Source: Mobula hypostoma | Taxonomy: Eukaryota | Direction of reading: 5' to 3' | DNA length: 64,000 nt | Assembly: GCF_963921235.1 (NCBI RefSeq) | Contig: NC_086097.1 | Coordinates: forward strand, 138,510,001 to 138,574,000 | Shown: piece after piece, positions 1 through 64,000 of the stretch | Layout of the letters: each line of letters opens with the position of its first letter | Position numbering within the stretch: the first letter of the stretch is position 1 | Notes under the pieces: generated by a model | Database searches by the model: none | Told to the model about the DNA's origin: nothing | Seen by the model: the letters and a program-made list of their open reading frames with translations, nothing else | Program-made: the position numbers and the translations under genes

Positions 1-328
1 GCATGGTTGAAATGTCTTAATACCAGAGGGGATGCAATTAAGGTGAGGGGGTAAGTTTAAAGGAAATGTATGGGGCAAGTTTTTTTATAAACACAGAGAG
101 GTGGTGTTTGGAATGTGCTTCTGGGAGACTGGTAAAGGCAAATACAATAGAGGTGATCAAGAGGCTCTTTGAGAGGCACATGAATGTGCAGGAACTGGAA
201 GGATATGGACATTGTGCAGGCAGAAGGGATTAGTTTACTTGGACATTGGATTACTAATTTAATTAGTTTGGTACAACATTATGGGCTGAAGAGCCTGTTC
301 CTTGTGTAGTGCTGTTCTGTGTTCTAAG
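1..328 (+). mobile_element. CR1 LINE 3' end fragment
   Basis: Degraded TRGH..K.RG-type C-terminal sequence followed by gggctgaagagcctgttc...gctgttctgtgttcta, similar to the 3' ends of other CR1 copies in the window. Confidence 0.7.
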
Positions 329-1644
329 TAAATAGTCCAGCTTTTTAATTAACAAACTGCTCGCTTTCCTCATTGCTTCATGTTAACTTTAAATTGTCCA
401 TATATGAAAATACACAAGCCCCTCTGAACGAAATGCTTCAATTGCTCATTTAAAAAAAAACACTTTTCTTGTTTCTTTCACTGAAGTGTATGACCTTGCA
501 TTCTTCCCCATGGTATTGCACCTGACATGCCCCCAGCCATGCACTTAGCCTAATTTTAACTCCTGAAGCCTTATTGTACTCTGCATCCATCTTGTATGGA
601 TGTCCATCTATGAATCATGAGCAAACTTGGACAGATTATAGTTGACACCCTTTTCAATAGTGGCATGCAAAAGTTTGGGCACCTGTGGTCAAAATTTCTG
701 TTACTGTGAATAGTTAAGTGAGTAGAATATGAACTGATCTCCAAAAGTCATAAAGTTAAAGATGAAACATTCTTTTCAACATTGTAAGCAAGATTAGTGC
801 ATTATTTTTGTTTTGTACAATTTTAGAGTGAAAGAAAGGAAAGGGGCACCCCAAGAGATTTGAGCTCTCAGGTAACTTTTACCAAGGTCTCAAGACCTTA
901 ATTAGCTTGTTAGGGCTATGGCTTGTTCACAGTCATCGTTAGGAAAGGCCAGGTGATGCAAATTTTAGAGCTTTATAAATACCCTGACTCCTCAAACAAT
1001 CAGCAGCCATGGGCTCCTCTAAGCAGCTGCCTAGCACTCTGAAAATTAAAATAAATGATGCCCACAAAGCAGGAGAAGGCTATAAGAAGATAACAAAGCG
1101 TTTTCAGGTAGCCGTTTCCTCAGTTCGTAATGTAATTAAGAAATGGCAGTTAACAGGAATGGTGGAGGTCAAGTTGAGGTCTGGAAGACCAGGAAAACTT
1201 TCCGAGAGAACTGCTGGTAGGGTTGCTAGAAGGGCAAATCAAAACCCCCGTTTGACTGCAAAAGACCTTCAGGAAGATTTAGCAGACTCTGGAGTGGTTC
1301 TCAGACACTGTTCTACTGTGCAGCGACACCTGCACAAATATGATCTTCATAGAAGTGTCATCAGAAGAAAACCTTTCCTGCGTCCTCACCACAAAATTCA
1401 GCATCAGAAATTAGCAAAGGAACATCTAAATAAGCCTGATGCATTTTGGAAACAAGTAGTGTGGACTGATGAAGTTAAAATAGAACTTTCTGGCTGCAAT
1501 GAGCAAAGGTATGTTTGGAGAAAAAAGGGTGCAGTATTTCATGAAAAGAACACCTCTCCAACTGTTAAGCATGGGGGTGGGTCGATCATGCTTTGGGCTT
1601 GTGTTGCAGCCAGTGGCACGGGGAACATTTCACTGGTAGAGGGA

Positions 1645-4600
1645 GAGCCCTGCTGGCCGCTGATGGGGTAACATCTTTTTGAACTTGCTCCTACCTTATC
1701 TATCTTTTTGTTTCCTACCAGTTTTTTGAAACCTTATTATAAATCTCAATATTGCTCTGTTATGTCTTTGAGAAAGACTAAAGCCTCTGGAAAAGAAAAA
1801 GATGATGATTCTCCAACCACTTTGGAATCAATTGGAGATTTCCTTAAAAAGCAAAGAACAGAACTTTCTGAGGAATTTAACCATCTTAAAGTCCAGTTGG
1901 ATACTATTCAACAAACTCTAATCGAACATGATAAGCGAATTAAGGAGAATTAATAAACTTTGTCGATACTGGAAGTGGACTTAGAAGACATGAGTAAGGT
2001 CTGCAAAAATTACCATTATCTAATGAAAAATTAACAAAGCAGATTACCAAGCTGGAAAGCAGAAGCAGAAGAACAACCTACGTATTCTGGGTCTTGAAGG
2101 ATGAATTGAAGGTGCCCACCCCACGGAGTTCTTTGCAAGTTTTCTGAAGCAGCTATTCCCTGATTTATTGCCATCTGTGCCCAAGTTGGACTGCGCCCAC
2201 CGGTCACTGGACCCGAAACCAAAGTCGGGGGGAGCAACCTAGGTCGGTTATCTTATGTTTTCATGAATTTCATTTAAGGAGCTTTTAATCCGTCATACCT
2301 GTCGAGTAGGAATGATCGATTACAACATGAAGATGATCAGGTTCGTGGAAGATTATACACCGGAGGTTATGGCTGAATGTGCCAAGTATGAAGAGGTTAT
2401 GTCACTGTTTTATAACAAAGGGTTGAAGCCCTCCCTTTGCTTCCCCGCACGTCTTAGAATCGTTCAGCAGAATAGTTTGCAGAAATGGCTTGGATCGTTT
2501 GAACACGTATAGAAGTTTTTGAACGTAGAAGATTAATTGCATTATGTCTCTTACAAGAACAATTATCTTTTTAATGTTGGATAGAATAAGATTTTAATAA
2601 ACTTACATTTTGACCATTTATATATCTTTCTTTTTGATATTTTCTTTGATTTTTTTTACTTTACTCTTTTTTGAGGTTTTTCTATATATATATATATAGT
2701 TTTGAAATTGTTAAAATGAATCCTCTTATGTTTTGGATTTCTGATCTAAGTTTATTTTGTCTGTTTTCTCTTGGTAGGAACATAATAACCTTGAATGATT
2801 GGAGTTTTGCCAGCAAGATTTCTTTGGGAGGGTTGTCTTTAGGGTTTGGGAGGGGGAGGGGGTGGGGTTTCTTTTTTCTCTGGAAGCTGGGTTGGGCTAC
2901 CATCCAAATTTTCTGTTTGAGTACCTTGTTTTATGGTTCGTTCTCTGGTTCTAATAATTTATGGTCAAATCTTTTAACTCTTTTAATTAGTATTTAAAAT
3001 GGATTGAAATATTAATTTACTTAGTTTTAATGTGAAAGGGTTAAATCATCCTGTGAAACGGAATAAGATTTTTGCTTATATTAAAAAGTTAAGGGCCCCC
3101 ATTATTTTCCTACAAGAAACACCTAGAAACCATAGAAAAACTACAGCACAGAAACAGGCCTTTTGGCCCTTCTTGGATGTGCCGAACCATTTTCTGCCTA
3201 GTCCCACTGACCTGCACATGGACCATATCCCTCCATACACCTCCCATCCATATATCTGTCCAATTTATTAATGTACATAGTTGTGACAACGCACGCCGTT
3301 TTAATTGGTGGAGGGGTTTACAATTTCATTCTTCATTCAGAGCAAAATCTCGAGGGGTCTCGATTTTTATAGACAATACAATTTATTTTGTTCAACATAA
3401 AGTTGTCTCTGACCCTAATGGGCGATTTGTCATAGTGTCAAGGAAACTAGATAATAAATTAGTTGTATTTACTTATGTGGATGATCCAGGATTTTTTGAA
3501 TGTTTCTTTTCATTCGTGCCAGATTTGAGTCTTTGTTCTTTAGTGATGGGAGAAGATTTTAATTGTTGTCTAGACTCAGTATTAGATCATTCTTCTCCTA
3601 AATCAGCCACACATAATAAATCAGCTTTATTTATTCAATCCTTTCTAATGAAATGTGATATTGTTGATGTCTGGCATTTTTTTTCACCTGGCAGAAAGGG
3701 AGTATTCATTCTTCTCTCATGTCCATCATTCCTATATCAGGATTGATTTTTTTTTATTGATAGTCAAATGATTCCATTAGTTCGATCCATTGAATATAAA
3801 GAAATAGCTGTATCTGACCATTCTCCTGTATTTCTATCTTTAAATCTTCCTGGTTTCACTCATATGAACAGATCCTGGCATTTTAATTTAACCTTGTTAT
3901 CTGATAAGGACTTCCTAAAATTTCTGGAGAATCAAATTACTCCTTTTTGAAGAAAATGCGTTGGACGAGACTTCTAGTCTCATCATTTGGGACACTTTTA
4001 AGGCATATATTAGAGGACAGATTATCTCCTATACTGCATATATTAAGAAAAAAACTAATAAAGAGAGAACTGACTTAGTTAATCAATTAAAACAATTGGA
4101 CCAGAAATATGCTTTGGCACCAGACCCTGAACTAAACAAAAGATGTATTGAAATTAAAACTAAATATAAACTTCTAATAACATATCCAATTGAAAGCCAA
4201 CTTTTAAAAGATAGAAGCCAATTCTATATACCTGGAGAAAAAACTGGTAAACTATTGGCTAATCAGTTGAAGACATTTATAGCTAAACGGCAAATTAAGA
4301 AATTCGCAAAACCAATGGTGATTTGATAACTGACCATTTTGAAATAAATGACACTTCTAGAGAATTTTATTCTAAACTGTATAGTTTTGATTTTGTTAAA
4401 GATAATACAGCAATGAACAATTTTTTAGACCAATTAAATATTCCTGGGCTTTCGTTTGATAATTGAAAGCAGTTGGATCAACCTGTTCCTCAGGAGGAAA
4501 TTACTGAGGCTATATGTTCATTGCATTCTGGGAAATCTCCAGGACCTGACGGATTCTCTGGAGAATTTTATAAGGCTTTTTCTTCATTGCTTATACCTTA

Positions 4601-7202
4601 TTTATGTTCTACCCATACTGATTCCTTCAAGGTGGGTAGGTTGCCACAGTCTTTTTATGAAGCTTCCATTTCACTTATTCTTAAAAGAGAATAAGAATCC
4701 CACTGAATGCTCTTCAAATAGACCAATCTCTTTACTCAATGTTGATGCTAAGATCCTATCTAAAGTTTTGGCCTGTAGACTCGAGAATATTATACCTATA
4801 ATATCTGATGATCAGACAGGATTTATTAAAAATCGATATTCCCATTTTAATGTATGACGATTGTTAAATGTTATGCTTTCTCCATCCAAGGAAATACCGG
4901 AATGTGTGATTTCTCTGGATGCAGAGAAGGCTTTTGACCAAGTTGAATGGAATTACCTGTTTAAAACCTTAGAAAAATTTAATTTTGGGCCCAATTTTAT
5001 TCTTTGGATTAAATTACTTTACTTATCTCCTTCTGCTCGAGTCCTTACTAACTTTCAGACTTCCAAACCAGTTAAACTCTAACGTGGAACCAGACAAGGA
5101 TGTCCGTTGAGCCCTTGGCTTTTTGATTTGGTATTAGAATCTTTAGCATTGTCTTTCGAGGGTCTAAAAATATCACCGGTATCTTAAGGAAAGGTACTAT
5201 TCATAAAGTTTTGTTTTATGTTGATGACCTATTGCTTTTTATATCTAATGTTACAACTTCTTTACCCTCTATGTTTCTTTTACTGACTAATTTTAGTCAG
5301 TTTTCAGCATATAAATTGAACTTACATAAGAGTGAATTGTTTCAAATAATTTGATACCATTCGATATTAACCTTCCTTTTAAAATTGTAAGAAAACAATT
5401 TGCATATTTGGGTGTAACAATCACTAAGACTTATAAAGATCTATTCAAAGAAAATTTTCTAACCTTAATGAATTATGTGAAAAAGACACTTTCTAATTGG
5501 TTGCCTCTCTCTTTATCATTGATTGGTCGAATTAATTCTATTAAAATGAATATTTTACCTAATTTTATATACCTTTTTCAAGCCCTACCTGTTTTTATTC
5601 CTGTTTTATTTTTTGATTCTTTCGATTCGATTCTTTCTTCCTATATATGGAAGAATAGAAAACCCCGATTAAATAAAGCGCACCTTTAAAAAAATTAAAA
5701 AGAACGGAGGCCTTGCTCTACCCAATTTTAGGTTATATTATTGGGTAATTAACATATGAAATCTCACGTTCTGGTTATATTATGTTAATCGTGAGGATTG
5801 TCCAATATGGGTCTCTTTGGAAGCCATCTCTGTTACGAAATTTTCTATCATTTCTCCTCTCAGATCCTTTCTTCCTTAATCTTTAAATAAATTAACTGAC
5901 AGTTTGAAACACACTTTGAGGACCTGGCTACAGCTTAGAAAACATTTCAGTTTATTGAGATTTTCTCTTTCTAGTCCTATTTTTTCTAATTTTTTTTTAA
6001 ACCATCTACGACCGATCTGTTTTTTAGAGAATGGGATAGATTAGGCATTAAACAATTTCAGGATCTGTTTGTTAGGGGGGATCTTTTTTCTTTTGAACAG
6101 CTCTCAGTGAAATATAATTTATCAAATACCCACTTTTTTCGATATCTACAGATTAGAGATTTTTTAAGATCTAAACTACATATATTTCCTACCAGCCCAG
6201 ATAAGAACATAATAGATGTAATTTTTAATTTGAAACCTTTTGACAATGCTCAATATCTTATATTTATGGTCTGTTGTTGGGACTGAGAATGGCTCCTTTA
6301 GACAAAATTAAAACATATTGGGAAAAGGATTTACAGACTTCATTATCTGATGAGACCTGGAGGGCTATTTTCAAAATGGTTAATTCTTCATCATTATGTA
6401 CTCGTCAGTCCCTCCTACAATTTAAAGTGATACATAGGGCTCATATGTCTAAAGACAGGCTCTCTCGTTTATATCTCCTTATTGTGACAGATGTAATAAT
6501 GGAGAGGCTTCATTAATTCATATGTTTTGGTCATGTTCGAGCCTTGAAAAATATTGGAAAGATGTATTCCATACTTGTACTTTTTAAAAGTTAATTTTAA
6601 GCCCAGTCCTTTGACTGCCTTATTTGGTATTGTTGAGGAAAGAGCTATAATTTTGGAGCCCTCTCATTTGCGGGTACTGGCTTTTATTTCTCTTATGGCT
6701 AGGAGGGCGATCTTGCTTAAATGGAAGGAGATTGCCCACCCCCCACACATGCTCAATGGTTATGCGATGTTATGTCACGTTTAAATTTAGAGAAGATTCG
6801 TTGTTCGATTTCTGGTTCTAATCAAGATTTTCAAACATTATGGGGACTGAACTATTTTGAAAATCTTTGAATTGTTATTGTTATTAAAATGTAGATCTGA
6901 ACTATTATTATAAAAACACTATATGGTGAAGTACTCTTTTTTTCTTTTGGTTTTTTTTTACCAACCATCTTTGTCTTGGAAGTGGGTGTAGATTTTTTTA
7001 ATAATATAATTAACCATATTATTGTATTTCATAGTTCAATGTATTTTATTTGATTGATCATGAATATGAGATACTGTGATTGTATCAATGTGATTTATAT
7101 ATAGTGTATTTTGTGCTACCTTATTTTGGTTTATAATAAGTATCCTTATGAATTTGTGTTTTTGTATATGAAATTTAATAAAATATTGGAAAAAGAAAAA
7201 AA
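1645..7202 (+). mobile_element. Near full-length, decayed L1-clade LINE
   Basis: ORF1 remnants (coiled coil, RRNNLRILGL-like, KPSLCFPARLRI). ORF2 endonuclease (SFNVKGLNHPVKR..FLQET, SDHSPV), RT (PGPDGF, RPISLLNVDAKIL, SLDAEKAFD, RQGCPLSP, YVDD) and a C-terminal HMFWSC. aataaa at 7177 followed by an A-rich tail. Confidence 0.93.
3123..3270 (-). mobile_element. Short CR1 3' tail inserted into L1 ORF2
   Basis: ctagaaaccatagaaaaactacagcacagaaacaggccttttggccc is a CR1 3' end on the minus strand; it splits the endonuclease FLQETH-V motif. Confidence 0.8.
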
Positions 7203-9794
7203 GGAGAAAAAGGGTGCAGAATTTCATGAAAAGAACACCTCTCCAACTGTTAAGCACGGGGGTGGGTCCATCATGCTTTAGGCTTGTGTTGCAGCCAGTG
7301 GCACGGGGAACATTTACTGGTAGAGGGAAGAATAAATTCAATTAAATACCAGCAAATTCTGGAAGCAAACATCACATAGTCTATAAAAAAAGCTGAAGAT
7401 GAAAAGAGGATGGCTTCTACAACAGGATAATGATCTTAAACACCTCAAAATCCACAGTGGACTACCTCAAGAGGCGCAAGCTGAAGGTTTTGCCATGGCC
7501 CTCACAATCCCCTGACCTAAACATCATTGAAAATTTGTGGATAGACCTCAAAAGAGCAGTGCATCTCACAGAACTAGAAGCCTTTTGCAAGGAAGAATGG
7601 GCAAAATTCCCCAAAGAAGAATGGACGGACTCTTAGCTGGCTACAGAAAGTGTTTACAAGCTGTGATACTTGCCAAAGAGGGTGTTACTAAGTACTGACT
7701 GCAGGGTGCCCAAACTTTTGCTTTGGGCCCTTTCCCTTCTTTGTTATTTTGAAACTGTAAAAGATGGAAATTAAAAAAAGTTTACTTGCTTAAAATATTA
7801 AAGAAATGTGTCATCTCTAATTTTATGCCTTTTGGAAATCTGTTCATCTTTTACTCGCTTAGCTATTCAGAGTAACAGAAATTTTGACCAGGGTGCCCAG
7901 ACTTTTGCATGCCACTGTAGATTGTGAACTGGAAGGGCCAGCACTAATCCCTGTGACACCCTGTTAGTTGTAGCTCCGTTAAAGCTGGAATATGCTAAAC
8001 AGTGTAGCTTGGTGCCTCATTAAAATTTGGAAGTTGCTTATAGCTTAGTAACATGATTTCTTCATTTTTTTTGGCATGGGGCATTTATGAAATAAATTTA
8101 TGGAACAGAGTACTTATGGTTATGGTACTCTGTAGAGATCTTACTTTCACCTGGAACTTTGGAACTGACAGCTGCTGTAAACGAATTTTAACTTCTTGTG
8201 GACAAATTGTGTGCGGGAGAAACAAGTGATGAGTTTTGTTGCAGCTTGCTAATGCAGTGCCCAGACTATACCAAGAGAATCAAGCCGGATACTTAGAATT
8301 AACAGTGGCATCTGAAACAAGCTGTATGAAATATCTCAACAATTATTAGAAGCATTTGTGATGTGAACTGCCAGTTTTTTTTTTGCATTGGTAAATTTAT
8401 GTTTTAGCTGCATTGAGTTAATTGCATTTAGGATGCAGGTAAAATTTTGAAAAGAGATCTATCCTTGCAGTTGCTGGTGATTGGATATTGAGTATAAGTG
8501 CAAATCACTACACCCACAGCAGCCATGGGATTGTTTTAGTTTGCAGAGAAATCTCCTGGCTGGGGAGGGGTAAACTTCATTGATATTCCTGCTCCACATT
8601 ATCTATCTCTATGACCTTTCAACTGACTGCAATGAAGTAGGCTGCATGGGATCTGTGTTATTACTTGTTGTACAAGCTTTCGGGTGGCCGTTTGGTGGGG
8701 GGAGGGGTGGCGTGTCAGGGGGATGGTGGGTAAGTTCCCAATTGAAGAAAAGTTGGTATCCTGCTAAAATGGTCAAAGGAAGCACGTAATCTTTAAAAAC
8801 GATTTCTGTTATTTTAAAAAATGAGAATAAAAACTGTGAGAACTTTCCAAGAATGAAATATATTTCAGTCCATATTTTGAGAGAAAAATTGTTCCTGTTG
8901 CCATCTATTGATTTTTTTTAGATAGTCCATTGAGCACAAGTGACTGGAGAAATTTTGTAGAATGTTCAGTCAAAATTAGCAAAGCAAAAACCCATAATAA
9001 AAATGGTCTGTGAAGTTTATTGCAATGCTTTAAACTTTTCTATCTCCATGAGAGCATGTGGCAAAGAAGTGAAGAAGTCCTGTTCTCATTCCTTGAGGTT
9101 GCCTCATCACTTTTCCAACAGATGTCTTTATTTCTCTTTTAATGGAAAATTTGGAATGCAAAATGATGTTCATTCCACGTTCCTGTGGAAGGTGCATCAA
9201 GGTCGGGAGTGCACTGTACTGACAGATGTGCCAATCCCTCCCCCAGGTGTGCCTCAAAAAATTTGTGATTTGCTCCTTCAGCACGAAATGCACTTGAGTG
9301 TGATGGGAGACTGCAGCCATGCATGTTTTATGATTACACATATTGAGTGATTTTTTAAAAAAACTGGCTGGAGTTTATCACATTGCCAGCCAAAGCATAT
9401 TTTCGTTATTAACCCAAATGTGCTGCAATAATGAAAACCAGGCCATTGTGTTTCAGCTTTTAAGAACCTAGTGAAGATTTAGCCTGATTCAAAATGACTT
9501 TCGTCTCTTTTAATTCACCTTGACCAGTTATGATTACGTATGTGAACAAGTACACAATGAGTTGATGGTGATCTTGGTCTTAACTCCCATTAACGCATAG
9601 CCACCAAAAGATGATGCTAAACAATTCCAAAAGCTGTTGATTAGAATACTGATCTTGATTTCAATGAAATATTGAGCTTTTTTAAAAAAAATAGAAATTT
9701 TTAAACTGTCACAAGATTCCTACTGTGTCTCTCAGTCTTGAATTAATGCTGAAGTAATGTGTTTCCAATAAAACTTTTTTTTCTCCCCAAATAG

Positions 9795-9837
9795 AGATGG
9801 GCGAATGCTGTTTGATTATTTAGCAGAAAAGCATGGG
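9795..9837 (+). CDS. EIF3E: eIF3e/INT6 coding exon (equivalent to human exon 4), 43 nt
   Basis: ttctccccaaatag|A GAT GGG CGA ATG CTG TTT GAT TAT TTA GCA GAA AAG CAT GGG|gtaagt translates (R)DGRMLFDYLAEKHG, matching eIF3e; ends in phase 0 into the next exon. Confidence 0.95.
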
Positions 9838-10247
9838 GTAAGTGATGGTCATGTGTTTGTTATAGTGAATATTTAAAGCTAGCCATGGCATAATATTATA
9901 CCCCAGCTGCTTAGGAGTGAATGACAGTGATCATGAGTAATAGTTGAAGCAGTGCGTTAGTACCTTTATTACACTTGCCCTGAAATGTGATTGATTCAGT
10001 AAATGTTTGGATAGTGAGGCTGGTGCTGCTTTTGGTCTGCTAGTCAATGATTATTTAACCAATGACATCATTACTTGTTAAAATAAATCAGTAATTTGGA
10101 TTTATTCTGTTAACAAGTTAACACTTGAATACCATCACTGCATTAGAGGAGAGCACGTTGATGGAAAATTATTATATTTAAATATGCAAACTTCATACAA
10201 TTCATATCATGCAGAATGTTCTTTAACTTCTGAATGAAAAAGATAAT

Positions 10248-10450
10248 CAAAATCAGGTTTTCTTATCACTGACTTATGTCATGAGATTTGTGGCAAGAGC
10301 AGTACAGTGCAAAGCCAAAATTAGTATAAAATTCCAAAGTAACTAACAGTGCAAAACAAAAGGAATGACGAACTAGTGTTCATGGGCTGTGCAAAAATCT
10401 GATGACTGAGGGTAAGAAGCTGTGTCCATAAATCGTTGAGTGCTGGGGAA
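10248..10450 (-). mobile_element. Rex/Babar LINE 3' UTR fragment
   Basis: aatcaggttttcttatcactgac...gaagctgtgtccataaatcgttgagtg resembles the Rex-type 3' ends at 17757, 20651 and 22430. Confidence 0.55.
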
Positions 10451-10538
10451 TGCCTTAACTGAAAAAGGTAATGTCTTAATGTAAGAAGGTCTTGCTTTCC
10501 TTCAGCTCATTTTTATGTGCTGTGTATTTGTTTTGCAG

Positions 10539-10643
10539 TTTCGTCAGGAGTATTTAGACACTTTGTACCGATATGCTAAATTCCAATACGAGTGTGGTAA
10601 TTATTCGGGTGCAGCAGAATACCTTTACTTTTTCCGCGTTCTG
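10539..10643 (+). CDS. EIF3E: eIF3e coding exon (equivalent to exon 5), 105 nt
   Basis: ttttgcag|TTT CGT CAG...GTT CTG|gtgagt encodes [35 protein letters not shown]. Confidence 0.97.
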
Positions 10644-11059
10644 GTGAGTACCATTTCCTAGAGAAGTGAAGCTTGGTGCTCTATTGTCCAAGAATTGTAG
10701 CTCTGTGTTTCAGATGCATTTTTATACATTTATCGACCTCTCAACTAACCATGCATATCACTTGATTAATTCTAGCCCTCTTCAACCTGTGTTCCGAGCC
10801 AAGTTGTATATGACTTGGAGGCTTGAACTGTCCTTTTTACTTAACTATCTAGAACCATGAAAAATAATGAGTTATTGAACCTCTGTTAAGGATGCCTGTA
10901 CAACAGCCACACTTTTGGAAAGCTATATGCGTAGTCTACAATTTTGTTGTTAGTGTAGCCAGTACACTGATAACCAATATAATTTCTGACTATGCCATGA
11001 GATTAATTGACAATGGTTCGGGGAGAATTTAACCAGCCTTATTTTCTTTTGCAACAGTT

Positions 11060-11630
11060 TCAGAAACAGAATTGGATTTATTATCACCGATTTGCATGTA
11101 GTAACGTTTGTTGTTTTGCGGCTGCAGTTCAGCTGAAGACATGAAGATTATAAGTTAAAGAACAAATAAATTATGCAGAAAAGTGTAGTGTTCATTGGTT
11201 CATTTAAAAATCTTATGACTGAGTGGAAGTAACTGTTCCTAAATCATTAAGTGTACATCTTTCGACTCTTGTGTCCCCATCCCAACGGTAGTAATGAGAA
11301 AAGGCAGGTCCTAGATGGCGAGGGTCCTTCGTGGTGGACGCTGTCACCTTGAGGCACCGCCTTTGGAAAATGTCTTTGATGATGGAGAGGTTGTGCCATG
11401 ATGAAGCTGGCTAAATGTACAACCCTCTGAGCGATCTATGCATTCATTGATACCTCCATGCTAAGTTGTAATGCAAACAGAATACTCTCCATCATACATC
11501 TATAGAAATTTGCAAGTGTTTGGTTTTATAACAAATCTCTTCAAACTCCCAATGATGTAGAGCCATTGAGGTGCCTCCTTCATGATTGCATCAATGTGTT
11601 GGGCCCAGTATAGATCCTCTGAAATGTTGT
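11060..11630 (-). mobile_element. Rex/Babar LINE 3' fragment
   Basis: Same 3' UTR motif plus degraded C-terminal coding sequence similar to 22420-22630. Confidence 0.6.
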
Positions 11631-11654
11631 TTGAAAGAAGTACATAAAAAGTAG

Positions 11655-14600
11655 CTTATAAGATATGGGAGCAGCAGTAGGCCATTTGGCCCATCGAGTC
11701 GGCTTCACCATTCAAACATGGGCTGATCCAATTCTTCTAGTCATCCCCACTCCTCTGCCTTCTCCCCATACCCTTTGATGCCCTGGCTAATCAAGAACCT
11801 ATCTATCTCTGCCTTAAATACACCCAATGACTTGGCCTCCACAGCTGCTCGTGGCAACAAATTCCACAGATTTACCACCCTCTAACTAAAGTAATTTCAT
11901 GTATCTCTGTTCTAAATGGACGTCCTTCAATCCTGAAGTCATGCCCTCTTGTCCTGAACTCCCCTACCATGGGAAATAACTTTGCCATATCTAATGTGTT
12001 CAGGCCCTTTAACATTTGGAATGTTTCTATGAGATCCCTTCTCATTCTCCTGAACTCCAGAGAGCACAGCCAAGAGCTGCCAGACGTTCCTCATACAGTA
12101 ACCTTTTCATTCTTGGAATCAATCTTGCGAATCTTCTTTGAACTCTCTCCAATGTCAGTACATCCTTTCTAAAATAAGGATCCCAAAACTGCACACAATA
12201 CTCTCAAGGATGGTCTCACGAGTGCCTTATAGAGCCTCAACATCACATCCCCGCTCTTGTATTCTATACCTCTAGAAATGAATGCCAACATTGCATTCGT
12301 TGTCTTCACCACGACTCAACCTGGAAGCTAACCTTCAGGGTATCCTGCACAAGGTCTCCCCAGTCTCTTTGCATCTCTGCATTTTGAATTCTCTCCCCGT
12401 CTAAATAATAGTCTGCCGGTTTATTTCTTCCACTGAAGTGCATGACCATACACTTCCCAACATTGTATTTCATTTGCCACTTCTTTGCCCATTCCCCCAA
12501 ACTATCTAAGTCTCTCTGTTTCCTCAACACTACCCGCTCCTCCACCTATCTTTGTATCATCGGCAAATTTAGCCACAAGTCCATTAATCCCACAGTCCAA
12601 ACCATTGACGTACATCGTAAAAAGCAGCGGTCCCAACACCAACCCCTGTGGAACTCCACTGGTAACTGGGAGCCAGCCAGAATAGGATCCCTTTAGTCCC
12701 ACTCTCTGTTTTCTGCTGATCAGCCAATGCTCCATCCATGCTAGTAACTCCTCTGTAATTCCACGGGCTCTTATCTCGCTAAGCAGCCTCATGTGCAGCA
12801 CCTTGTCAAAGGCTTTCTGAAAATCCAAGTACAGCACATCTGCATATACGGCGGATCCGGCAAGTTCAGTAACTGAACTTATGACGGAGAAGGCGGATGA
12901 GCTACAACCTCAAATGTCAACAGCTGTAGTATTGGCGGATGAACATTTGGGAAGAGAAATGGCAATTTCTTCAGTTCGCCCAATGGTAGGCAATAGCAAA
13001 CCACCGTTGCAGTTTGCTAAGAAAACTATGGTCAAACTCACAAAATGTATCACACAACAACAGGGTCAAGAGGATCTTCAAGACAACTCTGAAGATGTTT
13101 GGCTCGGTAGGGTTGATTCTGGCCAGCAGGGGATCCCCGACCGTCGTCAAGCTACTGCTCATAAATTTAAAGTAACGCAAAAGGAAATTATTGCCACTTG
13201 GAATGTAAGAACCTTATATCAAGCAGGAAGATTGGACAATGTGATAAATGAAACGGAAAGGGAATTGGAACAATGTGGTTTTGTGAAAGACAAAGGTACA
13301 AGAAACACAATATGATGTTAAGGATACTATCAGAACGAGCTATTCAAGTGCAAAAAGATTTGTTTGTTTGTTTTATCAACTACACAAAAGCATTTGATAA
13401 AGTGAGGCACAATAAGTTATTTGAAATATTACAGAAAACTCTAGATGTAGATTCGAAAGACCTCCACCTAATCAGAAATCTGTACTGGGAACAAACTGCT
13501 GCTGTAAGAATAGATGGAGAAGTGAGTCAGTTTACGAAAATCAAGAGAGGCGTTAGACAAGGATGTGCTTTCTTCCCTGATTTATTTAATGTGTACAGTG
13601 AAACAATATTACAAAAAATAAGAGACATCTTGGGAATCAAAGTTGGCAGTGAAAACATCAATAATTTCAGATAGGCAGATGACACTGTGCTAATTGCAAG
13701 TACGGAGGAAGAACTACAAAACTTAATTGATATAATTGTTGAAGAAAGTGCAAAAGTGAGTCTATCTATCAATTGCAAAAAGACAATGCATAGTGATATC
13801 CAAAATGAAGGAGTATCCTATCTGCAGGCTGAGAATAAATGGGGAAGACATAAAACAAGTAAAGAACTTTTGCTACTTAGGAAGCTGGGTGAGATCAGAT
13901 GGCAGGTGCGACTTGGACATCAAAAGAAGAATAGGGATGGCAAAAGACACCTTTATGAGAATGAAGAGTATACTGATCAATACTAAACTAGGCATGACAA
14001 CCTGCCTCAGAGTACTGAAATGTTATGTTTATCCAGTTATGTTATATGGCTCAGAATGTTGGACAATATCTGGCAACATGAGGAAACGAATTGTAGCAGT
14101 AGAAATGTGGTTTTTGAGGAGGATGCAAAGAATATCATGGACGAAAAGAATATCTAATGAGGATTTCATGAACAGAGCAAGCACAAAAGGGAAATAATGT
14201 ATGAGATTGTGAAAAGGCAACGTAACTTCATTGGACATGTGATTAGGAAAGAGGAGTTAGAATGCACGGTAATTATGGGAAAGATTGAAGGGAAGAAAGC
14301 AAGAGGAAGACAAAGACAAATGATGATGGAGACAGCAGCCAGAGAACTGGAAATGAATACCAATGAATTGATCCACTTGACCCGAAACAGGAGTGTGTGG
14401 GCCATGGCAGTCAAAGCTCAAACTGGGCATGGCACCTGATGATGAAGAAGATGATGATGACACCAGATCTACAGCATCTCCTTTGTCTACCCTGCTTATA
14501 ATTTCCTCAAAAAATTGCAGTAGGTTCGTCAGGCAGGATTTTTCTTTCAGGAAACCATGCTGGCTTTGGCATATTTTGTCATGTACCTCCAGGTATTCTG

Positions 14601-16390
14601 TAATCTCATCCCTAACAATTGATTTTAACAACTTCCCAACCACTGATATCAGGCTAACAGGTCTATGGTTTCCTTCTGCAAGTTTTTAAAAGCTTCCCAA
14701 TCCTCTATCTTCTCACTAGTTTTGGCTTCCTTGTATGCCCTGTCTTTTGCTTTTACTTTGTTTCTGACTTCACTTGTCAGCCATGGTAGTGTCCTTCCAT
14801 TCGAAAATTTCTTCTTATTTGGAATATATCTGTCTTGTACTTCCCTCATTTTTCGCAGAAACTCCAGCCTTGCTGCTCTGCTGTCCTTCCTGCTAGTGTC
14901 TCTTTCCATTCAATCTTGGCCAGTTCCCCTCTCATGCCATTGTAATTTCCCTTATTCCACTGAAATACTGACACATTGGAATTTAATTTCTCCTTCTCAA
15001 ATTTCAAAGTGAATTCGATCATATGGTGATCACTGTTCCATACGGGTTCCTTACCATAAGCTCTCTTATCACCTCTGGATCATTGCACAACATCCAGTCT
15101 AGCACAGCCAATCCTGTAGTGGGCTCAACAACAAGCTGTTCTAAAAAGCCATCCCTTAGACATTCTACAAATTTTCTCTCTTGAGGTCTATTGCTGGCCT
15201 GGTTTTCCCAATGCACTTTCATGTTAAAATCCCCAACGATTACCGTGACATTGTCCTTCTGACATGCCTTTTCTATCTCCTGCTGGATTTGTAATCCACA
15301 TCCTGGCTGCTGTTTGGAGGCCTGTATACAACTGCCATTAGGGTCCTTTTACCCTTGCCATTTCTTAACTCAACCCATAGAGGCTCTCCCTTCCGATCCT
15401 ATGTCTTTCCTTTCTAATGATTTAATATTATTTCTTATACACAGGGCCACACCAACCCCTCTGTCTACTAACCTATCTTTCCGATACACCGTATATCCTT
15501 TGATATTCAAGTCCCAATGGCAGCCATCCTTTAGCCAAGTTTTAGAGATGGCTGCAACGTCATACTTGTCAATCTGCAGCTGAATTTCAAGATCATCCAT
15601 TTTATTTCTTATGCTGCATGCATTCAAATACACTTTCAGTCCAGTATTTGTTCCTTTCTGTTTTAACTGCACCACACCTCTATTGCCCTGTAACTCATCC
15701 CATTGGCTGTGATTAAGCTTCATCTCCTGGCTGTCCTTTCGATCATCTCTGTTGCACGCTACCTTTGATTTATTTCTGTTTTCCCCTTCCTCAGCCCTAT
15801 CACTCTGGTTCCTATCCCCCTACCAAATTAGTTTAAACCTTCCCTAACAGCTCTATTAAACCTGCCTGCTAGGATATTGGACCCCTTTGGGTTCAGGTGT
15901 AATTCATCCGTTCTGTTCAGGTCGTACTTCCCCCCGAAGATGCCCCCATGATCCAGGAACTTGAAGCTCTGCCCCCTACACAAGTCTCTCAGCCACACAT
16001 TAATATGCTTGATCATGCTATTCTTGCGCTTGCTAGCATGTGACACCAGCAGCAATCCCGAGACTACTACCCCGGAGGTCCCGCTTTTCAGCTTCCTACC
16101 CAACTCGCTGAATTCTCTCTTCAGGAATTCCTCCCTTTTTCTACCTCTGTCATTGGTACCAACTTGTACCAAGACTACTTTTGGCTTCCTTCAGACAGAA
16201 TACTCTGCACCCGATCCGAGACATCCTGTACACTGGCACCTGGGACGCAACACACCATGTGGGTATCTCTATCAGGCTGACAGAATCTCCTGTCTGTTCC
16301 CCTCACTATGGAATCCCCTATGGCTAACGCATTCCTCATCATCTTCTCTCCCTTCTGCACCACAGACCCGGACTCAGTGCCAGAGATGCT
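11655..16390 (-). mobile_element. CR1 LINE (ORF1 SGNH esterase, endonuclease, RT), interrupted by an RTE
   Basis: ORF1 IGDSIVRG, VGTND, DELHLN; endonuclease YLNACSIRNK; RT YLDFQKAFDKV, SGVPQGLVLGPLLF, KFADDTK; 3' tail near 11655. Confidence 0.92.
12842..14460 (+). mobile_element. RTE-clade LINE (BovB/RTE-like) with a large internal deletion
   Basis: IATWNVRTL endonuclease start is fused directly to RT EQCGF; YTKAFDKV, GVRQGC, YGSECWT motifs; (GAT)n tail; degenerate TSD cagcacatct (12832) / caccagatct (14461). Confidence 0.9.
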
Positions 16391-17881
16391 GATATTGCAA
16401 CCATTTTGTCATGATATTATTAAAATTTACATCTGATTAGGCAGATCTAGATGTAACAGCTACAGAGGATGCTAACAATGTTGAAAGAATAATCTTTGAA
16501 AAATTACTTTTCAGTTGATGTTTATATTTTTATAGCAGAGTTCGCAAAGCCTTTCAGAAAATCAACTTTTTTGATTCTGTTCTGAATCGGGATTTAAATT
16601 GATATTTAAAGCTCAGAAAGGTACATTTTGGGGGAAAAATAATAAATTAAAACAAATTACTGGCAAATTTAGAGGTTTCATAATCAGAAAGCAAAAGAGG
16701 CTGAGTTTTGTGTTGTCATTCCTTGGTGATAAGAGGCCACAACAGTATTCTGTTACATTTTTACAGTTGTTATTAATGATATGCTGTTGTGTTGGTAGCA
16801 AAGCCAATATTTACTATTCTGAATTGCACTTGGAAAGTTGGTGGCCCACTGTTCACTTGACCCCCTTAGTCTGGTGCACACTCAATGATTTGGTCTTTAG
16901 TGGCACGGGGACTCCAGGATTTTGAACATCTACAGTAAATTAACTTTGATATATTTTAAACTAAGATTATGTCTTACTTGGAAGGGAACTGGCAGGTATG
17001 GTGGAGCAGTTCTGGTGAGGCCATGGTCCTTATCTTTGTGGAGGATGATGTTAGTGATCTTGTGTGGTGCTGTGAAGAAAGTTGTAGTATGTTTCTGCAG
17101 TGGGTAAATAATAGACCCTCCAGGTGTGGTGTATCGAATCATTTCAGGGTCACATTCCAGGTTATTTCATTAACTAAATTTACCTTTCCTGGCTGCTTTG
17201 GAGGACTTTCTTCGGATCATTTGTCCAATTCACTGGATCTCTAGATCAATAACATAATCACTCTGTTATAGTATCTGTTGCGTTCTCTATGGTACCAGAG
17301 TGGTTATGGTTGACAGCTTGTATGGAAGAAGAGTCGAGACATCGTTCACAGTTATCAAAGTGATGCTACTGTTATCAACAGTAATAGCTTTCCATATTAA
17401 ACATGAAGTCAGCCTAAGAGATTAATAGAATCTTAAGTGCTGATACCTGATAGGACACGTGAAGTTTCAGTGCTTCTTCCAGGGTTGAAGTTAATGCCAC
17501 ATTATGTAATCTAACCCTGGAGATAATCCTGATTTTATAATGTAATAAACTGGAATAAAAGCTTGAATTTAATTTCTAAGGAGATGAAATGAATTTCCAA
17601 TGTAACTTTAAGGATCAAATCATGACTTCAGCTGATTCCTCCGGGCAGAGAGACTAAATGTAAAAAACTTTTTGTACTCTATGTTGAGAAATATTTGCTG
17701 AGACTACTTGTAGGTTTTAAGTTGAAAACAATTTGTGTTCCTTTTAGTAGTGAAGTTAATCAGAATCATATTTAATATCACAAGCAAATGTCATGAAATT
17801 TGTTATGTGGCAGCAGTACATTACAATGCATAATAATAATAAATGAATTACAGTAAAAAGTGCGTGTAATAATATATATAT

Positions 17882-19434
17882 CCTATAAAAAGTATTCACC
17901 CCTCCTCGGAAGTTTACACATTTTATTGTTTTACAGCATTGAATCACAGTGGATTTCATTTGGCCTCATGACACTGATCAAGAGAAAAGACTCTTTGGTG
18001 TCAAAGTGAAAACAAATTTCAACAAATTGGCCTAAGTTTACTACATTTACTAAACACAGAATAATTGATTGCATAATTACTCACCCCCTTCAAGTCAGTC
18101 TTTAGTAAGTGCACCTTTGGCAGCAATTACAGCTTTGAGTCTGTGTGGATAGGTTTCCTATCAGCTTTGCACATCTGCAATTTTCCCCCATTCTTCTTTA
18201 CAGAACTGCTCAAGCTCTGTCAGACAGCATGGGGTTTGTGAGTGAACAGCCCTTTTCAGGTCATTGAGGTCTGGACTCTGACTTGACCACTATAGGACAT
18301 TAACATTGTTGTTTTAAGCTGTTCCTGTGTCGCTTTAGCTTTATGCTTGGAGTGATTGCCTTGCAGGAACACAAATTTTCTCCCAAGTCGCAGCTATCCT
18401 GCAGACTGCATCAGGTTTTCCTCCAAGATTTTCCTGTATTTTGCTACATTCATTTTACCCTCTACCTTCACAAGCCTACCAGAGTCTGCTGCAGTGAAGC
18501 ATCCCCACAGCATGACCCAGCCACCACAATACCTGAAGGTAGAGATGATATGTTCATGATGATGTGCGGTGTTTGGCTCATGCCAAACATAGGGTTGAGT
18601 TGAATGGCCAAAAACTCAACTTGGTTTCATCGGACCATAGAACCTTCTTCCAGCTGACTTCAGAGTCTCCCACATGCCTTCTGGCAAATTCTAGCTGAAA
18701 TTTCATTGGAGTTTTTTTTCAACAGTGGCTCTCTCTTTACCATTCTCCCATAAAGCTGTGACTGGTGAAGCACCTGGGCAACTCAGCCACTGAAGCTTGT
18801 AACTTCTCCAGAGCTGTCATAGGTCTCTTGGTGGCTTCACTCACCAGTCCCCTTCTTGCACGATCACTCAGTTTTTGAAGACGGCCTGCTCTAGGCAGAT
18901 TTACAACTGTGCCATATTCGTTCCATTTCTTGATGATTGATTTAACTGTTTCCAAGGGATGTTCAGTGACTTGGAAATTTTCTTGTATCCATCTCCTGAC
19001 TTGTGCTTTTCAATAACCTTTTTGTGGAGTTGCTGGGAGTGTTCCTTTGTCTTAATGGTGTAGCTTTTGCCAGAATACTGAGTTAGAACTTCCAGATACA
19101 GTTGTATTTTACTGCAGTCCATTGAAACACCTTGACTGCACAAGGTGATCCCCATTTAACTAATTATGTGACTTCTAAAACCAGTTGGCTGCACCAGTGA
19201 TGATTTGGTGTGTCATATTAAAGGGGTGAATACTTATGCAGTCAATTATTTTGTGTTTTACATTTGTAATTAATTTGGATAACTTTGTAAAAATCTGTTT
19301 TTATTTTGACACAAAAGAGTACTTTTCTGTTGATCAGTGTCAAAAAATCCAAATTAAATTCACTGTGATTCACTGTTGTAAAACAATAAACCATGAAACT
19401 TCTGAGGGGGGGTCTATGCTTCTTATAGGCACTG
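17882..19434 (-). mobile_element. Second Tc1-family element (deleted transposase) sitting in a TA run
   Basis: Ends cctataaaaagtattcaccc / gggtctatgcttcttataggcactg; minus-strand KTKEHSQQL..GDGYKKISKSL and TVKSIIKKW..LPRAGR. Confidence 0.87.
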
Positions 19435-20650
19435 ATATATATTATATACACGTACATACACGCGCGCATATACACACACACAGCAGAAAACCAGGCTGCA
19501 AAGGGTTCACAAACTTTTTCTTGCAAATGTATGTACATAGCCCTCTGAAAACTGGTATGTGTTCCAACATCTTACTCTTTCTGAACTTCACAGTCAGTTC
19601 TTTGGTCTTATCGACATTGAGGGCTAGGCTGTTGCTGCGACACTACCCAACTAGCTGATAGCTCGCTCCTATACGCCACCTTCTCACCGTCTGAAATTTT
19701 GCCAACAATAGTTGTGTCATCATCAAATTTAAAGATGGCATTTGCATTGGGTCTAGCCACACAGTCATGGGTGTAGAGAAAGTAGAGCAATGGGTTAAGA
19801 ACACATCTTTGAGATGCACCATTGTCAGTTATCAGTGGGGTGGAGATGGTCTTCAGATGAGGAAGTCGAAATCCAGTTGCAGAGGGAGGTACAGAGGCCC
19901 AGGTTTTGGAGCTTTTCGATCAGACCTGTAGGAAAAATGTTGAGTTGTAGTCATTAAATAGACCGACTTAAGTGCTGGTATTGTCCAGATGATCTAAGAC
20001 TGCATGAAGAGCCAGTGAGATCGCCTCCGCTGTAGACCTTCTGTTGCGATAGACAAAATTGCAGTGGTTACAGGCCCCTGCTGAGACAGGATTTGATTCT
20101 CGCCAAAACCAACCTCTCAAAGCACTTCGTCACTGTAGATGTGAATGCCACTGGATGATAGTCTTTGAGGCAGCTCACCCTGCCTTTGGACACTGGTATG
20201 ATTGTTGCCCTTTTGAAGCAGATGGGAGCTTTCAACTGTAGCAGTGAGAGATTGAAAATTCGTTTGAACACACCCGCCAGTTGGTTGGCACAGATTTTCT
20301 GAGCCCTTCCAGGTATTCCATTAGGGCCTGTTGCCTTGTGTGGATTCGCCCTCTTGAAAGGCAATCTGACATCAGCCTCCAAGACAGAGATCACAGTGTC
20401 ACTGGGTGCTGCGAGGATCCACGTAGCTGTAGTTCTGTTCTCCCTTTCAAAGTGTGCATAAAAGATGCTGAGCTCATCTGAGAGTGAAGCATCACTGCCA
20501 TTTATGATGTTAGGTTTTGCTTTGTAGGAAGTAATGGCGTTCAAAGCCTGCCAGAATTGATTTGCACCTGATTCCACCTCTAACTTCGTTTGGAATTGTT
20601 CCTTTGCTCCTGAGATGGCCCCACGTAAATCGTACTTGGGCTTCTTGTAT

Positions 20651-22630
20651 ATTCAGAATCGGAATCAGGTTTATTATCACCGGCATGTGACGTAAAATGT
20701 GTTAACTTAGCAGCAGCAGCAGTTCAATGCATTACATAATCTAGCAGAGAGAGTGGAAAAAAAAATAAGTAAAATAAAACACAATTGGCATGTCCCCAGA
20801 GCGAGGTGTTTAGATGGGGTGAGTTTGTTAGGTGTGTTCAAGAAGGTTTCTTGACTCAATATGTAGATAAGCCAACAAGAGGAGAGGCTGTGCTTGATCT
20901 GTTATTAGGAAATGAACCTGGTCAGGTGTCAGATCTCTTAGTGGGAGAGCATTTTGGAGATGGTGATCAGAATTCTATCTCCTTTACCATAGCATTGGAA
21001 AAGGATAGGAATAGACAAGTTAGGAAAGCGCTTAATTGGAGTAAGGGGAAATATGAGGCTATCAGGCAGGAACTTGGAAGCATAAATTGGAAACATGTTC
21101 TCAGGGAAACGTATGGAAGAAATGTGGCAAATTTTCAGGGGATATTTGTGTGGAGTTCTGCATAGGTACGTTCCAATGAGACAGGGAAAGGATGATAGGG
21201 TACAGGAACTCTGGTGTACAAAGGCTGTTGTAAATCTAGTCAAGAAGAAAAGAAGAGCTTACGAAAGGTTCAAAAACCTAGGTAATGATAGAGAGCTAGA
21301 AGATTATAAGACTAGCAGGAAGGAGATCAAGAAAGAAATTAGGAGAGCCAGAAGGGGCCATGAGAAGGCCTTGGCGGACAGGATTGAGGAAAACCCCAAG
21401 GCATTTTACAAGTATGTTAAGAACAAGAGGACACAAAGGTTGGAGGTGTTGTGGTTAGTGTGGAGGCCGTCAGAAGTTACAGTGGGATATCCTATCAATG
21501 TGAGATAAGTGTGAGGTGGTTCATTTTGGTAGGTCAAATATCATGACAAAATATAGTATTAATGGTAAGGCTCTTGGCTGTGTGGAGGTTCAGAAGGATC
21601 TTGGAGTCCGAGTCCACTCAAAGCTGCTGCGCAGGTTGACTCTGTGATTAGGAGACCATATGGTGCATTGGCCTTCATCAATTGTGGGATTGAGTTTAGG
21701 AGCCGAAAGGTAATGTTGCTGCTATATAGGAATCTGGTCAGACCCCACTTGGAGTACTGTGCTCAGTTCTGGTCGCCTTACTATAGGTAGGATGTGGAAA
21801 CCATAGAAAGGGTGCAGAGGAGATTTACAAGGATGTTGCCTGGATTGGGGAGCATGCCTTATGAGAATAGGTTGAGTGAACTTGGCCTTTTTTCCTTGGA
21901 GCATTGGAGGATGAGAGGTGACCTGATAGAGGTGTATAAGATGATGAGAGGCATTGATCGTGTGGATAGTCAGAGGCTTTTTCCCAGGGCTGAAATGGCT
22001 AGCACGAGAGGGCATAGTTTTAAGGTGCTTGGAGTAGGTGCAGAGGAGATATCAGGGGTAGGTTTTTTACGCAGAGAGTGGTGAGTGCGTGGAATGGGCT
22101 GCTGGCGACTGGTGGAGGTGGATGCGATAGGGTCTTTTAAGAGACTCCTGGATAGGTACATGGAGCTTAGAAAAATAGAGGGCTATGGGTAACCCGAGGT
22201 AATTTCTCAGGTAAGAGCATGTTCGGCACAGCTTTGTGCGCCGAAGCGCCTGTATTGTGCTGTAGGTTTTCTGTTTCTATAATAATTAATAAATAATTAA
22301 ATCAACTACATATATTGAATAGATTTTTTAAAATGTGCAAAAACAGAAATACTGTATATTTAAAAAAAAAAGTGAGGTAGTGTCCAAAGCTTCAATGTCC
22401 ATTCAAAAATCGGATGGCAGAGGGAAGAAGCTGTTCCTGAATCGCTGAGTGTGTGCCTTCAGGCTTCTGTACCTCCTACCTGATGGTAACAGTGAGAAAA
22501 GGGCATGCCCTGGGTGCTGGAGGTCCTTAATAATGGATGCTGCCTTTCTGAGACACCGCTCTCTAAAGATGTCCTGGGTACTTTGTAGGCTAGTACCTAA
22601 GATATAACCGACTAGAATTACAACCTTCCT
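20651..22630 (-). mobile_element. Second, 5'-truncated Rex/Babar copy, split by a CR1
   Basis: Tail attcagaatcggaatcaggtttattatcacc at 20651-20784; continuation at 22281-22630. Confidence 0.7.
20785..22280 (+). mobile_element. CR1 LINE fragment with internal deletions
   Basis: FLTQYVDKPTRGEAVLDLLL, NPKAFYKY, LVRPHLEYCAQFW, TRGHSFK; CR1 3' end. Confidence 0.9.
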
Positions 22631-22998
22631 GCGTCATTAGACTTGAATGCCACAGATCTCGCCCTCAGCAGACTAGGAAACATCCTGGTTCATCCACGGC
22701 TTTTGATTCGAGTGTGTATGTTATGTTCTTGTATGCACATATTCGTCCGCAGAGGTTTTAATTAAGTCAGTGACAGTTGTGAGGTACTCATTCACACTCC
22801 AAGATGAATCCCTGAGTCCAGTCCACTGACTCAGAGCAGTCCTGTAGCACTCCTGCACTTCCCTTGTCCATACCTTCTTGGTCCTCACTATAGGCGCTGC
22901 GGTCTTCAGTCTCTGCCTATAGTCAGTGAGTAGAAGTACAGTCAGGTGATCAGATTTTCTAAAGTGTGGGCGTAGAATGGCATGGTAGTGCTCTAGAT

Positions 22999-23763
22999 CA
23001 GCGGTCCCCAACCACCGGGCCACGGACCAGTACCGGGCTGCAGAGCATGTGCTGCTGGGCTGCAAGGAAACGATAGGAGTCAGCTGCACCTTTCCTCATT
23101 CCCCATGATGCACTGTTGAACTTGAACATAGGGTTGCCAACTGTCCCGTAGACATCCCATATATTGGGGTAAATTGGTGTCTCCTTGGCCCTTGTCCTGT
23201 ATTTCCCCCGCTAAGGTAGAGTGTTCCTATGAAACCATTCGTGCCGAAATGGCGTAAAGCGAAGAAGCAATTGCCATTAATTTATATGGGAAAATTTTTT
23301 GAGCGTTCCCAGACCCAAAAAATAACCTACCAAATCATACCAAATAACACATAAAACCTAAAATAACACTAAAATATAGTAAAAGCAGGAGTGATATAAT
23401 AAATACACAGCCTATATAAAGTAGAAATAATGTATGTACAGTATTATCAGGAAGATTATGCCAAAACCGATTTGTGGAAAAAAAAATCGGCACGTACACG
23501 CATGCCCACAGAGGTGCCCGTGCAAGGCTTCACAGTAATGGTAGTCTTTCTCGGGGTAAACCCAAGTGTCCTGTATTTGACTGCTACTTTTGTCCCTTAT
23601 TTGGGAGTGAGAAAGTTGGCAAGCCTAACTGTAAAAGACATGTTGAGGTGAGTTTAACCCTACTTGAACACCGCCCCCCCCCCCCCCCGGTTGGCTGGCT
23701 GGTCTGCAAGAATATTGTCAATATTAAACCGGTCGGCGGCAAAAAAAAGGTTGGGGACCCCTG
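22999..23763. mobile_element. Non-autonomous hAT (Charlie/Buster-type) MITE, composite
   Basis: 15-bp TIRs cagcggtccccaacc / ggttggggacccctg (14/15 match); perfect 8-bp TSD CTCTAGAT at 22991-22998 and 23764-23771. Confidence 0.92.
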
Positions 23764-24001
23764 CTCTAGATGGTAGTATAACACTGGTTTGGTGTGTTAG
23801 CTCCTCTGGTTCCACAAATGATATGTTGGCCATAATTATTTGGAGACTTTTTAAAGTTGGCCTGGTTAAAGTCCCCTAAAATGATGGGGCAGGTAACAGG
23901 GTGCACTATGGGTGTTGATTATGTTGCTTAGTTCATCAAGAACCTGTATAACAGGGGCCTGAGATAGGATTTATGCTGCTACCAAGAGGATGGCTGAAAA
24001 C

Positions 24002-26889
24002 ACAGAACAAACATGGAAATCTGTTCAGCACATTACAGGCCCCTTGGCCCACAATGTTGTGCTGACTATGTAACCTACTGTAAAAACTGCCTGGAATTAC
24101 TCTTATCACATCGCCCTTGTGTACTAAGATTCATGTACCTATCCAAGAGTCTCTTAAAAGACCCTATTGTATCCTTCTCCACCATCACTGGCAGTGCATT
24201 CCATGTACCCACCACTCTCTATGTGAAAACCTACCCCTGACATCCCCTCTACCTACTTCCAAGCACCTTAAAACTATGCCCCTCCATGTTAGCTACTTCA
24301 GCCCTGGGAAAAGGCCTCTGGCTATCCACACGATCAATGCCTCTCATCGTCTTATACACCTCTATCAAGTCACCTCTCATCCTCCGTCAGTCCAAGGAGA
24401 AAAGGCCAAGTTCACTCAACTTCGTCTCATCAGGCACATTCTCCAATCCAGGCAACATTCTTGTAAATCTCCTCTGCACTGTCTCTATAGTATCCACATA
24501 CTTCCTGTAGTGCGGTGACCAGAAATGAACACAGTACTCCAAGTGGGGTCTGACCAAGGTCTTATATGGTTGTAACATTACCTCACAGCTCTTGAACTCA
24601 ATCCCATGGTTGATGAATGCCAACACACCATTCGCCTTCTTAAACACGCAGTCAACCTATGCAGCAGCTTTGTGTGTCCTATGGAATCAGACCCCAAGAT
24701 CTCTCTGGTCCTCCACACTGCTAAGAGTCTTGCCATTAATACTATCTTCTGTCTTCAAATTTGACCTACCAAAATGAACCACTTCACACTTATCTGGGTT
24801 TAACTCCATCTGCCACTTCTCAGTCCAGTTCTGCATCCTATCAATGTCCTGTTGTAATCTCTGACAGCCCTCCAGACAATCCACAACACCCCCAACCTTT
24901 GTGTCATCAGCAAACTGACTAACCCTTACTTCTACTTCTGCATCCAACTCATTTATAAAAATCACAAAGAGGAGGGGTCCCAGAACAGATCACTGCAGAA
25001 CCCCCCAGTCACTGACCTCCATGCAGAATATGAACCATTTACAACCGTCCTTTGCCTTCTGTGGGCAAGCCAATTCTGGATCCACAAAGCAAGGTCTCCT
25101 TGGATCCCATGCCTCCTTACTTTCTGAATGAGCCTTGCATGGGGAACCTTATCGAATGCCTTATTGAAATCCATATACACTACATCCACTGTTTTATCTT
25201 CATCAATGTGTTTTGTTGCATTCTCAAAGAATTCAATCAGGCTCCTAAGGCATGTCTTGCCCTTGACAAAGCCATGCTGACTATCCCAAATCAGATTATG
25301 TCTCTCCAAATGCTCATAAATCCTGCCTCTCAGGATCTTTAACAACTTGCCCACCACTGAAGTAAGACTCGCTGGTCTATAATTTCTTGGATTATCTCTA
25401 CTCCCTTTCTTGAACAAGGGAACAACGTTTGTAACCTCAAATCCTCTGGTACTTCTCCTGTCCTATTGAAGATGCAAAGATCATCGGCAGAGGCTCAGCA
25501 ATCTCTTTCCTTGCTTCCCACAGGAACCATGGGTATGTCTCGATTGGTCCCGACGACTTTTCTAGCAATGCTTTTCGAAAGCTCCAGCACATCTGCTTTC
25601 TTAATGTCTATATGCTCGTGCTTCAGTTCGGTGTAAGTCATCCCCACAATTGCCAGGTTCTTTTCTATGGTGAATACTGAAGCAAAGTATTAATTACCTC
25701 CACTACCTCTTCTGACCATGGTGAATACTGGAGCAAAGTATTAAATACCTCCACTACCTCTTCCAACTCTATGCACGTTTCCACTATCACAGCTAATTGG
25801 TCCTTTTCTCACCTGGCTCATTCTCTTGCTCTTCACATATTTGTAGAATGCCTTGGGGGTTTTCCTTAATCCTGTTTACCAAGGCCTTCTTGTGGCCTCT
25901 TCTAATTCCCCTAACTTCATTCTTAAGCTCCTTTCTGGCAACCTTGTAATGTTCTAGAAATAGTTTCTTGAACCTTTTGTAAGCTTTTCTTAACTACATT
26001 TTCCACATCCTTTGAACACCACGGTTCTTTTACCCTACCATCCTTTCCCTGCCTCAATGTAACATACCTATGCAGAATGCCATGCAATTGTTCCCCAAAC
26101 ATTTGCCACATTTCTGCTGTGCATTTCCCTGAGAACATCTGCTCCCAAGTTCCTGCCTAATAGCATCATATTTCCCCTACCCCGATTAAATATTTTCCCA
26201 ATTTATCTGCTCCTATTCCTCTCCAGCACCATATCACTCCCTCCAAAATGCTCTCTCACTGAGCACCTGACTAGGCTTATTTCCCAATACCAGATGAAGT
26301 ATAGCCTCTCCTGTAGTTGGCTTATCTACATATTGTGTCAGGAAACCTTCCTGGCACACCTAACAAACTCTACCTCATCTAAACTCCTTGCTTTAAGGAG
26401 ATGCCAGTCAAAATTAGGAAAGTTAAAATCACCCATCACAACAACCCTATTATTATTGTACCGTTCCAGAATCTGCCTCCCTATCTGCTCCTCAATGCCT
26501 TTTTTTACTATTGAGGTGTCTATATAAAAAAACAGTAAAGTTATTGCCTCCTTCCTGTTTCTGACTTCCACCCACACTGACTCTGTAGATAATGCCTTCA
26601 TGACTTTCTCCTTTTCTGCAGCCGTGACACTGTCCCTAATCAGCAATGCCATGCCCCCAGCTCTTTTGCCTCCCTCCCTATCCTTTTTGAAACACCTAAA
26701 GTCTAGCACACTCAGCAGCCATACCTGCCACTGAGACATCTAAGTCTCTGTAATGGCCACACTGTCATAGTTCCAGGTATTGATCCAAGCTAAGTTCATC
26801 CACCTTGTTTTCCCAAATTGTCTGCTCTTATCCCTCTCCAGCGCTATGGTAAAGGAGACAGAGCTGTGATCATTACCTCCAAAATGCTC
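24002..26889 (-). mobile_element. CR1 LINE ORF2 (endonuclease to 3' end)
   Basis: VVMGDFNFP, NYRPASLTSVVGK, DFNKAFDKV, FADDTKVGG, LVRPHLEYC; short aaaac duplication at the flanks within the Rex element. Confidence 0.9.
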
Positions 26890-28299
26890 CAAAACTCCCA
26901 CAGCAGGTAAAATGGACAACAGTTGATTGTGAGATGATCCAGGTTGTGTGAGCAGGACTGGGCCAGTACTGCCTGGTTTGTACACACAAGAAACTGATCA
27001 TAAAGCATACTCCACCTCCTCTGCCTTTGCCTTTGGAAAGTCTCAGCAGTCCTATCTTGTGGTGAATTGTAAGGCCAGTGAGCTGTATCGCTGCATATGG
27101 AATGGCGGGGGACCTCCAAGTCTCCGAAAAACAAAAAACACAACAGGTCCTAATGTCCTTTAGGTGCAGCAGTCTTGTTCTGAGAACTTCCTTTTTATTT
27201 ACCAGGGACTGTACATTTGCCAACAGCATAGTCGGTAGTGGGAGCCTGAACCTTCGTCATCTTAATTGAACCTTTAAACCAGTATGGCATCCTCTCTTCC
27301 ATTGCACCAGCAGCCAGAGACTGTCCGAGATTTGATGACTTTGAGTAGCAGTAGATTTTTTTTAATCGCCTTAAAATGATATTACTTGCTGTGTATCCAT
27401 AGCTGTAGCTGTGGATTTCAGCTGTAGCAGTCTAAAATGGGAATATCTGATGATTTCCATTGGCGCTGTTCACACAAGTCGCCTTCTTAATGGCGCCCTG
27501 AAGGTAAATGATGGAATTAATGTGGAAGTGTAGAAGTTAATGATGAAGATTAGCTAGTCTGTTACTTTCTAATGCCTCGTAAATAGTAAATTCCAAGATT
27601 GGTGAAACAACTATCATCTCAACAGTTAAGTTGTAAAGAAATATTTGGATTTGCATCCACTTTTATGTGATTGCTGTGAAAATAGCGAATCCAGTGGGTA
27701 AAAAGAAAATGATTACAAATGAGGTGCACGTATATATTTTCTCCCTCTTGCATTTTACGGACTCCAATTACAAAGCAGTTTACCACCCTCCAGCTCATGC
27801 TATCCTGAATAAGCACAGCCACCTCAACCTGCTCATTGAGATCAATTTATAGGATGTCCTAGTAGACTCATCATTTCTGCTTGATCTTGTTCCAAAGAAT
27901 TTGTTTCTTCCTGACTTGATTCCATCTTTTCACTCCTTGTCCATTCATTTAAATTCACAACTCTGCCACTTTTCAGTTCCCTAGTTTCATCCTGTTCATT
28001 TTCATTATGGATGTTCGTCCCTCCAGACTTTCATAGTACATCAGATTACCTGAGGGGCATTCTCTTTTTGAAGAAAGCCCCAGCTCTAGGAACTGTAGTG
28101 CTTCAGCCCACTGAGTTTGCCAATCTGTCTGTGCTATCGAGAGTGGTAGTACAGTTTGCCCCTCTGATTTGGAGGCCTGTCAATAGTGGTGTTCTGCAGG
28201 GTTCAGTGCTGGGTCCATTGTTTGTTATCTGTATCATTCTCTGGATGGTAATGTGGTAAACTGGATCAGCAAATTTGTGCATGGCACCAAGATTGAATA

Positions 28300-29090
28300 A
28301 TGCACAATATCAGTTACAAGCCTACAGAATTCCCCAGATGTCTTGATTTTACATCCTCCCACTCCACAACTGTTGGGGAGATTCCATTCTTCCATTTCCT
28401 ATGGTTCTATCTTAACTGTTCTGATGGTAGGATTTTGCACATACTGCTTCAAAGTCTTCCTTTTTCCTTAATCCTAGTGTCCTCACTATTATTGACTGAG
28501 CTCTCAATTGCCTGGTTTCCATTTTCTGCTTTTCTTTTCTCACCTGCTCTTCTCCCAGTCTGAGAAAGCACGGGTTTCCTCTTATCCTTGCCTTACAGCC
28601 CATCAAGTTCACTTTCTGCGAACTATAAATTCCACTACTTTCACTGTGGACCCCCCCCCCCGTGTTTTTGAGACATTCTGAAGGGCCGTTCTCTCTGAAA
28701 TTCTATGTTTTTCTCTTAATTGTAGACCATAAGACCGTAAGATATAGGAGAAGAATTAGGCCATTTGGCCCTTCGAGTCTCCCCCTCAGCCCCAATCTCT
28801 TGCCTTCTCCCTGTAACCCTTCATATCCTGACTAATCAATAATCTACCAACCTCTGCCTTAAATATACCCAATGCCTGTGGTAACAACTTCCATTCTAAA
28901 TGGATGTCTCTCTATTCCCCATTCAGTAATTTCAGGTAACCACCCTCCTTTGCAGTTTGTATTAGAGCAGGGCCATTCTAATCCAAGGTCTTCAACCTGT
29001 AATGTCATTTCATTTTCTTTTTTTCTTTAAGGCATTCCTGACACACTGGATATGTCCAGCATTCTCTTTTATTTCAGATTTTCCATGTCT
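28300..29090 (+). mobile_element. Degraded Penelope-like element fragment containing a small CR1 piece (about 28720-28915)
   Basis: YKPT..LDFTSSH..IPFFHFL resembles the PLE RT thumb region; the end ccagcattctc...ttcagattttccatgtctgcag resembles other PLE ends in the window. Confidence 0.5.
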
Positions 29091-29579
29091 GCAGTGAGCA
29101 GTATCTCACAGCTCAAGTGCACCTTTTTCTGTACTCATTCTCTTCCTCTTGTGCCTCAGGCACAAGCTGCAGTTACTGAAACTCCATCATCATCTCTAAG
29201 CTGGCATGTTCACCATTTGCATTACAGTCTCTTGGCCTCCCCCCGTTACAAGTATTTCCTTTGAGCTTTCTAACTTTTCATGTGTCTACAAATGAGAATG
29301 CTTGTATTCTACCTTTTCCAGCCAAATGACCTTTCATGAGAGCTATAAACTATTTTCTTCCTCCATAGATACTACCTGATTTTTTCTGTTTTTATTAACA
29401 ACTTCCACTCCTTGCTTTTTGATCTAGGTCTTGGATCTTGGCATCTGAATTTACAAAACTAAACCTTGAATGTTTTTCTTTTTTCTTAGCCAGGTTGCAC
29501 ACTTGAATCAATTACGAACTGTTCAATGTTGTCACTACTCCCGTGTTCCTCTCTATGGTGTTTTCTAAGTTGCTCCTTT

Positions 29580-29888
29580 AGAGTTATACCATGGAAGCAG
29601 GTTATTCTGCTCACTGGGTCCATGCTAGCAATCAACCATTCATAGACACTAATCCTACTTCATTTTTATTCTCTCTACATTCTCATCTCTTCCCAGAATC
29701 TATACTCAACTGCACACTAGGGCCAACTAACTTAATCAAATCGCATGTTTTTGCGATGTCGGAGGAAACTCACATGCTCATAGGGAGAATGTACAAACTC
29801 CATGCAAACAAGAACTCAGATCGGGATTGAGCCTGGGTTTCCAGCACTGCAAGACAGCAGCTTTATTAATTGTACCACTGTGCTGCTG
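29580..29888 (-). mobile_element. V-SINE (HE1-like) tRNA-derived SINE
   Basis: ggaggaaactcacatgctcatagggagaatgtacaaactcc is the reverse of a V-SINE core; a tRNA-like head with a B-box-like sequence (ccaggctcaatccc on the minus strand) follows. Confidence 0.7.
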
Positions 29889-32800
29889 TCAGGCATTATC
29901 AGTTTTTAAAAAGCACAAAACTTTTACAGGATAACAAATGAAGAAACAATTTGTTTAAAATTATCGGTGTCTGAAGCTGCCAAGTTTCTGTCATTATTAA
30001 AGTTGGTAGAAAAACTGTTATGTTTTGTAACTTGAACTAATTGTAAGAAAAATGAGAACTTGTCTACTTAGTTTTTCTTTAGTGCAGCACTCACATATGA
30101 CATGGTGGTGTAATGATATATACCATTCACATACTACTTACATTTAACCCGTAATAAATTATGTGAACAAATAAAAAAATTAAACAATACGTTTACAACA
30201 TTACTCAAATATTACTAAACTATATAGGCACACATACATATGTGCGTGCACATACGGTATACTATATAATACAATGACTAAATAAACATCCACCACATAG
30301 TAAATTTTGAATTGTCATATTCACGCCTAAAGATTTAATCTCTGTGGAGGATTTCTTACTCTTGTGGGATAATGTCTTTCCTGACAAGGTGGGTTACTGC
30401 TTGGCAGGTGAGACTAGTGGCTATGAAACAATCTTAGGTTCTGGGGCCTCCTTGGAAGTGGTTGTAGGAATTGGCTCTGGGACTGCAGGAAGTTAGCTCT
30501 GACTAACCTTCTTCTAACAATTGATTCTGCTGTCTTTATCTGATTGCACCTGATGCCATCTGGATATGATGTATCAATCTCCACTGTGTAAGAGAGTGGT
30601 CCAGTTCTGTCCTTAATCTTTCCAAGTACCCACTTTTGATTGCCTGTAGTCCCTCACCAGGTCTACTTGTCCAGGAGTGAAACATCGAACCTCCTTGTTT
30701 GAGGAGCCCTCAATTTGACTCCGCTGTTTGTCCTGTATACTCCTGAGACTGGGTTTGAGGAAATTGAAGTGTGAGCACAAAGGATGACCCAGGAACAGCA
30801 TAGCAGGTGAATTGTTGGTTGTGAAGTATGCTGCATTGCAATATGTAAGGAGTAAATTGGCAAGCTGATTCAGTGTCAGTGTAGTGTGTTCTGTTGACAT
30901 TACTCATGTTCTCTAGACTCGGACAAACCTTTCCATTAAGCTATTTGTAGTTGGGTGGTACAGTGCAGATGTAATGTCTTGTTCCATTCATTTTCAGGAA
31001 TGAATGAAACTCTTCCACAACAAACTGTGATCCATTCTCACTGAATAAGTGTTCTCGAATACCATTCCTTGAGAAGAGACTCCTCAACACATCAACAGTG
31101 TGTGAGGCTGTAGTGGAAACTATTTGGAATACTTCTGGCCACTTTGCAGCTGGATCCACTACTGCCAAGACATTTGTGCCCATGGATAGTCTGGCAAAAT
31201 GCACATGAAGCTAATGCCAGGACAATGCAGGCCTTTCCCAGGGATGGAGAGAGGTGGTGTTCTTGGCATCTTCTGGACATGTTGACATCCCAAATAGTGC
31301 ATGGCAAGCTGCTCGATCTGCTGACCTATCTCAGGCCACCAGACAAATCTTCAAGCCAACACTTTAATTTGGGCCATGCTTAGAGGACTGGCATGTAGCT
31401 CCTGCAGTTAGCCCTCAGCTTGGATGGTACAACAATTTGCAATCCTCACATAAGGCAACCCCTGTCAAGGCCAAGTTCATCCCGGCACTGGTAAAGTAGG
31501 GGAACTGGAATTCCTGCTGCATATTCCAGCCACTTTGGGTTGCCATGTAGACCTGAGACAGTGTTGGGGTCTTTTCTGGTTTTCCTTTGGATCATCTCTG
31601 CGTAATAGGGAGACTTTTGTTTTGCATTAGGGAAAATAAGTCAGGAGGAGTGCCCTCTTTTGTCAACTTTCCAGGTATCTCCTTTTCTAAGGACGAACTG
31701 GATAATCCACCAGCATTTCCATGATTAGTGTAGTTCTTGAATTTGATCTTGTAATTGTGTCCTCCAAGAAAAAGGCCCAGCTCTGCATAAGTGCTGCTGC
31801 TGCTAGTGGAACACTCTTCTGTGGGTTGAAAACTGACAGCAGTGGTTGATGATCAGTAATGAAGTAAACTGCCTCCCATACAAGTACTAGTTGAAATGGT
31901 TTACACCAAACCAGACTCAAGGCCTCTCTGTCAATCTGTTTGTAATTTTTCTTTACAACTGTAGGGGAACACGATGCAAAGGCTTTGGGGTGTTCACTTC
32001 CATCACTCATAACAGGTGGTATGACTGTACCAACACCATAAGGTGAGATATCACAGGCGAACTTCATTGGATGATGTGTTAGAACAGTGTTGGACCTCAT
32101 CGTTTCCTTTACCTTTTGGAAAGCCACCTCACAGTGCTTTGTCCATTGCCATTTCTTCCCAATCTGTAATGATGAGTTCAAGGGGTGGAGCACAGTAGCC
32201 AGGTTTGGCAGGAACCTATTATTGTAATTGACAAATCCTAAAAAGGACCGCAGCTATGAGACTTCCTTTGGGCGTGGGGCATCCACCACTGCTTGAATTT
32301 ACTTAGCATACTTGTGTAATCCTTGTGCATCAATCGTGTGACCACAGTAAGTGATACTGGTCAAACTTAAAAGCGAAGTATGCATTTAAACCCAATGCAC
32401 TCAGCAAAGCTGGAATTTGTTTCTCATTTGCTTCAAAATACTACTCAGATGCATTCAAATGTACGAAAGATAACTGGTTGATGCATGTATCTTTCCCACG
32501 TAGCCAGCCATTTCTGCTTTTTTTTAACTTGAACCTCTCCCCTTCTGAAGAGAAGCATGCTGCATTTTTTTTTTAAAACACTCTCCCCTTCTTAAAAGTA
32601 AAGTGTGTTGGGCTTCCTAAGGCAAATAGTTGTCTTAGGTTCATTTTCAAACTTCCTCTCCACCACTATGATGCTTTGTAACTCCTAGAAACGAATTGAA
32701 AGAAAAACAGAGGAGCCGGGAGAAATTGGCTACCTAGTTCTTTTTAGTGAGGCACTCACATATGACACGGTGACGTAATGATGTATGTCTTTCACGTACC

Positions 32801-34391
32801 TCTTACTTATAACCCAAGGCTACAGGAGAGAGATAAATGGGTGACTGTCAGGAGAGGGAAGGGAGAACACCAGATAGTGGAGAGCATTCCAGTGGCCGAC
32901 CCCTCAAAATAACTATTCCATTTTGAGTACTGTTACATGGTGTGGGGAGGGGGGGATGGCCTACCTGGGGGAAACAACAGCAGCAGTGCTTCTAGCACTG
33001 AATCTGGCCTTGTGGCTCGGAAGGGTAGGGAACAGAAGAGGATGGCAGCAGCAATAGGGGACTCTATAGTTAGGAAGACAGATAGGCGATTCTGTAGATG
33101 TGAAAAAGAAACACAGATGGTAGTTTGCCTCCCAGGTGTCAGGATCCGCGATCTTTCTGAATGCGTCCACAATATCCTGAAAAGGGAGGGTGAGCAGCCA
33201 GAAGTCATGGTATAAATTGGAACCAAAAACATTGGTTGAGGAAGGGAGGGGATCCTGAAAACAATATAAGGAGTTAGGAAGAAAGCTGAGAAGCGGGACC
33301 TCAAGGGTAGTAGTCTCAGGATTGCTGCCTGTACCATGTGACAGTGAGGATAGGAATAGAATGAAGTGACAGATAAATGCGTGGCTGAAGAATTGGGCCG
33401 TGGCAGGGATTCAGATTTCTGGATAATTGGGACCTGTAGAAAAGGGATGGGTTGCACTTGAATCCAAGGGGACCAATATTCTTGCGGGCAGGTTTACTGG
33501 AGCTGTTGGGAGTGGTTTAAATGAATGTGGCAGGGGGATGGGAGCCTGTATGATAGAGCTGTGGATGAGACAGCAGGTCTACAAGTAGACGATGGATGTA
33601 ACATGAATGCAAGTAAGGTCAAGCCAATGATTGGGTACAAATGCAGACAGACTGAAGAGTTAAGTTGTACCACAGAGGCAAAATTCAAAAAGGCGAAGAA
33701 GGCAGGACTGAAGGTGCTGTATTTAAATGCATGTAGCATTCAGAATATGATGGACAAACTCGTGGCACAACTATAGATTGGTCAGTATGACATTGTGGGT
33801 ATCACTGAGTCATGGGAGCTATGGCCAACATCAAAGGATATACTTTATATCGAAAGGACAGACAAGAAGGCATAGGCAGTGGTGTGGCTCTGTTGGTAAG
33901 AGATGTGATTACATCTCTAGAAAGAGGTGATGGGTCAGGGAATGTTGAATCTTTGTGGGTGGAGTTAAGAAACTGCAAGGGTAAAAAAACCATTATGGGA
34001 TTCATATATAGGCCTCCAAATAGTAGCCAAAATGTGGGGTTGAGATTGCAAAGGGAGCTGGAAAAGGCATGTAATAAAGGTAATGTTTCAATGTAATGGG
34101 GAACTTCGTTATGCTAAGGGATTGGGGAAATCATGTTGGTGTCAGATTGCAAGAAAGGGAATTTGTTGAATGCCTGTTAGATGGCTTTTTAGAGCAGCTT
34201 GTGCTACAGCATACTGGGGGGAAGTCTATCTTAGATTGGGTGTTGTGTAAAAACCTAGATCTTATTAGAGAGCTTAATGTAAGGGAACTCTTAGGAGACA
34301 GTGATCAGAATATGATTGAATTCATTCTGCAGTTCGAGAGAGAGAAGCCTAAGTCACATGTATCAATATCACAATGGAATAAAGAGAATTA

Positions 34392-35007
34392 GATTATGAT
34401 GACACATAGTCCCCTTTTATTGTCATTTAGTAATGCATGCATTAAGAAATGATACATTATTTCCTCCGGTGTGATATCACAAAACTCAGGACAAACCAAG
34501 ACTGAAAAAACTGACAAAACCACAATTATACATATAGTTACAACAGTGCACAATACCATAACTTGATGAAGAAAGTCCGTGAGCACAGTAAAGTTCAAAG
34601 TTTCTCAAATGTCCCACTTCACAAGCAGACGGGAGAAGGAAGAAAAACTCTCCCTGCCATGCCGACCACAATCCGACTCTGAGTCATCCGAAAACTTCGA
34701 GCTCTGATCAGCTCTCCGACACTGAGTACTGAGCGCCATCACTGTCCGAGCGATTCGACCTCTTTCTCAGTCGCCAAAAGCAGGCAAGGCCGGGGATTTT
34801 GAGGCCTACCCTCGGAAAGATTCCCGACCACACAGTAACGACAGCAGTAGATGGGTGTTTCAGAAATTTCTCCAGATGTTCCTCTGTGATTTCACATCCA
34901 TTCTCCATCAAATCAGAATTGTCCATGGCCCCTATTTAACAGATACGACATCACTTTTCACTGGAGAGCTGCGCACGCGTGGTGCACTGCCATCTTCTCC
35001 TCCTGCT
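34392..35007 (-). mobile_element. Non-coding ~615-bp retroposon (full copy)
   Basis: GAATTA duplicated at both flanks; minus-strand start aggagaagatggcag and 3' end aataaaagggg...cataatcta; highly similar copy at 52199-52731. Confidence 0.75.
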
Positions 35008-35105
35008 GAATTACACTGGCATGAGAGAGGAGCCTGTCCAGGTGGATTGGAGGAGGATACTGGCAGGGATGATGGCAGAGCAGAAGTGGCAGAAATTTCT
35101 AGGAA

Positions 35106-35334
35106 CACACATCAAAGTTGCTGGTGAACGCAGCAGACCAAGCAGCATCTCTAGGAAGAAGTACAGTTGATGTTTCGGGCCGAGACCCTTCGTTCTTCCT
35201 GACGAAGGGTCTCGGCCCGAAACGTCAACTGTACCTCTTCCTAGAGATGCTGTCTGGCCTGCTGTGTTCACCAGCAACTTTGATGTGCGTTGCTTGAATT
35301 TCCAGCATCTGCAGAATTCCTCGTGTTTACGTGT
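35106..35334. mobile_element. Penelope-like terminal fragment arranged as a fold-back inverted repeat
   Basis: Arms 35104-35193 and 35202-35291; flanking duplication agaaatttctaggaa / agaagtttctgggaa; contains ctgacgaagggtctcggcccgaaacgtc. Confidence 0.8.
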
Positions 35335-35504
35335 AGAAGTTTCTGGGAATAGTTCACAAGGCACAGAATAGATCTGTCCCACAGAAGTTATTCTCAAATG
35401 GCAGGGGTAGGCAATCATGTCTGACTAGAGATGTTAAGGACTGTATAAAAACTAAGGAAAGGGCATATAAGGTAGCAAAAGTGAGTGGAAAGTTGGATGA
35501 TTGG

Positions 35505-36092
35505 GTAGAGTTATAGAAAACTACAGCACGTGCAGGCCCTTCGGCCCACAATGTTGTGCTGACCATGTAACCTACTCTAGAAACTGCCTAGAATTACCCT
35601 ACTGCATAGCCCTCTATTTTCCTAAGCTCAATGTACCAATCTAAGAATCTCTTAAGAGACCCTTTTGTATCTGCCTCTACCACTGTTGCTGGTAGTACAT
35701 TCCACACGCAACTTTCCTCTGACATGTACCTACTCCCAAGCACCTTAAAACTGTGCCCCCTCATGTTAGCTACTTCAGCCCTGGGAAAAAGCCTCTGACT
35801 ATTCAAATGATCAATACCTCTGATCATCTTGTGCACCTCTATCAGGTCACCTCTCATCCTCCGTTGTTGCTCCAGGGAGAAAAGGCCAAGTTCACTCAAC
35901 CTGTTCTCATAAGGCATGCTCTCCAATCCAGGCAAAATCCTCATAAGTCTCTTCTGCACTGTCTATAGTATCCACATTCTTCCTGTAGTGAGGTGACCAG
36001 AACTGAACACAATACTCTGAGTGGGGTCTGTCTAAGGTCTCGTGTAGCTTTAACATTACCTCACGGCTGTTGAACCCAATCCCACTGTTGAT
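35505..36092 (-). mobile_element. CR1 3' fragment nested in the + strand CR1
   Basis: PYENRLSELGLFSLE..RGDLIEV..RGHSFK on the minus strand. Confidence 0.88.
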
Positions 36093-38250
36093 ACTGTGGA
36101 TGAAGGCCAGTAAAATCCAACCAAAGGCAACTAAAAAAGCTATAAGGGGGAAAAGATGAAATATGAGGGCAAACTAGCCAGTGATATAACGCAGGATAGT
36201 AAAGTTTTTTTTAGTTATTTAAAGAGTAAAAGGGAGGTGAGAGTTGATATTGGCCCACTGGAAAATGATGCTGGTGAGGTAGTAATGGGGACAAAGAAAT
36301 GGCAGATAAACTTAACAAGTACTTTGCATCAGTCTTCAATGTGGAAGAGACAAGCAGTGTGCCAGAGGTTCGCGAGTGTCAGGGAGCAGGAGTGAGTGTC
36401 ATTGCTATTACAAAGGAAAAAGTGCTAGGCAAACTGAAAGGTCTAAAGGTGGATAAGTTATCTGGACCAGATGGACTACATCCCAGAGTCCTGAGAGAGG
36501 TTGCTGAAGAGATAAAGGATGCATTACTCATGATCTTTCAAGAATCATTTGATTCTGGCATGGTCCCGCAAGACTGGAAGATTGCAAATGTCATTGCACC
36601 CTTTAAGAAGGGAGGAAGGCAAAAGAAAGGAAATTATAGGCCAGTTAGCCTAACCTCAGTGTTTGGGAAAGTGTTGGAGTCTATTAAGGATGAGGTTTCA
36701 TAGTACTTGGAGACTAATAATAAAATAAATCAAAGTCATCAGGATTTCTGTAAAGGGAAATTTTGCCTGACAAATCTGTTTGAGTTTTTTGAGGAGGTAA
36801 CAAGCAGGGTGGACAGTGGAGAGGCAGTGGATGTCAATTACTTGGATTTTCAGTAGGCATTTGATAAGGTGCCATAAGGACACTTAACAAGGTAAAATCC
36901 TATGGCGTTACAGGAAGGATACTGGCATGGATAGAGGAATGGTTGACAGCCAAGAGGCAGCGAGTGGGAATAAAGGGAGCCTTTTCTGGTTAGCTGCCAG
37001 TGACGAGTGGTGTTCTTCAAGGGGTCAGTATTGAGATCAGTTCACATTGTTTGTCAATGATTTGAATAATAGAATTGTTGGCTTTGTGGCAAAGTTTGCT
37101 GATGTTACGAAGATTGGTAGAGAGATAGGTTGTGCTGAGGAAGCAATGAGATTGCAGCAGAACTTAGATTGGAAGTATGGGCAAAAAAAGTGGCAGAGAG
37201 AATGGTGTTGTGAAATGTACGACAATGCATTTTGGTAAAAGGAATAATAGTGTGGACTATTATATAAATGGGGAGAAGGTTCGACAGAGGTACAGAGGGA
37301 CTTGGGAGTCCTTGTGCAAGATTCTCAGAAGGTTAATTTACAGGTTAAGTCTGTGGTAAAGAAGGCAAATGTAATGTTAGTATTTATTCCAAAGGGAACA
37401 GAATATAAAGGCAAGGAGATGATGTTGAGACTTTATAAGACACTAGTCAAGCCACGCTGGGAGTATTGTCAACAGTTTTGGACCTCATATCTCAAGGTTT
37501 TGTCGTTGGAGAGAATCCAGAGGAGATTCACGAGGATGATTCTGGGAATAAAGGGGTTTGGCAGCTTTGGGTCTGTACCCCCTGGAATTTAGAAGAATGT
37601 GGGGAGATCTCAATGGAAACCTGCCAAATGTTGAAAGGACTAAATAAGGTGGATGTGGAGAGGATGTTTCCTATGGTGGGTGTATCCAAAACTAGAGGGC
37701 ACAGCCTCAAAATTGATGGGAGACCTTTTAGAACGGGGGCAAAGAGGGAATTTTTTTAGCCAGAGAATAGTGAATCTGTGGAATGCTCTGCCACACGCTG
37801 CGGAGGCGGCCAAGTACCTGTGTATATTTATGGCGGAAGTTGATAGTTTCCTGATTGGTCAGGGCATCAAAGGATATAGTGAAAATGCAGGTGTATGGGG
37901 TTGAGTGGGATCTGTGATCAGCCATGATGGAATGGTGGAGCAGACTTGATGGGTTGAGTGGCTTAATTCAGCTCCTATTTCTTCTGGTCTTATGGAATTA
38001 TGTACACAGAATGCTTAATCAAACAATTTATTTTCATTATTGCTCATATTACTGAAACATTAAATATACTACAAAAACCGACTTGTGGCAAGGCTGTCTA
38101 ACTATTTATTAACAGGTGTTATTGTGCAAACCTTTCGCCATACCTTTCATTTTAATGTAGTTGTGCCTTGGAATAGAGATTACTCGGAAGTCACTGATGC
38201 TGACTTTTAATAACCTTCACCTATAATCCACTGTTTTTGACAGGTTGCTT

Positions 38251-38278
38251 ACACACACACACACACACACACACACAC
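38251..38278. repeat. (AC)14 microsatellite about 70 bp upstream of the exon 6 acceptor
   Basis: Read directly from the sequence. Confidence 0.95.
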
Positions 38279-38345
38279 GCGTGCGTGCTAATTTTTTGGA
38301 TTGAAATATCTAAAGAGAATAATACTTTTTTTCCTGTTTCTACAG

Positions 38346-38471
38346 GTTCCTTCAACAGACCGGAATGCTTTAAGTTCCCTCTGGGGCAAACTAGCATCGG
38401 AGATACTGATGCAGAATTGGGAAGCTGCAATGGAGGATCTAACACGACTCAAAGAGACCATTGATAACAAT
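38346..38471 (+). CDS. EIF3E: eIF3e coding exon (equivalent to exon 6), 126 nt
   Basis: tttctacag|GTT CCT TCA...AAC AAT|gtgagt encodes [42 protein letters not shown]. Confidence 0.97.
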
Positions 38472-38652
38472 GTGAGTATTCATTCTTCTCATAAAGGTTG
38501 AACTTAGTGCATGTGCATTAAAGTGAGAATTTTTCAAGTTTCAGAGTTACTCTTCTTTTGGTGTATTTGGTGTGAGTTGCACTTTGAAGAAGGTTGTTTT
38601 CCCACCAGCTTCAACCTGTAGATTAAATGCTTGTTTTCTTTTTCCTTCTCAG

Positions 38653-38777
38653 ACTGTCAGTTCTCCTCTTCAGTCTCTCCAGCAAAGGACGTGGTTAATC
38701 CACTGGTCACTATTTGTATTCTTCAACCACCCCAAAGGCAGAGACAACATCATTGACCTTTTCCTCTATCAACCACA
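38653..38777 (+). CDS. EIF3E: eIF3e coding exon (equivalent to exon 7), 125 nt
   Basis: ccttctcag|ACT GTC AGT...CAA CCA CA|gtaagt encodes [41 protein letters not shown](Q); ends in phase 2. Confidence 0.97.
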
Positions 38778-41746
38778 GTAAGTATAGCACATGTCGAGCA
38801 TTTCACTTGTTCCAAATAGGTTAGTTGAGTCGAGAAGTGCTGACCTTTTTATTGAGTGTACTGGATAAAAATTAAAATGGAAACCTATAAAATGCAATTT
38901 GGACCTTTTGTTGTCCTGTGTGTAGTTCTAGGCACCATACCTTAAGAAAATAGAAGGATTTCAATGTAAAAGACTATGTTTTTTGTTTGCTCTACTTGCC
39001 TATTTTGTTCTTTTCATAATGGGGCAATTCTTAATGGAAGAATTTTGCTAAATATTCTCTGATCACTAATATTGTACAGTAATGATTTAAACTTAAGTCT
39101 TACTTGTAGTTCTCAACACTACAAGGTTGTTTGGTTTTTAATTGTATGATTTAAAAAATTAGCGGCTGAGTTGGATACATGAATCTAACAGATGATTTGT
39201 AAAAGGTGCATCATTCTGTATAAGGAATTTGGCATTCACAACCAGGTATACATAGCATGCTGTAACAATCTACATCGATTCTCACAACCATGAATAGTCA
39301 GGAAGGAAAAAAAAGTCAGCAGCAGACTGATTAGTACCAAGCAATAAAAGGAAATATAGAGCTGGAGCAGAGATGACTCGGTTGCCATGCAGCGGTACTG
39401 TTGAGAATCCCAGAACAGTGAATTTATTATTGTTCTTGTCCAGACAACTAGCTCTGATTCACATTTCACTAAAGTGGATTTGGTAGCTTCATGTCCATTG
39501 ACAGCTTGTGATTGGCTGACGTGACATGTTCATTCTAAAAATAAAAGTCAATATTTGTGTTTTAGATTGTAGTTTAAAATTATCTTCAATTTATTATTAT
39601 AAATAATAAAGCTCAGAAAGAAATATACTTCCAAGGGATAAAGGGCCTGTAATTAGTCCAAAGTAATAGCAATGCATCTAACGCACATTCACCCTCGGTA
39701 AGTTTTTACTGCCTTGGTGTCGTTTTGGGGAATTTAATAGCATAAATATTTATTCCTGTAAATGTGTTATTGCTGATGTTTATTAGAATGTGAGTAATAT
39801 AAAATTGTGGAGTAAGTAGTACAGGGATAATACCTGAGTGGTTTTGGTATTCTACATATTCCTGACAGTGACTGAAATACTTTCTCAATGAAAACTTAAT
39901 GTTGCCTATTATGAGGATTAAATTGTTGCATAAGGTTAGTTAACTTTGATTTGAGTGTGATAATGTTGACATTAGTCTTGGATCAAATTGACAATTACTG
40001 AATGAAATGAATTAATATGCTGTAAACTATCATGAGAGAGGATTTATGAAAAAAAAATTTCAAATTAGTGTTCTTTGGTGGTAATTAGCAGAACAAATAA
40101 GATGAAACCGGTTGATGTGATCTAGTTGGACTTTCAGAAGACCTTGATAAAATACCACATGAGAGATCACTAATTAAAATAAAACAGCTTTTTTTAGGTA
40201 GCAAGGCTGTGTCTAGTAGATGCTGTGGAGATTGAGGCTGAAGGCCCAGTGGTTAACATTCTCTGGCAGTTAGTTATTTGAAAGAGTGGACCCAAATTAA
40301 TATATCCAAGTTTGTTGTATATAGAAAGCTAAATAACTGTAACTGTGAAGAGGGTGCAACGGGTTTAATAGGGTTAGACATTTGTATGTCATGAATTTTA
40401 TGTGCCTTAAGAGATAGAATTAGTTGTAAACATTGGTATATTTGAAGATTAATCAACCATGACCACAAAACATGTAGACTGTTCAGTGAAACCAGCTGTA
40501 CTAATGTGTTTCATGGAACTTTTCCTGCCAGCAGATGCAGTAGATGTGTTTCATTTGAAACAAGAGGGGCTATAAATGTATTAATACATAAACCGCTTCC
40601 TATTTGAAAAGTTAGAAGACTTCATTTTAAACACAAGATGAAAATGAATAACTTAAGTAGTATGCAAAATGTCTACTAACTTCTAAACAGGCAGGAGTCC
40701 AGATCATGAAATTATTGGGATTTAGAACTAGTGTGGTGTAGTTTTAGATTAATTATCCATCCACATGAAATTGCACACCGCTAATGTATCTGACCAAGTG
40801 CCCTCATTAGTTTTTGTTCTGCATTCTATCAAGGACATACAGGAAGTTTCTAATATGGACCACATGAGTGCCACAAGCCTATTGCAGTGTGTGGTGTGGA
40901 TTAATTCTGTTTAAAATTACAAGATGTCTTGACCATTGTATGCTGATCTAATTTGCCCTTGAGTGTATGTCACAGATTCTTAATTGCTCCCTTTTCCATG
41001 AGTGTTGATTTTGGTAAAGAGAAATGCTTGCTTATTTCAGCTTTTTGTTTGCAAGAGTTACATTTTTTTTTATTTGTTGCCTACTTAGCCTGTGGCATTC
41101 GATCTGTTACTGTTAGTGCTTTAAACCTGGAGTTAATTGAACCCGAAATGATTTTGTGGTTGGGGAACTCAGTATGTTGTGTTGCAAGGTCCAAGGTTAC
41201 TAACGTTAATACATGGATGTAATGCTCAGTCTTTTTTTTGTATGAAAGTAGTTTATTTCCTTAAAAAAAGTGTCTTGGATACCTTGGAAGCTCATCTTCC
41301 AAGGTATCCAAGACTCTTTTAAGGAAACACTTGGAATTGACCAGAGAGGTGTGAGAAAAGCTGAAGCATTTCAGTCAACAATCCTTTTTTGGAGGAGTGA
41401 TTTAATATAATTTAATCTAGAAGCCAATTTGATTGAAAGAACGTTTGGTAGATGAAGATGTGGTTTTAATGCAAGTGACAAAAGAACCAGAGGGGTGATT
41501 GTTATTTGGAAGAAGCTGCCTTAAATTATAATTGTAGCTGATTCAGTTGGAACTTTCCAAATTGATTTGGACTTGTATCGGTAAGGAAATTTTTGCAGGT
41601 TTGCTGGACAAACACAGAATGGGCTCCATTTATTGGATAGCTCCTTCAGCAGCCACATAAATCACAGTACCCCAATCTTCTCCATGCTGAAGTATTTCAA
41701 AATAAGTGTTCCTGACCCTCGGATTCTCCACAATTGAAAAGAACTG

Positions 41747-42934
41747 CTGCTGAACTGTGTCTACGTCCACCTGGACAAGCCAGCGAGCACTGTGAGGGTC
41801 ATGTTTTTTGACTTCTCCAGTGTGTTCAACACCATCCGCCCTGCTCTGCTGGGGGAGAAGCTGACAGCGATGCAGGTGGATGCTCCCCTGGTGTCATGGA
41901 TTCTTGATTACCTGACTGGCAGACCACAGTACATGTGCTTGCAACACTGTGTGTCCGACAGAGTGATCAGCAGCACTGGGGCTCCACGGGGGACTGTCTT
42001 GTCTCCTTGTCTCTTCACCATTTACACTTCGGACTTCAACTACTGCACAGAGTCTTGTCATCTTCAGAAGTTTTCTGATGACTGCCATAGTTGGATGCAT
42101 CAGGAAGGGAGATGAGGCTGAGTACAGGTCTACGGTAGGAAACTTTGGCACATGGTGTGAGCAGAATTATCTGCAGCTTAATGTGAAAAAGACTAAGGAA
42201 CTGGTGGTAGACCTGAGGAGAGCTAAGGTACCGGTGACCCCTGTTTCCATCCAGGGGGTCAGTGTGGACATGGCGGAGGATTACAAATACCTGGGGATAC
42301 GAATTGACAATAAACTGGACTGGTCAAAGAACACTGAGGCTGCCTACAAGAAGGGTCAGAGCCGTCTCTATTTCCTGAGGAGACTGAGGTCCTTTAATGT
42401 CTGTCGGACGATGCTGTGGATGTTCTACGAGTCTATGGTAGCCAGTGCTATCATGTTTGCTGTTGTGTGCTGGGGCAGCAGGCTGAGGGTAGCAGACACC
42501 AACAGGATCAACAAACTCATTCGTAAGGCCAGTGATGTTGTGGGGATGGAACTGGACTCTCTGACGGTGGTGTCTGAAAAGAGGATGCTGTCCAAGTTGC
42601 ATGCCATCTTGGACAATGTCTCCCATCCACTACATAATGTGCTGGTTGGGCACAGGAGTACATTCAGCCAGAGACTCATTCCACCGAGATGCAACACAGA
42701 GCGTCATAGGAAGTCATTCCTGCCTGTGGCCATCAAACTTTACAACTCCTCCCTTGGAGGGTCAGACACCCTGAGCCAATAGGCTGGTCCTGGACTTATT
42801 TCCTGGCACAATTTACATACTTACATATTACTATTTAACTATTTATGGTTTTATTACTATTTATTATTTATGGTGCAACTGTAATGAAAACCAATTTCCC
42901 CCGGGATCAATGAAGTATGACTATGACTATGACT
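41747..42934 (+). mobile_element. Young, 5'-truncated Rex/Babar LINE
   Basis: VRVMFFDFSSVFNTIRP, TGAPRGTVLSP, KFSDD, LNVKKTKELVVD, YKYLG; only one evident frameshift; (CTATGA)n tail. Confidence 0.92.
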
Positions 42935-43039
42935 AAATCCATGGTATGATGATATACTTTCTTACAATATAGGATGCCATTTGCCTATAGAGCCCATGTC
43001 AACTTTTGAAGCAATCCGTTTCCCCATTAACATCCTTAT

Positions 43040-43520
43040 TAACCCACTTGGAGTATTGTGTTCTATTCTGGTCCCCTTGAATATAAGAAGGATGTGGAAG
43101 CTTAGAAAGGGTACAGAGGAGATTTAACCAGGATGCTGCCTGGAATGGAGTGATATATTAGGATCGGTTGAGCAATCTAGGGCTTTTCTGTTTGTAGTGA
43201 AGAAGGATTGGGGGGGGGGGTGGCATGTTAGAGGTGTACAAGATGTTAAGAGATATATTTTTCCCAGGGTAGTAAAGGCTAATATGGGGAGGCATACTTT
43301 TAAGGTGATTGAAGGGAAGTAGATAGGTCAGAGTTAGGCTTGTTTACGCAGAGTGGTGAGTATGTGTAACACTCTGCTGGGTGGTAGCAGAGGCAGGTAT
43401 ATTAGGGACATCTAAGAAACTCATAAATGGGTACATGGATGAGGGCTCTGTGGGAGAGGGTCTTCAAGTAGGTTAAGAGGTTGGCAGAACATAGTGGGCT
43501 GAATAGCCTGTACTGTACTC
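43040..43520 (+). mobile_element. Degraded CR1 3' fragment
   Basis: ccacttggagtattgtg...aggatgctgcctgga and a CR1 3' end. Confidence 0.75.
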
Positions 43521-46110
43521 ACTCTCACATGCCCATCAACTAGCCTGTATCTCCTACTAACCACCAATGTTAGGAGAAATTTATATATGTCAAATAATTT
43601 ACTAGTCACTGTGTTCTTAGGATCTGGAGTATCTGGTTCCCCATCCTTAGGAGCGTTGGTTGTTAACGCAAGTGAGGCATTTCACTGTATGCTTCAATGT
43701 ACATGTTATAAATAAATCTGAATCTGCTTGCTGCTGTATCGGGATCTTGATGCAAGCCTTCATACTCAGCTAGTGCTTCTGCAGCAAGAAATTACCGTAG
43801 AACGGTTGCTTTGTTGGCAGACCACTCATATTCTATGGTCTGTCCGATCACTTACTGCTGGTTGTGACAGAAATTTCAGTGTCCCTTTGTCAGTTGAGCT
43901 TTTTACCAGAAAGAAGATCCTTGTCTGGACAGAGCTGAATTGCCAAACAGAGAGGAGGAGAAAGTAATTGACCTATCCAACACTCGCCAGGAGTAGCCCA
44001 TCCTCAATGCTGAGCTGCCACAGTGCTTTCCCTACTGGCCCAACATCAGCTATTGCAGGCAGCTCCTCCACACTGAACCATGATTGATTCAATGCACCAG
44101 GTTCCCAACATTGCAATACACAGCAGTGGGAAAGGTAACAGTTCATACTGGGCTCCCAGCACCAAAATACCTGGCATGTCAGCCTGCAGCAGTGGGAAGG
44201 CAGGGAACAAGCCAGATTCCCTTCAATGCCAGTTCTGTCAGTACTGTAATTCAGTGTGCAACATGCTGTGGTGACCCAGTGGAGTGCTGATTCCATTAGT
44301 GCTCTTGTTCCTGGCAATACATTCTGAGTGCTAAACCAGTGTATTCAAAAAGCAAAGCATGCACACCTGGTTATTAGCCAACTGCTGCACAATTTAAAAA
44401 ATGCCTGATCCCGTCTGACCTCAACCTTAATTAGAGTCGGTCACTTCCCTAATTTCCAAAGTGGGCACCTATGTTTGGGATATTGCAGAGTGATTAAAAC
44501 CACACCCCCTTCCTGGTTGTGAAGTAAAATAGAGCAGTTAGGAATAGTTCAGTTGTGCATTAAACATTCTGCCTTTAGCTAGTCTGGAAGTGATTTAGAA
44601 AAACACTCATATAATTCAGAATATATTTAGGCAAAGGTGACCTGAGGAGAACTGACCTGCCCTAGATAAATATTACAGAGAGAATGCAAATCTTGATTCC
44701 CACTTCAGTTGTTTTAGCAGCAAATAAACACTCTTGGACTATCTTGATTTAAAGTTGGGGCAGTCAAAGAATGAAACTTAGGGTTCTCATAAATTTGCAT
44801 AATGCACAGAAAATTGCAAATTCCAGCATTTGATATATAACATTAACATTAATTCAAATCTCAGGTGGAGAATTCTGGACCCTGACTAAGAGCTTTAATG
44901 AAAGACATTTGTGGCTGAATTCATATTGATAGTCTGTGAAAACTTGTCGTTGCCAAATCTCACTTATCACAGTTTTAAATATTGACTGTTTATGTGAGAT
45001 ATTGTAAGTCACTGAGAAAATGAAATAAGTGATAAAGAAGAATTTTGAAAATGAAATTCTTTAAAATAATTGGTTTAAAGTGTGCTGGAGATTTCCCAGG
45101 AATTATGGATGTCCAAGTGTGATGTTGTGGGCAGGAACTATATTCTGGTATGCTGTGCATTTATTCAACCCTGCACATTTACATGTTTAAAACTATTGGA
45201 GTTATACATCTTGGAATATACAACATGCTTAATTACAACACTGTTGTACATTCTAGTAGGCAATTGGAATTCATTTTAAATTATAGCTGTCTGAATTCTC
45301 ATTTTCATCTATAACATCTTGTTCCACTTTCTGGTATTATATCTTAATGTCTGTTGCAACCCAAAATATTGAGCCGTGGAAATAATCTCAATTTGTGTGT
45401 TTTGATTGTACCATCATCTGAAATGTATCATTTGCAACTTACTTTATTTCCATAATTTTTCTACTAGGTAGCTGAGCAAGCCACCCATTAACCAGTGTCT
45501 TCTGAAAATCGCTTGTGGGTATACAAGAGCTGTGTCTGCTGTATTGGAACCTCATGTTACAGTTGTGTGAAGTATTGCGTGGCTGTAATTGGAGTATTGT
45601 TTGCAATTCTGGTTGCCACACTATAGGAAGGATGTGATTAAGCTAGAAGTTGCAGTAAAGGTTCACACAGATGTTGCTTGCATTGGAGGGTTTAAATTTA
45701 TAAGGGAAAATTGAATAGGCTGATGCTTGTTAATGCAGAAGCAAGGTAGACTGAGAGGTGACCTTACAGAGGTTAATAAAATTTTGATAGACATAGATAG
45801 GGACAATTACCAGTCATTTTCCCAGTATAGAGGAGTCAGAAAGCCAAGGGTATATGTTTAAGGTGAGGGGGGAACAATTTAAAGGGAGGAGGAGTAAGTT
45901 TTTCCTCACAGAAAGTGCTTGGTATATGGAAAGATCTACCAGAGGAGATGATAGAGATGGGTACAGTTACAATATTCCAAAACAAATATTTGGATAGGCA
46001 TGCAAATAGAAAAGGTTTAGAAGGCTGTTGTAGAACAGGTAAATTAGGTTAGTGTAGATGGGCATCTTTGATGGAATGGAAAAGTTGAGTCAAAAGGCCT
46101 GTTTTCTTGC

Positions 46111-46382
46111 AACATACATCAAAGTTGCTGGTGAACGCAGCAGGCCAAGCAGCATCTATAGGAAGAGGTGCAGTCGACGTTTCAGGCCGAGACCCTTCGT
46201 CAGGACTAACTGAAGGAAGAGTGAGTAAGGGATATGAAAGTTGGAGGGGGAGGGGGAGATCCAAAATGATAGGAGAAGACAGGAGGGGGAGGGATAGAGC
46301 CGAGAGCTGGACAGGTGATAGGCAAAAGGGGATACGAGAGGATCATGGGACAGGAGGTCCGGGAAGAAAGACGGGGGGGGGG
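46111..46382 (-). mobile_element. Penelope-like terminal fragment with a 15-bp TSD
   Basis: Perfect duplication ggcctgttttcttgc at 46096-46110 and 46383-46397; same family as 35106-35334. Confidence 0.82.
46171..46208 (-). ncRNA. Minimal type I hammerhead ribozyme motif
   Basis: Minus strand reads uaguc CUGACGA aggGUCUCGGccu GAAAC GUC gacug: stem I uaguc/gacug, stem II agg/ccu, palindromic ACGU in place of stem III, GUC cleavage triplet. Confidence 0.7.
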
Positions 46383-46599
46383 GGCCTGTTTTCTTGCTGT
46401 GTAACTCCATGAATATATAAGAGAGTGTTGGAAACTTAGAGTAAAGCCAGAAAATGTTGGATACACTCATCAGATTATGCCACATCTGTGGTTAATGTTT
46501 CTGGTCAAAAGTTCCTAGTTCTGTTGAAAGGTTTCAGTGTGAAAATGTTAAATCTGTAAGGCACTAAAGGGCTTGACTGGCATGGGGGCTAAATTAATT

Positions 46600-47240
46600 G
46601 GACTGACATCCAGAGGCTGGTCCTATCAATCAACACTTCATATTCTGCCTGGGTAGCCTCCATCTTGATGGCATGAACATTAATTTCAGGTAATTTTCCC
46701 CCCTCCCCCTTCTGTTTTCTTCTGTTACCCACTCTGACTTCCCTCTCACCTGTTCTCCACATCTGCCTATCACCTCTCCCGGTGTCCCTCCTCTTTCCCT
46801 TTCACCCATGCTCCACTGTCCTCTCCTATCAGATTCCTCTTTATTCAGCCTTACTTTTTTCCATCTATTCCCTCCCAGCTTCTGACTTCATCCTCTCTAC
46901 CCCCACTCACCCTATTTCCCCCTCACCTGGGTTCACCTATCACCCTCAAGCTTGTACTCTTTTCCCTCCCCCAGCTTCATATTCTAGCTTCTTCCCCCTT
47001 CCTTACCGGTCCAGAGGAGGGGCTTCAGCCCAAAGTGTTGACTGTTTTTTTCCATAGATGTTGCTGACCTGTTGAGTGCCTCCAGCATTTTGTTTGTGTT
47101 ACTCTGGATTTCCAGCTTCTGCGGAATCCCTTGTGTTAAACCTGTTTATTTTCCCACAGGTGTTGGCTGAACTGCAGTGTGTTTGCTGCATTTTTAGTTT
47201 TTATTTCGGATTTCCAGCATCTGTCGTTTTTATTTTCTGC
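46600..47240 (+). mobile_element. Degraded Penelope-like 3' region
   Basis: caacacttcatattctgcctgggtagcctccatcttgatggcatgaacat, a pyrimidine-rich tract, a decayed hammerhead and the ttccagc..ctgc end. Confidence 0.6.
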
Positions 47241-47824
47241 TGCAAACATGGAGATAGTTGGAGAGGATTTCCTTTGGGATTTGGACATCTGTGAAATCTA
47301 TATTGTGACAAGAACAACAATCCCAGTTTCTCCAGTCATCTATTTAATGAGATTCTATGAATAAATTACATAAATAGTATGGTTTGTGTGTTGAAATTAA
47401 AAGTGAGATTTTAAAAAAATGCATGGTTTTCCTTGTAAGCCTGTTGTAAGGTAGGATTATGTAATGCAATTATAGTCCTTATTGAAATTGCATCTAAGAT
47501 TTTAAAAGTCTCTGCTATGGTTATATCATCAGCTAATTCAACTTCTGCCTCTCATGACAACGGTGTTTTTGAGGTTGGATATTGAGACCCTGGATAATTA
47601 TTTGAAGTGAAATGATATCCAAGATTAGACATAGAAAATGGTGATTGAAAGTAGCTGCTTAGGTACTTTGTGGTGGTGAATTGTCTCTGGTTGACAGTTA
47701 CTGAATTTATGATAAATTACTGTACTGCGCGATACCATATCATATACTTGGCTAAAGACCCAGCTCAAACGCATGCAAACTTTTCATTTGAATGCTTTCA
47801 GATTTTATAAACAATCTTCTATTC

Positions 47825-47857
<33 letters not shown>

Positions 47858-47874
47858 TGTAGAATAAAAACATG

Positions 47875-48740
47875 GATCGTTGAGTTGGTAAATTTTCAGG
47901 TGATGCACAAGATTGATGACATTGTGGATAGTATAGCTGATTTCCAAAGGATACAGTGTGATACAGATCGGTTGCAGATATAGGTGGAGAAATGGCAGAT
48001 GGAGCTTAATATGGCCATGTGTGAGGCATTGCATTTTGGGAGATCAAATTTAAGGGGATGGTACACAGTTAATGTCAGGACCCTTAACCATGTAGATTTA
48101 CAGTGGAATCTTGGGGTCCATTTCCATGGCTCACTAAAAGAGCTGCACGAGTTGATAGGGTGATAAATAAGGCATATGGCATGCTTACCTTTTTTTAGTC
48201 AAGAGTCAGGAAGTTATGTTGTATTTTTATAAAATTCTGGTTAGGTCATATCTGGCTTGGAGTATCCCATTAATTTCTGGTCATCCTATCATGGGAAGTA
48301 TGTGGAGAGGGTGCAGAAGAGGCTATTTGCAAACTTGGGTTGTTTTCTCTGGAGTGATGGAGGTTGAGGGGAGAGTTGATAGAACTTAATACGGTTATGA
48401 TGGAGTAAGACAACTAGTATCTTCAGGGTGAAAATGTTTAATAGTAGAAGGGTATTCATTTAAGGTGAAAGGAGGTAAGTTCATAGGAGATGTGCCAGGC
48501 AAGTTTTTTTACACCGTGGTGGTTGCCTGGAAAGCAGTCTCAAATGTGGTAGTAAAGGCAAATACAAAAAGGGGTATTTTAAGAGGCTTTTAGATAGACA
48601 CATGAATGTGCAGAGAATGGAGGAATATGGACGTGTAGGCAGCAGAGACTCATTTAATAGACTTTTAATTACTAGTTTACTTAGTTCAGAACAGCATTGT
48701 GGAATGAAAGACTTGGTCCTGTGCTAAATTCCATGTATGG
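47875..48740 (+). mobile_element. Degraded CR1 3' fragment
   Basis: KFSGDAQ..EKWQMELN-like RT end and a CR1 3' region. Confidence 0.75.
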
Positions 48741-48759
48741 TGTGACACTAAAAATAGAT

Positions 48760-49428
48760 GCCAGGTTGAGTCAGTGATGAGGAAGGTGAATGCAATGTTG
48801 GCATTCATTTCTAGAGGTATAGAATATAAGAGCAGAGATATGATGTTTAGGCTCTATAAGGCACTCGTGAGCCCGCACTTGGAGTACTGTGTGCAGTTTT
48901 GGGCTCCTTATTTTAGAAAGGATATATTGACATTGGAGAGGGTTCAGAGAAGATTCATGAGATTGATTCCAGGAATGAAAGGGTTACCATATGAGGAATG
49001 TCTGGAGCTCTTGGGCTGTATTCCCTGGAGCTCAGGAGAATGAGGGAGATCTCACAGAAACATTCCAAGTATTAAAAGACCTGAACAGATTAGATATGGA
49101 AAAGTTATTTCCCATGGTAGGGAAGTCTAGGACAAGAGGGTACGACTTCAGGATTGAAGGACGTCCATTTAGAACAGAAATGCAGAGAAATTACTTTAGT
49201 CAGAGGGTAGTAAATCTGTGGAATTTGTTGTCACGAGCGGCTGTAGCGGCCAAGTGCATTCAAGGCAGAGATAGATAGGTTCTTGATTAGCCAGGGCATC
49301 AAAGGGTATGGGGAGAAGGCAGGGGTTTGAAATGACTGGAAGAATTGGATCAGCCCATGATTGAATGGCAGCGCAGACTCGATGGGCCAAATGGTCTACT
49401 TCTGCTCCTATATCTTATGGTCTTATGG
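48760..49428 (+). mobile_element. CR1 3' fragment
   Basis: KVNAMLAFISRGIEYKS..LVSPHLEYCVQFW; tail tcttatggtcttatgg. Confidence 0.9.
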
Positions 49429-50910
49429 ACTTTTTCCTTAGTAATAGCAACGACACTCTCTTCTGCCCCCTTACACTCTTGCATTTCTGGCACCCTGCTT
49501 GTGTATTCCACAGTGAAGGATGACTCAAAATGTTTATTCAGTACATTTGCCAGTTCTTTGACCACAATTCCTGTCTCCCCAGCATCATTTTCTAGCGGTC
49601 CAATACCTACTCTTGTCTCTCTTTTACTCCTTAAATATCTGGAAGAAGCTTTTTTTATGTATCTGCTTTAATATTATTGGCTAGCTTATGTTCGCATTTG
49701 ATTTTTTTCTCTCTTTATGGCTTTTTAGTTGTCTTCTGTTGGATTTAAAAGCTTCCCAATCCTCTCCCTTCCCACTAATTTTTGCTCTATTATATGCCTT
49801 CTTTTTTAGCTTTTATGCTGTGTTTAACTTCTGTTACCAGCCATTGTTGCCCTATTCTCCCTTTAGAATACTTCTTCATCTTTAGGATATATCTTAAATG
49901 TGCCTTCCAAATTTCCCTCAGAAACACCGGCCATTGCTGTTCTCCCATCATCCCTGCTAGCATTGTCTCCTTCTAATCACCTTTGGCCAGCTCCTCTCTC
50001 ATGCCTCTGTAATTCCCCTTCCTCCATTGTAATACTGATGCCTCCAAATTTAGCTTCTCTTTCTCAGACTGTAGGGTGAATTCCATCATATCATGGTCAC
50101 TGCTTGCTATGGGTTCTCTTTACTTAAGCTCCCTAAGCAAATCAGTATCATTACATAACACTCAGTGCATTCAACCATAGGAGAGGAAAGGTACGTCGCA
50201 TCCGGAGTTTCTCCGGTTAGTGGACGATTTCCCTCCACGCCTCTCTGATGTCGTGGGGAATCGCGTACCAGGCAAGTTACAGCAGTAGTTTGCCATTGTC
50301 TTCTGCCGGGTGAATTTCCAAAGAGATCACTAGCTCGTAACCCAGCACAGATGGAAAGCGTGCAGGGGAGCCAGCTGGCTGGATTCAAATCTGGGACCTT
50401 TAAGCCGCTCTAAAAAGCCATTTCATAGCCATTTACAAATTCCTTCTCTTGGGATCCAGCACCAACCTGATTTTCCCAATCCACTTGCATATTGAAATAC
50501 CCCCATGATTATCGCAACGTTGCCCTTTTTAAATGCTTTTTAAAAAAAATCTCCCACTTATAATTTGTAGCTCACATCCTGGCCTGTATATAATTCTCAT
50601 CAGGGTCTTTCTACCCTTGTGGTTTCATAACTTTACCCACAAGGATTCTACATCTTCAGATCCTAAGTCACTCTTTCCTAAAGATTTGATTTAATTTTTT
50701 TGCCCACAAAGTCACTGAACCCCTCTGCCTAGTTACTAGGTCTTTTGATACAGTGTGTATGTTAATGTTAAACTCCCAACTATGCTCTTCTTTCAGCCAC
50801 GAGTCAGAGATGCTCATATCATCATACCTACCAATAACTGTGCTACAAGACTATCTACCTAATTCTGTAGATTGTGTGCATTCAAATATCACCTTCAATC
50901 CTGTATTCAC
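49429..50910 (-). mobile_element. CR1 endonuclease-linker fragment
   Basis: ELANVLNKHFESSFTVE and similarity to 14670-15640. Confidence 0.75.
50170..50400 (-). mobile_element. Putative tRNA-headed SINE with an RTE-like body
   Basis: Minus strand: B-box-like gatttgaatcc followed by agaagacaatggcaaactac, reminiscent of the RTE 5' motif seen near 12950-13005. Confidence 0.45.
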
Positions 50911-51059
50911 ACATGCGCATACGCATATACACATAGTTGTGCAAAAAATTTTACACACACACACACACACCCACCCACCCACCCGGCTGCTTAAGACTTT
51001 TGCACAGTACTGAAGTAATCTCATGTATTGCCCTGTATTGCTGCCACAAAAAAAAATTG

Positions 51060-51660
51060 TGACATTCCCCACCCTGACCTGTCCTATACCCCTCCTGCAG
51101 TGCCTCATTCTCACCAATCCCAACATCCTTTGCTCCTGCCAGATTTACAAACTCGCCTTCTGCTCCACATTAACAAATACAGAATATACAGTCAACATTT
51201 TGGGCTGAAACCATTCATCAGTACTGCAAAGAAAGGTGCAAGATGTCAGATTAAGAAGGTGGCCAGTGGGGAAACAGTATAAGCTGACAGATGACATATG
51301 AAGCCAGTTGAGTTGGTAAGAAAGTGGGTGGGGGGGGATGAAGTGAGAAGCTAAGAGGTGATAGGTGGAAAAGGTAAAGGGCTGATGAAGAAGGAATCTG
51401 ATCGAGTAGAGTTGACCATGGAAGAAAGAGAAGGAGGGAAATCAGAGGGACATGAGGGGGCAGGTGAATGGAAGGGGTATGAGGGGAGCCAGAATGGGGA
51501 ATGGTAGAAGAGAGAAAGGGGAGGGGGGGAGAAATTACTGGAAGTTATTCTGGCTTCGCTCTTCCTTTTCAGTCCTGATGAAGGGTCTCAGCCTGTAATG
51601 TTGAATGTTTGTTCTCCTCCATAGATGTTGCCTGACCTGCTGTGGTTCTCTAGCATTTTC
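51060..51660. mobile_element. Degraded Penelope-like ends in inverted arrangement
   Basis: Minus-strand copy about 51185-51545; plus-strand end ttcagtcctgatgaagggtctcagcctgtaatg at about 51568-51600. Confidence 0.6.
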
Positions 51661-52198
51661 TGTGTATGTGTTTTCACATTTTGTGGGAGCTTGTTATGGA
51701 AATTGGTTGTAGTATCACAGTAGTAACTATTGTAGAAAGTACAACAGAGGTTATAGAGAATTCCTTAGGGAGGTGTATTGAAGTATTTTGGGTTTTTGTT
51801 TCTGCTTAAAGTTTATAAATTCACTCTCCGGTGTTGGATGCTATTGGGGAAGGGGTCACGCTGTCCTATCCATCAACTCCTGTGAATGATTGAGATTTTG
51901 CGTACTGTATGTACAAAAAATCCTGGCATCATATAGTTGAACCCTTGACTTCTGAGATATCAGGAGTTAAAGACTATTTAATTTGAGCAGTAAAGGTCAC
52001 ATTAATGAATAAATATAATTTAACAAGTGAATGGGTAGCTCCTTTCTTGGACTTTTTGTGAACCAGCTGTTTGTTGTGTTCTGGCCTACCAAATGAGCCA
52101 ATGGCTGGAGTTAATGGCTCATCTGGATCTTAGCAGGAAGATAGTTTTAATTATGTTGATGGACAGTAGAGGAAACACAAGACCCAGAGATGAACTAA

Positions 52199-52731
52199 AT
52201 AGATTAGATTATGAAGACACCGAGTCCTCTTTTATTGTCATTTAGTAATGCATGCATTAAGAAATGATACAATATTTCCTCCGGTGTGATATCACAAAAC
52301 ACAAGACAGACCAAGACTGAAAAAACTGACAAAACCACATAATTATAGCATATAGTTACAATAGTGCAACAATACCATAACTTGATGAAGAAGTCCATGA
52401 GCACAGTAAAAGTTCAAAGTCTCTCAAATGTCCCACATCTCACGCAGACGGGAGAAGGAAGAAAAGCTCTCCGTGCCATGCCCAACCACAATCCGTCTCT
52501 GAGTCATCCGAAAACTTCAAGCCTCTGAATCTGCTCTCTGACACTGAGTACTGAGTGCCATCTCTGTCCGAACGATTCGACCTCAATCTCGGTCACCAAC
52601 AGCAGGCAAAGCCGGGGATTTTGAGGCCTACCCTCCGGAAGATTCCCGACCATGCAGTAACGACAGCAGTGAACGTGCGTTTCAGAAATTTCTCCAGATG
52701 TTCCTCTGTGCTTCCACGTCCCTCTCCATCA
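52199..52731 (-). mobile_element. Second, 5'-truncated copy of the non-coding retroposon at 34392-35007
   Basis: Colinear near-identity (ttttattgtcatttagtaatgcatgcattaagaaatgatac...gattcccgacc); (ATCTA)n tail. Confidence 0.8.
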
Positions 52732-54458
52732 ACTTGGATAATCTATGAGGAAGAAGCAAATTGGCAGCTCTTTTGACAGTATTAGTTAAACCTGATGTGG
52801 ATATTGCATGCTCCTGGAGCAACTTTGAATCTGTTATTACATTACCCAAATATACTGCATTACTGGAACTCCTGAAAGTAAATGTTTACAAAGGCCAGTC
52901 TAGCAGATTCTGAAAACCTGAAACTTATAGAAAGTGTTGGAAATACTGAAGATGAGAGTGAAGAGTTTCGACAGTAGGAGGGTTGGCAACTGGGTTTAAA
53001 ATAATTCTTAGAAGAACCAGACATAAGTTGAAAATTTTTGACTTGTTATCTGGAAAGCCACACTTGAAATGATGATCAGACCAGTGCCTGCAATGAAGAA
53101 TTTGTATAAATGATTAAAAAGAGAATATTGCCAGGCCAAGGAAACAGCTACTAGGAAAGCCCCGCTAAGTGTTGGTATGGCCTCAGTCCTTTTTATGCTC
53201 TATCATTTCAAAATTCACCTTTCAGTAGGCAAAGGTCTTTCAAGAGAAGTTCATTGATCTTGAACCAATCAAAAAATAGCATTGGATTTTTTTTTGTTAT
53301 AATTACATTCATTTGATGGATATCCAGTGTGAGCATTTTGAGGCAGGAATATTTCAAAAACATTGTATGAATTAGATGCCACACCAATTTGAGGCCCTTC
53401 ATCGTGTATTTCTGGTACAGAAAGAAGAAGCTACTTTCACAGATAACCCACCTGCTTTGAAATTTGAGTTTAGAAAGAATGCAGTAACTATGAGGAAAAT
53501 TGGTGAGTGTTGGGATTGTTGAAAAATGATGAAAAGATAGGATGCATATTTTTAGGTGTAACAATCCCAGTTTTGAAATCCTGTCAGTTAATAATAAGAC
53601 ATTAAACTATTTGGGATATCCTTGGCATCAGAACCTTATGGGCACTATCTAAAATAGGAGGTGTTGTATTTAAGTATTTCTGGTAACCCTGACTACATGG
53701 TACCATATTTCATAGCTGAAGGTTGAATTTTAACAGTTCCAACAAAACTTATTGAAGTGATTGGAAAGTCACGCTACTACTCCCAAAATGCTAAATATTG
53801 CACAGTTATGAATATCACTGTCAAGCATGAGTTGTGCCACAAATCTCTGATAATAGGTGCTCATTGGCTCAGCTTCTTCCCAAGCTGCTGATTGTAAAGC
53901 ACTCAATGTCAAAGAAATACTCAAAATACTCAGTGGCAGAGAAATAGAGGGTAATAGCTGGAGTATTATTCTTGGATTGCTGACAGCGAAGTGTAAGTTT
54001 CAGGAAGAAATTGGACCCATTTAATGCAGCTGTGATATGGAAATTAGCATGCTTGTGCTATTTGAAGTAAATTTATTTTGTGGTTGAGCTAAACACTTTA
54101 TTGACATGATTGTGCATTTAAGTTCTTAGAGCACTTTTTTTGGTTTTGTCATGGACTGTTGCTGCTCCCATTTTCTGTACACTCCCTCACTCAAAACAGA
54201 AGAGGCTGAAACAACCACTCCAGGAGGTTGTTTTTGAAGTTTCTTTCTGAAACCCAAGTTTTGGTACAGTTTTTATTTGTGGACGATGAACAGATACAAA
54301 TATTATAATGAATGGAACATGGGTTATGGCTTGTGGAACTGTTGTGGTTGGCATTGTCATCCATTTTCAGACAAAAAACATCTGTTTCTCACCATGTGTT
54401 TATGTATTTGAAGTGCAGAGCTTCATAAACTGACTGTCTTTGTCTTTTCATTCTCTAG

Positions 54459-54585
54459 ATATCTAAATGCCATTCAGACTATGTGTCCACACATTCTTCG
54501 TTACCTGACCACAGCTGTGATCACCAACAAGGATGTCCGAAAACGTAGGCAGGTCCTGAAAGATTTAGTAAAGGTCATCCAGCAG
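54459..54585 (+). CDS. EIF3E: eIF3e coding exon (equivalent to exon 8), 127 nt
   Basis: ttctctag|A TAT CTA AAT...CAG CAG|gtgagt completes the Gln codon and encodes [42 protein letters not shown]. Confidence 0.97.
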
Positions 54586-54846
54586 GTGAGTGCTTATATC
54601 TATTTGGTTATTTCTCTCAAGGAACTCCTTTTTTTGTCCCCCAGTACCCTAAATCAGGAAGCATCTCATTTTACTCTCATCCTTCAATCCTCTGCACTCT
54701 TCAGGCTTTAAAAATCCAAACTTGGCTCTATTAGACCCTTGACACTCCACAAGTGAGTTCATATTCAGACGGTTTTATTGTCAAATATATCAACGTGTGC
54801 AATGAAATTCTTTACTTGTCTGAAGTTCATAGTGTCAACAGTGTAT

Positions 54847-55746
54847 CATCACCATCATCATCATCAGATCATCAGGTGCCATGCCCAGTTTGAGCTTTGA
54901 CTGCCATGGCCCACACACTCCTGTTTCGGGTCAAGTGGTTCAATTCATTGGTATTCATTTCCAGTTCTCTGGCTGCTGTCTCCATCATCATTTGTCTTTG
55001 TCTTCCTCTTGCTTTCTTCCCTTCAATCTTTCCCATAATTACCATGCATTCTAACTCCTCTTTCCTAATCACATGTCCAATGAAGTTATGTTGCCTTTTC
55101 GTGATCACATACATTATTTCTCTTTTTCTGTTTGCTCTGTTCATGACATCCTCGTTAGATATTAATTTTGTCCATGATAATCTTTGCATCCTCCTCAAAA
55201 ACCACATCTCTGCTGCTACAATTCGTTTCCTCATGTTACTAGATATTGTCCAGCATTCTGAGCCATATAACATAACTGGATAAACGTAACATTTCAGTAC
55301 TCTGAGGCAGGTTGTCATGCCTAGTTTAGTATTGGTCAGTATACTCTTCATTCTCGTGAAGGTGTCTTTTGCCATCCCTATTCTTCTTTTGATGTCCAAG
55401 TTGCACCTGCCATCTGATGTCACCCAGCTTCCTAAGTAGCAAAAGTTCTGTACTTGTTTTATGTCTTCCCCGTTTATTCTCAGCCTGCAGATAGGATTCT
55501 CCTTCTTTTTTGGATATCACTATACATTCTGTCTTTTTACAATTGATAGATAGACCCATTTTTGCGCTTTCTTCAACAATTATATCAATTAAGTTTTGTA
55601 GTTCTTCCTCCGTACTTGCAATTAACACAGTGTCATCTGCATATCTGAAATTATTGATGTTTTCACTGCCAACTTTGATTCCCAAGATGAAACAATATTA
55701 CAAAAATTAAGAAACATCTTGGGAATCAAAGTTAGCGGTGAAAACA
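54847..55746 (-). mobile_element. 5'-truncated RTE LINE with an inverted 5' segment
   Basis: NNFRYADDTVL, YGSECWT; (GAT)n tail at the left; 12-bp TSD tcaacagtgtat at 54835-54846 and 55747-55758; same family as 12842-14460. Confidence 0.92.
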
Positions 55747-56424
55747 TCAACAGTGTATATGATACTAATAAATACAAGAGTAAATATAGTGAAGAGCACA
55801 AAATACCAGAATAGTACAAAGTAATTAGTAACATTGTTCAAACTCGGTGCTCCAAGAGTCATAGTTTCATATACTATGTAACTGGGCCCTTCAACCTTGC
55901 ACATTCATGCCAACGTTTTTGCCCATCTTCACTAATCCTATTTGGTCTTTGACCTTTCTTGTCTTGGCTATTTAAGTGTCATAGAAACATATAAAACCTA
56001 TGGCATAATACAGACCCTTTGGCCACAAAGCATGTCTTTACCTTAGAACTACCTAGGCTTACCCATAGCCCTCTATTTTTCTAAGCCCGTGTACCTATCC
56101 AGGAGTCTCTTGAAAGACCCTATTGTTTCTGATTCCACCGCCGCGAGCAGCCCATTACACACACTCACCACTCTCTGGGTAAAAAAAACTTAGCCCTGAC
56201 ATCTCCTCTGCACCTACTTCCAAGCAGCTTAAAACTATGCCCTCTTGTACTAGCCATTTCAGCCCTGGGAAAAAGCCTCTGACTGTCCGCATGATCAATG
56301 TCTCTCATTATATTGTACACCTCTATCAGGTCACCTCTCATCCTCCATCGCTCCAAGAAGAAAAGGCCGAGTTCACTCAACCTGTTCTCATAAGGCATGC
56401 TCCCCAATCCAGGCAACATCCTTG

Positions 56425-59400
56425 TTTAGCCCCCCGGCCAGCCTCAGGGTCACTCGGCTCGCTGTCGTCTAGGGAAATAGCCCTCGGCCCCACCAAACTG
56501 GGTAATAGTTTGTGTGGATGCTGTGTGATGTACCCCACCCTGCCCAAATAACAGACAATACACCAGATACAAGTAAATGATTTACAGTTTATAGATATTA
56601 CTGGGACTATATAATTAATAGAGAATAAAATATAAAAGGAAAATAAAAGGTGCCACACTTATCAAAGTTCAATCTCTTCGTGCACAAAAAAGTTGGAGTT
56701 CAGGACCCTTCTTCTTCACCCTGCAACCCCTCGGACCGCCTCGACCAGCCACCTGGGGCCAACAATGGTGGTCGACCAGACGCTCCACACAAGTCCGTCT
56801 CCGTCTCCCCTCCTCGCCGAACGCCCCGCTTGGGGTCCGACCCCGTTAGCGGACTCACAGCACCTGGTCTATTCTCTGTCTCTCTCACTCGCCTTCTGCC
56901 CCAAAACCCCGCGCATACAGTATCTTCAAATACACCAAAAACATAACAACTATCCCAATTGGTTCATTCGTCCTCATATCAATAGATAATACAAAACAAA
57001 CTGCTAGCGGGAAGGACTTTCTCAGTGTTTAATATAACAAAGAAGCATTCCAAAGTATAACATAACAAAGAAGCCATTTTAATTAGCCTACACAGTAACA
57101 TAAAAGACGAAACCCCCTTACACTCTCCCCCCACCAAATAAAGTCATGTCCTCATGACTTATAAATAACTCGCCAACCAGTCCTGCAGACACACAACACA
57201 CACATACACAGATACACACAGTGACAGTGCTCCCCAAACAGTGGACCTTACGCCCGTCCCATGGGCGCTACATAGGCCAACCTATCTGGGAGCTTCTTAA
57301 CCCTCCGAGACCTCCGTACCCCCTCACCTAAACCCAAAGGGCTCAGACACTACTAGGGATACCTCAGGCCTGCTTGCCAACTCCTCTCTCACATTACAGC
57401 TCGGAGCCCCCTGTCCTGTGTCCGGGGCCCTGCTTCTTTTCCGTCCTGATCCTACCGTAACTCAGACTGTCCACAGCTAGCCCTCCCCACTACACCTGAC
57501 TCAGTGGGAGAAGGGCCAAAGGTCTCTTCCTCAATCACGGGGAAGTTAGTGAAAGGCAGCATGTACCACATGTGCAGCACATCATCCTTTGAATCCGTAT
57601 TCTTCCTCATTCCCTCGATCGGTAGCCGCTGTTTAAGTTTCTCCAAACTGAAACATTTAGCTGAGGCTACCCCTTCAGCCTCCTGCAGCCGAGACGTCAG
57701 CTTCTTCGGGGACTCCTTCAACTCTTGCCACAGCCTCAGCAGGTCGGACTCGGAGTTCTTGGCCATCTCAATCTGGGACGCAGTTACCCCACCAGCTTCT
57801 TCCACCCTGACCTGAAAAGCAGCAGTTAAAGAATGTTCAGCCTCCAGTTTTCCCTCCTTGATGACGTCTTCCAGGTCAACTTTCAGTTTTTCCGGTTAAT
57901 TTAAACTCGCGATAGTCATCTTCAGGTTCCGTTCAAGCGTCCACCTCCCTTTTCCGAGATCTGTCCTCCATTTCTTAACCTTCTCGGGAGTGTAGTCAAA
58001 CTCCCCTCCCTGGGCTCTCAGTTTTCTGTTGGCCTTAGTCAGAACACTTCCTTCCCCAAGTTGTAAGTCTTCCAATCTTTTCTGAATCGACGTCTTGAGT
58101 TTCTGCTGATCCCTTCAAAGGTGAGTCATTGTTTCTTCTCGCTGGATTAATTCATCAGTACATGACCGCAGTGTCGGCTCGGAATTCCGTTGTTCCATCT
58201 CCACGTTGACGAGCGTGAATTCCAAGTCTGCATGGTCGTCCCACAAGTGCAGCACTCAGTCTCCGGCCGGCATTTCTGAGCACTCAGTTCAGCGGTGCAA
58301 ATCCCCTCTCTCCCCTGTGTCTCATTCAGATTGACGACCTGGATTTCCATCCCCAGGTCCACCACCGTCGGTTCCAACACCAGGAAGTTCAACTGGTATG
58401 TCAGGTCATTTTTCTCACACTGCACCAAACTCCTCCGGCCAAAAACTCCTCCACATTTGACACTTCTTCACATTTGACACTTCGCTTCTGTCGCCCGGGC
58501 TCAGCCACTCGCCTGGCTTCATAGTCCCCCCAGGCGAATCCAAGCTCTAGGTGGTCATCCACATAGACCAAAACTCCACACACCTTCACTTCCCCCATGC
58601 TCTTTCTCATGCCTTGCGGGAAGGATGCAGGGGCTCTGGATATGCCCTTGGGCATCTTTTCGGATTGGAAGAATCCTAGGGAACTAGTAACGTCCATCTT
58701 CAGCTTGACAGCCACACTCCTTGGGATCTGGCAACATCCACTCCTCAGATCTAGCACATTAAATCACGTCACATAATCCACACACACGCTGCCTCCATCT
58801 TCCCCGGCGCCAGGGTCCAGTTGCCATGACCTCTCTCTCACTGAGGTGTCTTCAGCGGTCAACTCCCCTCCCTCGTGGTAGTTGGGAGCATCTACTAAGA
58901 GGGTCTCACCCTCAGCTACTTTCCCCAAGCCGTACCACCGCTGGGTCTCACTTAAATTCAGTACCAGCTCAAGGCTGCTACACACGTCCTCAGAAGCAAC
59001 TCGACACGCTGGGTGCCCAGACAATGCCCCCATGAACTCCAGAGTCATTAACCAATCATCGTCCTCTGGATAACTACTGGCACTGGTACCCAAAATCTCC
59101 AGTGCCCTTGCGGTTATCAAGGGTAAATGCTTCAGACACCGGTTGTAAAACGAACTGTACAACAACTTGACCTGCGCCGTGGCGTCGAGGATGGCTTTAG
59201 CATCGCTTCCCTCTAAACCTTCAGGAATAGGGTCTTTTCCTTGCGGAAGTTCATTGGTACGTTGCTAGGAACGTGCTTCCCCAGAGACCCCAAGCCATTC
59301 CCCCACTGGGCCTCCACTAAGTTTCCCGACACCTCTCTGATCAGCTGAACAACTGAAGGACCCCCTGAAATGATCCCCCGGCCTTGCAAGCAATTTAGCT

Positions 59401-60605
59401 GCCCTCTTAGAGAAGACGCACTGAAAACTTTCCCCCCTCTTTCAAATAACTGACAGCTGTCACTATGGTGTAAGTGAACCTGACAGCTCTAACATCGTCA
59501 CCAGCCCGCCTACTCAAAATTTCAACCACTCCCTGTCGCTCTCCCTCAACCGAGCACTGCCACTCATCTAACAACTGAGAGATCGCTGCGCCCACACCTT
59601 GCACGCCTCCACCCCTCTTGGGGTGGACACTATCCCAAACGCCAGGCAGAGCCTGCCAGAGCTAGAACATTTATTCGCACACACTACCTCCAAATCAGAC
59701 CACTCTTTCCTCTCTCTCCCAACAGCATAGACAGCCCCGAGTTCCACCTCCAACTCGTCAATGCTAGTCTGAATTCGAACAAAGACCTCACCCACCACGC
59801 ATGCAGCAATAACCAGCAAATAACCCACAGAGACACACATTACAGATTTAAACAGGGCACCCACACAGTATACCAGTAGACCCAATCCCAGACAAAAACC
59901 CCCACAATGTAGCCCCCCTGGCCAGCCTCAGGGTCGCTCGGCTTGCTGTCGTCTAGGGAAACAGCCCTTGGCCCCGCCAAACTGGGTAATAGTTTGTGTG
60001 GATGCTGTGTGATGTACCCCACCCCGCCCAAATAACAGACAATACACCAGATACAAGTAAATGATTTACAGTTTATAGATATTACTGGGACTATATAATT
60101 AATAGAGAATAAAATATAAAAGGAAAATAAAAGGCGCCACACTTATCAAAGTTCAATCTCTTCGTGCACAAAAAAGTTGGCGCTCAGGACCCTTCTACTT
60201 CACCCTGCGACCCCTCGGACCGCTTCGACCGGCTGCCTGGGACCAACACGGTGGTCGACCAGGCGCTCCACACGAGTCTGTCTCCGTCTCCCCTCCTCGC
60301 CGAACGCCCCGCTCGGGGTCCAACCCCGTTAGCGGACTCACAGCACCTGGTCCATTCTCTGTCTCTCTCTCCTGCCTTCTGCCCCAAAACCCCACGCATA
60401 CAGTATCTTCAAATACACCAAAAACATAACAACTATCCCAATTGGTTCATTCATCCTCATATCATTAGATAATACAAAACAAACTGCTAGCAGGAAGGGC
60501 TTTCTCAGCATTTAACATAACAAAGAAACATTCCTTAGTATAACATAACAAAGAAGCCATTTTAATTAGCCTACACAGTAACATAAAAGATGAAACCCCC
60601 TTACA
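56425..60605 (-). mobile_element. Non-autonomous Gypsy-type LTR retrotransposon; 5' LTR 59908-60605, 3' LTR 56425-57122
   Basis: Two 698-bp LTRs with about 40 differences by hand count; TSD CTTG; PPT ggtggggggagag; degenerate tRNA-Pro-like PBS tgggggtttttgtctgggatt; decayed gag, protease (ILDATAQV) and RT (LDLRSG..MPKGI..APASF..YVDD). Confidence 0.93.
57614..58490 (-). pseudogene. Captured intron-less fragment of class II (sarcomeric, MYH16-like) myosin heavy chain rod inside the LTR element
   Basis: Hand translation gives [101 protein letters not shown]. These are in the same order as myosin S2/LMM motifs. Confidence 0.85.
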
Positions 60606-60682
60606 CTTGTAAATCTCCTCTGCACTCCTTCTATGGTTTCCACGTCCTTCCTGTAGTGAGGCGACCAGAATTGACCACAGTA

Positions 60683-62181
60683 CAGGTGTCCCCCGCTTTT
60701 CGAATGTTTGCTTTACGAAACCTCACTGTTACGAAAAAAAAGGCAGCACGATAAAAAATTCAGGCGAAAAAAATCAGCGCGCGATAAAAGGCAGCGCGCG
60801 TGCCCGAGCAGCCGCTCTCCCCCGGATTCGAAACTGCATTCTCACCGGCATTGCTTAAATACGTGCCTGTGAGCAGCCGTTTGCAAGATGAGTTCTTTGG
60901 TGTCGGGAAAGCCTAAAAGAGCTCGTAAGGGTGTTACACTTAGCGTAGAACTATACATAATTAAGCGTTTCAATCGTGGTGAACGAAGTAAGGACTAAAT
61001 GAGTTTGGCTTGTGGAAGCTGACAGATGATGTTGAAGAGGTTTTGACATCCCTTGACCAAGAACTGATAGATGAAGAGCTGATGCAATTGGAAGAGGAAA
61101 GGATAACAATCGAAACCGAATGCTGTAGCGAAAGTGAAGCAACTGCGTGAGATTTTCACTGCAATGATAAAGTTCGACTTTAATTTTGAAAGGGTACGTC
61201 GGTTTAGGGGATATTTGCAAGGTGGTTTGAGTGCTTACAAGGAACTGTATGATAGAAAAATGTGCAAGGTTCAGCAGTCAAGCAAGCCTTCCACATCAGC
61301 CACAGCAGACGACGAACCTCGACCTTCGACATCGAGGTGAGCAGTCATAGGAGAAGATGAGCTGCCTGCTCTAATGGAAACAGACGACGAGATGACACCC
61401 CAGTGTCCCACCACCCCAACACCCAGGCCACGGACAAATACTGTACCGATTCACGGAGAATGCATAGACGACGCAGTCGGAAATCGGCACTGATCTGGGC
61501 CAACAATTACGTGCCAGGCGGCACCTAATTAATTAGCATGTTTATTTCGGCTTTTTTCTTAAAGATGTGCTGTGTGTCTCCCAGCTACCGCTGGACCCCT
61601 GCATGTTTCGCAGCAATGTATCGGTCGGCAGCCTAGAGGGTAGGGGCCACTGCACCACCCCAGCCTGCGACGACTCAGTCTAACACACCATCATCAATGT
61701 GCTCTGCGCTGTCTTCCCAATTCCAGTAAGTGATACTACACTGTACATACATTATTTCTATTTTATATCGGCTGTGTATTTTTACGTGTTATTTGGTATG
61801 ATTTGGCAGCTTCATAGCTTAAAGGTTACTGGAGAGCGGTTGCGCCGTGTTTTTGCCAACAGCGCTTGCGTGAGAGTTTCTGCCGACGGCGCTTGCGTGA
61901 GATTTTCGCTACAGAGAACAGTGCAGTAATGATTGTGGAAAAGTATTTCTACTTTATATAAGCTGTATATTTATTATATCATTCCTGCTTTTACTATATG
62001 TTACTGGTATTTTAGGTTTTATGTGTTATTCGGCATGATTTGGGAGGTTATTTTTGGGTCTGCGAACGCTCACAAAATTTTCCCATATAAATAAATGGTA
62101 ATTGCTTCTTCGCTTTATGACATTTCGGCTTACGAACCGTTTCATAGGAACGCTCTACCTTCGGATGGCGGGGGAAACCTG
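60683..62181 (+). mobile_element. Internally deleted Tigger/pogo-family DNA transposon
   Basis: TIRs caggtgtcccccgc / gcgggggaaacctg; TA on the left, TC on the right; remnants MSS..KPKRARKGVTLSVELYIIKRFNRGE (psq-type HTH) and acidic C-terminus ELIDEELMQLEEE; no DDD domain. Confidence 0.85.
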
Positions 62182-62719
62182 TCCTCCAAGTGGTGTCTGC
62201 TGAAGTGCTTCTTAAATGTAATGATGTGATTCCAGCACCGCCTCTTGAGAGTGCATTCCAAATATCGGCCACATTGTGGAAACAACATTTTTCCTTCAAA
62301 TGTCATTTAAAACAACTTCCTCTCACCTTAAACCCATGCCTTCTTGTTTTTGGGGATCAGAACTGCAAACAGAATTCCAAATGTGACCTAACTAAGATAA
62401 GAACTCTTGTATGCTACGCCCCATCCTCTGAAGGCAGGCATGCCATATTGTCTATCTTCACCACCCTATCTAGTTGTTTTCATGGAATTATGAAATTAAA
62501 CTCCAAGATCCTTATTCATCAACATTCCTAATGTCTTATTATTTACTATATACAACTGGATCCACCTTCAGGTTTTCCTGATTCAGTCCAGATGAATGCA
62601 CTCCAAGTCTTCCAGGTCTGTCTTTAAGCAGTCACTTACTTCCCAGTCCAAGTATCTCCACTTCAGGAGCCTCAGGATCAATCTGTCGCAGCCATTTACC
62701 TCAGAGGCATGGTAAGAGA

Positions 62720-63640
62720 GCTGGGCTGCAGGTGAGACTGAAACAGTGCATGTTCAAGTCCCTGCTCGCCAGCACATTATCAACTAATGTACAGGCTGTT
62801 GAGAACAAAGTTGATTGAGTAAGAGCAGGGCTGGCCTATCAAAGAGAATTGAGGTACTGCTGTGCGCTATGTTTCACTGAAACGTAGTGTACACCTACTT
62901 CACCTGACTGTTCCAAACAACTTGAGGGCTAATATATTCACAGGATGCATCATACAACATCCTCAGGCAAAGTTAGAGATAGAAGGGTCTGCTTCCTGAT
63001 CAGTTCTTTCTCATGTTTGTATATGTCAATCCTGGTGAGTTCCTGATCAACCATCTTGGAATATCTATAGATTAAAGATTAGCTTTATTTACCACATTTT
63101 CATTGAAGCATACAATTAAATGTGTCATTTATATTAATGATCAACAGAGTCTGAGGATGCATTGCGGGCAGCTCGCAAGTGTCACTGTGCTTCTGGTGTT
63201 AACATAGCTTGCCCACAACTTACTCACCCATACGTTATTTTAATGTGGGAGGAAACTGGAACACCTGAGGAAACCTATGTAGTCACAGGGAGAACTTACA
63301 AACTTCTTACAGGCAGTAGTAGGATTTGAACTCTGATCACTGGCACTGTAAGGTGCTAGCCCCTCTGCTACCGTGACATAATCCAACAATAAAATGTCAC
63401 TTATTCTACTCGCCACGGGAATTTTAATTCACTGTCCTGAAGGCAGTCTACATCTCATTTCAGGTGGACATGAAACCTGCACTAATGAACTATACTCTGT
63501 GGTCAACAGCCTTGAAACAGAATACCCTGAGGCCCTTTTCATCATTGCTGGTAACTTCAATCAGGCAAATTTCAAGAGAGTGACACCAAATTACTGCCAG
63601 CATTTCTCCTGTTTACCAAGTATCCACCCGCCCTTGACCA
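62720..63640 (+). mobile_element. Degraded Rex/Babar endonuclease region
   Basis: LSTNVQAVENKVD..CCALCFTET and YPEALFIIAGNFNQANFK. Confidence 0.75.
63065..63376 (-). mobile_element. V-SINE-like SINE nested in the Rex fragment
   Basis: gtgggaggaaactggaacacctgaggaaacc...cacagggagaacttacaaact core plus a tRNA-like head. Confidence 0.65.
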
Positions 63641-63654
63641 TTGCTGTACAAACA

Positions 63655-63914
63655 TCAAAGGCATCAATAATCATTCCATGGTCACAGTCACTCAGATCAC
63701 ATTTCTTTCCCATTCTGATGTTTGGTCTAAGCAACAACTGAACCTCTTGACCATATAACCATATAACAATTACAGCACGGAGACAGGCCATCTTGGCCCT
63801 TCTAGTCCGTGCCGAATATCTGTATGCTTTTGTACTTTCAGTTGCTGTTAAATGATTGGCTGATTAGGTATTTGCATTAACGAGCTGGTGTACCTAATAA
63901 AGCGGCAACTGAGT
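63655..63914 (-). mobile_element. Tc1 5' fragment containing a tiny CR1 tail (about 63750-63818)
   Basis: MGKKCDLSDCDHGMII transposase start; TIR-like ctcagttgccgctttattaggtacac. Confidence 0.65.
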
Positions 63915-64000
63915 ATCTTTGACATTGATACTCATAAGAGTATGATATTTCTAACTGCTGGATAAAAAGACTAGGAGTGTCTTGTCTTGATATGCCTCCA

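What the first reader, a model, noticed from the sequence alone, without database searches (positions are those of the whole stretch)
56425..60605. LTR retrotransposon that has captured a myosin heavy-chain mRNA in place of most of pol
Seen: on the minus strand the element runs 5' LTR, PBS, decayed gag/protease, RT up to YVDD, then about 880 bp (58490 to 57614) translating as ordered myosin-II rod motifs (EKNDL, DLEFTL, LEDLQ, LTKAN.KL, LKMTI..LN..E..K.DLE.V.K, EEAGG...QIE, KKL..RLQEAE, SLEK.KQRL). A Gypsy pol C-terminal remnant (RRSRRVKKLPDRLAY), PPT and 3' LTR follow. Known: in vertebrate MYH genes this stretch spans several exons, and no introns are present here. Inference: spliced mRNA was transduced by RT template switching, replacing RNase H and integrase, analogous to oncogene capture by acutely transforming retroviruses. 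The LKMTI/DLE.V.K motif looks closest to the MYH16 lineage, from memory.
Basis: partly seen in the sequence, partly recalled or inferred. Interest (0 to 1): 0.9.

Follow-up and report, generated by a model that had tools for sequence, protein, structure and literature searches.

The report
Ray retrotransposon carrying in-frame myosin piece
This is one decayed copy of an abundant, crippled jumping gene of rays that long ago picked up an intron-free piece of a muscle myosin gene and has since kept it inside an unbroken protein reading frame, which suggests these defective elements must still be translated in order to spread.

Summary
Confirmed, with corrections. The element (60605-56425, minus strand; 698-bp LTRs, 4-bp target duplication) is one copy of a multi-copy non-autonomous Gypsy family. 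Its myosin piece is 58363-57613; 'EKNDL' is RNase H, not myosin. The donor is a second MYH16-clade host gene (C68:14.52-14.71 Mb; 87-93% to the least-deleted copies, 62-71% for other paralogues). Four exon-exon junctions are joined across the copies, two in this one. Both switch points show 10-of-11 and 10-of-12-base microhomology. Myosin did not replace RNase H or integrase: it replaced about 55 bases of linker in an element already carrying an integrase deletion. Across 30 copies no stop is shared by a majority over 653 pol-frame codons (7-14 expected), yet the myosin residues drift (net dN/dS 0.8). Hypanus holds a sister lineage with 729-residue frames at three loci, so the capture probably predates the stingray/devil-ray split. 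Best reading: template-switch capture, then selection for an open frame rather than for myosin function.

The parts
60606..60609 (-). 5' target-site duplication CAAG, inside a LINE
   Evidence: empty-site joints 56420-60606 in all 4 runs laid
59908..60605 (-). 5' LTR, 698 bp, TG...CA
   Evidence: 39 differences to the 3' LTR over 697 columns, K2P 0.059
59885..59904 (-). Degenerate primer-binding site (tRNA-Pro type; the type is recalled, from no call)
   Evidence: variants across copies
59218..59880 (-). gag remnant (PNMA-like); frame without a majority stop over 235 codons in the family, broken in this copy
   Evidence: weak PNMA hit on the Hypanus relative, E 0.004, below cut-off
59321..59327 (-). 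GGGAAAC heptamer where gag and pol frames overlap; likely -1 frameshift site (function inferred)
   Evidence: present in 17 of the 21 copies with letters among the 8 commonest variants listed
59034..59384 (-). protease-region remnant
   Evidence: tblastn to P0125 residues 436-563, E 5e-17
58491..58784 (-). RT remnant with YVDD at 58565-58554
   Evidence: tblastn to P0125 898-995, E 1e-17; RVT_1 E 0.0045, below cut-off
58364..58445 (-).
57613..58363 (-). Captured spliced mRNA of the MYH16-clade gene at C68:14.52-14.71 Mb (rod residues about 914-1418, MYH16 numbering, with four internal deletions)
57772..57773 (-). Exon-exon junction (donor exons at C68:14663723 and 14666491)
57707..57708 (-). 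Exon-exon junction (donor exons near C68:14683100 and 14707345), just after the large microhomology jump
57395..57612 (-). pol tail in frame with the myosin; opens with the junction of the integrase deletion
57272..57316 (-). RRSRRVKKLPDRLAY pol-end remnant, beyond the family's shared stop near 57392
57123..57132 (-). Polypurine tract
56425..57122 (-). 3' LTR, 698 bp
56421..56424 (-). 3' target-site duplication CAAG

Best explanation
A non-autonomous Gypsy LTR retrotransposon that had already lost its integrase was reverse-transcribed in a particle that also held spliced mRNA of an MYH16-clade gene. RT switched onto the mRNA and back at short GA-rich similarities, swapping about 55 bases of the RNase H-integrase linker for myosin rod sequence, in frame at both ends (shown: junctions, donor, splicing, frame; inferred: particle co-packaging). 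The chimera kept LTRs, PBS and PPT, and was copied in trans by integrase-bearing relatives (relatives shown; trans action inferred). It split into deletion subfamilies, one shared with Hypanus. Its long frame stayed open through many deletions while the residues drifted, so what is selected is translation through the frame (a cis-acting fusion protein as in IAP 1-delta-1, or escape from nonsense-mediated decay), with myosin as largely neutral filler (inferred). This copy is dead.
For: Donor 87-93% vs 62-71% for four other paralogue loci. A 236-bp stretch maps to three donor exons up to 36 kb apart, GT/AG-flanked; captured exons span 182 kb. Microhomology 10 of 11 bases at the 5' and 10 of 12 at the 3' switch. 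Two integrase-bearing relatives show the 1,493-bp deletion whose junction sits at the myosin's 3' border; 10 of 40 scored places are myosin-free siblings spanning it. 39 of 39 other scored places match the myosin region at 91-93%, of 870 candidates. No majority stop in 653 pol-frame codons of 30 copies vs 44 and 54 majority stops in the other two frames of the interior; 8-14 expected from the copies' own decay rate, 7-10 by permutation, P about 1e-3 to 1e-4. Net dN/dS of the myosin 0.79 (95% CI 0.46-1.51) against a within-subfamily baseline of 0.66; 6 prolines in 207 residues vs 0 in MYH16. Hypanus: three loci with colinear 729-residue frames, with other deletions; sister to this subfamily with 100% bootstrap.
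Against: Expression and translation are not shown. Four stops are shared by 6-8 of 28-30 copies; three are CGA in this copy and the fourth is Arg in the Mobula models, so recurrent CpG decay is likely, but stop-carrying sub-lineages are not excluded. Two of three long copies share a frameshift upstream of the myosin. Microhomology in Glu/Lys-rich codons favours in-frame deletions on its own. In Hypanus the myosin part varies less than the upstream part (10 of 119 vs 98 of 556 columns, Fisher p 0.013, columns not independent) and has no proline, which fits selection on the myosin. Only 3 long copies and about 450 donor sites were compared.
Confidence: 0.62

Rival explanations
1. Same capture, but the myosin rod matters: fused to the Gag/Pol remnant it supplies a coiled coil that helps the element's protein (and its RNA) join helper particles, at least in the Hypanus lineage.
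For: Retained in every sampled subfamily while much of pol was deleted; proline-free and least variable region in Hypanus; two of three deletions specific to this subfamily remove 7 and 35 residues, whole heptads (counted).
Against: Net dN/dS near baseline; 6 prolines and a 9-residue deletion in the Mobula-type subfamily; the large deletions are not whole heptads; myosin-free siblings also multiplied; heptad-sized deletions are expected from coiled-coil microhomology.
Confidence: 0.15
2. Same capture, pure passenger: neither the myosin nor the open frame is selected; the frame is open because microhomology favours in-frame deletions and few stops happened to arise.
For: No amino-acid constraint in protease, RT or myosin parts; shared frameshift in 2 of 3 long copies; minority-shared stops.
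Against: 7-14 stops expected on a branch with 14-16% change, none fixed; an independent lineage about 60% identical also has a full open frame at three loci; GGGAAAC and the gag frame are kept.
Confidence: 0.18
3. Different route of capture: the myosin directly replaced integrase, or came by read-through splicing from an element sitting in the myosin gene, or by later insertion of a processed pseudogene.
For: The 5' switch lies at the very start of a donor exon, as splicing would give; the donor and parent are similar enough at the 3' switch that the exact point is uncertain by a few bases.
Against: No splice donor at the parent's switch point; the 3' border has the parent's upstream-of-integrase bases, two non-synonymous differences from the donor, in 3 of 3 long copies; no poly(A) or own duplication; both ends lie inside coding sequence.
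Confidence: 0.05

Closest known systems
LTR-mediated retrocopies of animals (Tan et al. 2016, PMC5131818; seen: passages and section 5)
   Same: Partial spliced mRNA replaces part of an LTR element's frame, microsimilarity at switch points, no poly(A) or own duplication, further rounds as a non-autonomous element.
   Different: Their cases are young; in the section read, two had more than one insertion site. Here hundreds of candidate copies, several deletion subfamilies, two ray families, in-frame fusion kept open, and a template that had already lost integrase.
Mouse IAP 1-delta-1 (PMC6466679, passages; the primary paper Saito et al. 2008 was not held)
   Same: Non-autonomous LTR element whose deletion leaves an open gag-pol fusion frame that acts in cis and that out-transposes its helpers.
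   Different: No host mRNA in that frame; an endogenous retrovirus, not a Gypsy element; the cis effect was shown by experiment there and is only inferred here.
Maize Bs1 and human FAM8A1/HERV-K captures (as cited in PMC5131818, passage only)
   Same: LTR element carrying host gene sequence.
   Different: Other hosts and cargo; FAM8A1 copy described as an untranscribed processed pseudogene. I did not read the primary papers.
Oncogene capture by acutely transforming retroviruses (recalled)
   Same: Defective genome, spliced host insert fused to viral frame, helper-dependent.
   Different: No envelope seen, germ-line element, no evidence that the cargo's function is selected.

Membership tests
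Gypsy (Ty3/Metaviridae) LTR retrotransposon, non-autonomous | LTRs, target duplication, PBS, PPT | tested here: met
Gypsy (Ty3/Metaviridae) LTR retrotransposon, non-autonomous | Order protease-RT-RNase H-integrase in close relatives | tested here: met
   P0125 has RT, RNase H, rve in that order, 76% to the long copy's RT; integrase lies between RNase H end and tail in a relative in this genome
Gypsy (Ty3/Metaviridae) LTR retrotransposon, non-autonomous | Own enzymes defective, autonomous relatives present | tested here: met
   RT cut, integrase absent; 27 of the 30 best places for P0125 reach into integrase (residue 1534 or beyond)
Gypsy (Ty3/Metaviridae) LTR retrotransposon, non-autonomous | Mobilised in trans by those relatives | not testable with these tools
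   inferred from dispersed copies; helper LTRs not compared
LTR-mediated retrocopy (Tan et al. 2016) | Insert is spliced host mRNA | tested here: met
   four exon junctions with GT/AG flanks in the donor; donor exons for residues about 960-1075 were not located
LTR-mediated retrocopy (Tan et al. 2016) | Replaces element sequence, microsimilarity at switches, no poly(A) or own duplication | tested here: met
   about 55 bases replaced; 10/11 and 10/12 matches; no simulation of chance similarity was run
LTR-mediated retrocopy (Tan et al. 2016) | Co-transcribed with the element | tested here: inconclusive
   no run on record as RNA
MYH16 clade (donor gene) | Groups with MYH16 in a tree | tested here: met
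   99/98 support, 174 columns, long branch 0.31, unresolved within the clade
MYH16 clade (donor gene) | Shares MYH16-type intron positions | tested here: met
   residues 1107-1238 are three exons in the donor and in the C36 MYH16, one exon in four other paralogue loci
MYH16 clade (donor gene) | Is the one-to-one orthologue of tetrapod MYH16 | tested here: inconclusive
   the C36 gene is closer to tetrapod MYH16 (branch 0.13); synteny not examined
IAP 1-delta-1-like cis-acting fusion | Open fusion frame kept in the amplifying lineage | tested here: met
IAP 1-delta-1-like cis-acting fusion | Translation needed in cis for transposition | not testable with these tools
   experiment needed

The most novel reading that the evidence does not exclude
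A vertebrate retrotransposon has domesticated a piece of host muscle myosin: for 66 million years or more it has made a Gag-Pol-myosin rod fusion whose coiled coil helps it parasitise helper particles, still intact and selected in stingrays (Hypanus) and decaying in devil rays.
Probability: 0.15. Interest if true: 0.85.

Novelty: new variant of a known kind. Interest (0 to 1): 0.58.

Why it matters
Gene capture by LTR elements is known, but mostly as young, low-copy accidents. Here one capture founded a long-lived, abundant family in two ray families, and every step can be read: donor exons, both switch points, the integrase-less template, later deletions. Because the cargo is foreign and drifting, it is a clean marker for an open question: do defective LTR elements need their frame translated to spread, as shown for mouse IAP 1-delta-1? 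Myosin-free siblings and several subfamilies give natural controls. Practically, the family creates false gene models (labelled TMEM192 and GSTT2 isoforms) and points to a second, fast-evolving MYH16-type gene in rays that did not appear among 120 listed protein hits.

Tried and rejected
The C36 MYH16 gene was my first donor candidate; rejected at 62-76% identity. My own early reading that myosin replaced integrase was dropped. EKNDL as myosin: rejected. Search for copies keeping myosin residues 1178-1381: none; all 38 element places among 40 scored stop at base 62-74 of that exon, so the large jump arose at or soon after capture. Idea that the rare long subfamily is rare because it is frameshifted: 2 of 3 copies share a frameshift, the third lacks it; not supported. 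Pfam on the window's own myosin frame: no hit; only the longer copy hits Myosin_tail_1 (E 3.5e-6, below cut-off). Expression: no RNA holder listed; two runs guessed as RNA cover all 30 bins but may be DNA. Copy number: only first-look candidates (870, 2017, 357, 559; LTR 5456), not counts. No absolute date from LTR divergence, no calibrated rate at hand. No structure or complex job: a coiled-coil pass would come from likeness to myosin. Literature: myosin+Gypsy+retrotransposon+stingray gave 0 papers; two searches listed 1 and 2 papers, none on this by title or abstract start; repeat libraries (Repbase, Dfam) and subscription journals were not searchable.

Full report
Anatomy. On the minus strand the element runs from 60605 to 56425. 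The LTRs are 698 bp and 94.3% identical (K2P 0.059), flanked by a duplicated CAAG inside a LINE; contigs of all four runs laid join across the element as empty LINE sites. Inside lie a degenerate PBS, a gag remnant, GGGAAAC at 59327-59321, protease and RT remnants, an RNase H remnant (58445-58364), the myosin piece (58363-57613), the pol tail and a PPT. The rest of the window shows transposon-type frames and no host gene among 30 frames of 130 residues or more (read by eye). The genome is 3.48 Gb; the best protein hits are Mobula birostris (84%) and Hypanus sabinus (37%) models, so the host is taken to be a devil-ray-like myliobatiform (inference).

The myosin is real. The window frame hits an MYH7 rod construct in the PDB at E 1.2e-5 and teleost myosin-16-like proteins at E 4.5e-10. 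A less-deleted copy gives E 3.6e-48; of the 43 rows above the first MYH15 row, 32 are labelled myosin-16, 9 are unnamed and 2 'myosin-7-like'.

It is a family. The myosin region has 870 first-look candidates; all 39 other places scored match at 91-93% nearly end to end, and 29 of 29 other fetched loci cross both pol-myosin borders in one alignment. A rarer, longer subfamily (three copies read: L071-L073; about 6.1 kb; LTRs of L073 K2P 0.106) is about 77% identical to the window and keeps the RNase H end and more myosin. Seven places span its 5' junction. Candidate numbers are not copy numbers. Runs under four organism labels cover all 30 bins of the element.

Donor. The MYH16 gene on C36 gives only 62-76%. 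A second gene at C68:14.52-14.71 Mb gives 87-93% to the long copies, against 62-71% for C36, C40, C2 and the C68 fast cluster. It falls in the MYH16 clade with 99/98 support on a long branch and shares MYH16-type introns. A 236-bp stretch of L073 maps to three exons at 14615529, 14651245 and 14663721, each GT/AG-flanked and joined in the element; a fourth junction follows the large deletion. Two of the four survive in the window copy (57773/57772, 57708/57707). The captured exons span 182 kb of host DNA. Exons for residues about 960-1075 were not located.

Junctions. At the 5' switch parent and donor exon share 10 of 11 bases, at the first bases of the exon; 33 of 40 places found with the junction stop there, being myosin-free relatives. 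At the 3' switch they share 10 of 12. Two integrase-bearing relatives in this genome show a 1,493-bp integrase region (measured on one) bounded by a repeated GAGAGG; myosin-free siblings (10 of 40 places) have lost it at that repeat; and 3 of 3 long myosin copies carry, after the myosin, the bases from the upstream side of that deletion joined to the tail. So the mRNA replaced about 55 bases of linker in an element that already lacked integrase (or recombined with one). Later deletions also sit at microhomologies (RELEE/DELEE, 208 codons); none of 38 scored element places extends past that point.

Frame. In 30 copies of the window's subfamily the gag frame has no majority stop over 235 codons and the pol frame none over 653 codons from the heptamer to the tail, through protease, RT, RNase H and myosin, while the other two frames of the interior have 44 and 54 majority stops. 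Copies carry 0-5 stops each. With 14-16% group-level change since the long subfamily, 8-14 fixed stops are expected from the copies' own decay rate and 7-10 by permuting the observed spectrum (P about 1e-3 to 1e-4). Against this: four stops are shared by 6-8 copies (likely CGA hot spots), two of three long copies share a frameshift, and Glu-rich microhomology favours in-frame loss. Amino acids are not constrained: net dN/dS is 0.79 (0.46-1.51) for myosin, 0.65 for RT, 1.13 for protease, against within-subfamily values of 0.58-0.83; the Mobula-type myosin has 6 prolines in 207 residues, MYH16 none. The window copy is broken by five stops and private frameshifts, among them near 58483 and 58232.

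Second lineage and age. Hypanus has ten database members of one cluster; three loci encode colinear 729-residue gag-protease-RT-RNase H-myosin-tail frames, 93-97% identical, with deletions of their own (these are gene models, DNA not seen). On 476 columns this lineage is sister to the window's subfamily with 100% bootstrap, to the exclusion of the long copies (site count 48 vs 36, a modest margin). [quoted passage not shown] In Hypanus the myosin part is proline-free and less variable than upstream parts (p 0.013, non-independent columns), which keeps a functional coiled coil open as a minority reading.

Mechanism and comparison. Capture matches LTR-mediated retroposition (PMC5131818; passages and section 5). 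Integrase-bearing relatives that could act as helpers are common. Keeping an open but drifting frame resembles IAP 1-delta-1, whose gag-pol fusion acts in cis (PMC6466679, passages); escape from nonsense-mediated decay is an alternative (own inference). MYH16 is described as the ancient masticatory myosin, expressed in shark jaw muscle (PMC11050549, passages); how the donor's mRNA met the element in the germ line is unexplained. Searches listed no paper on this family; supplements were not read, and repeat libraries could not be searched.

Verdict. Real, well-resolved, a new variant of a known kind. The scan has reported this family three times on other DNA and three other capture families in this genome (unchecked notes). 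Interest 0.58.

Noticed in passing
G000:C68:14524968-14723916 (L076-L078, L088-L090, L092): A second, fast-evolving MYH16-clade gene with very long introns, about 0.6 Mb from the fast myosin cluster; no cartilaginous-fish protein was among the 120 rows listed. Its exons may be masked as repeats because of this family (guess).
   Followed up: partly
L091, L097 (G000:C18:78763790, C9:186070170): Myosin-free, integrase-less sibling family whose deletion is also in frame; a natural control.
   Followed up: partly
G000:C18:48745523, C50:30689110, C184:304888, C157:172388, C21:138691427, C12:196941089 (L041-L045, L052): Long intron-free matches to Myosin_tail_1 with stops: likely processed pseudogenes of non-muscle or smooth myosin; not checked for LTR flanks.
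   Followed up: no
P0002, P0247: RefSeq models named TMEM192 isoform X1 (Hypanus) and GSTT2 isoform X1 (Mobula) are this element's frame, not those proteins.
   Followed up: partly
L072 vs L091/L093: The full captured stretch, if ever contiguous (about 1.58 kb), would be close to the length lost with integrase (1.49 kb); no copy that long was found.
   Followed up: partly
window 31816-32361 (-): Unrelated decayed Gypsy RT/RNase H fragment (31% to P0125).
   Followed up: no
window 988-1671 (+): Tc1/mariner-like transposase frame, 227 codons (family named by eye).
   Followed up: no
window 55654-55750: 36-bp inverted repeat, 94% complementary, 25-base spacer.
   Followed up: no
same genome, earlier notes e1-7790638, e1-7790852, e1-8031028: Other LTR families said to carry SUDS3/RNF213, RBM25 and USP35 mRNA; amplified capture may be recurrent in ray genomes.
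   Followed up: no

Follow-up and report, generated by a model that had tools for sequence, protein, structure and literature searches.

A myosin-carrying LTR retrotransposon family of rays, probably mobilised in trans with its reading frame kept open

Introduction

How does a retrotransposon with a ruined gag-pol region and a piece of host myosin come to lie between two closely matching LTRs? The question is raised by an element on the minus strand of a 64,000-nucleotide stretch of the Mobula hypostoma genome (contig NC_086097.1, positions 138,510,001 to 138,574,000), referred to here as the window. Gene capture by LTR elements is already known. A sequence-only reading of this locus had proposed young LTRs around an old, wrecked interior, belonging to a non-autonomous family that spread its myosin insert in trans. 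The account favoured here, which we hold to be likely, is that of a trans-mobilised family carrying myosin cargo in an open frame, of which this copy has decayed since its insertion.

The element and its integration site

The element is bounded by a 3' LTR at 56425-57122 and a 5' LTR at 59908-60605, both on the minus strand and each 698 bp long. The 5' LTR has the typical TG...CA ends, while the final dinucleotide of the 3' LTR differs from that of its partner and is altered in this copy. Alignment of the pair gives 658 matches, 32 transitions and 7 transversions; 39 of 697 sites thus differ (94.4% identity, K2P 0.059). Of these differences 22 are CpG-type, and CpG is retained 11 times in each LTR. 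Under a slightly wider mask, differences fall at 16 of 623 sites (2.6%) outside CpG-type positions and at 23 of 74 inside them. One stretch of about 110 bases has no difference at all. A polypurine tract, read from the sequence, adjoins the 3' LTR (57123-57135, minus strand). The primer-binding site, located by position at 59885-59907 (minus strand), seems decayed; it presumably resembles a tRNA-Pro site.

The insertion lies in a fragment of a high-copy LINE, which we take to be CR1-type. Its left part spans 56090-56424 (families D1 and D10, from the flank alignment), and its remainder runs to about 60683 (family D4). CTTG stands on both sides of the element, at 56421-56424 and 60606-60609. 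The two flanks join into an uninterrupted LINE copy found elsewhere in the window, where CTTG occurs once, so the CTTG pair is a true target duplication. The LTR identity of about 94%, the many CpG differences and the intact target duplication were therefore described correctly by the sequence-only reading; its word "young" holds for the LTRs relative to the cargo, and no further. For absolute dating, the accessible part of one source gives a direct mutation rate of 7e-10 per base per generation and no per-year figure (PMC10587355), and a literature search for a Mobulidae-Dasyatidae divergence date found none.

A host eif3e exon with AG/GT ends lies at 54460-54585 on the plus strand; the element follows further downstream, in opposite orientation. 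All 42 of its residues are identical to residues 242-283 of 445 in the sequence of a solved eIF3e structure (E 1.6e-22). The next eif3e exon was sought up to base 64000 and was not found. Of the proposal that the eif3e pre-mRNA carries the element antisense, the upstream exon is thus seen and a downstream one is not; from gene order, with an exon on one side only, we infer that the element sits antisense within an eif3e intron.

Remnants of gag and pol and the myosin cargo

The interior consists of gag, protease (PR) and reverse transcriptase (RT) remnants, in that order, joined to a fragment of a MYH16-like myosin rod, all on the minus strand. The gag remnant (59400-59669) is PNMA-like in a Hypanus sibling and changes frame twice in this copy; the PNMA (PF14893) match, on protein P0038, has an E value of 0.004 and falls below the curated cut-off. 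The protease remnant (59030-59270) has a stop at 59267 and, compared with Hypanus copies, in-frame deletions of 11 and 51 codons. The RT remnant (58431-58772) is truncated at both ends, has a stop at 58766 and is shifted in frame by a 17-nt tandem duplication near 58450-58483. Its matches among solved structures are to Ty3 RT only and are weak (E 0.016 and 0.078), and the RVT_1 match on P0045 (E 9e-6) is likewise under its curated cut-off. The motifs quoted earlier from this copy, DLRSGCCQ in RT and DAT in the protease, are present as stated. GCCQ is common to all seven aligned rows that cover it, and catalytic motifs are changed in many family copies. RNase H, integrase and env gave no match in any of the six frames of the element. 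The fused frame closes with a C-terminal tail common to the family (57391-57611), which probably represents the terminal part of the former pol gene; its stop at 57454 is missing in three siblings.

The captured myosin rod fragment occupies 57612-58430 and runs in the sense of the element, its left junction having been placed by eye. It carries stops at 58117 and 57898 and a frameshift near 58231. Bases 58228-57617 align to residues 947-1005, 1008-1075, 1085-1097, 1140-1167, 1376-1395 and 1399-1414 of a teleost myosin-16-like protein. About 130 codons (947-1075) continue without insertion; in vertebrate myosin genes these codons span several exons. The fragment matches sarcomeric myosin (Myosin-7, E 6e-8), and the donor search, in which a full ray MYH16 protein was sought and not found, returned only teleost myosins, with myosin-16-like best at 36% against 32-33%. 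In a tree of 171 columns the 17 cargo rows group together without exception (UFBoot 100); their sister is a partial Narcine myosin model (98), and both fall within a MYH16-like group (97).

The protein of this copy is about 53% identical to the nearest host myosin. Deletions in the cargo differ between subfamilies, and helix-breaking prolines number 5-8 per roughly 190 residues versus 0 in 475. At least about a quarter of the bases would have changed from the donor. At that divergence no more than two mismatches to it would be expected in only 3-6% of windows of 21 bases, which makes the silencing of myosin mRNA by small RNAs from this copy doubtful.

A multi-copy family in rays

Copies of the element are found in Mobula, Hypanus and Hemitrygon, on many different contigs. 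In one protein search 13 of 13 matches were ray gene models of the family, and in a second, 7 of 10 looked-up matches were copies from the same three genera. One metagenome cluster member, P0190, proved unrelated and was dropped. Two findings had been named in advance as speaking against the original proposal, a single-copy element and an insert-to-donor divergence about equal to that between the LTRs. Neither applies: the family is multi-copy and probably non-autonomous, as had been proposed, and the distance of the insert from its donor is 0.48 amino-acid changes per site, far above the 0.079 of this copy's terminal branch.

The family appears to number hundreds of copies or more. When contig depth is summed over the interior, two DNA runs reach about 900-fold and 800-fold the depth of the single unique flank bin, a ratio that is not a copy number. 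LTR depth is 9.5 and 6.5 times interior depth, although contig depth cannot rank the parts; the excess could represent solo LTRs or other interiors. At 175 places in 4148 bases this copy differs from at least 40% of the depth in run X1, and 94 of these places point toward CpG decay. Run X9, guessed to be RNA, has a profile resembling the DNA runs and is evidence neither way on LTR transcription.

Sibling proteins are gene models, selected for openness and compared at the protein level only. Three Hypanus loci encode a gapless 729-aa polyprotein in one fused frame, with 93-97% identity; products of the same length at three loci imply that their source copy was open. In the Mobula siblings the frame is open over 418-450 aa, shown from the PR-RT linker onward. 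Across the family, identity is 57-64% in cargo, protease and RT alike. Protein identity between this copy and its Mobula siblings is 85-90%; P0006 is not counted, since its model runs across frames and its alignment gives just 71%. In simulation this range corresponds to a pairwise DNA difference of 5.5-8%, near the LTR-LTR value of 5.6%.

Inherited drift and private stops

Two layers of decay can be separated in the interior. Residue drift and the long deletions are inherited, and most of the divergence is older than this insertion, the terminal branch contributing 0.079 of the 0.48 changes per site. The stops belong to the other layer. Five interrupt the main frame (59267, 58766, 58117, 57898 and 57454), and all five are unshared with siblings. 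Those at 59267, 58117 and 57898 are absent from 98-100% of the depth in run X1, in a comparison covering 40 of 278 variant rows, while that at 58117 is missing from only 77% of the depth in run X3; at 58766 and 57454 sibling proteins have residues. Five is slightly more than the 2-2.5 stops expected from decay at the LTR level (p 0.05-0.11), and the five fit decay since insertion. The earlier picture of an interior wrecked before it inserted is accordingly kept for the drift and long deletions and given up for the stops and for two or more frameshifts, which siblings lack.

Editing-type hypermutation was considered as an alternative. The changes that only this copy has are of CpG type, and those shared with siblings have no single bias as viewed at the protein level.

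An open frame with drifting residues

Neutral drift to 57-64% identity predicts 6-9 stops per 600 codons in each lineage, and at this depth 0 or 1 of 80 simulated lineages were still stop-free. In the siblings the frame is maintained across both junctions of the cargo. Even in this copy 7 of 9 long indels keep the frame (p about 0.008), an out-of-frame gag gap of about 80 nt being counted among the nine. The substitutions themselves mostly look neutral-like, as judged from the aligned sequences. Four pairs of Mobula and dasyatid sequences have mean BLOSUM62 scores between -0.35 and -0.41, compared with a neutral value of -0.40 (sd 0.18) and about +0.2 for host myosins. Spectra are milder (+0.02, -0.19 and -0.21) in three pairs that include M. 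hypostoma copies, so that some subfamilies may have been under protein constraint.

The sequence of events that we propose begins in an ancestral myliobatiform ray, in which a Ty3/Gypsy-type LTR retrotransposon would have acquired a piece of MYH16-like mRNA, most likely by template switching. The piece would have replaced the end of RT, RNase H and integrase, and the chimera is posited to have founded a non-autonomous family, later divided into subfamilies and copied by the enzymes of a putative helper. In the copying lineages residues would have drifted in a neutral-like manner and long deletions accumulated, with gag, PR, RT, myosin and tail still in one open frame. Such a frame might be kept if the stability and packaging of the RNA depend on translation along its whole length or on a cis action of the fusion protein. 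This copy would then have entered the LINE fragment downstream of the eif3e exon and decayed mainly at CpG, at a similar pace in LTRs and interior, its stops arising at that stage.

The integrase used by this copy had to come from elsewhere, a view of mobilisation in trans that draws on the lack of an integrase in a decayed sequence. In a search for a helper with the same LTR, 171 candidates gave one match, itself a family member; none was found in metagenome or viral contigs, and the ESM Atlas returned only generic RT clusters under 0.9.

Competing explanations

One alternative takes the original proposal literally: an unconstrained interior, in which stops and frameshifts built up over many rounds of copying and the open gene models are a lucky tail among many copies. 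The changed catalytic motifs in many copies, the neutral-like substitutions, the two frame shifts in the gag of this copy and the preference of annotation for open frames would all suit it. It is nevertheless unlikely: none of the main-frame stops is shared, the 729-aa products call for an open source copy, hardly any simulated lineage stays stop-free at this depth, and most long indels are in frame. Slightly less probable still is that the fusion protein itself has a function, residing in the myosin coiled coil or in gag, for instance by joining helper particles and bringing its own RNA, so that the cargo would be a parasite's adaptation. The frame held across both junctions, the milder spectra of some M. 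hypostoma copies and the earlier example of a cis-acting gag-pol fusion, as described in the available part of the report on mouse IAP 1-delta-1 (PMC6466679), are in its favour; yet the cargo is deleted differently in each subfamily, contains helix-breaking prolines and has drifted at the same rate as PR and RT, which are dead.

Gene conversion could have homogenised the LTRs of an old single insertion, or a cargo-bearing copy could later have overwritten the interior of an autonomous one; the run of about 110 bases without a difference between the LTRs is in favour. This explanation is largely refuted and very improbable, given the symmetric CpG decay of the LTRs (11 and 11), an interior whose distance from its siblings is about that between the two LTRs, and siblings on many contigs. 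The reading that best suits the family appears to be mobilisation in trans combined with selection on translatability, by analogy with IAP 1-delta-1. In a more specific form, put forward tentatively and at somewhat less than even chances, the family would owe its long persistence to translation along its full length, the myosin serving as stop-free filler that keeps a helper-dependent RNA on ribosomes. On that reading selection would have acted against stops and loss of frame over tens of millions of years, with no regard to protein content.

Relation to known systems

LTR-mediated retrocopies in animals are mostly young and present in single or few copies, and loss-of-function changes were noted in 14 of 21 older ones, according to the portion of Tan et al. 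(2016) available (PMC5131818). As far as that portion describes them, they resemble the ray element in holding a partial host mRNA, in the same sense and in frame, inside a discontinuous LTR element, and in secondary retroposition as non-autonomous elements, for which the ray family offers the target duplication of this copy and a monophyletic cargo at many loci (PMC5131818). The ray element, by contrast, occurs in two families of rays, has split into deep subfamilies and retains its open frame at an identity of 57-64%. The word "myosin" is absent from the main text of that paper. Maize Bs1 also captured host exons and, in the same source, shows switch points common to its copies and secondary retroposition; its copies number one to five, and a functional hybrid protein is described as its product (PMC5131818), whereas the ray family seems to have hundreds of copies or more and a cargo drifting in a neutral-like way.

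Closer parallels are found among defective retroviral elements, as far as the parts of the sources at hand go. Mouse IAP 1-delta-1 is likewise non-autonomous and internally deleted, with an in-frame gag-pol fusion and a need for gag and pol in trans; its fusion protein is reported to act in cis, and it outnumbers full elements among new insertions (PMC6466679). Unlike the ray element, it belongs to the class II endogenous retroviruses, has a plain deletion and carries no host sequence, and the cis effect shown for it would apply to the ray family only by inference (PMC6466679). In the bovine ERVK D-type "parasite-of-parasite", defective copies similarly dominate new insertions through trans-complementation; it is retroviral and described as lacking functional genes, and the abstract names no captured host sequence (PMC10924933). 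In the literature covered, which comprised neither repeat libraries nor subscription journals, no report of a ray element with myosin cargo was found, and neither "myosin" nor "MYH" occurs in the main text of the manta genome preprint (10.64898/2026.10.27.761883).

Consequences for ray genomes

If the proposed account is true, a captured piece of a vertebrate gene has been amplified in two ray families in an open, neutrally drifting frame. Non-autonomous elements could then be selectable for translatability rather than for encoded content, and on the filler reading ray genomes would lend themselves to studying selection that acts on translatability and nothing else. The family also corrupts annotation and can give the false impression that myosins have expanded in manta and stingray genomes. 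The false MYH annotations that had been anticipated do exist, at least nine ray gene models bearing myosin names, and three further gene models of family members are named as unrelated host genes (SDHAF3, TMEM192 and GSTT2).

Structure and insertion site of the element

The myosin-carrying element (56425-60605, minus strand) comprises two LTRs (56425-57122 and 59908-60605, minus strand) around a 2785-base interior, with a purine tract directly before the 3' LTR. Pairwise alignment of the LTRs gives 39 differences in 697 sites, in agreement with the sequence-only reading (about 40 of 698). Thirty-two of these are transitions and 22 are CpG-type, the CpG being retained 11 times in each LTR; non-CpG-type sites differ at 16 of 623 (2.6%). 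The intact target-site duplication described in that reading is likewise present, as CTTG at both element ends. The flanks belong to one LINE fragment; an uninterrupted copy of that LINE elsewhere in the window joins both flanks and holds CTTG once, and the element therefore occupies a real integration site. Another insertion in this LINE fragment (about 60684-62183) has short inverted repeats at its termini and a degraded coding stretch, and looks like a DNA transposon of pogo/Tigger type. An eIF3e exon encoding residues 242-283 was matched at protein level at 54460-54585 (plus strand). Since the next eIF3e exon was looked for within the window and not found, the intronic, antisense position of the element in eif3e is one that we infer.

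The interior is ordered as gag remnant, protease (PR), truncated reverse transcriptase (RT), myosin rod fragment and short tail, and none of the six frames matches RNase H, integrase or env families. A Gypsy label is tentative, the best structure match being Ty3 RT at E 0.016; PNMA and RVT_1 matches in sibling proteins both fell under the cut-off.

Extent of the family and origin of the cargo

Used as a query, the cargo matched 13 of 758 candidate proteins; every one comes from Mobula birostris, M. hypostoma, Hypanus sabinus or Hemitrygon akajei. With a profile, 168 matches reached E 0.001 or better; the ten looked up were seven further ray copies, one Narcine myosin model, one lungfish myosin and one unnamed protein. 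With copies in four ray species, the element is not single-copy, as the earlier proposal of a dispersed family had anticipated. Summed depth of the interior against a single unique flank bin is about 900x and 800x in two DNA runs. Summed contig depth does not measure copy number, and the window itself may derive from one of the runs; we read the ratios as hundreds of copies or more. LTR depth (56455-57149) exceeds that of the interior 6-10x in two DNA runs; many solo LTRs or other interiors, possibly including the helper (the presumed autonomous element), may share this LTR. A 188-codon open stretch elsewhere in the window (31687-32253, minus strand) seems to belong to a different LTR retrotransposon, whose RT end and RNase H it resembles.

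In a tree of 171 columns, the 17 cargo rows all group as a single clade (UFBoot 100) whose sister is a Narcine model (98), inside an MYH16-like group (97). This model retains part of a stretch missing from all family copies, which makes it the best available proxy for the donor; identity of the window cargo to the model is 53% over 99 columns, against 41-45% for full-length myosins. Outside the family, the protein closest to the cargo is P0046 (Narcine bancroftii, 'myosin-6-like isoform X4', 225 aa), with 70% identity over 70 residues to the family protein P0014. Because the P0046 model omits internal stretches, rays may have an MYH16-like gene that is poorly annotated or else defective.

Inherited drift and decay since insertion

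The sequence-only reading held that the interior was wrecked before this insertion, a claim that stands for residue drift and fails for the stop codons. Comparison of insert-to-donor with LTR-LTR divergence came out in its favor: between the Narcine split and the window copy lie 0.48 changes per site, with 0.079 of them on the terminal branch, and in the RT tree the terminal branch is 0.094 and the stem 0.315. The window copy shares 85-90% protein identity with M. birostris siblings (excluding P0006, whose gene model crosses frames), corresponding in simulation to 5.5-8% DNA difference, near the LTR value. It differs from at least 40% of the depth of the public run X1 at 175 places in 4148 bases, 94 in the CpG-decay direction; were all 175 in the interior, this would be at most 6.3% of it. 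Among the 40 of 278 variant rows listed, 5 lie in an LTR and 35 in the interior, near the length shares (p 0.16). The GCCQ motif is common to all seven aligned rows covering it, Hypanus included. Because the interior lies near its siblings at LTR level and GCCQ is common to every row covering it, these comparisons indicate that the residue drift was inherited and predates the window insertion.

The stops at 59267, 58117 and 57898 are missing from 98-100% of X1 depth and from 97, 77 and 100%, respectively, of the depth of a further public run, X3. Sibling proteins read through those at 58766 and 57454 and cross the frame changes near 58470 and 58231. None of the five stops is thus inherited; LTR-level decay would predict 2-2.5, slightly fewer than observed (p 0.05-0.11). 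The gag of the window copy has two frame changes.

An M. hypostoma gene model shares a 90% cluster with an M. birostris sibling, and a preprint places the separation of two mobulid species at about 20 million years (10.64898/2026.10.27.761883). A second species departs from the unique flank at 7 of about 260 letters, a value of the same order as the LTR difference outside CpG-type sites. On these grounds an age of millions to tens of millions of years is probable for the window insertion. Since cargo-tree subfamilies mix Mobula and dasyatid copies, the capture is older still, unless the element crossed species.

An open frame and a protein without apparent constraint

Three Hypanus loci share one gag-PR-RT-myosin-tail product of 729 residues, which aligns without gaps at 93-97% identity; variants of 691, 647 and 632 residues occur elsewhere. 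Mobula siblings keep an open frame for 418-450 residues, starting at the PR-RT linker. All of these are gene models, which are picked for open frames. Between Mobula and Hypanus copies, identity is only 57-64% in each part. At this depth, simulated neutral drift puts 6-9 stops into every 600 codons of a lineage and leaves 0 or 1 of 80 lineages open. Seven of the nine long indels of the window copy are in frame (11, 51, 26, 9, 3, 42 and 208 codons; p about 0.008), the others being a 17-nt duplication missing from siblings and a gap in gag. In public contigs, joints leave out 270, 60, about 119 and 111 bases of interior sequence (57797-58068, 58081-58142, 58172-58292 and 57288-57400), and four of six skips are in frame, which is not significant (p 0.10). 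The 119-base skip occurs in all four runs and equals a gap in the sibling models P0008 and P0009; it is therefore a subfamily deletion and not an intron.

Where residues differ, the mean BLOSUM62 score of the pairs is -0.35 to -0.41 in four Mobula-dasyatid comparisons; neutral simulation gives -0.40 (sd 0.18), and host myosins compared with each other about +0.2. Mobula cargo carries 5-8 prolines where host rods have none, and several copies have altered catalytic motifs. The scores of three pairs that include M. hypostoma copies (+0.02, -0.19 and -0.21) count against neutrality. Overall, the family protein looks unconstrained though its frame is open.

Proposed mechanism and precedents

Integration marks, integrase loss, a common cargo and the open frame in siblings are direct observations. 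Myosin would have been captured by template switching, following a published model (PMC5131818), and a helper would then have copied the family; none was found among 171 candidates, nor in metagenome or viral contigs. Copying may also require translation of the element RNA, a step for which two other systems are informative. Non-autonomous mouse IAP 1-delta-1 elements carry an in-frame gag-pol fusion reported to help retrotransposition in cis (PMC6466679). For yeast Ty1, defective elements are described as being as mobile as competent ones, and the authors suggest that some translation, rather than Gag itself, may be required for RNA stability (PMC3945221).

LTR-mediated retrocopies such as Bs1 are already known. 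However, Bs1 is described at one to five copies (PMC5131818), whereas contig depth puts the ray family at hundreds or more. What sets the ray family apart is the scale, the age and the open but neutral frame; our literature search, with repeat libraries and supplements outside its scope, found no published account of a myosin-carrying ray family.

Consequences for annotation and neighboring repeats

False myosin annotations, predicted earlier, do occur: at least nine models bear myosin names and three bear unrelated gene names. Gene models labelled SDHAF3, TMEM192 and glutathione S-transferase theta-2 isoforms (P0013, P0038 and P0192, from Hypanus sabinus and Mobula birostris) contain family sequence. 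These could be real exonisation or annotation merges; in P0013 a host N-terminus is joined to cargo. Base difference to the donor, as estimated from protein identity, is 26-30%, at which a calculated 3-6% of 21-base windows have two or fewer mismatches. With so few near-matching windows, an antisense effect on myosin from eif3e pre-mRNA is doubtful.

Two LINE-fragment copies (54868-55750 and 13599-14443), 94-97% identical, mutually inverted and 40 kb apart, show that this gene region holds a young LINE family. A 227-codon open stretch (988-1671, plus strand), accompanied by an inverted pair at 686-776 and 7800-7890, resembles a Tc1/mariner transposase.
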